DNA of 64,000 nt from Eutreptiella sp. 'Long Island Sound 2002' (lineage: Eukaryota; Protista; Euglenida). Shown here piece by piece: positions 1-64,000 of the stretch; position 1 is the stretch's first letter; every line of letters starts with the position of its first letter. Both the position numbers and the translations under genes were made by a program. The stretch covers positions 20,832,001-20,896,000 of the forward strand of contig OZ038378.1 in NCBI GenBank assembly GCA_964036045.1. The letters run 5' to 3'. The notes under the pieces are model-generated. The model saw only the letters and a program-made list of their open reading frames with translations, searched no databases and was not told the DNA's origin.

Positions 1-129
1 TTAGGGGGTCCCCTATACTTCAGAGCGGGGGACAAAATCAGAAGTGGCCCACATGTAGGCAGATGAGCTACATAATCCAAGCATGTAATTTTTTTCCGGG
101 GGGTAAAATTTCTTTGCAGTAAAATTGTG

Positions 130-365
130 TGATTTTTTTTTGCGGTAAACACGAGTACAAAAAAAAATTGTCCCGTTATGTAATCTTTTTTCTGCGGTAA
201 ACAAGAGTACAAAAAACTTGTCCTGTCGTGTAATATGTTTTTTGCGGTAAACGTGAGTACAAAAAAATGGTCACCTCATGCAATTTTTTCTTGTAGTTTA
301 CTCACAATGGCCGCAAAAAAATACACAACGGTACGATTCTTGTGTTACGCACATTTACCGCAAAA
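130..365. repeat. Short ~50-bp degenerate tandem repeat with one inverted partial copy
   Basis: TTTTGCGGTAAACA(C/A)GAGTACAAAAAA recurs at about 137, 188 and 241; the inverted TTTACCGCAAAAAAA is at about 354. Confidence 0.7.
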
Positions 366-479
366 AAATAAAACGAATTACAACATACACACAACACAAC
401 ACAACACGACTGCACACCTGAAGCAGCGCACCGTTAGGCGCCCACCATTATTTTCTTGATGAATTACCTACCTTGGCTA

Positions 480-850
480 CCTTACCCATGCCGTCTCATA
501 GGCACACATGTAGGCAAAGTGGCTGCAAAACCCATTCCGTCTTCGGGGTCCCCAGTGCCCAGCCTAGGGAGGAAATCAAAATAGCTACACAACCCCTGCT
601 GTCTTGGGGACACACGCGTGGGCAAAAAAGGGTCCATAACCGCTACCACCTTTGGGGTCCCCCGAGCGAGAAGAAATTGAAGTGGCTACATAACCCCTGC
701 CAATTCAGGGGCCCACATGTGGGCAAAGTGATCAGACATCCTTTGCCCCGTTGGAGGTCACCAGCGCCCAGCGCGGGGAACAAATCAAAATGGCTACACA
801 ACGCCTGCCTCCTTGGGGGACCACGTGTGGGCAAAGGGGCTACATAACCC
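480..850 (+). repeat. Degenerate ~60-bp satellite-like family (AAATGGCTACATAACCCCTG..GGGTCCCC)
   Basis: About 6 diverged units in tandem; the same family recurs at about 62985-63120. Confidence 0.7.
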
Positions 851-2935
851 CAATCATCTTGGAGGGGTTATGGGCCTTTGCCTTGACCCCCCGCTGCGGG
901 ATACGAGAGTTGAATGCTACACTGCTAAAGCAAGCAGGCGAGTGCAATACAACAAAGTCAGAACAAAAAGCTCTTCAGTGACATTGCCATAGGCGCCCTT
1001 CGCTGTGAAACAGGAAATACCCCGAGGTACAGTGCATAAGGGGGCTCATTCAGGTAACACGCACAAAGCTATTCCTACTGAAATGCCGGACACAAAGTTC
1101 GAACTACACCAGACCAACATCAGTGCACCCCCTCCCCCGGTGGACTCCCCAGCCCACTGACGCTGGACCCTCTGCCGAATTAGCCAGAGCACACAAAGTG
1201 TCGCCATCCGCTGCCCAATCGCCGCACCATTCTGTACATGGTCCTTCGTGTGGTACATGCCACAACGCATAGAAACCCAACCTCCACTCTGCTGTCCTTC
1301 GTAACCAGCCCCACAAATCTGCAACAGAAAACGACATATCTGACCCCCCCCCAAGCCCCCCCCCCCCGCCGGGCGTTGCTTGAGCGGAGGGGGGAGGGGG
1401 GGAGGGGGTCCAGGTGGGAGCCCCCCCCCCTTGCCGAAATGACCCATATCCACCAGAAATTGCAAAAATGCACCACACCGACCCATTCAGCAAAAACATT
1501 TGTCATAGTATCTGAAGACAGGTAATCAACTCATCTTTTTGGGTCCATACATTGTGCCCTCAGGCAACACAAACAGGAAACACGGAGGAATGCCAAATTG
1601 TTTGTCGAAGATCAATCAGAGTTCGACTCACCTGAGCTGGACTCACCAATGTGTTCCTCTTCTGAACTGCAAGAGGAACCACAAGAATCTGAGCAGGATG
1701 ACGAGTCACTACTTGGGGCGGACACTCATTTGTGTGGAACATGCTTTCTGTGCAACATTGTATGCCTCTTGCCTTTTCTTCCTAGTCCATCTATCTTGGA
1801 AGCAAAAATAGAGGATCGCGTTTATAATGTCGCCGCGTTTTGCGCGGGGACACAGTTGGACCCGGGTGCCGAAGAACGTACTTATGGGACGCGGGGACAG
1901 GGTGCCTGCAACAGAGGGAAGAAATGATACGAATGGAGTGATCAAAGAACCTTGCTGTAGGTACGCCAAAGGCGCGGGAGGAAAAAATTGGCCCAAAGCG
2001 AAAAAAGGTTCCCAGAACCCTGAATCTCAGGTGAATTAGAGTGGAGGGGGGAGCTGGGGAGGGGGTCTAGGGGAGGGGGGGGAGGGGGTCCAGGGGGGTC
2101 CGAAATGAAAATTAAAGCAACGCCCTGCCCCCCCTCCCCCCCCCCCGCTCCCCCCCCCCCCCTCCCCCCCCGCTCCCCCCCCGCTCCCCCCCCCCTCCCC
2201 CCCCCGCTCCAAGGGTTGGGTTTCCACCACACACAGCCTAAACGCAACCTAGACCATCTGAAAACTGCGACACAACAAGAGGACCTTGGTGACAGCATTG
2301 CGTTTGACGGCTTCATCCTGTTCCCACCAGTCGACAACGGCTTTGACTTGGGTGAGGCGACGCTGGTGTTTCTGACGTACAATGAGGCACAGGTTACTTT
2401 ATACCCATCTCACCCAACCCCTGCACGGCAAGGACCCGCATTGCTCTGTGCAACCCCTACCCCCCTCCAGCCTCGCCGCAACCAGAGCGCCTCGAATCGA
2501 GGCAGCAGGAATAGCCAAGGCTGTCAGGAGCAGTTCAGCAAATGCGCAGGAGTGGGAAGTGGAAAGGGAGGGTGATGCAAGGAGAATCAACGGCAGTTGG
2601 TGATTAAGCGACGGCGCTCAGTCAGCAGGTAATCGCGAGCCTGTTCTTCAGGGCCAGGGTGACTGACGAAGGTGTGTTGCTGTTCCTGTAAAAAAGCAGT
2701 CAACGTTGGCGATCAATCCTCAGTATCATGAACTTGGGGCTGCTTTCTCCTGAACTGTCTTTAGGGGATGTATACCATGGCTCAATTCTCCAAAGGTGAC
2801 CTCTTGAGGTTGCGTGTTGTTGCACCGGGTGCCAGAAACCTGCTAGAAACTTGTGACACCCGCTGAAACATTTCAAACATCTGAGACGGCAGGTGATGGA
2901 CATCGTGACATTCACAGCCATATGTCATCATTTCT

Positions 2936-3439
2936 TTGCTGTTTCTTTTGTCGGAGACTCTGCACCATTTGCTTTGCAACCTGAGATATGAACTGGGTCA
3001 CCTATTGAGTGAATTGGATGCCCACTGTGACACGCGCTCTACACTCTTGCATCACCATCGTGCAGGTGTCGGCAGATGTCCAGAAACCTTGTGGCAGGTG
3101 CGAACTCCCATCCTTGACTGTGCCTGTCAAGTGGCAGCATGGACTAGCTGCAAATGGCTCGGAAGGGCCTGGGGCGTCGCCAGGGCATCACTCTCTGTTC
3201 CCAATTTGTCGGTTGCAGATGTCTGCAATGTGGCCAGGATCGTCTCCCAGGAAACAGCAGTTTTATTCCTTCATGCGGAGGCCCTCCAATGCCAGCACTG
3301 CCCCACAACCTTTGCCCTTTGCCACCACCAACACCCGTTAGTCGGCACGAAGTTGCCCCCCACCACGGCCATAGGCCTCCTTCACAAAAAGGGTCCGATA
3401 ACAAAGTTTACCCAGGCACATGGGGATGGCGGTCTGTAG
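2936..3439 (+). CDS. Coding-like segment of unknown function (strand uncertain)
   Basis: 167 open codons with protein-like composition (LSETLHHLLCNLRYELGHLLSELDAH...VADVCNVARIVSQETAVLFLHAE). The antisense frame has 4 stops. No recognisable motif. Confidence 0.3.
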   Translation: MLFLLSETLHHLLCNLRYELGHLLSELDAHCDTRSTLLHHHRAGVGRCPETLWQVRTPILDCACQVAAWTSCKWLGRAWGVARASLSVPNLSVADVCNVARIVSQETAVLFLHAEALQCQHCPTTFALCHHQHPLVGTKLPPTTAIGLLHKKGPITKFTQAHGDGGL

Positions 3440-4964
3440 AACACGCACACCACACTGTGGCGCATCCCTTGCTACAAGTGGACGCGGTTTATTGATTGTA
3501 TTCACCACCGGCATGTTGTCGACAAGGCCTTTTTTGAGTGTATGCCTGAATATCCCTGTGGGGTGGGACTTCCCCTCCAGGGCCTGGTGGCTGGGTCTTT
3601 ACCCACCCCACCCGCGCGGCGTGGTGGGGGTAGGGGGTGCCCGTGCCCCAGTGTGCGTGTGTGTGTTGGGTGGTTGGGGGGGGCTTCATAGCAGACCACG
3701 TCTGCTTGCAGCAGACGGCATCTACAAACCACACCAGGTCCCATACCCCACACCCCCGTAGGGGTGGGGGTGGGTGCTTGGTCCTGAATCTAAACACCCA
3801 CAGCGCTTCCTCTCTGGGGATTGGTGGGTGTCCCTGCCCTACCAAAGGAGGAGCCTTTCCGGTTAGTGTGAGATGTTTTGGGCGCAATCCACAACTCTGG
3901 CTGCGCCCACTGTAGCGCTGTTGCCGGCGGAGCTGCAGCGTACGACTGTAGCGCCAGCAACGGCGCTACAGCGTAGCACGTGGCACACCTGCATCAGGGT
4001 AGTCATCATTTTGAGGAGGCAGTGTCGGATACGTCTGGCATTGACAACGGCTCTTATGCCTGAAGGCACCGCAAACACAGCACATGGTACAGTGCAAAGC
4101 GGGCGACCCGAATCACATGATCACATTCCACATTGTACTCGCACTCTAGTTTCATTTCAATGGAGCAACCGCATGCACTGTGGGTAACAGAGATGGACAA
4201 TGCCACACACCGTAACCCAGTGGAGAGATCAATTTCTTTAAAAAATTGCGGATGATATCCATCTCTGTGTCTGGATTCTTCCCCATCTGCAGAGCAATGA
4301 GCCATGTTGTGGAGGTTTGAGCTGGGGTTTGAGCTGCTGGGGTCTGTCTCTGCATGCAACCTGGCATTGTCGGTGCTGCTGTCACATGCTACGTCCTGCT
4401 GCCATTCCGCACCTTTCCATAGACTTGTGACCCCTGTAGCCACCATCAGCCGTCCCATCAAGACCCGGGCGCCCCTTTGCTGCCCATGCTGCCCGGGCCC
4501 TACATAGGCCTGCCCCAACCTATCGCAATCGTTCCCAAGCCTAGCAATCCATGGCAACACGTGTTCCGCCGCAAATGCAATCACAACTCCTTCCGTGTGG
4601 CAACCAAAACGGCACCAACCTTCACTCCACATTGCTGCATGTCTGTAGGTTGCATGAATCAAAAACGAATGCCTCTTATCCATCCATCCTGCCGCAGGGG
4701 CAGTGGGATACTGCAGCCTGTCGTGGAGGCTTATTCCTCTGCACAAATTTATCCATTGCCAAACGAAAATGTCAGCTCGGCAGGGCGGTGTTGCAGTCCT
4801 ACAGAGAACAGTGCCATTTGACACTGCATCTCATCATAAGTATGCATGGGTTCACAGGCTGCAGGTACAGTGCACGTAGTGCAAGACCGTCATCCCCACC
4901 GCACTGCCCAGGTCTCCCCGGATGCACCCCTCCTCCCTGCCCGGGCTTGCCTGGACTCTTGCAG

Positions 4965-5120
4965 AATTCGCCCGGAAAATACTGGGAAGGCTGGCCACCA
5001 TGATGTCTCAACTGCCGCTCGTCCTGCCTCGGGCGTTGCTTCAACTATCGCTGCTACCGCTGTCTGATGCTGTACTGCTGTTCCTCCGTGCCCTGGACAG
5101 CCTGGCGTGGCATGGGCAAG
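4965..5120 (+). CDS. Probable exon, Leu-rich helical segment
   Basis: Preceded by the acceptor-like ctcttgcag; reads FARKILGRLATMMSQLPLVLPRALLQLSLLPLSDAVLLFLRALDSLAWHGQ. The antisense frame has stops. Confidence 0.4.
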
Positions 5121-5686
5121 CAGGGTTCACTGTGCATGCTGTGCGAGGAAGTTGAGATTGCAGCGATCCATACAGCCCTGGATCGTATGAGGACCCGCCG
5201 GAGATCATGTTGCGTTGAGGGATGCGGAGGGTTTTGGTGGGTTCCGCTTCCAAAGTGGAGAGCAAGGGTTGTGGTGGGTTGTGGAGGGAGGGGCTGGTGG
5301 ACGCCACCATCTTATGGGGTTCATTGCTGCCCACTTCTCCTATTCTGCTCGTGTTCTGTGGTTTTTCGGGGCGCGGCCACTACCTACGGGCTGCATATTG
5401 TCAAGAGAGCATTTCGCTGAAGGGCTTAATTGCTTCCGGAGTTTTTTTTGCCGTCGCAAATGGGTACTAACACTGCAATTAGGGCTTGGCATAATGTGTT
5501 GTGAGCATTGGCTAACGAATGAACGTGTCTGATTCGTAAAGTAGCAGCATTCTCTTTCAAGATAATGCCACACATCCGCAGGATGTTGTCAGAAGACACG
5601 AAGCTAGTAGCTCAGAGTATCCCGGAGGCGTGCAATGCTACAAGCAACGTGCACACAAAACATGGCGTCGTCAGATGCACATGAGA

Positions 5687-5713
5687 CGGAAAAAAAATAG
5701 ACACTCAGAAAGT
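5687..5713 (-). ncRNA. Genomic copy of the euglenid spliced-leader (SL) exon (relic or pseudo-SL)
   Basis: Minus strand reads ACTTTCTGAGTGTCTATTTTTTTTCCG. The first 25 nt are identical to the euglenid SL ACTTTCTGAGTGTCTATTTTTTTTCG (recalled). Single copy; no recognisable 5S linkage or Sm site follows. Confidence 0.85.
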
Positions 5714-5877
5714 TAGACCACACTAAACTTAGACCAATCGTGTGCTACTAATCCAAATGTTACCTATTTGGAGTTGGAGGGGAGCCGCAACCATTTTGGA
5801 TTGTGACAAAAGGCTGCAAATTTGATGCAAATCTGCTCACAAGTCACAGCGCTGTAGAGACGGTGGTGATTTTTCTT

Positions 5878-6900
5878 TATGGAGCCTCGCCAACTCTCAC
5901 CAACTTTCCCCACAAAACCCTCATGGAATGAGAACCTGGCTCACCACTCGGGTGCGTCCCAACAACCCATGTCGCCATACACGGGAACTCGAACCGGAAC
6001 CTTTGCACGCATACCGAAATTGTCTTCAAGCCATGTTTCCAAGCAAACTCGACATTGAATGCATCCAATTCTTGTCCGGTTGTGCGTTCGACGAACATGC
6101 TTGACCCTCCACGTTGGTACCCGTTGATTGATGCATCTCTTTGGAAGAGGTTGAAAGACAACCTCTCCATCACGGTGCAAAAACACCGTTAATTGTAGTA
6201 CCTCATGGCCCCACAAACAATTGAGGCTCTGAAGAAAAACAGGTACACCAGAATTCGTCCATTAATTACATTTCCTTTTGAATGTTGCTCAAATGCATTT
6301 GTGAGCAACTTTGTCCTAACTTGATCAATTATCTTGTTTTGACAAGGGGTGCAAAGGGCACCTCCTATTTTGACAAGAGGCGCCTGCCGTCTTTTCTTGT
6401 ACATTCACACAGCCGTTATCCGGGAAACAAAGAAACGAATGAATTGAGCAAGTTGGAAATTTTTGCTGCGCATAGCAAAGTGTTCATCGGTTGTGGGCAC
6501 ACGATCCCCCAACAGTGGATCTAACACCGGTCTATGAGAAAGGTACCACTACTGTGGTTCTTTGTGGCGGAGTGTTTGTGCCCGATGGCTTTGGATTTTG
6601 GTGCACGTGCATCTCCCTCCTACCTCATGCTTGTCCCTCCTCGATCAAAACATAGGCGCCTTCCGTCCAAAGAGGAGGCTCACTGTTGTTTTCATGTCGC
6701 CCTAAGGCATTGAGTCGACATTTTGCTTTTTGGAGACAACCACCTCGGCTTGCAAGTGTAAGTACATTAGTTGATGCACATTCTCCTCTTTGAGTAGCCG
6801 AGACCTGGCATGATCACGGAATGATCTGGTGGAGAGATAAGAAGCACCGGGCAGCCAAAAAGGCGATCCAATATTCTACTCCATGTTGAAGCCTATTCTT
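5878..6900 (-). pseudogene. Decayed tyrosine recombinase of a DIRS/Ngaro-type retrotransposon
   Basis: One frame has only about 6 stops in 320 codons. It reads TP...KIIDQVRTKL...ILVYLFFFRAS (box I Arg, about 6230), SINGYQRG (SKxD..RG-like), then GSHSMR (HxxR, 5930-5919). The R-to-H spacing is 100 aa, comparable to known recombinases (about 96-116 aa). The catalytic Tyr is not clearly retained. Confidence 0.65.
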
Positions 6901-7809
6901 CCAAAACAACTTCTTATCCCCGCTCTCTTGCCTTTTCGTGTTCTTGTAGTGTCGCAACTTTGTTGACGGGATCCTAAGTGTCAAAATTTTGCCATTTGTG
7001 TTGAATTTTGCACGCCAGGAGGACTATCTATGACCACCGACAACGCCGTCGTTTGTCCCAGTTAAAATGTCATGCAAAGGACCACAATTTGCGGATTGAT
7101 GTCGCAGTGACGGGATGGTGCACACGTGCATGTGTGTCGATTTTGAGGCCAAGCTATGTTATCGGGTTCCTTGCAACTCCATACTTTGTTAGCACGGTCA
7201 ATGGCACCAAGCACTTACATATTATCATGCAGTCTCCCATTACTTGAACACACCATGCTCATAAATCCGCGCAAGCAGAATGAAGAGCAGCATGAAGAGA
7301 TCCTCAATGGCGGCCAACGATGTGCAATGACATGGGAGAGGAGTGAGTTTGCTTCACTTTTTCGTGTGTGAGTAGCCCTTGACCCTGCCCTTACCCTTAC
7401 CCCAAGCCACACAAGCGAACCTCATCGATGCCCATGTGCAGCCGGCTACGCATTTTGTTTCATCGGTACAGGTGCACTTGCTTGAACTTCCTAGTGCATG
7501 CATCCACCAAGGCAAGGGCCACTTCTTTGACCGTCAACAGCCAAGGTGTTTCCCCACTATCACACCTTACATGGACGGTCTGTTGTCCGATAGCCTCAAG
7601 CTTGTATAGAGGCCATTAGCCGCCAGCAAGCCTTACTTCTCTGAGCTCGGGCTTCGACTCGCCGTGGTGTTTGGAAGGCTCGGTGCAAAACATTTTGGGC
7701 AGAGCGGTTGTCGTACATGTACCCGCTCATTAGTGGACCCACCAACCAAAGGCACTTTATGAGACCCACCCCCATTTTTGGAGCCGGACCCAAGTCATAA
7801 CAAGAGACC

Positions 7810-8760
7810 CACTTGGAAACGTGCACTTTAAGAGTGGAAAACCTATTGGAAACCCCTTTTTGTGGGTGATGGCGGCATCATTTAACAACATGCATCATTG
7901 AAACATTGAATGATGAAAACTTTTGGGCTCAAGCATCGATGTGGTTCTCTCCGGTTCATGTCTCGGAAGCGTGTGAGACAACACTATCGAGTATCCGGTT
8001 GCAGTTGTCCGTCACACAGGGCTTGGGCTTTGGGTGGTCAAGGTCACCTTTGTTTCCTTGTGTGCCCCTTCAACGCAAATCAAAATAAAAAAAGGTCGGC
8101 TCGTTGGGTGCATATTGTCTCACGCAGTTCGAAAATGGGTCTCAAAAAGTTCCCGGATTAAAACACAAGCTCCACTATTTGCTAGGTACAATTTTTGCGG
8201 AAACCGCTCAAAAGGGTGGGTTCTTTGGCCACATTAACCTCCACATTGAGCTCCAAGTGAAGAAATACATCAAAGGCAAGGCACATATTGGATTCAAAGG
8301 ACCGCCCAACTCCCAACACGAACCACCATGTAATCTACACGACAAGGGGTGAGGGGTTGCAGTAGCACAGACAAAGTAGTCAAGCACCACCTTTAGCACA
8401 GATTGTCACAACAACCATCATTCTCCGCCATTCCCATCTATGGTCCCACATGCAAAATTGCACAAACACAAAGGCGGTTGAAAACTGATGCCAATCACCA
8501 TGCCTTTGAAGAGGACTCCTTCCAATGCCCAACTCCTTTGCAACACCCTTTACCAAATTGGTAGCATTCTTATTCAAAGGATAAGCGAAAAAAGCCGGCT
8601 TTGTTGGGGATCCATTGGGGTCATGTACCACTTTCTTTGGTGCTCCCCACGCTACATCTACCATCCAGTAATCAAAACCGGCCTCAAAATTTTCTCTCTT
8701 TTCGTGGATGTGGCAAGCGCGTTCCCAAATCCCGTCAGCAACTCACCAAGTGGAAGAGAG
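7810..8760 (-). pseudogene. Decayed reverse transcriptase and RNase H of DIRS/Ngaro type
   Basis: Motifs in the expected order across frameshifts: GAPKKVVHDPNGS (8640), VAK..R.P...DWH (8540-8488), MG (about 8440), VD(Y)MVV as a mutated YxDD (8338), FLHLELNVEVNVAK, GNFLRPIFEL (8154). Then RNase H-like TDN (8012) and FNVSMMHV...KGVSN (7910-7845). Confidence 0.6.
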
Positions 8761-9439
8761 CAAATCCATTAGCTACCGAGTGTAATAGCAATGAATTTAG
8801 CACTAATACATCGAGTTCGCTATGCATGCAAGCTTGGAAGCTTTAACCTCAGCAATGTAGGCAGTGGTAAAAATTCAGCAAACAATTGGCAAGCGGTGCC
8901 AAAATTTGGCCGGGGCAAGGGGGGTTTGGAGGGCCGTATTTGAGGTGATTTCTCTTTAATTTTGTCTACAGGCATCTATTACCTGAAAACTCCCCTTTCA
9001 ACTGCAGAAAGCGGCAAGAAAATGCTGGATAGAAAGTAGCGCGAGATAGCGGTTGACCTTCGAAAATCCGGATTATTGAAATAGGCAGACGGAGCAGGTG
9101 ATTCTGATATGTATCTATAGATCATAAAAAATTCATTGAACCCCAGAATTATCGCATCACGCCGAATTGATTTTTTCGCTCCCTTTCGACGGGTTCGTGA
9201 TTCCGAAGGTGACCGCGACATCTTTCAAAACGGGCCGAAATTTGACCAGCCTCCGTCATCGGCTCGATTGCAGCTAATGTTTTTCCAACGCAGAGCTCGT
9301 GGCCGTGGAACGAAAAGCTGGATATGTTGTGTTCGCAGAATGCTGGAGAGTGTTCGAGTCTCCCAAGACACACAGAAACGCCTGCCTTTGAACCTGGTGT
9401 GAAACCCTTCCATGCAATGAAAAGACCGTCAATGACAAG

Positions 9440-11210
9440 AGACACAAAGCAAAACACATTCAATCATTCTCAAACTTATCATACACCAAACAATGCATCC
9501 ATCCACATCATCGTCGCAGACTGTGTTGCATTGAAGAATACACCACGGTACTTTGGGGTAGCATTTGTGAGCCCGGAGGTGAAAAAGTCACGCACAGGCC
9601 CTCTTCAGCAACAGCAGATTGACCTATGTAAACAGCATACGATATGCCTGGTTTTGATTTTCAAAGTTCTGGCTAATTTATCGCAATGAGTAACCCATTG
9701 CTTCAATGGCTTGGCAACCTAAGGCTCCAAGCCCCAAACAATACGTGTTGTCCTTATAGACCGGCCATGATTGGTTTTTTTTTCACGGCATATGAACGGA
9801 TGAAAAGCTTTCTTTGGGTATCTTCATACTTTGCGATGTGCATATTTTGCTTCCTTTTTTGCATGTCACCTATCCTACTTTTTACATGTTGCATTTCTTA
9901 ATATCTTTTTCCATCGTAATATTCATTGGTGACAATCTTGAGCCGCTTCAGCTGTGTATTCTGCTTTTTGAGACTGATGCGCCACAGCGGGTCGTTGGTG
10001 GCTATAAGCATTTTACGGCATCGCTGGTAGTTCTCTTTGGCGTTTTATTTTTGGTGATGCTTCAGATCTTATAGTTCAATTGCTGCTCGTGCTCCCCATT
10101 CCAAATTTGAGACATCCAACATTGTCGATACCTTCGGGCGCATTGAGCATCCTCTATGAGCCCGTGAATGTCATGGACAGGGTGCGGCATTGCTTATAAG
10201 CATTTGCAATGCGTTCATCTTGCTCATTGTGCTTGTTTTTCGTTCGGACTTGAAGAATACACCATCAAACCGCATTGGAACTACATGGTTCCAATGAGGG
10301 CGTCGGCAACACGCTCAACCAACTTCCACAGTGTTTGGCAGCACTAGTGGCACTTGATGTCATCTTTATCCTCTTTAGTATCTTGTGTGGTCTTTAAGTT
10401 CAAACATCTTTCAACTGGAACACATGCTTTTAAGTACCTTTTAGACAAGCCACGGGCAATGCATCTACCTTGAAAGCCGGTTCATATACGTTTTTTGTCC
10501 ACAATAGGGCTTGTGCGTGGCACGCATGCCTTTGTTAAGTAAACTCAGTCCCTAAGTTGTTGGCGCGGAGTTAGGTGCTTGTCGTCTTGGGAATATAGAA
10601 TTGCCATACATCTTTGTTTACTTGTTCTATGTCGTGCTTGCCTAGAGAACACATCTATGTGTTTGTGGCTTGAAAAAGTGAGTCACTTTCCTTTGTACAA
10701 TTCATCATACTCTTAAGTGGATTAAAAGTTTGGGCGGACCTACGGCCTCTGTTCATCCTAACGCGGCATCAAGGCCGCCTACCAATGCGGATGCCGTAGG
10801 CAATCAACCGCTTGGTGGCCGTACCGAAGTAGGAACAGCAATTCACCTTTTTTTCGAAGTGTTTTTTGGTTACTTTCTGCCGTTTTGGTGTTGTTGGCGT
10901 GGTTGCATTATGTCTGCCCATGTGCCAACAACAGTGCCCTCCTTGGCCACTACCTCTTGCTTCGGTCTTAGCAAGGTGCGGAAACCCAATCGTTTACGTC
11001 TTTGGCCCATGGTCTTGGCCGTAATCTCAAGATTTGGAAAGTAGCAGTTTGTGTCATGTTGGAATCTATCTTTACTTATGTTCGTCATGCCTTTGTGCAT
11101 GATCCATACCCTTGTCTGATAGACAAGGTATAACCACTGAGTTAAAGCAGTATAATGCCCCATGTCTTCGCTGTGATGAGAGGTACACACCATGTTCATC
11201 ATCGTCAATA
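9440..11210 (-). pseudogene. Decayed ~570-codon basic/helical ORF, possibly Fanzor/TnpB-like
   Basis: Composite translation gives, in order, IATNDP (9993), RLKIVTNEYY (9924), KLFIRSYAVKKK (9810), VLFGAWS (9744), RSICCC (about 9620) and LQCNTVCDDDVDG (9536). Each motif is degenerate and frameshifts are required. Confidence 0.33.
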
Positions 11211-12724
11211 TAAAGCATATGTCCGAGTTCTTTGTCCTATTACATTGATGTATGATGGAGAGATCTGCACCCTGGTTAGCCCTCTAGTTCACCTCCCCCC
11301 CCCCATGGGGGGCTTTTAATTGGGGGGCCGGGGAATGGGGCCCCGCCCCCCTCTAAAAGCAGTCGTTATGCCATTATATACAATCCGCGCGCCGAAACGA
11401 AACATACCTCAAAAGTGTACGATGAAGCCCCTCCAAATGACCGCCTCGGAGAGCTGATTGGCGCCGTCATATTTGTTTTGATGACTCATGGCTGTTTTAC
11501 AAAGTTAGGACCTTTACCAGGTTTTAACTTCTTTACCAGCATCCACTAATTCCATATAAGCTAGGGATGCGATTTAAAGGTGCACTAGCAAAGTTGAGGT
11601 GCCGAACAACACTATCAAGAAGCCACAGGCCCCAAAACGCAAGAAATCTTTTTTGAATGTTCTTAACCGCATCAACTTGTTCTGGGGCTGACGTCCCCCA
11701 ATGGAAGACCTCGTGAGAATATGTACACTACTTGGAGTACAGAATATATCACGGAGGCGGTTCGCCTAGGAAAGCGAAAAAGATGTCTCTGATGGTTTCT
11801 TGGTGTAGACTGATTGGTAGGTTTTGGTGATGAATTGGTTGCACTGAGGCTTGTTGTAAGCAGGGGGCTGGGTTCAGCTCGCACAGAAAAATGCAGGTGC
11901 ACTGGGGAGTGTAGGCTGTGTTTTTCTTTCTGTGTGTTTTTCCATGTTTGTTTCCATGCAGTCAACTGCTGGAGGGGCGGTGGAAAACTTGTGGTTTGCT
12001 TTTGTGTTTCTGGGCCTATTGTGGGGTGTACTGCCCCGGTGGTTAGCCGGGTTTCCTGCCCCTGGGTCGGCCATACTCCACAGCAGCGAAAAGATAGTGG
12101 AAAATTAGAATGCATTGTTACTCAAAAACACCTGCAAGGTGTGGCGTCAGGGGACCTGAGTTCGTGTCAGGAGAGAAACTCATGTGTCTGAGTTGTCATA
12201 AGTTATATAGAGGCTGAAAACGTATTCATGGTGTCATAGCAATCAAAAAGAGGGCAAACCTGAATATTCTTGTGGGCTCCAGGACGTATTTAAAGGGCTG
12301 CCAGCCAAAGGGCAGGGCTCTGGTGTTAAGTCAAAATTCAGATTGAGTTTTAGATCAGAAGTAGATGCAGTGGACAGTCGGCGGTAGTTTAAACACTTCT
12401 TAAGTTGCTTGGTCATCAGTTCTTCAGAGAGAAGGACTGGACATGGTGCAGCGTAAGTGGAGAGCTCGGAAGGATGGTCGATGTGGGCTTTGGAGGCAGT
12501 CCACATTCATGCCTGGCTGCAATGGTGTACTGCAGCGCTGTCAAACTCGGTGGCTGTCATCATGGCCGCTGGCGGATGGAGTTGTTGATCATCAATAAGC
12601 ACTTGGGACAGAGCGACGCATAGGAACGGGCTGCGTTGTTGTTTTCATGTTAGTAGAGGCTGTTGCTACTGGCCGCAGTGGTGTGCTGTAGCACGCGCTT
12701 CGGGGAACGAGTCAATTGTTCATC

Positions 12725-13335
12725 AGGGAGCTCGTCTCGTCACTAACCGGCGGCGGTCGTGGCAGACAGGCTTCGAATATTGGAAAGGCGTTGAACGGAA
12801 GCTCATATTCAGTCACACGGCGCTGGCATGCAGGCCTTGCGAGTCATTTGTTTGTCAGGGAGCTTGCTTTATCGTAATCCGGCGCCGGTTGAGGCAGACA
12901 GGCTTCGAGCATCGGAAGACGATGAACGGAAGCTCATATTGAGTCACACGGCGCTGGCGGGCAGTCCTTCCGGCTCATTTGTTTATCAGGGAACTTGTTT
13001 TATCAAAATCCGGCGGCGGTTGAGGCAGACAGGCTTCGAACATCGGAAGACGGTGAACGGAAGCTCATCTTGAGTCACACGGCGCTGGCGGGCAGTCCTT
13101 GCCAGTCATTTGTTTACCAGGGAACTTGTTTTATCAAAATTCGGCGGCGGTTGAGGCAACAAGCTTCGAACATTGGAAAGACGGTGAACGGAAGCTCATC
13201 TTGAGTCACACGGCGCTGGCGGGCAGGCATTGCGAGTCAACTTATCAGGGAACTCGTTGTATCCAAATCCGGCGGCTGTTGAGACAGACAGGCTTCTGAA
13301 AACATTAAAACGGAGAACGGAAGCTCTTTTTGAGT
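12725..13335. repeat. Tandem array of about 4.6 copies of a ~130-bp unit
   Basis: The anchor (G/A)GCTTC falls at 12769, 12901, 13032, 13162 and 13291 (periods 132, 131, 130, 129). Shared blocks are GAACGGAAGCTCAT, GTCACACGGCGCTGGC and TCAGGGAACT. Confidence 0.92.
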
Positions 13336-16300
13336 CTTTCGGAGTCTTTTGGCACGCAGGCAATGCGGATCTTGATTGATCTCCATGCCGGCACTTGATC
13401 TTTCTCAAAATCAACGGGAGTGCACCCAGTTGAAGCGGTGTTTGTGTAACATAGTTGGGCTGGCTTTCGGTAATCGGCGGTATCCTCAGCTGCAGCAGAA
13501 AGACGGATACGCCGCGTCAAGCGGCCGATAGCTCCTGAAGACGGGCTGGACCCCTCGGGTCATCCGCAAATTCTTTTTTTGCATACTTTGAAAGGATTGG
13601 GTAATTCCGCTTGCCATTGGAAATTATTGTGAGCAACTGGCGTCTTATCACCTGTGCCAAGGGCGAAAAAATCGCGAGCGCGCGCCATTCAAAGGGAAAA
13701 AAAAACACAAGAAATCTATTTGCTATATTATTTATTTGCTGTGCACGCGTGCATTTCGCAGTCGCCGGCATTTGCGATCTTTCATTTTGACTGTCCAAAG
13801 TGAAATCGGGCTACTGTGCAGGAAATATCGATCTAAGACCAATCTTATAAATGATTCTAGAAGCCGCATCTTGCTGTTTAATTGGAAAACCGCCGTCATT
13901 TTGTTTTAGCAGCGCTTTTCGATTTCACGGTTCTCAGCGCACGCAGACGCCTTTTTGGGCTCAAAAATGAAAACAACACTCCCGAGTTGACCAAAATTGC
14001 CTGTAATTTTGTCAAAATCCGATACAATGGGCCCGAGTTAAGAATATGTCAATTGTATGCTATTTGCACCCTGTGTCGCTAATCTTGCCCAATGCACCCT
14101 CCCTGTCCTTGCGCTGCTAGCTTAAACATAAGGCAAAGGAGTGTTTTTGCCTTTGTTTGTCACCGCCCGGCTCCATTTCCGACATGGAAAGGCGACCCGA
14201 AAATGGCTAGAAATGTAATAAGGCTTTTCTTTTGATGGTGCTTCGCACCAGCAAAGGAAAAGCCAGACCAAGGACGAAACACGAAGGATTCATTTAATCC
14301 TACTTTTCCACATCCTCCACAACGTATCATGTATCATTGCTTCATTGAAATTTCCTCAAAATGCTCATCGTTCTTTGTTATAGATACTTGATCATGCACG
14401 TGCATATCGTGCAATCTGACTTCCACGTCCGACACATACCCTTCAGAGGCATCACAGCCCGCACATTGCCCTTCCCCATCTCGTGGAGCCCCCCTCCGCT
14501 TGTTATATCTACAGCTGGCAATGATACATTCTTATTTGCTATGGTACGCGATGTAGAAAAGGGCGGAACTCAACCTTGCAATTTGAATTCTGAGTACATT
14601 AAGGTTTCTATGAAACATTTATTTTCACAACAAATTAGCATTTAATTTGTCTTTATGCAATTGAGGCAGGGGTTGGAATGTTTCTTTGTCAGTACTGTTT
14701 TTTTTTAATGTCGCAGATTATAGAAATTGAATCCCAAAAATGTGCCTGCGAATAGTACAGTGGCGAAATTAAAGTAAATTTTGTCCGCAAAAGCTAGCCA
14801 GAAAAAAATTGCATGGAAATTGAGTAGCACTAAAGCAGAACCAAAATTTGCAAGCTAGCAAAACAAAATGTATTAACTACATAACAGCCCACGTTGCAAA
14901 AGGGCTATTGAATACAGTGTAGATCTAAAACACGCTGACGTAGTAAATAGTATAGCTTGTTATCAATAAATGGATTGTTTTCCAATCAGAGAATGTTCTA
15001 AACCATGTTCGAAAAGATATGACATTTGTTAGCACCATTCTGAATTTAGATGCCCAAAAAATATGTGGTTATCTAAGTTTTGATACGAAATACAGTTTCA
15101 ATACAACCATTTCTGGTTTTTTTTTGTTCAATGCAGTATTCTCCTCTTTTGTACCTGGGCCAAAAAATGTTTTCTGCCCACGAAATCCCAAAATTGGTAG
15201 AGTAAGATTATTGAATATAGGCGATAAACACTGCATTTTTGAGTGCAAATGACTAAATGCATAATGCTTAAAGGGCTAAGCGAATTATGTTTAGCTTTAG
15301 GTCATCATAATGCGGCACACTACGGCGAGATTATGAGTTTCTGTGTTTCTACTTTTTTGACACTATGTAGGCCATTTTCCCCCATTTGCCTACCTATCGG
15401 TTGTTAAAGTGGACGGTGTACAAAGGTTTGGAGCAAACTTTTCCATTGATCTTGATCATGTTGAATTTTTTTCGCATGTTTGTTTCAATATACCAAAGCT
15501 TTTCCATTCATGGTGCTGGGCAAAGCGCAACGGATAAATGGAAACTTTCTTATTTTCCATGGACATGATATGGTGTATTGTGTCTTGATTCAACTTCTCA
15601 AACATGTTCATCACATTTCGTAACATATGAAGAGACATCATGCAAGCTACCTCCATTGCCAAGTCAATAATCTTCATCAATATCAATCTCATCCCACTTT
15701 GCTACTAATCCCACTCATAGCAAGTGACATCTTCATGGTTTACATATTTCACCGACCTAGGATGGAAATGGACCGAGAATGAATTGCCATTCTGCCATTT
15801 TGTGTTGTCACTCGGTGGAATTTTTAGGAAATCGAAATAAATACCGAAAGATTTGGAAAACGTGCAACCACTTGGTACCGACATAGCCGTGGTCATTTAC
15901 CGGATTTTCTTTCAATTATTTTTATTGTCATCTTCCCGCAAATGCTCATTTTCTGCCACAAAAGCTGCAACACATATTCTGTGGATTTTGTACCTTTAGG
16001 TTAGCGAACCTTTTTTACAGATACCTTTCTATTTGCGTAACCTTTCGTTTATTGTACTTTTGTTGCAATTCTTTTCTACCTTTCTTCCACTTTTTAACGG
16101 CACGGATGCGAATTCTCCAAAAACCAAACCTCATGATCGAAACCTTAAAACATGATAAATGGATGAAGCTGTGCAAAAGCACTTGGGAGCAGCAAATGCA
16201 TAAAATGCACTTTCTTCATTTCCTGAACAAACTTGTTAAAATGCGTCCAGCTGCAAAGCTGAATTTTTACAATGCTATTTGGATACTGCAGGCTCAAATT

Positions 16301-17201
16301 GCAACTAAACACATTTTTCAATCGCAGGATTTTATGAACATGTGTAACACTACCACAAAAAAAAAAAGCAATGCATATGTAAACCTGTGAGCCTCAAAGA
16401 TGCGAAATGGCCCTGGTGTGGAATAGCTGCGGGAAGGATCATGCGGCTGCAAAGCTCCACAAATGACCACATGCAACCACATATACCTCCTGTATGTTAA
16501 GCATGTACCAGATTGACCCCACTATGACCTGCAGCAATGTTGATATGTCTTAAAACATCAAAAATTTGAATGCTGAGACAAAAGACACTGCCACTTTTGG
16601 TGAGATCTACACGTCTGTCAGTCAAAACTGAAATTCGGGCACCATATGAAGGCTTCTGAGTACGCTTGCCAAGCTGGAGGTATGTTTTTGTTCTGCACAA
16701 TGCTAAATCGCCTATGATTCCCACACATTGACTTTAGGATCGAAAAAATGGTGCCGACTAACTTTGTTTCTGAGACACACAAAAATGATGCCCACATGTG
16801 TCTGGGTCACTGAAAAGCTCATGGGGCATCAACACACAGCTTCTGCCTGGGCCAACGTGTGCACTTGGAGGTCCTCCTGGCTCTACACCTTGTCTGCATC
16901 CCCCCTGGCCTCAGATGCTGACCCTCAATGCCATTGAAAATCCCAGCACAAAACAGCCAATCAATATGCCGCAGATACTGTGCAATTTTGCCCAATCCCC
17001 CGCTACCCCCTGCTGAGTGCCGTCTTGAGTCACCTATTCGCCTGTGCCACTTCCCTCCACCCTCCCTCATGCCCCTACAGTCTCCTCAGTATCACATCCT
17101 CACTATCATTTATGTTCATATACATACCTGCAATCAGTTTCTCACATGTACATATCATCTTTTGAGGGGGAAGCAGCCCCTTTGAACAAATTGTAGTGAC
17201 G

Positions 17202-17318
<117 letters not shown>

Positions 17319-18194
17319 CTACAGCAGACCTGGCCTTGTTCTCAATGCAGAACTCTTGGGAGTGGACCCACTTTTACTCACACTCCCATCCCCACTCCCA
17401 TTCCCTCAGCTCACCCTCTGCGCCTCTCCGCCTCCTCACAATGCTGGCTTAATCTGTGCTGTTCAACTTGTTCTCATGGATAAGGAAAGATCTACAACTG
17501 TCCCACTTTGTTCCACCCACCTTGGACAACACAAGGCAAAAGAGGGAGGTGATTGTCACTTGATATAATTTGTGTGAATAGGTAAAACAAGAGACAAAAG
17601 TTTGGTGCTCAGATTGCAAAAGTGATTGGCACTCTGATGTGGCTGTGTAGCCAAGCGGCAGGTTTGCAAGCCCTCAGTTCGCCACTAGGCAGACTCGAGA
17701 TGCCGACAGCAGGATTCCAAAACCGTAATGCACAAGGCTCAGCAGCCACACCTTGGGAGCCAGAAATCAGTGTTCAATTGATGCAGGGTAGGGCCTGGTC
17801 AGAGATGGTGCAGGTTTGTGTCGGCTGCATGTGCAAAAACGTGGTACAACATGGGTTAAAATTGAACCCTGCATGCCCCATCTTGGGTTGGACCCCTGTC
17901 AAAGGATTGTAAATGGAGAAGAAATGGGTGTCCGTACAGAGGTCCTATGCGATGTCTTGTCACAAGATCCCGATCATGGTTTGCCAATGTGACGTTACCG
18001 CTGGGCCTGAAGTATCTACAACCCGTTGAAAGCACCCCAGACACTACAACTGAGCCTCTGCGAAGGCACCCATGTGAGTATGCTCTATCCCCTGCTTCGT
18101 GGTTATCGTGCATCCCCAACATTGTACTAATGCCCAATCGACGTGGCTGTGGCTTCCGTCTTTGCACTACCCTGAAGCTAACCCGCTGTCATGG

Positions 18195-18344
18195 CACGTG
18201 GAGCGCAGCTTCAGGGAGGGACTCTCTGAGCAGTTGTACGAAGTTGCCTGTGGGGAAGTCCTTCCCGTCCATGCCGACAGCCTCGTGGTACGCAGCGGAC
18301 AAGCGCCGCCATGACACCAGGCACTGGTAAAGCAGGGCCTGCAC
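18195..18344 (-). CDS. Exon of unidentified host gene
   Basis: Acceptor ttctgtctccacag, then VQALLYQCLVSWRRLSAAYHEAVGMDGKDFPTGNFVQLLRESLPEAALH with GC3-rich codons. The 3' end is uncertain. Confidence 0.7.
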
Positions 18345-20079
18345 CTGTGGAGACAGAAGGTTAAGTTCCAGAGTCAGTCTGGTCGTGGTTCTGACCACTG
18401 AGGGTTGGTTTTTTTGGGGGGCATCGCCACCACTTTACATTTTGGTTGGTCTCTGTCATATTCCTGCAGGGCAAACTAACCCCTACAGAATCCCACTGCT
18501 GCATTAGAATGTGAACTAAGGTGTAGCTACAGCGCCGAAGGAGTTTCAGCCTGCTCAGACTGATACGTGCTCGCTCATGTTCACAACATTGACAACCGAC
18601 TTCGTGTCGAATGTCAACGGGGCACGATGAGAATGGGTGAACATGTCCACTGAGCCATTCGCAACGCCAGCAGCCAGGAAAAACCCCCACCCCGGGGTGG
18701 GGCAGGTCCGTTCTTCCCGAAATCACCCTTTGATCCACCTACCCACCCCTCTGACCCTCGGGGAGGGGGGGTAGGGTGTCCGCAGCACTAAGCAATAGCT
18801 TGGACCCCATGCGCAGGGATGCATGAGACGAGAAAGGGACCTCAGAGGCGGCCCTAGAAGCGGTTAGACAGGCGGTTGGAGGAGGTTGCCAAAGCGGTTG
18901 GGGGCGGTTACTGTCGGTTACAAATGCCATTTAGCCTGGCACTTGCCGTTAGGGACACAGTGGCTGGGCATAGGCTGGGCACCCAGGAGCGGGAGCGGGG
19001 GGGGTTACCTCCCCCCCTTCCAATGCATCCCTGGCATGCGACCCCACAAAGAACATCTTGCCCCTTGTGCAAATAGCTTGCACTAACAGATGTCTACATC
19101 TGCTCTAGCAGCAGTTGCTGCTGCTGACCTCACGTGCAGACGGCAAGCAACATTCAAGTGTCGGGGACTGCTGCAAACAAATCGCACCCCAGACCTCACG
19201 CACGCATCGCAATTGGGATCAGAGTTGAGAGTGCACAGGAGCCATACTTTATCCTGACTGAACTCGGACGCAGAAAGGGCGTTGAACAAAAAGATAATCA
19301 CCCAATTGCATTCCACTTCATTCAAAGACAGCAGTAGGAATTGCTGCACAGAAAAGCACCAGGGTCATCAGAGTCAGAAATCCACGAAGTCACCCCAATG
19401 ATGGACCGTGGCTGTAGGAGTCTGGCGCCAAAACCATTCCACTGGCCTGGGTCTCTTGACGTCAGGGTGTGGGGTGACGCCGTGGGTGACAAGCCCAGGT
19501 TCAGAGTCCATGCCAGGGCGGTCCTTAATGGAAAAAAAAAGTGTTCATTCATACAGTTTTCCCGAAAAAGCCTGCGGGCACACCATGTGTTGGCGGTGGG
19601 CGGTTGGTGGTTGGCGGTTGGCGGTTGGTGACTGGCGGTTGGGGCGGTTGGTGGCGGTTGGTGGTGGTTGGCGGCGGTTGTTGGTTGGGTCCTTCACAAA
19701 AAAAAATCTGGTCGCATAAGGACCCCCATGGTCAATGCGGCACTCCCTTGGACTCACCCGAAAGAGGGGTTTACAGCCCGTCGTGTAGATGCACTGTACG
19801 GCGCCCCAACGACCTCCAATAGAGCCCCCAAGAGCCTCAAACCACGGCAGAGACCCTCCGCCCCCCCAATGCTGTTAGGCTTGTAGACCAGATTGCTCTC
19901 GTCACCGCTCATCACAAAAGCGAACCATTTTGGGGTGTTGGGTGGGGGCATCACAACTTCGCATTTACGGGGGAGGGGGGGCTCCCATGCTAGGCAACCT
20001 TACGGCGCGGGGGGGGGGGGGGGGTGCCATGGCATGGGGGGGGGGATTTTCCATTTGCACAAAATTTTGATTTTGAAAT

Positions 20080-21500
20080 ACCCGGTGTGGAATAAATTCT
20101 TTGACGCGTAATAAAATCCCCGACACGTAATAAAAGCCCCGCCACATTATAATCTGTTTATTTGACTAATTGCTTGTCTCATTAAACGGACCAGGTGTGC
20201 CACATGAACAACTGCGCATCTGTGCACGGTGTCCACAAACTGCGCTGAGCATCTACATGTGTGCACACTGTCTACAGACTGCACCCGAGTACTCGGATGT
20301 GTGCGACCGTTTTTGACAATGGCGCTGCGCATCCCCTCCTGAACACGTGCGTAGACGTTGTGCACATGTGTAGACACCGTGCACAGTTTGTAGACACCGG
20401 GCACAGATGCGGTCACCCAAGAATAGTCTGAAGACACCTTGCATAGGTGGCCTACAACGTGCACATGTTGTAGGCACTGTGTGCATGTTGTAGACGCGAA
20501 GAGACACTATTATGTCTACAGACGATACACAGGTAAAAGGACGTGTGCATCCGTTTCTGACGTGTGCATCTGTTTTTGACCGGGGCACTTCGCACTGCCT
20601 CCTGAATATTGCCTCTTCACGTCTGCAACATGTGCACAGTGTCTACAACATGTGCAAATTCTACACCACCTATGCACAGTGTACAAACTATTCTCGGGTA
20701 AATGCATCATCTATGCATGGTGCCTACAAACTCTGCACCACTTCTACAAACTGTGCACAGTGTCTATGTGTATGCACAATGTCTATAGACGATACCTGGG
20801 TAAACGCAACTTTTTTTTAGGGGGGCCAAACTGCGCAGATTCTAGGGCTTTTGGGTGCTTTTTGGGGTGTTTCTGGGACATGCCTTGGAGATATAGGGCA
20901 CCAAAGGGCTCTTTGAACCGAAGGAATCAAGCCGCACGTGTAGTGTATCAACCCCTTTCCTTCGTTTGGCTGGTTTGACAGGGGTCTAGTGCTGTTTTGG
21001 GCAAAAATGGGCTGTTTTTGGCCCAAAATGGCAAGCATTTGGGAGGGCACCTTCCGGCTTGACGCCTCCACTGGTGAGGTTTTGGCTCAAAATTTGGATT
21101 TGGCAAGGCCACCACCTAGCCTGTCGGATGGCTAGACTAGAGTAGAGCCCGAAATGCCGGGAAAGAGTAATGGCTAAAACGGCAGTTGTTGCTTGTTGCT
21201 TGCTTGCTTGCTTGTTGCGAGCCAGCTTTATGGGGAAAAGGGTGTCGTCATATATAGTGTCGAACAAACGCCGTCTTACGGGTCAGGGCGTGATAATATC
21301 ATGCGTTGGGTATTTTAGTACGTGCTGGGGATTTTATTACACATCGGGGATTTATTGCGCATTGGGGATTTATTATGTGTCAGGGATTTTATTGCGTGTC
21401 GGGGGTTTTACTACGCGTGGGATATTTTATTATGTGTCGGTTTAGGCGTAGTAATATTACGCGTAATAAAGCTATCATGCGTCGGGCGGTGTATTATTAT
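20080..21500. mobile_element. Foldback/MITE-like element with inverted subterminal ~20-bp tandem repeats
   Basis: CGCGTAATAAAATCCCC units at 20103-20141 face about 7 GGGGATTTTATTACGCG units at 21305-21440. The interior has degenerate TGTGCAC/TGTAGAC repeats. Confidence 0.6.
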
Positions 21501-22500
21501 TATTACACATCTTAAACTCCAATCTTACAAACTACAATCTGACAGCTCTCTGCCCTTGGCACCCTCGCTGAATATTGTCTCTTCGCGTCTACAACATGCA
21601 GACAGTGTGTCCAACCAGCCGACCGTGTCCACTGGAAGCAAATAGTGCCTGCAGACTGCATCAACGGTCGAGCCATCCTACAGTTTGTCAGCGGGCTCAG
21701 ACCATAGGGTTTCAGCCCAGTTCTGGGTGTGAGCCAGGGGTCCTTAGGGGGAGGGGGGGGTCAAATTCTTTTTGTGTTTTGGGGCGTTTTTGAATTCCCC
21801 AGTTCATTCCGATCACTTGGAATACACATGTTGAAACTGGGGGTCAAATCCTATTCCCGGTTGCAATATAATCCGATCAGTAAATGAATCACTGACGCTG
21901 GTCATCTGGATCAGAGTCATCATTGGAAAAAATGCTCCACCCCAATGGCATAGACTGCAAGGTCTGGGGAGGGGGGGGGGAGTGAGGGCATTGTTGGGGT
22001 CTGGCCCTACATGTCAATGCCCTCCCCTGTGGCTCAGAGGCATTCTTTGCGACTTGCACGGGGCTTTTAAGCCAATAAACTACCCCCACATGAACTGCAC
22101 ATGCACTGGCAAAACATGGTGAGGCTTCAATTCAACGATGCGGCCCAAGAGCCCAAATATCCATAGCCCCGAGCCGTGTTTGGACAAAACATGAGAGGTC
22201 TGCAATACAGGGCACACCAACTGTGAAGTAAAAAGCAGCAGATTGTCAGTCCCTTCCGTCAACACAGCAACACAGCAACATGCCCTGGGGTACAAAAAAT
22301 GCCTTGTGTCCGATGCTGCACCGCATGATAGCGGCGTGGGGCTCATGGACCGGATTACGCCCTCCAGAGGTCCTCCAGAGGCACACGGTCAGGAAGGAGG
22401 TGTTGTGCACCTTTGCAGCACCGCAGGCCTGGGTCCAAAACGTTGCAGTGCCCCCCGTCCCCCGTCGACAGGGGCACGGGGAAGGCGGGAGGGAGGGGAC

Positions 22501-22572
22501 CTGAGTCCGGGACTGAAGGTTGGACTCGAGGCAGTACTGGACAATCAAATTGAGCACCGCTTGAGCGAAACC
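22501..22572 (-). CDS. Exon of unidentified host gene
   Basis: ttttgcag|GFAQAVLNLIVQYCLESNLQSRTQ|gtcccc; 72 nt, phase 0/0. Confidence 0.7.
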
Positions 22573-22694
22573 CTGCAAAAGGCAGTGCATTAAGAAAGAA
22601 AAAAAGGGGGTGGGCCATGCTGATGCGCACGCCATGGCATTTTACCAGACACACGTTGTACCGAATACGCATGTTGCCTGATACACATGGTCTT

Positions 22695-22985
22695 GGCCAA
22701 GATCTCAAACTGGTAATCCTGGACAAGAGCGCACAACTGATGTTAATGTTAAACTGGTGATCCTGGCCAAGATTGCACCAATGCTGTTAAGATCAAACTG
22801 GTGATCTTGGCAAAGAGTGCACTGGCATTCTTGGCGTCTTAAGATCAAACTGGTGTTCTTGCGTAAGGTCGCACGTCAGATGTTAAGATAAAATTGTGAT
22901 GGTGGCCTCTAAATGTCAAATCGGTTGACATCAAACTGGCGGTCTTGGGCAAGATCGCACCACCGATCTGAATGCCAAACTGGGT
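22695..22985. repeat. Degenerate ~45-bp minisatellite, about 6 copies
   Basis: Recurring AAGATCAAACTGGTGATCYTGGCCAAGA..GCAC. Confidence 0.8.
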
Positions 22986-24644
22986 CCATCCATGGGTGCC
23001 ATGCCCGGAATACAGGGTGCGACGAGGGGGGCGGACCCCTCCTCTGACAGGGGGCTACCCCGACAGGGGTCACATCGTGGGTGATGGTTGGGTGGGCCCT
23101 TCCCCTACTTGCTGGTACTGGTGATCCCTACTCCCTGGCCACCCGTTTGGAAACCAGGCACCGGGCCCACGAAGCTAGGCACAGCGTCCACCAGTCTGGG
23201 GAGGGGGCTGCCCCACACCATCATGGACCAAACCCCGGCCGCCACACCAACATGCGGCTGTCGGGGCGCCCCCCCCGTCTGGGGAGCCCCCCCCCCCCCC
23301 CCCTCGTTGAACCCTATATTCTGCGCATGGCGCCCATGGGGCCGTGCGCAGGCCCCTGGAGCATTCTCCCGGGCATGGCGCTCACAGAAAATGGGCACAG
23401 GCCCCTGGAACCCAGCACCGTGCCCACGGATGCCCCTCAGGCGGGGCAGGGGGCACCCCACACCACCCCACACCACCATGAACAAAACCCCGGCTGCCAT
23501 ACCAATACCCATGCTCTAATGCTCTAGGGGCCCTGCCCGGAATGCAGTGTTCGACAAGGGGTGTCCCCCTCCCCAGACTGGGGGGCAGCCTAATAGCCGC
23601 TTATTGGGATGGCAGCCGGGGCCGGTCCATGGGCCCCCTCCCCTGGGCCAGACACAGGGCCCCTGGAGCAGGCACTGTGCCCTCACCTTCACAGCCCCAG
23701 GAAGGCACACCGAATGGGAGAGAACCCCCGGCCATGGGCAGCAGGATGCCCCACAACCCCCCGAACTGCCACCACCCGGTGGTGCCTGTCCTGCCCCATT
23801 GGCTTCTCCGCTGTGGCTGGCGGGGGATGGGGCGTGTGGCTCCTGCGGTGCAGCCGCCCCTCAGGAGCCCGGAACTCCGCATCCGAAATGGGCTGTGGGC
23901 TCGTGGCAAGGCCACCAGGAACCCCTCCTCGGGCCGCCCCTATCCCCGACACGATAAGACTCGGGGTCAACCGGCGCTGGGAACTGGAAATCCCGCATGC
24001 ACATGCACATGCACATGCACATGCACATACACAATCAACATGATAAACAGGCACTGGCCGAAGCTCGGTCAAGGATTGTTAAAAACTGTCACGAGACGTT
24101 CACCGTTGTTGAGCACTGAGGGTTGTTGTTGAGGTGGAATCGTTGAGGAGTAATGCGGATTATTTAGGGTTGCTAAGGATTGTTCAAGATTGCATGATTG
24201 GTGTGAGGGTGGCAGACGTTTGTTGCCGGTGGTGGAGGGTCGTCGAGGGTTGTGTCGCTGTCGTTGAGGGTGATTGTGGGGTGGTGTGGGGTGTGGCACC
24301 CTCAACAACTCTCAAGAGCTCCTGCTTGGGGTGGCGTGTTGGGGTCAGAGAGTGCGGGATGTGCTGTCAGGGGACTGGTACCTGCGTTTGCTGCATGGGG
24401 TCGTCCCTTTGGCGCAGGTACCGTACAATTTGATAGGCCTCCTGCATGGCACCGCACCTGATGGACATGGGCGGAGGTTCAGGACCCCCACCGAAAGCCC
24501 TCTTATCACAGCAATGCACGATGCAAATGCGTGCAACATCGCTTTGCTTGGCACTGTTGCTTGCGGACCATCAACCCCCCCGCTCCAGCAAGGCTGCTAC
24601 CGCAGGGCGAATGGGTCCTGCACAAAGGCATCGGTACAAACCAG

Positions 24645-25060
24645 GGGCGGGAATTGCGGTCATGGGACGTCTATTCCAATTGCGATAAATTGCGGAGAAA
24701 TTGCGGGACAGTTGCGGCAAAATTGCGGAAAAAAGTTGCGATGTCGTCCGCAACCCTCCTCAAGCGTCACAGGACACCACTTCTGGACAGGTGGCCGACG
24801 GTGTTTCTTTGCATCGCACAACATGGCCCACTCGCATCACAACAGCAGGGGCCGACCCTCACTATGCGATTGTACAAACGTCTTGTGTTGATGAGACACA
24901 TGTTTTGCACAACTGCTACAGACCAAATAATCCTTGTTCCTGCCAGGAACGGTGACAGCAAAGGGCACCAACAAGCACACAAGATGGACCAGCCAGGAGC
25001 GATTGCGAAAAAATTGCGATAAATTGCAGGGAACTGCGAAAATTGCGGACCTCGATTCCC
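24645..25060 (+). repeat. Dispersed repeat with clustered AATTGCG motifs (two segments)
   Basis: AATTGCG/AGTTGCG clusters at 24650-24745 and 24995-25050. Confidence 0.6.
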
Positions 25061-26099
25061 CCCTCCCCCCTGCACACACTCTGATGGCCCATAATGCGCT
25101 CTTTGTAGATTACTGCCCCCCGCCCTCGGGCCCTCTTGCACGCAACACAACACGAACGAACCAATCCGGGGGTCGTTGCTTGCACCCCCTTGTGATCCCC
25201 TGGAACCCCATGACGGTGGCCAGAAGAGGGACCGCACTTGGGGCCCCAATACGGACCTTGGGACCTCCTACCTCATCACCAACGCTTTGCATGTCGAGCC
25301 CGGGCCGGGGCCTCTCCTTCGTAGAGAGCGATGGGATCCACAGCGATGGGGTCCATAGACCAACGCGCACAAGATCTTGTCCTGCCGGGATGCATCTGAT
25401 GACACTTCCCCCTTCCGCACATTGCCCGGCGTGCGGCACACAAAACGCCTTCGGAGTGGCCTGAACCGCAACCGCCAGGAAGTGAAGGAAGTGGGCTGCA
25501 GGACCCGTGCTGGACGGCCATGCCCCCCACCAAGCGTCTCATCGTGCTCAATGCCCCAAGGATGACCCCCCCCCCCCCCCGTCCCACGCGTTCACGCGAG
25601 CGTCCCTCGAAATCGCATCGGACTGGGTGCGGGCCTGCCGCGTGGTGGCGGCACGACCCCACATTGGCGGATGGCAGTAGAGACAGAGCCCAAGACGAAG
25701 GAATGAGGGCCTCGGCAGACCTGCACGCAATGTCCCCGAAGAGGAACGGGTTGAACTCCCAGAGGGCCTGGCGGTTGTTGGCGCAGAGGCAGAACGACTG
25801 CAGGACCGACAACTGCGCAGAGGAGGGGCACGGCACTTGAGGGACAGGGGGCGGCGGGTGGAGCAGCTCAGCCCCGCATGACACTGCGCCCCTGCCTTGG
25901 CCCAGGGCGTCCCCACGGGTCCTTCCGCGGGCTCTGCGGGACCATCGCGGAGGTGGATGCCCCTGCGGCTATTGGCCCCTTCGCCGGCCACGCCCCTCCG
26001 TTGCGAGCACGCCCCCCGTCTGATAGTGCGCCTTCGCCCCACGTGCCGTGGCCGCGCCTTTGCCAAAATGACTTGTGACGCATCGAACCCCCAAACTCG

Positions 26100-26430
26100 T
26101 GCTCAACATTGGCGCCGTCCGGTTGTTGTTTCTTTACGGGGCCCTGGACAGTCACCCGTTCTTCCCTTCGCATGTTGTGTCGGGTCGCTGCTTTCTGTCG
26201 GCCGCTGCGGCCGGTGCTCCCACTGGTGTCGTTTCCGCGTTCACGGAGCCCAGTCGTTGGTGTGCCGGGGCTGTGCTGTGTGGCATGGTGTGCCTTTTGC
26301 GCGTCAGTGGCACCCAGTATTTGGCGTATTGAGGATGTGCTGGTTGTTGTGGGGGTCGTTTGACTGTTTTGGCTGTCCACGCGCCTCTGTCCACAGGCCG
26401 TCCACCACCTGCCTCGCTGTGATTCCGTGT
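26100..26430 (+). repeat. Dispersed SINE-like repeat, copy 1
   Basis: About 185 bp align closely with 47885-48068 (TTTACGGGGCCCTRGACAGTCACCCG...CGGAGCCCAGTCGTTGGTGTG). Confidence 0.8.
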
Positions 26431-26853
26431 GCGTGAGGCCCAGGTGCCCTGCTCCTCCACGCGTTGTCCCGACCATCCACCATATGTCCCTTTCCCCCTC
26501 ACGGCTGGTCTGCCCCTGATGGGCTCCCGCTCCTGTTGCGCAAACAGCCCATCTGGGCTGCGGGAGACACCCCCCACCTGATGCCGGTTGAGCAGGGGTT
26601 GCCCTGGCACCCGGTAGCGACGGGGTTGGCTGGCCAGGCCATCCCCTTTGTTGTCGCTGCCTCCCATGCGCACGCTCCCCCATCCCCTCCATTCACCCTC
26701 CTTGTCTGCTGTGCTTGCCCTTGTCCCTCCTGGTGTGGCTCCCGCGTCCTGTGTGTCTGTGTTGCTCCTCCCCCTGTCTGTTGGCGCTCCTGGGTGCCCC
26801 CACTGGTAAAACCGGTCCTGATGCAACACGGCCGCCAGCTATCTGTCAAAACT

Positions 26854-26884
<31 letters not shown>

Positions 26885-28617
26885 CTCCCAAGGTGGGGGG
26901 CAGTTGGTTGGTGGGGGGGGTCGGCTGGAGGGTGTGTGTGTGTGGGGGGGGTTCGGCCGTGGGGGGGGCGGGGGTTTCCAAGGTGGGGGGGCTACGTGCG
27001 ACCCACTACTACCACATGCATACCTCCAGGGGGGATGTGTGTCTGGGGCGGGTTTGGGGAAGCTGCTGGTGGCTGTTGTGAAGCAGGGGCTGCAGATGGG
27101 CAGGTGTGTCCACAGATGGGCAGGTGTGTCCACAGTGGTTGTGGTGATCTTCACTTTGCAACAAACAACATTTGTCTAGCGCCTCACCTTGCTAATGTGG
27201 CGCTCAAAACATGGATGGTTTGATGAAAGGGAAGCATGCACAAAAAAACTTCAGCGCCGTTGGCGCCATGGCCCCGACACCACTATCTCTCAAAACCCGC
27301 GCGGGGGGGGTGTCGCATACAAGGACCGGGCTCGGCCGCCCCCCCCTGTGGGTGCCCCTTTTGCGCACCCACTCCTGTCCCACCTGCCTGCCCCCCCCCC
27401 CCCCCTTTGCCCAGGCCCCTGCGCAGTTTAGAGCCCCGTAGGAGGGGCCTCAGCAGCTTGTGTCTTTCCCAGAACCCAACCCTACCGCCCACTGCACACA
27501 CGGCGACTGGTAGCCAAACCGCGCACGCAAACAGACCCACACTCGCCCAGCGCGGACGTGTCCACACCTCTTCTTTGTCTCCGACTGGATCTGGTTCCTT
27601 CTGGGACGTCTGCAAAGCGACGCAGACGAAAGCCTCGGCGTTTGGAGCTTCAAGCGTTTGAGAAGGGGGGCTCAACCAGGTCAAGAATGGACAGCTTCAG
27701 GTTGGGGGGATTAGGGGCGGGGGTCCCAGAGGCTCATCCACCCACCCACATCCATAAACACACCCATAAACACACCCATAAACACACCTACAAACACACC
27801 CACAAACACTGCCACACGCACACGCACAGCCACATCCACAAACACACTCCAGCTTGACCCAAAATATGGTTCAGGAATAACAGGGATAACAGTCCCCTGG
27901 TGGTGGAAGTGATTCTCCTCCCCCCAGCCCGCCTCCTTTGTGTGCATCTCGGTGTCACTGCCCCTGTTTGTGTCCTGTGTCCGGTAGTTGTGCACTGTCT
28001 ACTGCCTTGCTGTACTTCATGTGCCTCTATATGTGCCCAGCCCTGGAGCGCCAGGTGGATGCAGCAACAAAAACGATCAGTAGAGCTTCATCAATGACAA
28101 GGCGCTCATGACACTTTCACTGCAACAGAGAACACGTACTGTGGGTGTGTAATGTTGCGTTTGTGGCCTAGATATTTTACGTCCTGCCCCTCATCGCACC
28201 GCAGGCGGTCACCAAATCAAAAAGACAACACCTACCACGACTGGCCCGTTGGAAGGTCGCGGACGACTATCTGACCGCTGTGGCGTCCAACAGCGGCCAG
28301 GGAGTAAACAACAGCGAGACTGGGAGGCCTGAAGAGCTATTGCAGAAGCGGTTACTGACGGTTGGAATTGCCGTTGGGACCGGACGGTAGCGGGGCTCCC
28401 CCCCCCCCCTTTCAACTACAGGCCATCCCTGGCCCCCTCTGATTGGCCAGTCCCTAAGATGAGCCGGAGCAGAATCAAAGAGGAACTTTATGCGTCCGTA
28501 CGGACCGCCCTGGTCTGTTGGGCGGGGGGGGGGGGGGTGGCGAACCGTGTACGCCGTGCTCACGGACCACCCACCCCTCGTTACCCTCACCCCCCAACAC
28601 CCTCCACGTCCACACAC

Positions 28618-28800
28618 CTTCTCGACGCTGTACAGCTGCAGTACGATGTTGTGGCGCAGGGCGTCCCACATGACATGCGGCGATGTGGAGCAGATCAGCG
28701 CATGCGTGACTGCAGACATTGTGCCCGAGGCCATGCACACATTCGCAACTCCGCGCAGGCGAAGAGCCGACGCAAAGACAATACACAATGGCAAGCAGAG
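28618..28800 (-). CDS. Exon of unidentified host gene
   Basis: LCLPLCIVFASALRLRGVANVCMASGTMSAVTHALICSTSPHVMWDALRHNIVLQLYSVEK followed by the donor gtgtgt. The 5' boundary is approximate. Confidence 0.7.
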
Positions 28801-30109
28801 TCTGGTCCTCCGTGGCACAGCACCTTCTCCCAGTGACAGAGGCAGTGCCCGTCACATGCACCCGATAGCACAGCAGCACCTTCGAATCCGGTAGCCTCGG
28901 GGCTCAAATCTAAACCCTCAAAGTGACCGGGCCACTGCTCCACCCCCACAACCCAACACCCAACCGCTTGACCGGTCCCCCTGTTTCGGGGCACAAAAAA
29001 GGCGCGCACATCGCACTCGTGGCACGCCGCCCCCGGGGGGCGGCCCAGGTCGCCGGACTCACGCACCGCTCCTAACCAAAAGGAGACTCATGATGTGTCA
29101 CTAGGCTGCACAAAGAGAACACAGAGAGAAGCAACGAAACGACAACGTCCACAACCCTACACAACACCCTCACTGTTTGGGGTGGAAAGAAATCTTCTGG
29201 GCCGCTTTGCGGCCCTAGTCAGACCAACCATGGTCTTGCCCGTCACACTGCAGGAACCGCTATTTTCGAAACCCAGGGGAAGGGGGGGGTCGCATACAAG
29301 GAATGGGCCCGGCTGCACCCCGCCCCCCTCCGGGGCACGCCGCATGGCCCTTTCTCAGCGTGAGGCCGTCCAATTGCGTGTGGCCGGCCCCGGTGTGCCC
29401 GCACTGAAATACATCGCACCTCAGCCTAGCGTTCCGGACGAGGGCAATGACGCCATCCTCGGACAGAGAAGATCCGCCCGGAGCCCAACCCCCCCCCCCC
29501 CCCCGCGTTGTCCACGAACGCCGATGGCGGTCGACTGTCATGGCGATGGACGTTAAACTCACGGCGGGTGACGCCCCACCGCCAGCAGGTGCTGGTGGGA
29601 ATGGGGGGGTCCCGTGGCGAAATTGCCCATGACGCCACTGGTCACACCACCACTCCCCCTGCCTTCGGGCATCACTCCACACCATCAACCTTTTACACCA
29701 CCTTCACAATCCACAGCGCCACCCTTCAGTACAACAGCCCTTGATAGCAGCACCACACCCTCAGCACCTCAACAACATCAACAGCTCCGAATATTCACCA
29801 ACAACCTGAACATCGTTCCCTTCAACAAAGCCCAAGGGCCCTTGCTTACCGTCCGAGGCCATTATCTCCGACCTTTCATCACCCTCCTAACCGTATGGCC
29901 ACAACTTTTACCACTCACTAATCCCCACCACCGACCTCCGTAACGCGACCCTACATGACTCCGCCTTGCGTGCACCCTTTGTCGACGTTCATGGGGTTGT
30001 GGGGGGGCTTCAATATTTCTGTTGAAGAGACCCGTCATCCACACATGTCAAGCCACACACATTGGGCAATACCTCTTCGGGGATCTGTATCCAACAACCA
30101 GAGCTGCCA

Positions 30110-30201
30110 CCCCAAGTCAAATGATGCATCCGACACATTGAAGAGCTGGAGGTACGTCGAGACAAGCGGGAGGCACTTTGCTTTGCACCCGTTCTTGGGG
30201 T
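30110..30201 (-). CDS. Probable exon of host gene
   Basis: cctgcag|DPKNGCKAKCLPLVSTYLQLFNVSDASFDLG; the 3' boundary is approximate. Confidence 0.5.
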
Positions 30202-31154
30202 CTGCAGGCAAACGGACCAGTCATGCGTCGGATCATCCGCGAATCCCGGCCCCGTCCTCCATCACAGCCCCAACCATAATGGGGCAGAGGCCCACCATGG
30301 CCTGTGCCCCACTACGGCCCCAGAATCCCACGGTGACCCTGGCAATGACCACCAGAAACCTTCAGCGGCAGGTGCACGTACTGTTGGGCCCAGTTGCGTT
30401 GGGCCTTGGGCTACTAAAGCTTGTCGTCGGGTCAGAGGCTCCGGTTCCGAGGGCGATCACCACCCAGAAGATGGTTTCCCAGGGCGGAGCGAGGTAGCGC
30501 GCAAACATGCGAGGGTACCAGCGCCCGGCGCGTCGCTCAACGTCGCCCACCCCTTACGGCCAAAGAAACAGCGACATTCTGGAGCTTGATGCAAACCAGT
30601 GGCTGCCAACCGCTTGTGGCCTACCACCCGCCATTGTCCGCTGAAACTTTTAGCCACGGCCCTGAGGAATGCCTGGAAATCGGCCGACAAAAGTCAGTGA
30701 CAGCACCTTTGCACATGTACCATCGCGAAGGCTTTCATGAAGGGATATGGCTGTGGCGTGTGACACACATCTTAGCCCCCAACTTAGCGACGGACGCTTG
30801 TGATGCATCATGAGACCCAATGCCCTTGTTCCAATCCCCCTTCATAATCCCCCAAGCTTCACCACGCTGGCTCAATACCAGTTCGATTGCTGGTTGTAGC
30901 ACTATGAACTCGTGCTTTTGCCTAGGGCCACATAAGCACTAACGAGCGCTCCCCGTGCCCCCGGCCTTCTCTTGACACCACAAACAACAGCGCGTCAGCA
31001 CAGGGCCTGGCGGCAAAAAGGCAGCCCGAAGCGCAGACGCTGGCGGGGGGGACTTTTCGGTCCAGGGATGGGGCCCAAGCCCTGTCTACCTTCCCATGGG
31101 CCTGACGTCCAGACCATGCCTGACACACGCACACATGATTACGTACAAACAGGC

Positions 31155-31156
<2 letters not shown>

Positions 31157-31249
<93 letters not shown>

Positions 31250-31525
31250 ACACACACGCACACGCACCCCCCCCCCCCCCCACAGACACACACTTAGTGC
31301 TTGGAACAAGGACCAACAGATACCCAGTGCGGACACAAATGCAGCGGGTGGCATGAATAGGCACTAGTACTAGCGTCCTGCATCATCATCAGAGGAGCCA
31401 CAATGTTGGCACTGAGAGAAGCAGGAGACTGAAAGAACAATGGTGATGTAGCACTGAAACTCACACTCACACTCACACTCACACTCACACTGACACTCAC
31501 ACAGGAGAGCGGCAGAAAAAGACTC

Positions 31526-31617
<92 letters not shown>

Positions 31618-31760
31618 CGAAATCCCCACTGCCCCCTGCAGGGTGGCAGTGTGGCACGGACATCAGCGTTACAGACTTAATTTAGAGTTCGGTATCAGGG
31701 CCCACCCGCCTGGCTTTTCCCGTGGTCACGAAGCCATTGCCTTCTGGTAACAGCGCCATC

Positions 31761-31801
<41 letters not shown>

Positions 31802-31860
31802 GTGCATGCACGCATACATACGCACACACACACACACACGCACGCACGCACGCATGCACG
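31157..31860. repeat. Cluster of (CA)n and (CACACT)n microsatellites
   Basis: (CA)n at 31157-31265, 31529-31613 and 31764-31855; (CACACT)n at about 31460-31500. Confidence 0.97.
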
Positions 31861-32286
31861 AAGCGCTGCGGGCACACCATATTTGCTCCCGCATCCAGGT
31901 TCACTGCACCGCCGCATGTGTAATATGTCGAACAGCAAATACACACTGAAGAGGTGGTGTATTGCGAGCTCCGCATGCTCTGCTGTACCCTGTGCCCCCC
32001 AAAGACTCAACAGGTCGTCGAAGGATGCAGGCGGGTACTGCAAAGACCCGGAAGGATCTTTTGTGGACGAATTGGGGTCATGGCAGAGATCCTGTGCGAA
32101 CATACAATACAGTAAGATAAAAGCACATACACACATAAACACACACACACACATGAATACACAAACTGTCGCGTGCGCACGTGTGCCCTGCTTGCCAAAT
32201 GAATACCTTAAGAATCCGAAAATGCCCAGGGTATCCTCAAGTGCCAACGTTTCAGAGTACTGCCCACTGCGTAGGCATCCCATTGT

Positions 32287-33177
32287 ATATCTCTCTGGGA
32301 CGGACAGGAAGGTGCCAACACGGAGCGTTTTCAGGGATCGCCGTCATTGTTGCCTCATTTGCGCCCACTGCGTGTCCCGTAAGGTGTGTGTGTGTGTGGG
32401 TATATTCAGAAACCCCTTGAAAAGGGCTATTCGGAACACCCTAGGTTTGCATGCTGTACTGACGGTATGTTTGAGATTTCTGTCCTTTTGGACGGCGCCT
32501 GTGTTGCTTGCTGCCTCTTTTTTTAATAGGCAGCCACCATGTCCGCTTACAAATTCACGGGATGCTGTTGCATCCCCAGATGCACCGCAAAAACCTTTGA
32601 TTCGCAAAAGCGCACGCAGACACCTGACCCTGAAAACCTTGAGGCCCATCCCGGTTTTGTCTGGGTGAAATCAGGGTACAATGAGGCCATTCCATGGCGC
32701 AAGGTCCAGCTCACCAAACAGCGAAATGTGGACCTCACTACTGACGGCCTATGGGCCATGCCCCTGAACACAGGGTGGGTGCCAGCGAAGGCACGCGGGC
32801 TGCAGGATTGGGAAAAATCGAAGAAGTATGTTCCCAGTCACAAGCAGGGGGATGTGTGCCCCAATGGAGTCCCAGCCCTTGTGGAAAGGGGCAACAATGA
32901 GAACGAATCCGATTCGGAATGATGAGTGATCCTAGGACCATTGCCTGTGCCCTGTGCTTCGTCCCATTTACAGCTCTGTGCCCAAAATTGTGACCATGTG
33001 CGCCCCCCCAACCCATACATTTCTGAAACGGCCTTTTCTCACAGATTTCAAAAAGCATACACATACCCCCCCCCCTATGGAACGAAATTTTAGTGCATTG
33101 AACCAAAACATGAGAAAACCCTGAAAAATTGCGAATTTGCTCCGTGTTGGCACCTAACGGATGTCCCAGAGAGATAT
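32287..33177. mobile_element. Inverted-repeat-flanked non-autonomous element enclosing a 127-codon ORF
   Basis: ATATCTCTCTGGGAC...AGGTGCCAACACGGAGC at 32287-32326 is the reverse complement of 33139-33177. ORF 32539-32922 (+) lies between them. Confidence 0.6.
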
Positions 33178-34479
33178 TGGTTCGGACATGCCACTGGTCT
33201 TTTAGCGGAGGACCTTTTTTTTTTCTCATAACCAGCACCTTCGAAATTGAGGTGGTTTCCAAAGTGGGTGGGTGGGGGGCGTTGCCATAAAAGATGAGTA
33301 AGTATGCCACTTGGTACTTCTGGACAGTGGGGGGTTTGGACGCCCCCAGTTTTTTACCTCAAGAACACAAATTCTTTTTTGTAAATTTTCCCATTTTGAG
33401 CGGAAATTTTTTTTGGATCTATGGGTCTTTCCCGCGTCAGTGCGGTTGCCCCACTGGGCAGGGAAGTGCTTTGCGCGCCCAGGGACTTCCAAACAGCATT
33501 TCACCCCCAGGCAGTGTCTAGACCCAGCCCAACTGCCAGTGACCGGGGATGGTCCCACCCGTGGCTGGCAGCACCCCCCCCCCCCCTCCGGGGCACAGTA
33601 GGAGAGGGTGCCAGTACGTCTGCTTGTCGGCTTGAGCTCATAGGTCCATGTCCGCACACTCCGATGGTGGCCCTAGCGTAGGGATGCGGAAGCCTCCTGC
33701 GCGCGCACATACATGGGTCTATTGCCTCCCAATGGGCCTTTCCCTCGCTTGTCACCCACTCCAACCATGTGGAGGTTGCCTGGTGCGGTGGGGGAAGGGG
33801 GGATGATGGGGCAGACGGAGAGCAAGAGGGGGGCGGAAGCACAGTACACAATGTTGAGGCATTGCACAAGAATAGCAAGAAAACAGATGTGACCTGTAGT
33901 GCAAAGGAGCAAATAAATGAAGGTAACCAATTTGAAAAAAAGCATTCAGCACATTGGGTTCCGCGTTGCTGGGCTCACAACTCCACACCCATCGTTGTCA
34001 GGGGCGATGGTCCCTTGGTATGCCTCCCCTTACTGAAGGAGGTTGGTGATTGCCAATCTTCGATCCCGCTGCCTTGCCACAAGCTCTACCTATGCTTGAG
34101 GGAGAGTGGTTTTTCTACAACCCGCAGTGACAAAATAAAAAAATAGTGCATTCATGAAATAGCGCGTGCAAAAACCTGTGCATCGCACGCACCACGCGTT
34201 CGTTTCTCTCTAGGCCTTCAGGCCAAGAACAACTGACTGAATCAAACAGAAACAGACGTGTCCAGATTTCATTTCAACAGACATAATGATGTGTAGAAGA
34301 TCGGCTCTGAAATAAGGCGACCACTGTCAAAGGGACAAGGAAACCTCGCCGCCACAGGTGCGCAACACACCACACACAGCACACGTTGAGACACACAGCC
34401 CTCCTGTTTTGCATTTTCCTGTGTGCAAGACATCCCAGCCATTGCCTTTTGGTATTAGCGCCTTCGGCACACTACATAA

Positions 34480-34980
34480 CACCACATCACACCACAACCA
34501 CACCAACATAACATGACACGAGACGACATAGCATAGCATAACATGAAATGGCAAAACATAACATAATACAATGTAATATACCATACCATAGCGTACCATA
34601 GCGTAGCATAGCATAGCATAGCATAGCATAGCATAGCATAGCATAGCATAGCATAGCATAGCATAGCATAGCATAGCATAGCATAGCATAGCATAGCATA
34701 GCATAGCATAGCATACCACACCACACCACACCACACCACACCACACCACACCACACCACACCACACCACACCACACCACACCACACCACACCACACCACA
34801 CCATACCATACCATACCATACCATACCATACCATACCATACCATACCATACCATACCATACCATACCATACCATACCATACCATACCATACCATACCATA
34901 CCATACCATACCATACCATACCATACCATAACGTAGCGTAGCATAACATAACATAATATTAATATAACATGACATGACAT
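34480..34980. repeat. Compound pentanucleotide microsatellite (GCATA)n-(CCACA)n-(CCATA)n
   Basis: Pure blocks at about 34604-34713, 34717-34801 and 34801-34929, with degenerate flanks. Confidence 0.97.
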
Positions 34981-36499
34981 AACATTAACATGAAACACAA
35001 AAGCACAACTGTGCTGGTTGCAACTTGATGCTGCCAAACAGGGGGGGTCGGACCCGTGCAGGGGCTGCAAAACCTTGCTTGCCACCACCAGCTCGGTGAC
35101 CACAATCCTACCCAAACGTTAAAGCCCTTTAGCTCAATAGACTGCGGCAAGATGTGGACCTACCAAATCTGGTTGCACAAGGGTGGCCTACTTGGTGTGT
35201 CAAGCTCCACAGCCGCATGCAGATGTGCAGGATCATGGAGGGCCTCCAAGGGACCAAGCAAGGACCTGCAGCCGTGCACAGATAACGTCGATGGCTAAGC
35301 GCCGGTGCTGCAAGACGCTGTTAGTAAAGACACAGGTCATGTTTCGGAATGCTGGGTCCTGCACGTCCGACTTGCTGGCCGGGAGGCACGCCTCCACGCG
35401 CTCTGCAACACAATGCCAGTGAGTGAATGTGTGGAACAACACTGCGCTGCGGGGCAGTGCACTGGGAAGCGGAACCCTGTCGCATCGTGGAGCTTGCACT
35501 AGGCAGGAGAGGAGATCGCGGGGAACAGGTCTTCAGAGGGAGGGGCGATGCCGTGCAAGCCCCACATCCCATACAGCCCTCCACCCACCTCTCTGTGGCA
35601 GAGTTAGGGTCATCGCACGGCCATTGCCTCATGACCCTCGAACAGAAGGTCGATTTTAGTTGAAATGACAGACAAATGTCTTCGCCCCACCCACGCAGCC
35701 CCTTTACTCCCTCCCGCACCCCCATGAATGGCCCGATTACCACACAACCATCGAAGGTACCGCTTCAGATTTGCGCCCATCCCACAATTGCCCCGTCTCC
35801 GAGCAAGCGAAGCGGGTGACGGCCCGCCACTTGCGGCTCGTCAGGAGGGTCTGGCTCAGTTTTGGTCAACACTGACCAAGTTCAGCCCAACGGTATCCCA
35901 AACTGGACAGAGCAGGGGACCTGGCTGCAACACTCAAAGGGATGGCTTGCGTTGCTTGTTGCTGGGCCGCGTTCCTTCCCTGGCTCATGGCGTTGGATTT
36001 GGTAAGGCCACAGGTCAGTGCATCAGACCTCGAAATGGCGCCCGGTTCAGGACACCGGCAGCAAATTGTCCCGCAAACGCCCCGAGGGGGGCAACCCCTC
36101 GGTTCTGGACGCCATCTACCCCCCAACTAACTATTGGCCGGAGGCCCCCGGGGGGGGGGGGGGGGGGGGGGGGGGGGCGGATTGGGGGGGGGGGGGGGGG
36201 TCCGGGAGGGTCGGTTGGGGGGGGGGGGGGGGGGTCCAGGTGGGGCGATTTGGGGTGTTGTGGGGGGGGGGGGGGGGGGCAAAGGCTCCGCTTACTTCCC
36301 CTTGCCCTCCCTCTAACCATACCATCACCATAAACCTAACCCTAACCTTTGCAGCAACCTGGTTTGGCCATGCCAGCCATGTTGATTGGGCTGAACAAGA
36401 TCCCCCCATTTTCGTTCATGGCTGCTTTTGTTTGCCACATCATTGCTCTCCATTTTGGACCCCAACACTCACTCTGACCCTAGCCTAGGGTGAGATACA

Positions 36500-36540
36500 G
36501 GGCTAGGGCTAGGGTTAGGGTTAGGGTTAGGGTTAGGTGT
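36500..36540 (+). repeat. Interstitial telomere-like (TTAGGG)n/(CTAGGG)n
   Basis: AGGGCTAGGGCTAGGGTTAGGGTTAGGGTTAGGGTTAGG; opposite-orientation CCTAACCCTAACC at about 36334-36347. Confidence 0.8.
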
Positions 36541-38298
36541 AGGGATAGGAGTAGGCTGAGGATTGGGGGTGGGTGTTAGAGTCAAGGTTGGGTTTAAGGA
36601 TAGTGTTGGGGTGCAAATTGGACAAAATTTTCCTTAGGGCACCTTTGGTGTTCCTGGAGCATCGGGCGCCTTAGGCGCCCATGGACGCCTGGGGGCGACA
36701 ACTTTGGCAACTAACTGTTGGCCGAAGGCCCCTAGGGGGGGGGGGGGGGGGGGGGGGGCAGGGGTAGTTGGCGTCCTAGGACCCGCGGAGTCGCCCCCCC
36801 CCGGGGCAAACGCATAGCGCTAGTGTTGCCTTTTGAGGACCAGAAAATTTTAACCTGAGGCACCCCTCCTCCTTTTTCGCGACGACCAGCACTGTTTCGC
36901 CGTTTGACCACCGGGTGGTTGTTGCACAATGGTTTACCGCAAAAAAAGGGGGGGGGGGCGCCGTTTGACGAGGCGGTGATCGTTGCACACGACGGTCGTT
37001 GCGCAAAGGGGGAGGGAGGGGTTGTACCGCGAGCCCGTAGTTACAGGCACACCCGCCCTGGTCGTCATCCTATTTCTTGCTGGACACTTTTGATGAAAAT
37101 TTCTTCGGAATTCACAATCGCTGCCACTAAACGCCTGATTGACGACTCGCATTGGCAAACCTTTGCCCACCAGCGGTCCCCAGTCGGCATACAAACCACA
37201 CAAGCGTTTTGGTGGCAACCAGTCCAGGTCCAAGACCGAGGGGCCACCCCATGTGAAAGGACTGTCTGAGGACGAGTGGTACATGAGATTGGCTGCCCCC
37301 TCACAACTACTTCAAACGATCAGCACGTCGTGTTGATCGTCCCTGTTGCCCAGCGACCGGAGGAGGGGAAGAAGGTCCATTGTGGGGGCTTGCCCGGGAC
37401 GTCCTACCGAATGCCCCTGCAGTGCACTGCCAGCTCCAACCAGCGCACCACACGTGCAGCTGTTTGCTACCAACAAAACATTCATGTCTGAGGTGAGGGG
37501 AACCAGTTTCGTATAAAATTGATGATACCAATCACCGGAAATTGAACGAGCCAATTGTTGGAAGGCCTCCCCTCCTTTGGGCATTCTGGGACGACTCGGC
37601 CAGAAACACCCGACCACACCCACCCACAGGCCACAGAACCCCCCCACTCCACTCTACCGTACCCGAGCAAATATCTGTCTCAGACCGCACGAGGTGCCGC
37701 GCTCGGAGCTGTGCCGCATCGCTTCAGACGGGGTCCCTGGAGCTTCATGAAAGGAGGGTGGTCCACCGGGGGTCACATGAGCATGGGCCGTAGGCCCATG
37801 AAGATGTCAGCAAAGACCTCTGCGCCGATGAAATGGCAGAAGTGCGGGGGGTGGAGCGCCCAACGCCAACGGTCCGCCAAGGACTCCCAAGTCGAGCAGA
37901 TGCCGGTCCTTTTCACGAGCGGTGTGGACGGCCCCCTGTGCCGTGGTCCAACGCGTGCGCCCGACCGTACGTCCAAACAACGCAAGACTGCCCGGGCCAT
38001 CTCAATTTGTTTGGGGGGGGGGCTGAGACTTTTCCCGCAACACCTCCCGAGACGGGCCCACTATGCGCCCGTTGTGCGAAGACTGGGCAGTCGTACACCT
38101 CTCAATCTCCCCAACCCTCCATCTTCCCGACCGACACGCTTTCCGCGACGGTTCTGTGCGGACTGCGCAATGCTGCCGAGGTCGATGACCCACTCGTTGC
38201 TGATGACATCTGAGATGAGCGGGAGGGAGAGGCGTGGTTGTGGCGGTGATTCAGTGGTCGTGGGGGTAGCAGGGTAGCAGTCTCTGCAGTGTGCGAGT

Positions 38299-41284
38299 CG
38301 GTGGTGGTGGTGGTGGTGGTGGTGGTGGTGGTGGTGGTGGTGGTGGTGGTGAGTGAGTGAGTGAGTGAGTGAGTGAGGTCTCCCCTGTCCCAGTCGGGGG
38401 TACACTGCCAGCCCCAGGTTGCCGACTGCCCCGCAAGGTTCACAGCAGGTCCTCCTTCTTCTCGCCATCAGGGGTTGGCTGGGGGGCTGGAGCCTCAACC
38501 CAGGGACTGGCTGTCGCGGGAACCCATATCACACAGGGGGTTCACCGCTGCGGGTACTTGGCATGCAGAGGTACACCGAGCACAGTCGCCCCATTCTCAT
38601 GCTTCGTACCTGCTGATCATGCACCTTGCGTGTGTGGGCAGCCCACCTGACGGTGGTGGTGGTGGTTGTGGTGGTGGTGGTGGTGGTGGTTGTGGTGGTG
38701 GTGGTGGTGGTGGTGGTGGTGGTGGTGGTGGTGGTGGTGGTGGTGGTGGTGGTGGTGGTGGTGGTGGTGGTGGTGGTGGTGGTGGTGGTGGTGGTGGTGG
38801 TGGTGGTGGTGGTGGTGGTGGTGGTGGTGGTGGTGGTGGTGGTGGTGGTGGTGAAGGTGGTGGTGGTGGTGGTGGTGGTGGTGGTGAGTGAGTGAGTGAG
38901 TGAGTGAGGTCTCCCCTGTCCCAGTCGGGGGTACACTGCCAGCCCCAGGTTGCCGACTGCCCCGCAAGGTTCACAGCAGGTCCTCCTTCTTCTCGCCATC
39001 AGGGGTTGGCTGGGGGGCTGGAGCCTCAACCCAGGGACTGGCTGTCGCGGGAACCCTTATCACACAGGGGGTTCACCGCTGCGGGTACTTGGCATGCAGA
39101 GGTACACCGAGCACAGTCGCCCCATTCTCGTGCTTCGTACCTGCTGATCATGCACCTTGCGTGTGTGGGCAGCCCACCTGACGGTGGTGGGTGGTGAGTG
39201 AGTGAGTGAGTGAGTGAGGTCTCCCCTGTCCCAGTCGGGGGTACACTGCCAGCCCCAGGTTGCCGACTGCCCCGCAAGGTTCACAGCAGGTCCTCCTTCT
39301 TCTCGCCATCAGGGGTTGGCTGGTAGGCTGGAGCCTCAACCCAGGGACTGGCTGTCGCGGGAACCCATATCACACAGGGGGTTCACCGCTGCGGGTACTT
39401 GGCATGCAGAGGTACACCGAGCATAGTCGCCCCATTCTCATGCTTCGAACCTGCTGATCATGCACCTTGCGTGTGTGGGCAGCCCACCTGACGGTGGTGG
39501 TGGTGGTGGTGGTGGTGGTGGTTGTGGTGGTGGTGGTGGTGGTGGTGGTGGTGGTGGTGGTGGTGGTGGTGGTGGTGAGTGAGTGAGTGAGTGAGTGAGG
39601 TCTCCCCTGTCCCAGTCGGGGGTACACTGCCAGCCCGAGGTTGCCGACTGCCCCGCAAGGTTCACAGCAGGTCCTCCTTCTTCTCGCCATCAGGGGTTGG
39701 CTGGGGGGCTGGAGCCTCAACCCAGGGACTGGCTGTCGCGGGAACCCATATCACACAGGGGGTTCACCGCTGCGGGTACTTGGCATGCAGAGGTACACCG
39801 AGCACAGTCGCCCCATTCCCATGCTTCGTACCTGCTGATCATGCACCTTGCGTGTGTGGGCAGCCCACCTGACGGTGGTGGTGGTGGTTGTGGTGGTGGT
39901 GGTGGTGGTGGTGGTGGTGGTGGTGGTGGTGGTGGTGGTGGTGGTGGTGGTGGTGGTGAGTGAGTGAGTGAGTGAGTGAGTGAGGTCTCCCCTGTCCCAG
40001 TCGGGGGTACACTGCCAGCCCCAGGTTGCCGACTGCCCCGCAAGGTTCACAGCAGGTCCTCCTTCTTCTCGCCATCAGGGGTTGGCTGGGGGGCTGGAGC
40101 CTCAACCCAGGGACTGGCTGTCGCGGGAACCCATATCACACAGGGGGTTCACCGCTGCGGGTACTTGGCATGCAGAGGTACACCGAGCACAGTCGCCCCA
40201 TTCTCATGCTTCGTACCTGCTGATCATGCACCTTGCGTGTGTGGGCAGCCCACCTGACGGTGGTGGTGGTGGTTGTGGTGGTGGTGGTGGTGGTGGTTGT
40301 GGTGGTGGTGGTGGTGGTGGTGGTGGTGGTGGTGGTGGTGGTGGTGGTGGTGGTGGTGGTGGTGGTGGTGGTGGTGGTGGTGGTGGTGGTGGTGGTGGTG
40401 GTGGTGGTGGTGGTGGTGGTGGTGGTGGTGGTGGTGGTGAAGGTGGTGGTGGTGGTGGTGGTGGTGGTGGTGGTGGTGGTGAGTGAGTGAGTGAGTGAGT
40501 GAGGTCTCCCCTGTCCCAGTCGGGGGTACACTGCCAGCCCCAGGTTGCCGACTGCCCCGCAAGGTTCACAGCAGGTCCTCCTTCTTCTCGCCATCAGGGG
40601 TTGGCTGGGGGGCTGGAGCCTCAACCCAGGGACTGGCTGTCGCGGGAACCCATATCACACAGGGGGTTCACCGCTGCGGGTACTTGGCATGCAGAGGTAC
40701 ACCGAGCACAGTCGCCCCATTCCCATGCTTCGTACCTGCTGATCATGCACCTTGCGTGTGTGGGCAGCCCACCTGACGGTGGTGGTGGTGGTTGTGGTGG
40801 TGGTGGTGGTGGTGGTGGTGGTGGTGGTGGTGGTGGTGGTGGTGGTGGTGGTGGTGGTGGTGAGTGAGTGAGTGAGTGAGTGAGTGAGGTCTCCCCTGTC
40901 CCAGTCGGGGGTACACTGCCAGCCCCAGGTTGCCGACTGCCCCGCAAGGTTCACAGCAGGTCCTCCTTCTTCTCGCCATCAGGGGTTGGCTGGGGGGCTG
41001 GAGCCTCAACCCAGGGACTGGCTGTCGCGGGAACCCATATCACACAGGGGGTTCACCGCTGCGGGTACTTGGCATGCAGAGGTACACCGAGCACAGTCGC
41101 CCCATTCTCATGCTTCGTACCTGCTGATCATGCACCTTGCGTGTGTGGGCAGCCCACCTGACGGTGGTGGTGGTGGTTGTGGTGGCGGTGGTGGTGGTGG
41201 TGGTGGTGGTGGTGGTGGTGGTGGTGGTGGTGGTGGTGGTGGTGGTGGTGGTGGTGGTGGTGGTGGTGGTGGTGGTGGTGGTGG
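38299..41284. repeat. Composite satellite: seven 277-bp units separated by (GGT)n(GAGT)n tracts
   Basis: Near-identical units at 38375, 38906, 39216, 39597, 39982, 40501 and 40886, with spacers of 254, 33, 104, 108, 242 and 108 bp. Confidence 0.97.
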
Positions 41285-41289
41285 GCAGG

Positions 41290-41854
41290 ACGAATGAATG
41301 CGAAACCTTGTCGCATCCTTGTGGGCGACAGTTGTGCAGCGGACCTCACTGCGAGGGGCGTGATTGCACGCGATGGGCGGTGGCATAGGCCGTGTGGGTA
41401 CGGCAGGCCGAGGAGGGAGTGGTGCGTACGGGAAATGGGATTAAGCATCGATACGGACATCATGTCCGAAAGCAGCACACAGACAGACATCGAGCGCGAC
41501 GCTGTAAACACATATGCCCAACGACCAGCGCGGCGATAATGCCATGGCTTTACGCTGCCATGAGCTGCACGGCCTCGGCACCTCACATGTGATGATTTGT
41601 TTATCTGACAATGACTCATGTTCATCCGACAGTGTTCTGCAAAGTTTTCAAGGTTCTGGGTCATACCTCTCTCAGTGGCCACGTCGGCAGACACATTGAC
41701 CATGGGATTGGTATGCGAAGCCAGCTGGTCATTGTGTTCATTTCAGAGGCAGGGCGAAAGAACGCGCACAGCGGTACAATTGGACATCAAGAGGGAAGCG
41801 CCTACATTCTGTCAACCTTTTGCACCTTTCCAGTTCCGGTGGTGGTTTGCAACA

Positions 41855-41885
<31 letters not shown>

Positions 41886-42320
41886 TGACGCGCACAAAGC
41901 AGTCTACTGGAAAACGCACAACAACACTAAAAGCCAAAACGACACCGGACAAGACTGCCAGCGACAGCAGATGAAAACCAAACAAATGAACAGCACCGGC
42001 ACAATTTTGCCGCCAAGACACTGCCACGCACGCTGCCGGTCACCCCAACCATGTGGCAATGGCGTTGGCCCGAGCGCCAAACTTATCATCTTCATAGCAT
42101 TGCACCGGACTCCAGCTGCACAATCACGATGAACGCGTACACTGCGACCGTGAGCAGTTTCAGAAACAGACTCGGACACAACTGGATTGCGATTGCCGGT
42201 GTTGCGATGCTCAGGACCACGTGACGACCCTTTCGCAGCTGGTACGAAAACTCTACGGCCCCGGTGCTTCGTTTTCCGGCCTGCACATGCACCAGTTCTC
42301 TTTGCACAACGCGTAACACC
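41290..42320 (-). CDS. Cluster of probable host exons (includes hydrophobic segments)
   Basis: Protein-like open stretches VQAGKRSTGAVEFSYQLRKGRHVVLSIATPAIAIQLCPSLFLKLLTVAVYAFIVIV and VSADVATERGMTQNLENFAEHCRMNMSHCQINK. Boundaries not resolved. Confidence 0.45.
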
Positions 42321-43485
42321 GAAAAAAAAAAGTCTGCCGAGGCGATTCAATCAATCAACACAAACCAGGGGCCCGTCTACCGCGCTCTGGCCAACACTTC
42401 TGAATGTTCCACTCCAGCGACAATGTCTCTGCAGAGCTCAAGAATCATGTTTTTGTTGTCCGACTCAAGGGTGGGGGGATGGGGGGACTTGGCCCCTGGG
42501 GACGGCCGTGCATGTTCTTGTTTGGGGCAGGGGTTTGCATCAGCCCGAAAAACCAGCGAGTTTGACTCCGCATACACACGCACGCACGCACACGCGGATG
42601 CACGTACACAGAGACGCGCGCGCGCACACACACACACCCGCAGGACACGACCTGCAGTACAATACAAAACGGTGGGTGTGCACACGCACACACACACATA
42701 CGCATACACAACCATTTGTATGCGCAGCGAATCAAATGCGAGTCACGCCGGGTGCAAGGGGCATACCCACCAAAAACTTGACATGCAGCACTCTTGAATG
42801 CAGCTGCCTGATGGCCCGCTTCGTGACGGCGACTGTGAGCAGATGCAAACAAGAACTGAAGCGGCAGCTGCTCCTAGAGCACAGGGACACTGCGCGCACT
42901 GGGGGAATGGCGGGGGTGCGGGGCTTTCAATGCGGTGCGCACAACCGATGTTTGCCGGCCTGGGGGGATTGCATCTGAGGCAAGCGGATGGAGCGGGGCA
43001 TTGCGCGTGGCCAATACAACGGTGACACCATGACGAATGGCGTGAAAACTCGAACATAAAAGAGGAGGAGGAGGAGGAGAGGAGCTGTTAAATGTGGATT
43101 ACTCTTTGTCGGGAACACGGTCAGACAGGCAGAACGAACACTTTCCGTATGCCCACCGCTAGACCAGAGGTGGCTGGCACTCATGGCACCTGAGGACAGG
43201 TATACGAGCCCCCCGCACCAGCAGCTATGGTCTGGTCCGGTCGCATACCAAAATAGCCCCACATCACATTCCACGCGGGCATGAAGCTGGAAATGTAACC
43301 CACAAGACTGTGTTTGGGAGTTGAGCATGATACGCCTGAAGCACCAGCTCGGCTCTACAAAGGGCTTTGGGGGGGGGGTTTGTTGTTAAACCTGACATAA
43401 CAAAGTGCAGGCACAACTTTGGGACAACACCGGCCGCTGAAAGAGGGGTCCGTATTGTGCAGGGGAACAAAAAGGTGTCCCTCAC

Positions 43486-43550
43486 ATGTCGCACTGACGC
43501 CAGTGCTCTAGCTTCTTCTTGAGCTCTAGCTTCTGCTCAAGCTCTCCGTC
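43486..43550 (-). CDS. Exon of host gene
   Basis: aatcag|DGELEQKLELKKKLEHWRQCD|gtgagg. Confidence 0.65.
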
Positions 43551-44499
43551 CTGATTGTGACAGTGACTCAAGCTCTGATTCCAGCAATTCTTCAGCTTCA
43601 GCTACCGATTGAAATGCCGATGTGTTGGGTGCCAAAATCAAGCCTCCGTGACGTGTTGCATGGCAGCCGGAATTGACGTGGAGTGGTGTGCCGTTGAACA
43701 AATATTCGTACTCCCCATGGCATTGACAGGCCTTGTTTGTTTGGTGGGCGATTTGTGGCCCACTGTGGGGTCTTGGTGTTAGTGGCTGGGAACGGGTCCA
43801 CAGCATGGCAGGAGGGGGGGGGGGGGGTTCAGGAATGGGCTTCTGTGCCACCGCCCCGTTCTTGAGCATTTTGGTTACTACTCTGAAGAAAAGGCAAAAT
43901 GCGGAATGCAGGGGCACAGTGGCCCACTGGGCCTGCAATGAATTCCACATTTTAAAGCGACACCGGCTCCTGCACATGCATCGGGATGTACTCGATGCCA
44001 CAAAAGAGGGGCTGCGCATTTCGCAGAACGCAGTTTCACAAACGCCACAAACGCCACCCCCCCCCCCCCCCGAACAATAGAGCGATGAGTGTGCAGTGCT
44101 GAGGAGAAATGCTGAGTAAATGGGCCACACTCACGTGCTTCTGGTCCACACCCTACCGGATTGCATCAGTGAAGCAGTGGTGCCGATGCAGGACACGGGA
44201 CACGCAGGCACACAGACCAGGCCATTGCTTACGGCCCCCCCGGGGGGAGGGGAGGGGGTCGTTCCGGGTTCACATCAGAAAAGTTTTCCTCTGAGATATA
44301 AATGAAATTTTCTCGAGGGGCCCGAAATTGGAGACTGATTTTTGGTACATAAACTTTTTCTGGCGTCGGGTTTCTGCCACCAAGCAACGGCCTGACACAC
44401 AGACACACAGACACACAGACACAAACTGCAGGCATCACGCGCACCCCTGACACACAACAACACGCAACTCCACCAACACACGCAGCGAACATATCACAC

Positions 44500-44733
44500 A
44501 CCCGTGGATTCCTTTTGTGCGTCTCGGGTGGCCAGTGCCTCTGCCATGTCGCGCAGCATGCACCCCTCCAGCACGCATTGCTCTATCTGGTCCACAATCC
44601 CTTGCTCTTCCATCGCCTTTGATGCTTCCTGCACATAGTGCGTCCACAGAGGCAGGGCGCACGTCCGCAGACAGCGGCAATTTGCTGAAGACCGATGGCT
44701 ACTGCAGGCATCGGCCGTGTAGAAGGCAAAGCG
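44500..44733 (-). CDS. Exon of host gene
   Basis: ...RTCALPLWTHYVQEASKAMEEQGIVDQIEQCVLEGCMLRDMAEALATRDAQKEST; boundaries approximate. Confidence 0.65.
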
Positions 44734-45694
44734 CTGCAGTTTGCAGACCCTGACCACTGTTCAGACCGCACTGCACCGTTCGCATGCTCGTTTTCTTAGG
44801 GGTTGTCAGTCCGTTACGCCAAAGCACTGCCCATGCCCACCGACTTCCGATGAAAGACTGTTTGTTGTGGTCTTCCAACCCCCGAAAATGCTGTCGATAA
44901 AACTCGCATGCCTTCCGGATCCGTAATTGACACCAGGGCCACGGCGATGCGCCGAACCCAACAACAAAAAGAGCGTCAGCTTCATGGCAATCCCGCCACT
45001 GAGCACCGCCGAAAATTGCACTTAGCAATCCCAGCGATGATTTCGTTGGTTGCCATTCTGTTGTTTGGTGGTCAGGGTTCCGAGGGACGGTGTTCGTCAG
45101 GTGGGTCATAGGTCCCCACGAGGATGGCCGCCGGTGTTGGGGGCTGTGGTGTGATAATGGGACTGGCACAGGTCAGCACGCGGGACGCGGGACTCGTCAG
45201 TGCCACACGAGGGGCGAAGAAGAGGGAGCCAGGGGCACACGCGGCGGCAGAGACTGAAGACCATCAGAACGAAGCCCCTTCCACCCCTCGAGCCCCCCTC
45301 ATGCCCCGATGCCCATGGAGCACAGTTTAACCGCCCCCCCCCCCCCCCAGCCCGAACGCTCGTTGGTGGAGGGCCAACACCGGGGGTTGGGGCTGAGGCA
45401 ATAAGCACAAACACGGGCCAGCACATGAGCCGCAGCCCGAGGCATGACACCAGAAAATCACCACAAATCACGAACCACAATTTTCGGGCATTGGACGGGG
45501 TGGGGGCCTGGGTGGGCTCCTCCAAGACGTTTGGACCATCCATTTGCCAGCACTATACTCCACACCATCCGGTGAGGCTTGAACATTTCTGCCGCATTCC
45601 CCAGTGACCGTATTACAAAAAAAAGGACCCCATCCGCCACCTCCACCGCACACTCTTCACAGCCCTCGCACGGCCCCACACCCAAGCTGCACAC

Positions 45695-45927
45695 CGCGCT
45701 TTCATTGCGTGGAGGATTGGCCTGGCGAACGCACTCCATCGCGGCCTCGACGCGCTGTTTGACGCCCTCTGCCTTGCCCTGCATCCAGTTCAAGATCAAA
45801 CGGGCATTCTGCAGGACGTAGGGCTGGGGCGTCGGGGCATTGGCGGCCGTGCGCAGCGCTGCCTTGTTCTGGATCTGCCCCACAACGACATCCGTGAGGC
45901 CCTTTTCCCAGGCCTGTTCCAGCAGCT
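45695..45927 (-). CDS. Exon of host gene
   Basis: ccttag|(E)LLEQAWEKGLTDVVVGQIQNKAALRTAANAPTPQPYVLQNARLILNWMQGKAEGVKQRVEAAMECVRQA...; phase-compatible with the 46333 donor. The 3' donor is tentative. Confidence 0.75.
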
Positions 45928-46332
45928 CTAAGGCACCGCAGAAGAGGGCAGAGAGAAAGAGGGGGGGCTGTAGCCAGCTGGAGCCCGTGCAGAGGCATGT
46001 GTACTGTCATCTCCACCCAAACGCCCGGCACCTGCCCTGCGACCCTCAAGTTCAGCCATCCCCACTGCGATGCTCACCCCACGGCAGGAGGCCTCTCTAC
46101 TGTGCATTTGTACCGCGGCCCCTGACCCACTTCAAGCATCTGCATCAGGCATGCAGCCCGTCTTCCACGATGGGCCAACACAGACGCATGACGTGGGTGC
46201 TTTTGCTCTGTACACGGTCGCCTGCAGTGCGTGTTCAAACAGCATCGGAGAATGCGACTCACACTAGCCCTTGCGCTGGCACATTGGCACTCGCTCTTGC
46301 ACCGCCAGGGCCACACACCAGCAGCGACATAC

Positions 46333-46468
46333 CAGTGACTGCGACCTCGCTGTTGCGTTTGTCGAGGATCTCCATCACTCTCGTCTTGTCAACAATCTGC
46401 ATCATTTCCCTCGGAAACGCCGAGGCCCTGCAATCAACCAACCTATCAGCCAACCGCTCTTCCGATGT
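46333..46468 (-). CDS. Exon of host gene
   Basis: cttgcag|TSEERLADRLVDCRASAFPREMMQIVDKTRVMEILDKRNSEVAVT+G|gtatgt. Confidence 0.78.
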
Positions 46469-47312
46469 CTGCAAGGTACAATGAGCGTCTGCAAATCACT
46501 GCTCCGCCGCAGCTGTGCGCGCCCACACGGTCCGAGCTCCGAGGAAACCAAACAACAAAAAAAACCTCGACCCGGCGACAAAATGATCGTGCACGAGTAG
46601 TGGATGCCTGTGCCCTGCCACAGGTGCCGGGAAACGTCTGATGGAGCCCGGCAGAGCCTCTCAGATTGACACGGCCCCTGCTGGAGGCCAATGCAGGTAC
46701 ACACCGTTCCCGGGACAGCGTATGGGGTCGTCCACTTTGCGGAATGGGTTGAATTGCTTAGATGCCCGAGAGAAAGCCAAGGCGATGCGTTTGAAGACAG
46801 CGATTGCCAAAGCACAAATTGACGAAGCTTTCAAGTTCGGTACCAAAACGTCAAGAGAGAATGGGCCTTTTCGTGATGTGGCATGCGATGGCTGTGACAC
46901 TGTGACACTGTGGCTGGGGGATGGGTGAGGAGGGGGGCTGGGGGGTGTCGCATACAAGAACAGGGCACGACCAACTAATTCCAATTTATACAAAAATGCA
47001 TTTCGTGCCCGTATGTGCTTCTACGTTGTCAAAAAATGCCTACTTTTGTGTCCATGCATGCTTTCTGTTTTTTTTTTTGGTTCGTTGTCCACAAATATAT
47101 TTGTTGGCCTTCCAACATGCTTTTTGCAATCCCAATTCACACAAAACAACCCCGTGGTTTTGCCAGCCCATCATACATGCTGCAGAAAGGGGTGATGCGG
47201 GTTGCAGAGAATTCTCTGTGACCCCCAAGCCCAAGCCGAGCCAACAGTAGTTGGGTAAGAGGGCATCCTAAATGAAAATGGGTCCTGCGCTGTGGTGGCC
47301 TGGACACAACAC

Positions 47313-47420
47313 CTGGTATCGTAACTGGAACACGGATTTGGATGTGAACAGCACCACCGTGAAGACCTCTGGAGAGGAGACCGACTCCGGTGGGATGTGC
47401 ATTGCCTTGACATCTGCGAT
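47313..47420 (-). CDS. Exon of host gene
   Basis: cctcag|IADVKAMHIPPESVSSPEVFTVVLFTSKSVFQLRYQ|gtgttg; 108 nt, phase 0/0. Confidence 0.75.
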
Positions 47421-47884
47421 CTGAGGACGATGATGATGGACACCCACACGCAGAGGCCCATGGTGGGGCACACTAGGAAACGACAAACAGACGAACGAAG
47501 AAATGCGCCGAGGGTGTCGTGCCCACGACGCGGCGTTGGAAAGCAATGCGGGGGAAGTACAAGTGTCGAGGCAATGGTTGCTGCCGGGCTGTAGGCAATG
47601 GGGCCAGGGCGTGTCCCAGAGCATGACAGAAGGCTGAACAATGACCGACCATCATGTGCCGTGTTTGTCTGTGGGGGGTGGACTGGAGTCTCGTTGCGAG
47701 GCGCCTGCCTCCTTCAGGAGGGGTCAGGTGACCCCCCACCCCCATTCCATCGGCACGGCATTGCGTTTCTGCCTTGGTGGACGGTGTCCCTGGCAGACAT
47801 CTGCTTTGACGGCACGGCTCTGCCTGACCCTTGTTGGTTTGCACTTGGTTTGTGCCCTCTTCCCCCCTCCGCCCCTTGTGTGAC

Positions 47885-48068
47885 ATTCCGTCTGGTTTTT
47901 GTTCCTTTACGGGGCCCTAGACAGTCACCCGTCCTTCCCTTCTCATGTTGCGTCGGGTCGCTGCTTTCTGTTGGCCGCTGCGGCCGGTGCTCTTGCTGGT
48001 GTCGTTTCCGCGTTCACGGAGCCCAGTCGTTGGTGTGTTGGGGCTGTGCTGTGTGGCATGCTGTGCCC
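47885..48068 (+). repeat. Dispersed SINE-like repeat, copy 2
   Basis: Homologous to 26108-26295. Confidence 0.8.
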
Positions 48069-48953
48069 TATGCCCAGCCACAGGGGGTCCCTGCGCGCAG
48101 CAATGCTGACGAGCGCGCGCATCGGGCGCACACCAAAAGGGGATGCCTGTGAGGCCGCGTTGCCCTGTCAGAACAACAGGCCATGGTAGCAGGGTACTCC
48201 ACCCTTTGACCGTGACCACGTCAGGGCACTGCTGAAGGAAGTGGAGGCAAACACCATGAACAACACCCCACGGCGAATTTGATGTGGCAAAGCCTTGTTT
48301 TCTGGCCCCCCATTGCCTAACTTGTCCTGTAAAGTGCTCCACGACCGTCTCCCTTAACCACAACCCAACAACGCAACCATAGATGTCACACCACCTTTGA
48401 GCCCCTCTTCCACAGATGGGAATAGCAGGGGGTTCCATTCCTCACGCCGGGGGTTTCCCTCCTCAAAGAGGGGGGGGGGTTCCCTCCTGCCTCCAGAGCA
48501 GCCCCCCAGCCACAATGCCGATAACGAATTATGATGACGATTACGATGATGATCAGGATACCAGTCCGCCGCAACACCGGGAGCAGCAACCACCATACTG
48601 CCACCCAAAGCAAACCTTGGTCCAACGGTTGACATTGGTTGGAGGACTACCGAGTCAAGAAACCAGGAAACCTGCCCTCATGTGGGGAGCAGCGAAAGCA
48701 GCCCAGACCTCATCAGGCAATTTCTCCTGCCAAGGCCATGATATCAGGTGGCATCCAGTCTCATCCTGACACAAATGTGGTCGCAGTCACGACGAAATCA
48801 CAAACATCTGCCATTCAACCAGGCTGGCTGCGCGCTTGGCAGATGCATGCTGGGGTAGTGATGGGGGTGAAATCACAAAGGTTGACACAAATGCTGCATT
48901 TTGCGGAGGGAACCCTCCAAAATAGAGGATATGGGCTGATCTGCCATGAGCTG

Positions 48954-49110
48954 CGTACTGTACTGTACTGTACTGTACTGTACTGTACTGTACTGTACTG
49001 TACTGTACTGTACTGTACTGTACTGTGCTGTACCGTACTGTACTGTGCTGTGCTATACGGACTGTGCTATATGGCACTGTACTGCGCTGTACTGTGCTGT
49101 GCAGTACTGT
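48954..49110. repeat. (TACTG)n pentanucleotide microsatellite
   Basis: About 14 pure units followed by degenerate units. Confidence 0.97.
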
Positions 49111-49965
49111 AGAGCATAGGACATCATGTGCATTTTGTGCATCTTGTGCCTCTACATGCCTCACGGGCAGCCAGCCTTTGGTGGGAGTGCCTAGTCCGCA
49201 AACCTACAACCTACCTTTGACGCTACCCCATGGCTCAACTCTAACTCAACACCTCTACCTCTCACCTTTCCCAGTCGCTTGCTTGGCGTGTTTCTGTCCT
49301 AGATGGCCCACATGCGCATCTAGCTGCGTGCCCCACACCGCCTCGTGCCCACCTAGCATGGCCTTTGGTCTAACCCCACCACCTTCCACAGACCTTGGGG
49401 GCAACAATTATGACTTGTGCAACCAGCTGCCAAGGGTTGGCAACTTCCTTTTTGCAATCCGAAAAAATGTTTGTTGGGTCCAAACTTACAGTGAAGCATA
49501 CCACATGGAGCGATCTGGCGTGCACCGTAAAGTGGTGTCAGCCAACTTCGCTTGCAGTAAAAGGTGATGGACAGACAGCACAAAAATAGTGCCCCCCTGC
49601 GACCTACGACAATATTATCTGCCCCAATATGTGTCGGGTGAGCTGTCCCCCAGAGTCCAGCTTGGGATTCTTGGGGAGGGGCTCTGCTTGTGGTTCAGTA
49701 AGGACCACATTAATAGGATAATTCCAGTCGGGAGAGCGGCAGCGCCACAATTCCGAAGTGATTTGGCACGGCCCCTCCCACTACGAAAAAAAAGGATGGT
49801 CATATGCAATGGGCTGGCTATCCTTCGCAAGATCTTGGCCATACACCTCTTGGTCCTCAACCCCTGCTCAACAGCATCCCCGTAGACCAAAAATGCTCTG
49901 CCAAAGAGATGGCTGGTAAATACCAATTTAAGGCGTGAGCAGGGGCATGAAAACTGCACAAAGAG

Positions 49966-50600
49966 TTGATCCCATACTACCCACCAAGCAGGGTGTTGCC
50001 CCAATGGCTGACACGATTCAAGACACCACTCCAGGAGCCATGCATGTCTGCTAGAGCCTTATGGCTGCAAACAGGGCACCACGTACACGTAATTTTGGAA
50101 GAGGAATTCAGGGCCTTCCTACGCAGTACAAACACAAGACCCAACTGAATGGGCCGCCCAGGCAGAGGGAAACCATGACTGGGCTGCATTCGCTTGGCTT
50201 CAGAGAAAACAGACCAGGCGACCAAGCCCAACACTCCAAGATAAAAACTTGGTGAGGCAATGCACATGCAGCAAAACTTCTGCAGCTGGCTTGAAGAGAC
50301 AAATACCGCCTTATATCCCCCCCCCCTGATGACGCAGAAAGAAATAAAATTACGCATGCAGGATTTTATTGAACACGGTACAAATAAAATCACACACGAG
50401 TCTCTCCAGGTCAAATGCTACAAAATGCAACCAATCCTCAAAGGTGAAGGCAAAAGAAACACAGAGAGACGCTGCATTATGAGTTCACCAATTCTCTACC
50501 TCCTGCCTAAGAAACCTGCGATGGACCCAGAGTATTGCCAAAGGGAGCTCAAAGTATCCCTAGTACAACGACTCAGAGCCCATGCACACTGTCTCCGTGG
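49966..50600 (+). pseudogene. Decayed ORF, possibly the N-terminal RT region of a Penelope-like element
   Basis: ORFs 49966-50148 and 50260-50853 share a frame, separated by 3 stops. SPILYLLPKKP resembles the Penelope PxLYxLPK motif. No downstream RT motifs were found. Confidence 0.35.
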
Positions 50601-51063
50601 CGTCCACTCTCCTCCCGGCGCCAGCAGGCCTTGTTTGCCACCAAACCCAAAGCCGCGAGGCTTGGAGGGTGCTCAGATGTGGGTTACGGAACACAAAGCC
50701 AGGGGTTGGGGTTCACCAGGTGTTGCCCATCACTGGCGCTGCATGGAGTCTCCTGGCCATTGCCCATGGTGGTCTGCTCGTGGCGGTGCCACTTGCACTG
50801 CTGCCTGCTGCGATCCCTCGAGCGAGGGGTTCCCTGGCATGGCGGTTGGCTGATGGAGTGGGATGGTTGGATTTGTGCCTGGTAATCGGTCGTCGGCTCG
50901 CTCGTTCAATTGCCCTCTTCCTCTCCCTCCCTCCTTCCACAACTGCAACCCCCTCCCTCCCTCCGTGCCTCCCTCTCTCCCTCCCTACATCATTCACACT
51001 CCCTCACACTCATGCACTCATACACTCATCCTGCACTTAATTGCTGAAGCCGCATGGGCATAC

Positions 51064-51152
51064 CTCACGCAACATCCAGATGCCAGAGACAATTTGCCTC
51101 TGTTGACGCCGCAGAGCTGCACGACTGACGCTTTGCATGGATATCAGACGCC
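51064..51152 (-). CDS. Exon of host gene
   Basis: tttttcag|(G)RLISMQSVSRAALRRQQRQIVSGIWMLRE|gtatgc; ends in phase 0, compatible with the 47420 exon. Confidence 0.7.
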
Positions 51153-51599
51153 CTGAAAAATCGGATCCAGAAGGCAGTAAAGCCAAGCGGCCTTGCCCTA
51201 CACTCCAGGAAGGTAATGTGCTGCGACGTTGCGGATGTGGCGCTCAAATAAGCAAAGAAGCCGCTGACAATCGCAATGCCCCCCCACCCCCTTTACACTC
51301 ACTGACAACTGCAATCCTGCAGAAACACTACTCTGAGCTGTACAGCAGCGAAAAAGCGGAATGCAAAACTATCTCAAACAAGAGCATGCATACAGTCTGC
51401 AAAACATGTCAATAAAATCGCTATTGCTACAAATTTATTTCCAAAGTGGATCAACCGCCGTTTGAAAGTATCGTACAAACGAAACAAACGGATGCTTAAA
51501 AATTGCTGCATGTGCATGCATGTCCCACAGAACAAAACACACATGCAATGCAGTGCACATCATCATTACGTGTGGTCTCATGTGTCAGTGAAGCGTACT

Positions 51600-52160
51600 G
51601 CGCTATTTGGTGTAGTAGTTAGGACTGCAGTGTAGTGTAGGTGTGGTGCATTGCAGTGCAGTGTGGTGTGGCGTAGTGTAGTGTAGTGTAGTGTAGTGTA
51701 GTGTAGTGTAGTGCGGTGTGGCGTAATGGAGTGGAGTGGAGCGCAGTGGGGTGCGATGCAGTGCAGTGCAGTGCTGTGCAGTGCTGTGCAGTGTTGGTGT
51801 TGGTATAGTGTAGTGTAGTGTAGTGTAGTGTAGTGTAGTGTAGTGTAGTGTAGTGTAGTGTAGTGTAGTGTAGTGTAGTGTAGTGTAGTGTAGTGTAGTG
51901 TAGTGTAGTGTAGTGTAGCGTAGCGTAGCGTAGTGTAGTGTAGTGTAGTGTAGTGTAGTGTAGTGTAGTGTAGTGTAGTGTAGTGTAGTGTAGTGTAGTG
52001 TAGTGTAGTGTAGTGTAGTGTAGTGTAGTGTAGTGTAGTGTAGTGTAGTGTAGTGTGGTGTAGTGGTGGGTATCGGAGTGAATAGTGCAACGTGATACAG
52101 TGTAGTGTCATGTGGTGCGGTGTTGTATCCTGTGGTTTGGTGTGATGTGGTGTGACGCGG
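51600..52160. repeat. (TAGTG)n pentanucleotide microsatellite with degenerate flanks
   Basis: About 50 mostly pure TAGTG units at 51805-52055, plus a shorter block at 51675-51710. Confidence 0.97.
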
Positions 52161-52639
52161 TGTGGAGGCAAACCAAGCATGTTGGGTCTGCGAACACATC
52201 CCCACGACGAGCCCTTGACCCCGTAGATGGTTTGGTGAAAGCGCGTACAGATCAGCGCGTCACAGTGCATACCTTTGTAGGGACCTTCAGCGTTTTCGAT
52301 GCCGGATTCCGGATGAGTGGGGCTGAGCAAAGAAATTCATAAAAGGCAACCACTCACACTCGTTGTCATCTCCACACCCATGTCCCGTCCCCAGTGGAAG
52401 CTCCCAACTGGATCCGACCACGATCCATCCCCCAACACACCCCGTTGACCTGTTCCCTAACCTACGTCCACTCTAACAATAACCTCAAACCGACACCCAC
52501 CACATCCACCCTACCCATACCCCCCCCACCCCCACTTACAGTCCTCCCGCGGGACTCATGAGCCTGAGATGACGTCTTTGGCCAAAGTGGGGCGGTCTAT
52601 AAGCGGGGCGAGGGGGGGGGGGGGGTTGGCACAAGGCCT

Positions 52640-54400
52640 TGGTATCTGATTGTTTGCCTTTGGCGGCGCCTATCTGCCTCTCGCCACTGCTCATTCTGAC
52701 CCTCTGTGGGCCCGAACGTGTGGGCGAATGGGCGGCGGAGCTCCGGGTGTGCTGCCAGCCCCCGGATGCGCTGCCGAGCGACACCAGTTTGCACCTCCTC
52801 TTGGTGGCCCTTCTGGGTGTGCAGGTGCAAGTCAATGCACCTCTGCACGCCCGGCTGTGGGATGACCACCAACATGTGCTCCTGGACCAGCCACAGGGCG
52901 CGGGGGTACGGACGCCCACCATCGTCTGGCTGTCCGGGCAGCCAACGGCGGCGTACTAGCAGTGGGCGCAGACGTCGCCTGCCCCCTTGGTTACCGTGAG
53001 CACAGTGGTGCCGCCGTGGCCGTGGATAGCCATTGCTCCAGCCGTGGTGGCAAAGTTCAAGTACCTTGCGGAGTGCGTGGCGCACAAGTGCCCCGGGCAC
53101 CCGTACAAGGGGGCCCTGTATTACTCGCTCAGCACGGTGGGTACGTTGCCGGCCAAGCTCCACCCGGCCCTGAAAACCCACCTCCGCAAGCACCATGGGG
53201 ACTTGGCCCTCCTGGCATCTCACGGCCTGGCCACCGACTCCCCCCCCCCCAGGTGCTGGCCCCGAATGCCGAGCCAGGCATCTGGTTCCATGACCTGCTT
53301 GTGCTGGCAACCCTCCGCGGAACTATAGCCGTGGTGGATGCTGGGACGACGCTGGCGGGCATGGCTATGGCAGGGGTCACCGAGAGTGGGCATGAGGCCT
53401 ACCGGGCCCACGTAGCCGGAGTGTCCCAAGAAGGGGAGGCCATGATCCCCTTGTCTTATGTCAAGAGGTTGGCCGAGCAGCCGGGAGTGTACTAGCTGAT
53501 GCCAGACTCAGAAGTGGCGGTGGGGGCCCTCCGTACTTACCAAGAGGGGGGCCATTGTGGGGATGGCATACACCACTTGTATGCCACAGTCCTAGGGGGC
53601 TGCCGCCTCTCCCCAGCCTCGGCCATCAATGTGGTCACCATGCCGTAGCACTGGATCACGGACCTCAACGCCCGCGTTGATGCGGCGACGCAGGAGCCAC
53701 CAGAGGTGGACGTGGTTTCTCCGCCGCCCCTTCTCCTTTCTCCCCCCGGTGGCCTACCGGGACCAGTGTCAGCTTTCCCCCATAGCGCTGGGCGACTAGT
53801 TGCGGCATCAAGCCTCCATTCCGGCACGGGTCGGATATTACGCTCGTTGGGGGGCGAACTACGTGCTGGGAAGTGGCCTCCCCCTCGACTGGTTCGACAC
53901 TGACTAGCAGCGTCATATATCGGCGCACTGTATGGACGACATCCCGACAATGACTGTCCTGGCGCACCGGTCATCCCACCGAAACACGGTGCAGGACACC
54001 ACATGCCTCCTTTGTGGGGCACAGCCAGAAACGGCGCCCCACCTTTGGGCCTGCTCGGCCTAGTCCCACGAGTGCGGGCCAGCTCGCCGGCGAATCGCGG
54101 AGTGACTTGACTAGAAGGTGGGGAGTCGGGCCGTGTTGGTGCGCAACCAGCTATGGGAGCCGGCTGTTCTGGAATAGTGGGCGGTAGCGTTGCGCACCCC
54201 CTCCATGCAGCGGGCCGACATGGAGTGCTCTGGGCCCCACACACTGGGAACTGAGGTCATACGCCACATCATCGAGGAGTCCATCAGAGTCTGGTACGCC
54301 CACGCCAAGGTGCGTGCCACGTTGCTGAAGGCCCGCTTGGGCCCGAACAGCACAATGGCGTGGATGTTGCAGGAGCTGCACCTGCACTAGCAGGTGGAGA
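52640..54400 (+). mobile_element. 5'-truncated, decayed non-LTR retrotransposon (RNase H plus C-terminal Cys/His knuckle)
   Basis: Motifs VVDAG...SQEGE...PDSEVAVGAL...HWITDLNARVDAA match RNase H D/E/D/D. CLLCGAQPETAPHLWAC is a CxxC..ET..H..C motif. Several stops and frameshifts. Confidence 0.8.
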
Positions 54401-54839
54401 GAGAGGGAGTGAAGCGGGAGCTTCTAAACTGATAGCAGTCGTTTGTTGGGGGACCTCCAGGTCTCCCCTACTCCCCTCTTTCCGCCAATATTCCACACAC
54501 TGACACACAACGCGCGCGCTATACACACAGCCCTCCCATTTATATGTACCCGTGGGTAGACATCCCAGCCATTGCCTTTTGGTAACAGCGCCTTAGGTAC
54601 ACCATACCACACCACACCATACCACACCACACCACACTATACTACACCATACTACACTGCAACACACTACACTGGACGACACCACTACACGAGCCGACAC
54701 TCCCTGTGATGTCCCATCCCTGGTCTCCCATGACCTTACATCCCTCGGCTTCTTCCGTTGTGGTGTGCCTTGTTGTGTGCGACCCGATCAATGCAACCAA
54801 CAGCCGGTGTACGGGACACAGGCACGGCACAGTACATAC

Positions 54840-55000
54840 CATGGGCGGCTTGGGCAGTGGACAATGGCAACCTCAATCGATCTGAGGACACATTGACCAT
54901 GGATGAGCAGCAGCGTCGCACTTGGACAAAGGGTGGGTGCACAGACCCCATACCAGATCAATGGGCCAAGCACCTTTTGTCTGAGGGGTCGCATACTACT
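54840..55000 (-). CDS. Probable exon of host gene
   Basis: RPLRQKVLGPLIWYGVCAPTLCPSATLLLIHGQCVLRSIEVAIVHCPSRP followed by the donor gtatgt; the 5' boundary is approximate. Confidence 0.5.
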
Positions 55001-56474
55001 ACCCTCTTCGTCCTCATGATCCAGCGCTGGTTCCCCTCCTATCATGTTTTGGGGGGCAATGGGTGAGGCCCCAGGGCTGCAGTCCCCAATTATGTGCTCA
55101 TTTGAAATTGCTCATTGTCAGGCAACTGAATGTGGAGGTGTGTGTGTGTGTGCGTGTGCCCCTTTTCCAGACCTCCACTCTGCCCATTGGGCGCAGGCAC
55201 TGTGGGCTGTTTGCCAAGAGAGCCCTCATCAACCCCCCCCCCCAAAAAAAACACCCCAGGAGGGGCCAGTCCAGTAGTGCCCTCCAGGCCCCCAGGACCA
55301 AAGGGGCTAAGGGGCTGTAGCGCCGGGGGCCATCCGTGGCAGGTGCCCAGGGCGGGGAAGCGCTCTGTGCGCCCTGGAACCCCTCCAACTGCCGCAGGTG
55401 CACCCAGGCCATGGGAGTGCGGGACCCAGCCCTCAAGGCAGCGCCACGTGTGCCCCCCCCCCCCGCCTGTCGTGCCATGCACTGCTGCTGCCTCCCCTGC
55501 AACGGCCTGGCGGCATGTTCCTGTGACCTGGAGGCTGCAATGCCCTGCCCCCCCCCCCATCCCCCCGGTCCCTCCCACATGCCGCCCCCCACCTGCCACA
55601 AGAGCCGGCACGGACATGACCAGAATGGCCACTCCACGGATGCCCCACTCAGAACTGGTGCCCCGGGCGTGTGGGCCAGGCACTGCGAGGCCGTGACACC
55701 TGTCATGCCTGGAGGCACCAGAGCACTGACATCCCCGGGGGACCAGGACCCGATGGTACCCGGCACAAGTGGTCCCCCCTCCCAAACCGGACGACGGTGT
55801 CTCCCACTCACCGGCGATCCGGGCGGTTGCCACTGGTCCGCTCGGCCTTGGAGCCGGACGGATTGTTCGGCCTCGTGGTCGGGCAGGTAAGGACGCCCTC
55901 CTCCGAGACCCGGCCCCTGCGTGAGGCCCTGTCCCCACCCAACCAACCCCCCGGCCATCCCCCCCTCTGGACAGGGAACGCGTGGGCTAGCGCTTCAACA
56001 CCGTTTTCGTCAAAACATTGTCAAGCAATTTCTTTTCAAAATAGTCCAAAGCGTCATTCCAAAGCGTCACCTCTTTCCCCTGATACCACCGGCAGAACTA
56101 CCTCCCCATGCAGCGGTGGGGGGTCACCTTCCCCAGTTACACACGCCCCATCCAACAATCCTCCGACAATCAACAAGGGCCCCACAATGATCCCCGGCAA
56201 AGCGATCGCCGGGTCAGACACCCAGGGGGCGGCCTGACCGTGGCTGGGCTTTGCGGCTCGGGAACAATTTCAACCCAAAATTTGCACCTGCGGGCAGTAC
56301 TGTGGTCCCCTGAGGAGGGCACTTGGGCGGGGCTGGGGTGAGGGAGTGTTTTCTCTCTCTTTGCTGGTACCTTGCAATGGCGGAGTGGGGGCTATGTCGC
56401 TGTGGCGTGGCCCCGTTATCGGGGGCGGGGGGGCTTGAAGGGCGGAGGGCACGCAGCATAACCCCCCCCCCCCA

Positions 56475-56520
<46 letters not shown>

Positions 56521-59042
56521 ACAGCGCCAATATTGAGCACGAATTTCTGGAACCCCGCAGAGCCGGGGGCGGGGGGTGGGGGTCGCGTACGGCAATCGGG
56601 CCTCCCCCAGTCCCTCTGTGTACTTAGGAAAACGTACCATGGGCTGTGTTGCACAAGTGTTTCCGTGTGCAGGATGCATGGTACTGCACGTACGTGCATG
56701 CAGGGTACAGTCGGTAAGATATGTCGGAAGATGTGCCACGGCGACATGTTCCGATGACTGAGGACCACGGAAGCAAAACTGCCATTTTTGGTCAAAATCC
56801 CCCCCCCCCCCCCATAGAACCAGCCCCACAGGGCAAACTAGGTGCGGATCACATGCCTCCAGATCCAAATGACAGCGGGCCACTGGGTAAACGGCAGCCT
56901 ATGCCACACCACACACGAAGTCTGAGCCCTGGGCATACCCCTCGTCCGCAGGCCCCGCGCACCACAAGCGCACGGAGCCTTGCGGGGCGCCCACTGTGCA
57001 GAACGTCATGTGGGTGACAGGGAACCCCAGCCGGCAATCTCTGAGGCAGTGCGGAACGGCAGCGTTGACTTGAAAAATACAAACATCCGTTCCAGAACTC
57101 TGCCGAACAGACGGAACAGTGCACAGGGCTGCACAGCGGCGGGCATTGCACACAGCTGAAGGGGGAGCAAAGGGTGTTTGGGGCACGGAGGCCCTAAGCG
57201 CCAGCCCAGCCCTCACCACCCCCGACCGCATCCGTAGGGCAGGCATTCTTTGGGCCGGGAGGTCGTTCTGAACCCCCGCACCTTGGGTGGGTGGGTGTGG
57301 GGGGGGGGGGGGGGCTGAGTGCCAAGTGTACCTTGAGGCCGAGCGGTGTTTTGGTAAAACATTGGTCCGCAGGGGGCAAGCGAATTCAATCCGAGAGCGG
57401 GAGCACTGCAGCGTCATGGGGCAGCGGGCACTCAGTCTTCTTGGAGTCCGGTGCAACCATGCATTACAAGAGAGGAGGGCGGCGGGACGGAGTTTTGGGT
57501 TGTTTTTTGGGGCGGGTGCTCAACGCCCCCCACCCCAACCCCCGACCCCCCTCATATGGTTGTCAAGGGTTCCGGATGCTTGATGTTAGGTCCTGGTGGC
57601 TTCTGGATTGTTGCTGGCCGTTCCTGGGGCCCGGGTCTAAAGAAAGCTATCAAACCTGGGGTTGCAGTCTTTCCGTTGCCTGTCACCCGCTAGGTCCCCA
57701 CGTCTGCACACTGTTCAAGTCGCCATCACGACATTTCCAATCGCTTATCACTTCAGACTCAACATCGATCATCCATCAGCCTAACTACCCCTTCCAGAGC
57801 ACATTTCCAACTGCCGCAGCCGCCCCACCCGCTGTCATACCCATCACTGGAGCTGCGCGATGCACCTTCTTGATATCCTTAGTCCCTTCAAAAACCGGCA
57901 CCACTTCTCACCCTGTCTGCCGGCCTCGCTTTGGGCCCTCCCCTGCGCATACCGCAGCACAGAGGTGGAGATCACCAAACTCACACAGACGACCGACGGC
58001 GTTCGGCAGCTTCAGGGCCTTCCATTCCGGACTGTCCCCAAATACGGGCCATGCGTGAGATGCGTCAGACAGGGGTATGGCCAGCACATGGCCCCTCGCG
58101 GTGCCTGTGCAGAGGGGTGGACACATGGGCATGGGCATGGGCCGACTTTTAGTTGGGAGGAGATGCCATCCCAACAACCCACTGACCTACAGATGGGCAA
58201 GTGATGATGTCGCATCGTGATCAGGTCGTGGCATCCAAGACGCATAGCACAGACATGACAATATGCATACGACACACACTGAACCCACCAGCAACATCCA
58301 TGTACAGATATGAAGCATGCACACGTTGTGCACGCGTAGAACACGTGCATGCATGCACATGCGCACACGCACAATGCGCCTAAAACATCTGATGCACAGG
58401 AAATGCACAAAAAACACACACCACCCATAACACGCTGACCACACACACAAGACGCACACAACACACAGCATACAACCCGCTCAGGATGCCATACCAACCA
58501 CCAGGAGGCGCTCCCATGGAAGGTACTGAAGGGCAGTCGGGGCTTCTGGCAAATCGATGGCCTTGATGTCCGCAGCCCACACCGACGGGTGCACAAAGCT
58601 GAGTCTGTTAGGGTGGCTCTGCCCCATGACAATGACATCCATGTCTTGGGATGGATCTGCAGGTGCCTACAGACCGACGAATGCATCTCCGACATCTCGC
58701 AGGCACGTCAATCGACAGGAAACACAGTAACCCCCCCCCCCTCGCACTCAAAGTCAGAAAAACAACAGTCAGACGGGGTCCCCGTGCTTAGCCATAATCC
58801 GACGATGGTCATCACCCTCCGGCATGACACCAGCGGCATCTCAGTTCTCTTGTTCGGCAAACGCGGCAAAGCCGCGGCCATGACTTGTCCAAACACAGCG
58901 GAGCTGCGCGCACAGTTCCAATACTGGCAGCGGAGTCGCCGACACGTGTGCGTGCACTTCCCGTGCATCTGCCCTTTTGCCCTGTTTGGTTGGGTCAAAT
59001 CGCCTTTTGGCATTCAAGATTCTTGATTAGCCCAAACCCTGC

Positions 59043-59318
59043 ATGCGCCTCGTACGCTCCCTCTGTCCATCACTCACATCCGTGCTAACGTTGGACCCCC
59101 CCGTGCTACAGTCTGTGGTCCACTCTGAGACCGACGACACTTTTGCCATGCTCGACGCCATGCTAGAGACACCGCTGGATGTCAGCACCCCCCCCACACT
59201 AGATCTCTGCCCCGTACCCAGAGTCCCACTGGACGCCCGAGAACTTGCTGATGAGGAGACATCGGAGCGCATTGGACACAGCCCACCGGTGACAGTTCCT
59301 CTGCAGGCCTTTGCTTAG
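59043..59318 (+). CDS. Acidic coding-like segment of unknown function
   Basis: Strong GNN codon bias (ETDDTFAMLDAMLETPLDVSTPPTLDL...ELADEETSER). It is opposite in strand to the host exons, so possibly element-derived. Confidence 0.35.
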   Translation: MRLVRSLCPSLTSVLTLDPPVLQSVVHSETDDTFAMLDAMLETPLDVSTPPTLDLCPVPRVPLDARELADEETSERIGHSPPVTVPLQAFA

Positions 59319-59907
59319 TGATACTGGGGGGGGGGGGAATTGGCCCTCCCGGGATTTTGGCTGGCCCACCCACCCACTCTCAGACCCACCCACCCACCTG
59401 CCGGATACCCTGAGGGGGGGGTCACAGAGCAATTTTGGATGAAACAAATTCAAGTTGACCACTCCATAGCAGGTGACTGTAGTATATGAAACGGGGTTTG
59501 AACCCAAGCCGTAATTATGCGAGACCTCTGCTATAACCACTGGGTCACTGACACTCCCTGGCAGGTTTAGCTCAAGGACCATTTACAAACTGAAGTGAAA
59601 ATTTTTTTGTTGATGAACAAACAAATTCTGCCACAAAAACAGCACCCCCATGTGTCAGAATGTGCCTTGGCCCATGAACAACATTGGCGGTCTACCAAGC
59701 TCAGCAACTCACCCACCCACCCAACAAACCAGACACCCCCCCCCTGGGGGGGTATGTGCATTTTTCCCAAGATCGGGGAAACCCCACACAAATCCACCCA
59801 CCCAGCCTCAGACCCACCCACTCACCCCCCCCCGGTACAGTATCAACCAGCCACTAAGCAAAGGTCTGTTCCTCTGACCGCCGTTTTTTTTTATTGTTGG
59901 GGTGTCT

Positions 59908-60230
59908 CTATCTGCCTGACTCAGCCAAAGCGTCCGCTTCGTCATATCCTCGTACTTTCATGTGCAAGGGCGTCCAAACAAACTGCAGCAACGGCCTTGC
60001 CTCCCGCCTCAGTGAAAAAACTGCTTCCCACAACTCTCTTTGGCCAATTTCCTTCGATTTTACTCTCCAACCATGCCGATGCCACATGATGGACCACTCC
60101 GTTATCCCATTAAATACATACTCCGAGTCCAACACTACCACCCTTCTCTGACCTGCCCTCCGTTGCTCTAACGCACACACAACCCCCCTCAACGACCCTC
60201 AGCTCACACTGGGTCCCCGTGCTTAGACAA
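59908..60230 (-). pseudogene. RNase H fragment of a non-LTR retrotransposon
   Basis: QCELR/GVVCALEQ...VVLDSEYVFNGITEW..W.RHGWR...ELW...FVWTPLHMKVRGYDEADALAESG is a canonical RNase HI motif set. Confidence 0.88.
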
Positions 60231-62417
60231 GGCTGTGCTTGCGCGCAACACGCGGTACCAAAAGAATGCATGTGCAGAAAATCTGCCTATACCTCAACCT
60301 AACCACAATTGTCGCAACAGGGCACCATAACACGATTTGCAGGCAAATTTCAGCATGTTCTGGAGGTCCTCACTGCCTATCAAGGGCATCAGGAGCTGTG
60401 GAAGCCCTTTCCGACCTTGCGCTTTGTGTTAAACAATTGCACATGCTTGCCCTATGGGGCAGGCTTTGGAGCAGGCTTGGCTTCAGGTTTTGGATTGGGT
60501 TTAGGCTTCCGATTCCTGGACATTGTTGTGCTGCCCAATGCACGCACTCCGGCCCAACGCCTGAAAAACAACTCATATGCCATATTGATGTACAGGGCCC
60601 TAAACAGACACCCGGCATCATCTCCATCACGACCTGACCCCCCGCTGTGGGTCACAGATGCTGGTGCATGGCTGTGCATCGCAAGGCACGAAGGGGCAGT
60701 GCAAAGCAAAAATCAAAAAGAAAAAAATCTTGACAGGGGCCTTTCGCTGTAGCAGACAGGCAAGGCATGAAATGCAGTGTGAGTACACCACCCTTTGGCC
60801 AAATCGCGTGGTTTTACAAGCTCCCCCGGCCCCACACACCGGGATCCTGGTGAATCATGTGTGCTCATCTCTACGGGAGTGCAGTCACAAGAGTATGTTA
60901 CACCGCACCTGTCAAGTCGAGGCACTGCTGCTTCAGCCCAACGCTATTGACGTTGGCACGACACAGAGGTCGCTTTATGCTACTCACTTCGGGTTAATGG
61001 TTCTTTACCGTGTGCACGGAAGGTGCTCTTTGGGTTACTGGCCCTTCTTTGTTGTGGTACCCACCACGCCGCACGTTCTCTCGCAAAACTTGTGGGATGA
61101 CAGAATGGGGAGCCACATGCACCACCGCCCACTTGTACTGCGACAGCCCAGAAAAGCAAAGACCGTTCGACCCCCCCCCCTCCCCATCCTGCAATGGCCT
61201 GCTGCACCACAACGCCCACTGCGGACCCACTGATCCACCGGGGGCCCCCTTATGCCCAATGCACAACCCACACATCGCCCCTCTGGACTTCTGTCCGTCA
61301 CTCCAGGCCCCAGGCGGTCACCCCTGTGACCTCTGGACCAGCTACTCATGTTCGCCGCCGGTCCGTGGCGTCCCCTGCGGCACATCTTTTCGTGGTTCAG
61401 GATCGGGTTTCATCGTGAAGCCACTCACACGTCCCATTGTGCAATGCGACGAGGGGATGCGGCTCCTACAGCCACCCACCGCCTGTGCCTCCAGGGGGCC
61501 CCGCAGGCTTGCACTTAAACGCCCCCCTCCCCCGCCCCCTTCTTTGGGGCGACGGCCAGCCCTTGCAATCGCCTGCAAACTCAGAGACACGAGCCCACGG
61601 TGCCAGAGGAGCATGGGGACGGCGGCACCCTGACTCAGCCCCACAGCAGCGGTGCGCAGTCTCAAAGAAGTGGGGCCGACCATGGATGGACCAGAATCCA
61701 CCTGCGTGTCGCTGTTTCCGGTCCCCGCGCAATCGGGGACCCACTCTTCCACTCTTGCGAGATAAGCACCGCCCACAGAGAGGAGAGGAGTGATGTGGTT
61801 CTCAAGGGGAAGTTGCTTTGTACTTTCACTGCGTCGCAGCCTGAAAATCGGGGTCCGGCATTTGCAGCAGTACAAAAGCCTTGCACTGCGTGCAAAAGCT
61901 CCCCCCAAAACCCGCCTGAAAACCCAAACCACTGCATACACCTGGAGGTACTGACCGGCACAGTTACTCAGCCTTTATGGAAGCCCCCCCCCCCTCCCCA
62001 ACATCGACCAGAACCTCCAGTCTGACGAATGTGCAACCACGTGGCGCATCCATTCATCTCGCTTGATCTACCGGGGGCTGACCCGTCCCAGATCATGAGC
62101 ATTTAATGAGGTGCAGCCTTCAAAAGAAGTGTCTGCTGGCTCAAGGGTGTGCCGGCGCCGGAGAGCGGATGCCCACCCAATGCAAACACCAAAGTTCCAA
62201 AAGCCAAGGCAACAACATTGTTCGAACAGAGCGATGTGTGCGCAAAAGGGGGAAGAGGTGGTTCAACAGCAGGTGACACAGCAGGTTGCAAGACCCGACA
62301 GACCTGTGGCTGCGGCACCTTGGCCCAACCCCAGCATGTGAGGGTGCCTTCGCAGTTGTACTTTGCGACGCAGTTGTCCGATGCCCCATGGAACACGCTC
62401 AGGCCGCGCGCCGACAC

Positions 62418-62523
62418 CTGAAGGTAATACTGGCATTGGGGATGCACACAGACTTGTGGATCTGCAATGGGGAACTTAATGGTCCGGACCTCCACCTTCG
62501 GGCGCTTGGGCATGGCTTCGGGC
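62418..62523 (-). CDS. Exon of host gene
   Basis: ctttgcag|G PEAMPKRPKVEVRTIKFPIADPQVCVHPQCQYYLQ|gtgtcg, with GC3-rich codons. Confidence 0.7.
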
Positions 62524-62984
62524 CTGCAAAGAAGACCCTGGAACAGTCACATGAGGAGACCATCCTGGAGAATCACATGACGAGCTGCAATCGTTCCCGC
62601 TCCTAATAACCTGCTGCAAGTGTTTGACTCAGCATCTTGGCCACCTCCCCTCCAACCAAGCCTACAAAGAAGACGATCGTGACCCCACCCGTGACGATTT
62701 GAGCACCAACCCAATAGGAATTACTAATTGATCAACGTGATATCCAAAGTTGCTGGTGGTTACATAAAAAGGGGGCATCCTTGCACTGCACGCGCACTGC
62801 ACGCTACTTTTAGACTAGGTTCTTCCTGAAGATCCCCCAGGCACACCCCTTCCAAACACCGTTGAATTTAGGTCATCCAAACTACCCTAGCTGAAGACAA
62901 ATACAAGCTACCTTCCTTACCATAAGACATCATGCACAATTAGAAAAGCCATGAACGGCAATGGTCACCACCCCAGGGTGTGGG

Positions 62985-63120
62985 AGAGATCAAAATGGCT
63001 ACATCACCCCTGCCTACTCAGGGTCCCCATGGTGCTGAGAGATCAATATGGCTACATCACCCCTGCTTTCTCGGGCTCCCCACGGTGGGGAGAGATCAAC
63101 CTAGAAAAGAGTGGATGTGG
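62985..63120 (+). repeat. ~60-bp satellite family shared with 480-850
   Basis: Two units of ATCAA.ATGGCTACATCACCCCTGC...CCCC. Confidence 0.75.
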
Positions 63121-64000
63121 TGGAGATGAGCAAAAAAGTGTGAAACAGGGTGGAAATGGGTGAAACTGGGAGAAAATCCAAAAATGCCACATCCCCAATG
63201 TGGAACAAGCATCAAAACCTACGCTCAAGCAACAATGATGCCCCTAGTATCACAAAGTATGGGTCTCTAGTACGGCCAGAAGCCCAAATAGTTGCACTGC
63301 GCGCGCATTGCGCAAAGTGCGCCCCCAAAAGGACCTGATGCAATGGGCAACATACTCGATGTATCATGTGATCACTGGTTGAGGTTGTTCTCCAAAATGC
63401 AAGCTACATTTTCTAAAGGGATAAATTGTTGTACTTATGTGTCCTCATATTCATTGCCTCAATGATTGCCTTTGACTCCTAAGAGGAAAATCTGAAAGTG
63501 AGGATGGGCTGAGAAGACACAGCAAGCACAAGCTCAGCCTTTGGTGAATCGAAAATCCCACTGCAACACCACAACGATTCTGGTGTTATTATCCTCATCA
63601 ACATCACTGGCTGTGCGAACAAATAATCACATGCCCAAGCAAACACCAGATCCTCTAAGAGAAGACTCGAATGCTCAAATGACTGCCTTTGTAATGTGTT
63701 GATGGTTAAGGTCATCACTGAAGCAAATCCGCTCCTATCTGGAAACACAAAGGTGAGGATTGATGCTTGAGCATGAGAAAAAAACATGTTTTTGAGCCGA
63801 AAGAGTAAGAACCCAGAGGGGAATCCTTGCAATCGCAGTTTTGTAATCTACTTTCCCAAATCAACCCCCCTTCCAAAAGCCACCCAAACTAGCCTCTGCA
63901 CAACCCAATTGTGCAATGTTGCTCTCTATTTTCCATGAGGCCAAGACACAACCAACAAAATAGGTACACCCCCCCTTGAAATCTCCCCCCACAGCGTGCG

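What the first reader, a model, noticed from the sequence alone, without database searches (positions are those of the whole stretch)
5687..5745. Euglenid spliced-leader exon at the 3' end of a tyrosine-recombinase retrotransposon
Seen: 25 consecutive nt identical to the euglenid SL on the minus strand. It is about 165 bp downstream of the recombinase frame and in the same orientation, and is preceded by a short direct duplication (TGGTCTAAGTTT / TGGTCTAACTTT) whose second copy overlaps the SL start. Established: known SL-targeting retroelements (SLACS, CZAR and CRE in trypanosomatids; NeSL in nematodes) are non-LTR elements, and relic SLs on retrocopies are known from dinoflagellates. Inference, three alternatives: (a) a tyrosine-recombinase retrotransposon family that integrates at SL 5' ends; (b) the element's mRNA is trans-spliced, so the SL became part of its split terminal repeat; (c) a chance neighbour of an SL-bearing retrocopy. 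I know of no description of (a) or (b) for DIRS-type elements.
Basis: partly seen in the sequence, partly recalled or inferred. Interest (0 to 1): 0.85.

Follow-up and report, generated by a model that had tools for sequence, protein, structure and literature searches.

The report
Leader-tagged retrocopy of a repeat tail
The Euglena spliced leader here is real, but it is the front end of a tiny (about 108-letter) DNA copy of a trans-spliced repeat RNA that landed beside unrelated DNA, not the rear end of a recombinase-carrying jumping gene.

Summary
The exact 25-nt Euglena gracilis spliced leader (SL) lies at 5689-5713 (minus strand), with none expected by chance. It belongs to what follows it, not to what precedes it.

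The SL is joined to 81 nt (5686-5606). These are the 3' terminal piece of a dispersed repeat of about 620 bp with about 54 copies. SL-less copies read ...cttcacAG|TCTCATG at the join, which is a splice acceptor.

Three other loci (L069, L070, L071) carry the SL at the same acceptor. Their flanks are unrelated, and they derive from at least three sub-lineages of the repeat. This is therefore an SL-capped retrocopy of an internally trans-spliced repeat RNA.

Upstream, 5714-6447 is unique in the 2.28-Gb genome. It holds an expressed, itself trans-spliced exon (6229-6015). The only other copy of 6448-8575 (contig C4) has no SL within 20 kb.

I found no tyrosine recombinase, reverse transcriptase or terminal repeat. 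This rests on Pfam scans of all minus-strand frames of 50 aa or more, phmmer against 1.84 billion proteins, and a repeat search.

The scan has already noted SL-headed LINEs and retrocopies elsewhere in this genome. This is a small further example. I found no published description for Euglena.

The parts
5687..5713 (-). Spliced-leader relic: exact 25-nt SL (5713->5689), one extra C (5688), then the SL's terminal G (5687).
   Evidence: There are 3041 exact 25-mers in the genome and none in the reversed control.
5606..5686 (-). 81-nt 3' terminal piece of a dispersed repeat of about 620 bp. It ends ...CTGAGCTACT and is joined to the SL exactly after the repeat's internal ...cttcacAG acceptor.
   Evidence: about 35 genomic matches covering only these roughly 82 nt at 85-99% identity; alignments with SL-less copies; 54 copies of the tail motif.
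5709..5736 (-). Short direct duplication (12 nt, 1 mismatch) whose second copy spans the flank/SL boundary. It may be a templated filler or microhomology at the 5' junction, or chance.
   Evidence: The upstream 40 nt has no significant similarity to the SL as a whole (score 10, reached by 40% of random windows).
5714..6447 (.). Flank immediately upstream of the SL (minus sense). It is single-copy DNA, not part of any repeat.
   Evidence: no second genomic match for query positions 2754-3487.
6015..6229 (-). Expressed exon that is itself trans-spliced. The acceptor ...ttttcttcAG is at 6230-6229. The match stops at 6015, followed in the DNA by GTATGC (a donor-like site).
   Evidence: table 8. 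Record 28 of run X6 (a guessed RNA run) is 244 nt. It consists of 22 nt of SL followed by 6229->6015 with 0 differences.
6448..8575 (.). Two-copy segment. The other copy (C4:152135403-152143193) is 93-97% identical and is interrupted by three extra insertions. Two of these have 8-bp target duplications and inverted ends.
   Evidence: No SL in the 20-kb C4 region.
8172..8711 (.). Diverged dispersed repeat (more than 40 copies at 67-80% identity) of unknown nature, with no recognisable protein domain.

Best explanation
The SL is the 5' end of a DNA copy of a processed RNA, about 108 nt long (5713->5606, minus strand). A transcript of a non-coding dispersed repeat of about 620 bp was trans-spliced at an internal acceptor 81 nt before the repeat's fixed 3' end. 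This produced SL + 81 nt. That short RNA was reverse-transcribed and inserted here, most probably by the same (LINE-type) machinery that spreads the repeat by recognising its 3' tail.

The insertion site is single-copy DNA about 300 nt downstream of the first exon of an expressed, trans-spliced transcript, in the same orientation. It is therefore probably in that transcript's intron or downstream region.

Shown:
- SL identity.
- A junction exactly at an AG acceptor of the source repeat.
- Recurrence of the same junction at 4 loci with unrelated flanks.
- A fixed 3' end and variable 5' ends in the repeat family.
- Uniqueness of the upstream flank.

Inferred:
- Spliceosomal trans-splicing as the source of the junction.
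- Reverse transcription primed at the tail.
- The identity of the enzyme.
For: 1. SL-less copies of the repeat read ...ctgccttcacAG|TCTCATGTGCATC where the window reads SL...CG|TCTCATGTGCATC. All end at ...CTGAGCTACT, followed by unrelated DNA.
2. A genome-wide pattern search finds the SL-to-TCTCATGTG junction 4 times: the window, L069 (C12), L070 (C6) and L071 (C10). Each has different DNA on both sides.
3. The four copies carry the diagnostic characters of different repeat sub-lineages. L069 has the deletion of L076/L077. The window has the tctcatg/gcacgcc type of L039-41. L070 and L071 have the tcttatg/gcgcgcc type. This implies at least 3 independent events at the same acceptor.
4. Family copies start at many different points but end at the same point. 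In one search, query starts run from 1299 to 1902 and ends are at 1948-1952. This is the pattern of RNA-mediated, 3'-primed copying.
5. L078 is a further copy of the family headed by an SL at another position.
6. Of 30 exact SL sites sampled on contig C1, 10 are true SL RNA genes. These have a conserved upstream sequence and a GGTATATACTCGC... intron, and a 5S rRNA gene lies beside L001. In the 20 others the SL heads varied sequence. Eleven of these fall in three multi-copy families with long open frames and unrelated upstream flanks.
7. The sequence after the SL is unrelated to the SL RNA intron.
Against: - There is no poly(A) tract at the 3' end, and no target-site duplication longer than 5 nt at any of the five SL-headed copies. 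The usual hallmarks of LINE-mediated insertion are therefore missing. The SL-less family members lack A-tails too.
- I could not show RNA reads with this junction, because no usable RNA run was on offer.
- No autonomous element sharing the tail was found.
- No empty site was available to fix the insertion boundaries.
Confidence: 0.85

Rival explanations
1. One reading: a tyrosine-recombinase (DIRS-like) retrotransposon occupies 5720-8800 and integrates at SL 5' ends, so the SL marks its 3' junction.
For: An open frame (5880-6188, minus) ends 166 nt before the SL in the same orientation. A 12-nt duplication overlaps the SL start. Tyrosine-recombinase genes are common in this genome.
Against: - No Pfam family at E<=1 for any of the 20 minus-strand frames of 50 aa or more in 5714-8800.
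- phmmer of the adjacent frame against 1.84 billion proteins gives only itself plus chance hits.
- No direct or inverted repeat of 25 bp or more in 4000-10500.
- 5714-6447 is single-copy.
- The other copy of 6448-8575 has no SL.
- The three other loci with this SL junction have unrelated upstream DNA.
- Part of the supposed element is an expressed trans-spliced exon.
Confidence: 0.02
2. Template switching instead of trans-splicing. A reverse transcriptase copying the repeat RNA jumped onto an SL RNA or an SL-capped mRNA, creating the SL-tail chimera without any spliced RNA.
For: Template jumps at RNA 5' ends are known for non-LTR reverse transcriptases (established knowledge). The odd duplication at the 5' junction and the extra C at the SL/tail join hint at untidy joining.
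Against: The join is at the same nucleotide in four loci from at least three sub-lineages. On one side it coincides with a pyrimidine-rich ...AG acceptor, and on the other with the exact 3' end of the SL exon. Random jumps would scatter.
Confidence: 0.06
3. One founder. A single SL-tail copy became a master (a SINE-like unit of about 108 nt), and the four loci are its offspring rather than repeated trans-splicing events.
For: All four share the same junction. The window and L069 share a 3' extension ...TACTAGCT, and L070 and L071 share ...GAGCAACA.
Against: The copies carry characters of different SL-less sub-lineages. An example is L069's internal deletion, shared with L076/L077. A single founder would need parallel change or conversion. 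Only 4 of 54 tails carry the SL.
Confidence: 0.12
4. A variant SL RNA gene: the SL plus about 80 nt would be a functional donor RNA.
For: The total length (about 108 nt) is close to that of an SL RNA.
Against: - There is no GT after the SL exon. The sequence reads CG|TC, whereas genes read CG|GTAT.
- No similarity to the SL RNA intron.
- None of the conserved upstream sequence or 5S rRNA neighbour of true genes.
- No Rfam match.
Confidence: 0.01

Closest known systems
Relic spliced leaders on retroposed mRNAs of dinoflagellates
   Same: A complete SL, which is added only to RNA, sits in genomic DNA fused at a splice acceptor to the copied transcript. This proves passage through a processed RNA.
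   Different: The copied RNA here is an 81-nt end piece of a non-coding repeat, not a gene. There is no poly(A) relic and no stack of truncated SLs at this locus. The organism is a euglenid. My searches of the held library found no paper describing this for Euglena.
SL-headed LINEs and SL-capped retrocopies noted earlier by this scan in the same genome (s1-202943, s1-222705, s1-219445, s1-228086)
   Same: The SL is at the 5' end of the inserted unit, the upstream DNA is unrelated, and the same genome is involved. One earlier case also lies in an intron and is fused to the tail of a repeat.
   Different: This unit is much shorter, with an internal acceptor only 81 nt from the 3' end. The same junction recurs at four loci. 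I did not confirm the LINE identity of the other families myself (one search gave no RT domain in their first 500 aa).
SL-gene-targeting non-LTR elements (SLACS, CZAR, CRE, NeSL)
   Same: A retroelement sits physically next to SL sequence.
   Different: Those elements insert into the SL exon of SL RNA genes within their arrays. Here the SL is intact, is not part of an SL RNA gene, and is the 5' end of the inserted RNA copy rather than the target.
DIRS/Ngaro/VIPER tyrosine-recombinase retrotransposons
   Same: Nothing demonstrable at this locus beyond an open frame in the same orientation.
   Different: No recombinase, RT/RNase H or terminal repeats, and the adjacent DNA is single-copy.

Membership tests
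SL-bearing retrocopy (relic SL of a retroposed processed RNA) | Full SL sequence in genomic DNA outside an SL RNA gene (no donor GT or intron, no gene promoter context) | tested here: met
   CG|TCTCATG follows the SL. True genes read CG|GTATATACTCGC and share a conserved upstream sequence and a 5S rRNA gene neighbour.
SL-bearing retrocopy (relic SL of a retroposed processed RNA) | SL joined to the copied sequence at a site that is a splice acceptor (AG) in the source sequence | tested here: met
   Nine of the ten SL-less copies aligned read ...cacAG immediately before TCT(C/T)ATGTG (L074: TTTCATGTG); one, L041, reads AA.
SL-bearing retrocopy (relic SL of a retroposed processed RNA) | Independent insertions: the same unit at other loci with unrelated flanks | tested here: met
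   L069, L070 and L071.
SL-bearing retrocopy (relic SL of a retroposed processed RNA) | Poly(A) relic at the 3' end and a target-site duplication | tested here: not met
   There is no A-tract, and the longest flank match is 4-5 nt. SL-less family members also lack A-tails.
SL-bearing retrocopy (relic SL of a retroposed processed RNA) | The spliced RNA form exists in the transcriptome | not testable with these tools
   No usable RNA run was offered. The one guessed RNA run is 4 Mb and shows only other SL-headed contigs.
Tyrosine-recombinase (DIRS-like) retrotransposon | Tyrosine recombinase open reading frame | tested here: not met
   Pfam at E<=1 on all minus frames of 50 aa or more in 5714-8800; phmmer against 1.84 billion proteins. 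PF00589 does find more than 100 recombinases elsewhere in this genome.
Tyrosine-recombinase (DIRS-like) retrotransposon | Reverse transcriptase / RNase H frame | tested here: not met
   no RT family in the window pieces or in the open frames of related copies.
Tyrosine-recombinase (DIRS-like) retrotransposon | Terminal repeats (inverted or split direct) | tested here: not met
   no direct or inverted repeat of 25 bp or more in 4000-10500.
Tyrosine-recombinase (DIRS-like) retrotransposon | Multiple genomic copies with shared ends | tested here: not met
   5714-6447 is unique. 6448-8575 has one other copy with different neighbours.
SL-gene-targeting non-LTR elements (SLACS/CZAR/CRE/NeSL) | Insertion at a fixed position inside the SL exon of an SL RNA gene | tested here: not met
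   The SL is uninterrupted and is not in an SL RNA gene.
SL RNA gene | SL exon followed by a GT donor and the conserved intron, with conserved upstream sequence | tested here: not met

The most novel reading that the evidence does not exclude
The last roughly 81 nt of this repeat may be a sufficient cis-signal for a euglenid reverse transcriptase. Its internal acceptor may be a regularly used trans-splice site. The cell would then repeatedly make a capped SL-tail RNA of about 108 nt that is both a retroposition substrate and possibly a small RNA with a role of its own. That would give a minimal, testable 3' recognition element for Euglena retroposition.
Probability: 0.3. Interest if true: 0.5.

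Novelty: new member of a known kind. Interest (0 to 1): 0.33.

Why it matters
It removes a claim that would have been striking: a recombinase retrotransposon tied to spliced leaders.

It adds a clean, very small example showing that in Euglena gracilis trans-spliced RNAs are copied back into DNA. The SL gives the exact 5' end of the RNA and the repeat gives the exact 3' end. The same junction arose several times. Together these point to a short 3' tail as the part that the copying machinery needs.

Genome annotators should treat dispersed SLs (about 3000 exact copies here) as markers of the 5' ends of retrocopies, not of what lies upstream.

Tried and rejected
- **Pfam on open frames near the SL.** I scanned 20 minus-strand and 3 plus-strand pieces of 5714-8800, 15 frames of 2936-5588, and 8 open frames of related copies. 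Nothing relevant came up.
- **Other protein searches.** The search for homologous proteins on the longest open frame of a related repeat copy gave no hit. ESM Atlas on the 120-aa frame 8383-8742 gave no lead.
- **Neighbouring recombinase element.** I fetched the element noted 34 kb away (L055) as a comparison. Only a gag zinc knuckle was recognisable there. No frame of it matches 5700-9500, so the comparison is uninformative.
- **A decayed, truncated SL relic upstream of the SL.** Rejected: the alignment score is no better than 40% of random windows.
- **The repeats at 4448-4993 as downstream exons of the expressed transcript.** Rejected: all six frames are equally conserved, so this is DNA-level repeat similarity.
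- **Target-site duplications.** None longer than 5 nt.
- **Rfam.** Nothing in 5400-6300 or in the parent repeat.
- **Reads.** No RNA run holds the locus. The contigs of a second organism label (X4) do not bridge the junction, so presence or absence there is open.
- **More genome loci.** A larger sample of the 3041 SL sites was therefore not possible.

Full report
**The observation.** The window holds one exact copy of the 25-mer ACTTTCTGAGTGTCTATTTTTTTTC, at 5689-5713 on the minus strand. No further match appears at up to three mismatches, and none appeared in 100 shuffles. The published E. gracilis SL is ACTTTCTGAGTGTCTATTTTTTTTCG (PMC6242988; an SL primer is also given in PMC5654406).

After the 25-mer the DNA reads C-G and then TCTCATGTG. 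The SL is therefore complete apart from one extra C. Its length equals the 9-T variant seen at L069 and L078. Contigs of 847 nt from runs X1 and X3 cover 5631-6477 without a difference. The junction is therefore not an assembly join, although these runs may be the assembly's own sample.

**What the SL is attached to.** The genome is 2.28 Gb in 2317 contigs, and the window is C1:20832001-20896000. A search with the DNA downstream of the SL gave about 35 matches, all covering only the first roughly 82 nt after the SL, at 85-99% identity.

In the best of these (L039-L042) there is no SL. The 82 nt are the last part of a longer repeat that always ends ...CTGAGCTACT and is followed by unrelated DNA. 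At the point where the window has SL...CG|TCTCATGTG, the SL-less copies read ...ctgccttcacAG|TCTCATGTG. That is a pyrimidine-rich stretch and an AG, the form of a splice acceptor.

The family reaches about 620-650 bp. Its copies begin at many different points but end at one point. A motif of the tail occurs 54 times at up to three mismatches, with none in the reversed control. The tail is unrelated to the SL RNA intron, and nothing in Rfam matches.

**The same junction elsewhere.** A pattern for the T-run of the SL followed by TCTCATGTGCATCTGACG found four places in the genome: the window, C12:36300582 (L069), C6:136993322 (L070) and C10:26838115 (L071). Each carries a somewhat decayed SL joined at the same nucleotide. 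Each ends at the family's 3' end and has different DNA on both sides.

The four copies carry characters of different SL-less sub-lineages:
- L069 shares an internal deletion with L076/L077.
- The window matches the L039-41 type.
- L070 and L071 match a third type.

The junction was therefore made at least three times. A fifth copy (L078) is headed by an SL at another position of the family.

**What lies upstream.**
- Window 5714-6447, directly upstream of the SL in minus sense, has no second match in the genome.
- Window 6448-8575 has one other copy on contig C4 (93-97% identity). That copy has three extra insertions, two with 8-bp target duplications and inverted ends. There is no SL in the 20 kb around it.
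- Window 8172-8711 belongs to a diverged dispersed repeat with no recognisable domain.
- All 20 minus-strand frames of 50 aa or more between 5714 and 8800 were scanned against Pfam at E<=1. There was no recombinase, RT or any credible family. PF00589 does find more than 100 recombinase genes elsewhere in the genome.
- The frame that ends 166 nt before the SL (5880-6173) was run by phmmer against 1.84 billion proteins. It found only itself and two chance hits to repeat proteins.
- There are no direct or inverted repeats of 25 bp or more in 4000-10500.

Part of this flank is instead a transcribed exon. A 244-nt contig of a small, probably RNA, run (X6, record 28) consists of 22 nt of SL followed by 6229->6015 on the minus strand, without a difference. 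The DNA has ...ttttcttcAG before 6228 and GTATGC after 6015. The SL relic thus lies about 300 nt downstream of the first exon of a trans-spliced transcript.

**The wider pattern.** The genome has 3041 exact SL 25-mers. I read 30 of them on contig C1.
- Ten are true SL RNA genes. They share a conserved upstream sequence and a GGTATATACTCGC... intron, and a 5S rRNA gene lies beside L001.
- In the other twenty the SL is followed by varied sequence and preceded by unrelated DNA.
- Eleven of those twenty fall in three multi-copy families that open directly into long reading frames.

In this genome a dispersed SL therefore marks the 5' end of what follows it. Earlier notes of this scan reached the same view for LINEs and gene retrocopies on other DNA of this genome. 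I confirmed the pattern on my own sample, but not the LINE identity of those families.

**Mechanism.** The best-supported course of events is as follows:
1. A repeat copy is transcribed.
2. The SL is trans-spliced onto the internal acceptor 81 nt from the 3' end.
3. The RNA of about 108 nt is reverse-transcribed from its tail and inserted.

The exact coincidence of the SL's 3' end with an AG acceptor in several independent copies argues for splicing rather than random template jumps. The family's fixed 3' end and ragged 5' ends argue for 3'-primed copying.

Three things are missing: an A-tail, a clear target duplication and RNA evidence for the junction. The 7-nt TGGTCTA duplication at the 5' junction may be a templated filler made on joining, or chance. 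The upstream 40 nt is not significantly SL-like.

**Comparison and verdict.** This works like the relic-SL retrocopies of dinoflagellates and like the SL-headed elements already noted in this genome.
- It is not an SL RNA gene.
- It is not an SL-gene-targeting element of the SLACS/NeSL kind.
- It is not, on any test I could run, part of a tyrosine-recombinase retrotransposon.

The held literature yielded no description of SL relics in the Euglena genome. The phenomenon may be unpublished, but this locus is only a small further instance of it.

Noticed in passing
window 6015-6229 (-): A contig of a probable RNA run joins the SL to 6229->6015 without a difference. The acceptor is ttttcttcAG, and the DNA has a donor-like GTATGC after 6015. 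This is an expressed trans-spliced exon in single-copy DNA. Its 52-codon frame has no known relative.
   Followed up: partly
L011-L030 (20 dispersed SL sites on contig C1), position -1 of the SL: Sixteen of the 20 retrocopied SLs are preceded by a C, and five by AC. True SL RNA genes read ...gtAC|ACTTTC, and a published SL primer starts ACACTTTC (PMC5654406). The SL RNA may therefore start one or two nt before the canonical 26-mer.
   Followed up: partly
L012 (C1:1042750) and L030 (C1:22768904): At L012 a full SL is followed by a second near-complete SL and a truncated relic (AGTGTCTATTTTTTTTCG). At L030 a second SL lies about 60 nt upstream. These look like records of repeated rounds of trans-splicing and retroposition.
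   Followed up: no
L056/L057 (C4:152128000-152147999), local 8087-8687 and 11274-14463: Two insertions are absent from the window copy. Both have 8-bp target duplications and short inverted ends (TAGGATTG.../...CAATCGTA and GGGAGCTCAC.../...GTGAGCACCC). They look like recent cut-and-paste (hAT-like) transposon insertions.
   Followed up: partly
G000 contigs C16:21.8-22.3 Mb, C25:20.65-20.97 Mb, C22:19.45-19.53 Mb and others: More than 100 PF00589 (phage-integrase type) matches lie in long intact frames of 250-730 aa. Many sit in dense clusters, and the same proteins recur on several contigs. They may be large integrated elements or duplicated blocks.
   Followed up: no
L011 182-1516 (-): An SL directly heads a 445-aa open frame with a C-type lectin domain (E 7e-8). 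This is a candidate SL-headed retrogene.
   Followed up: no
L039 700-1030 and about 375 genomic matches: A very abundant, nearly identical (98-100%) unit of about 325 bp is preceded by 217-bp tandem repeats. It was the insertion site of one parent repeat copy.
   Followed up: no
window 36655-36801: A 49-aa stretch is 90% identical to a frame of the element 34 kb before the window (L055 1814-2152, minus). It is another fragment of that repeat family.
   Followed up: no
L049 2736-3446 (+): An open frame with an animal haem peroxidase domain (E 5e-17) lies next to a copy of the 8172-8711 repeat.
   Followed up: no
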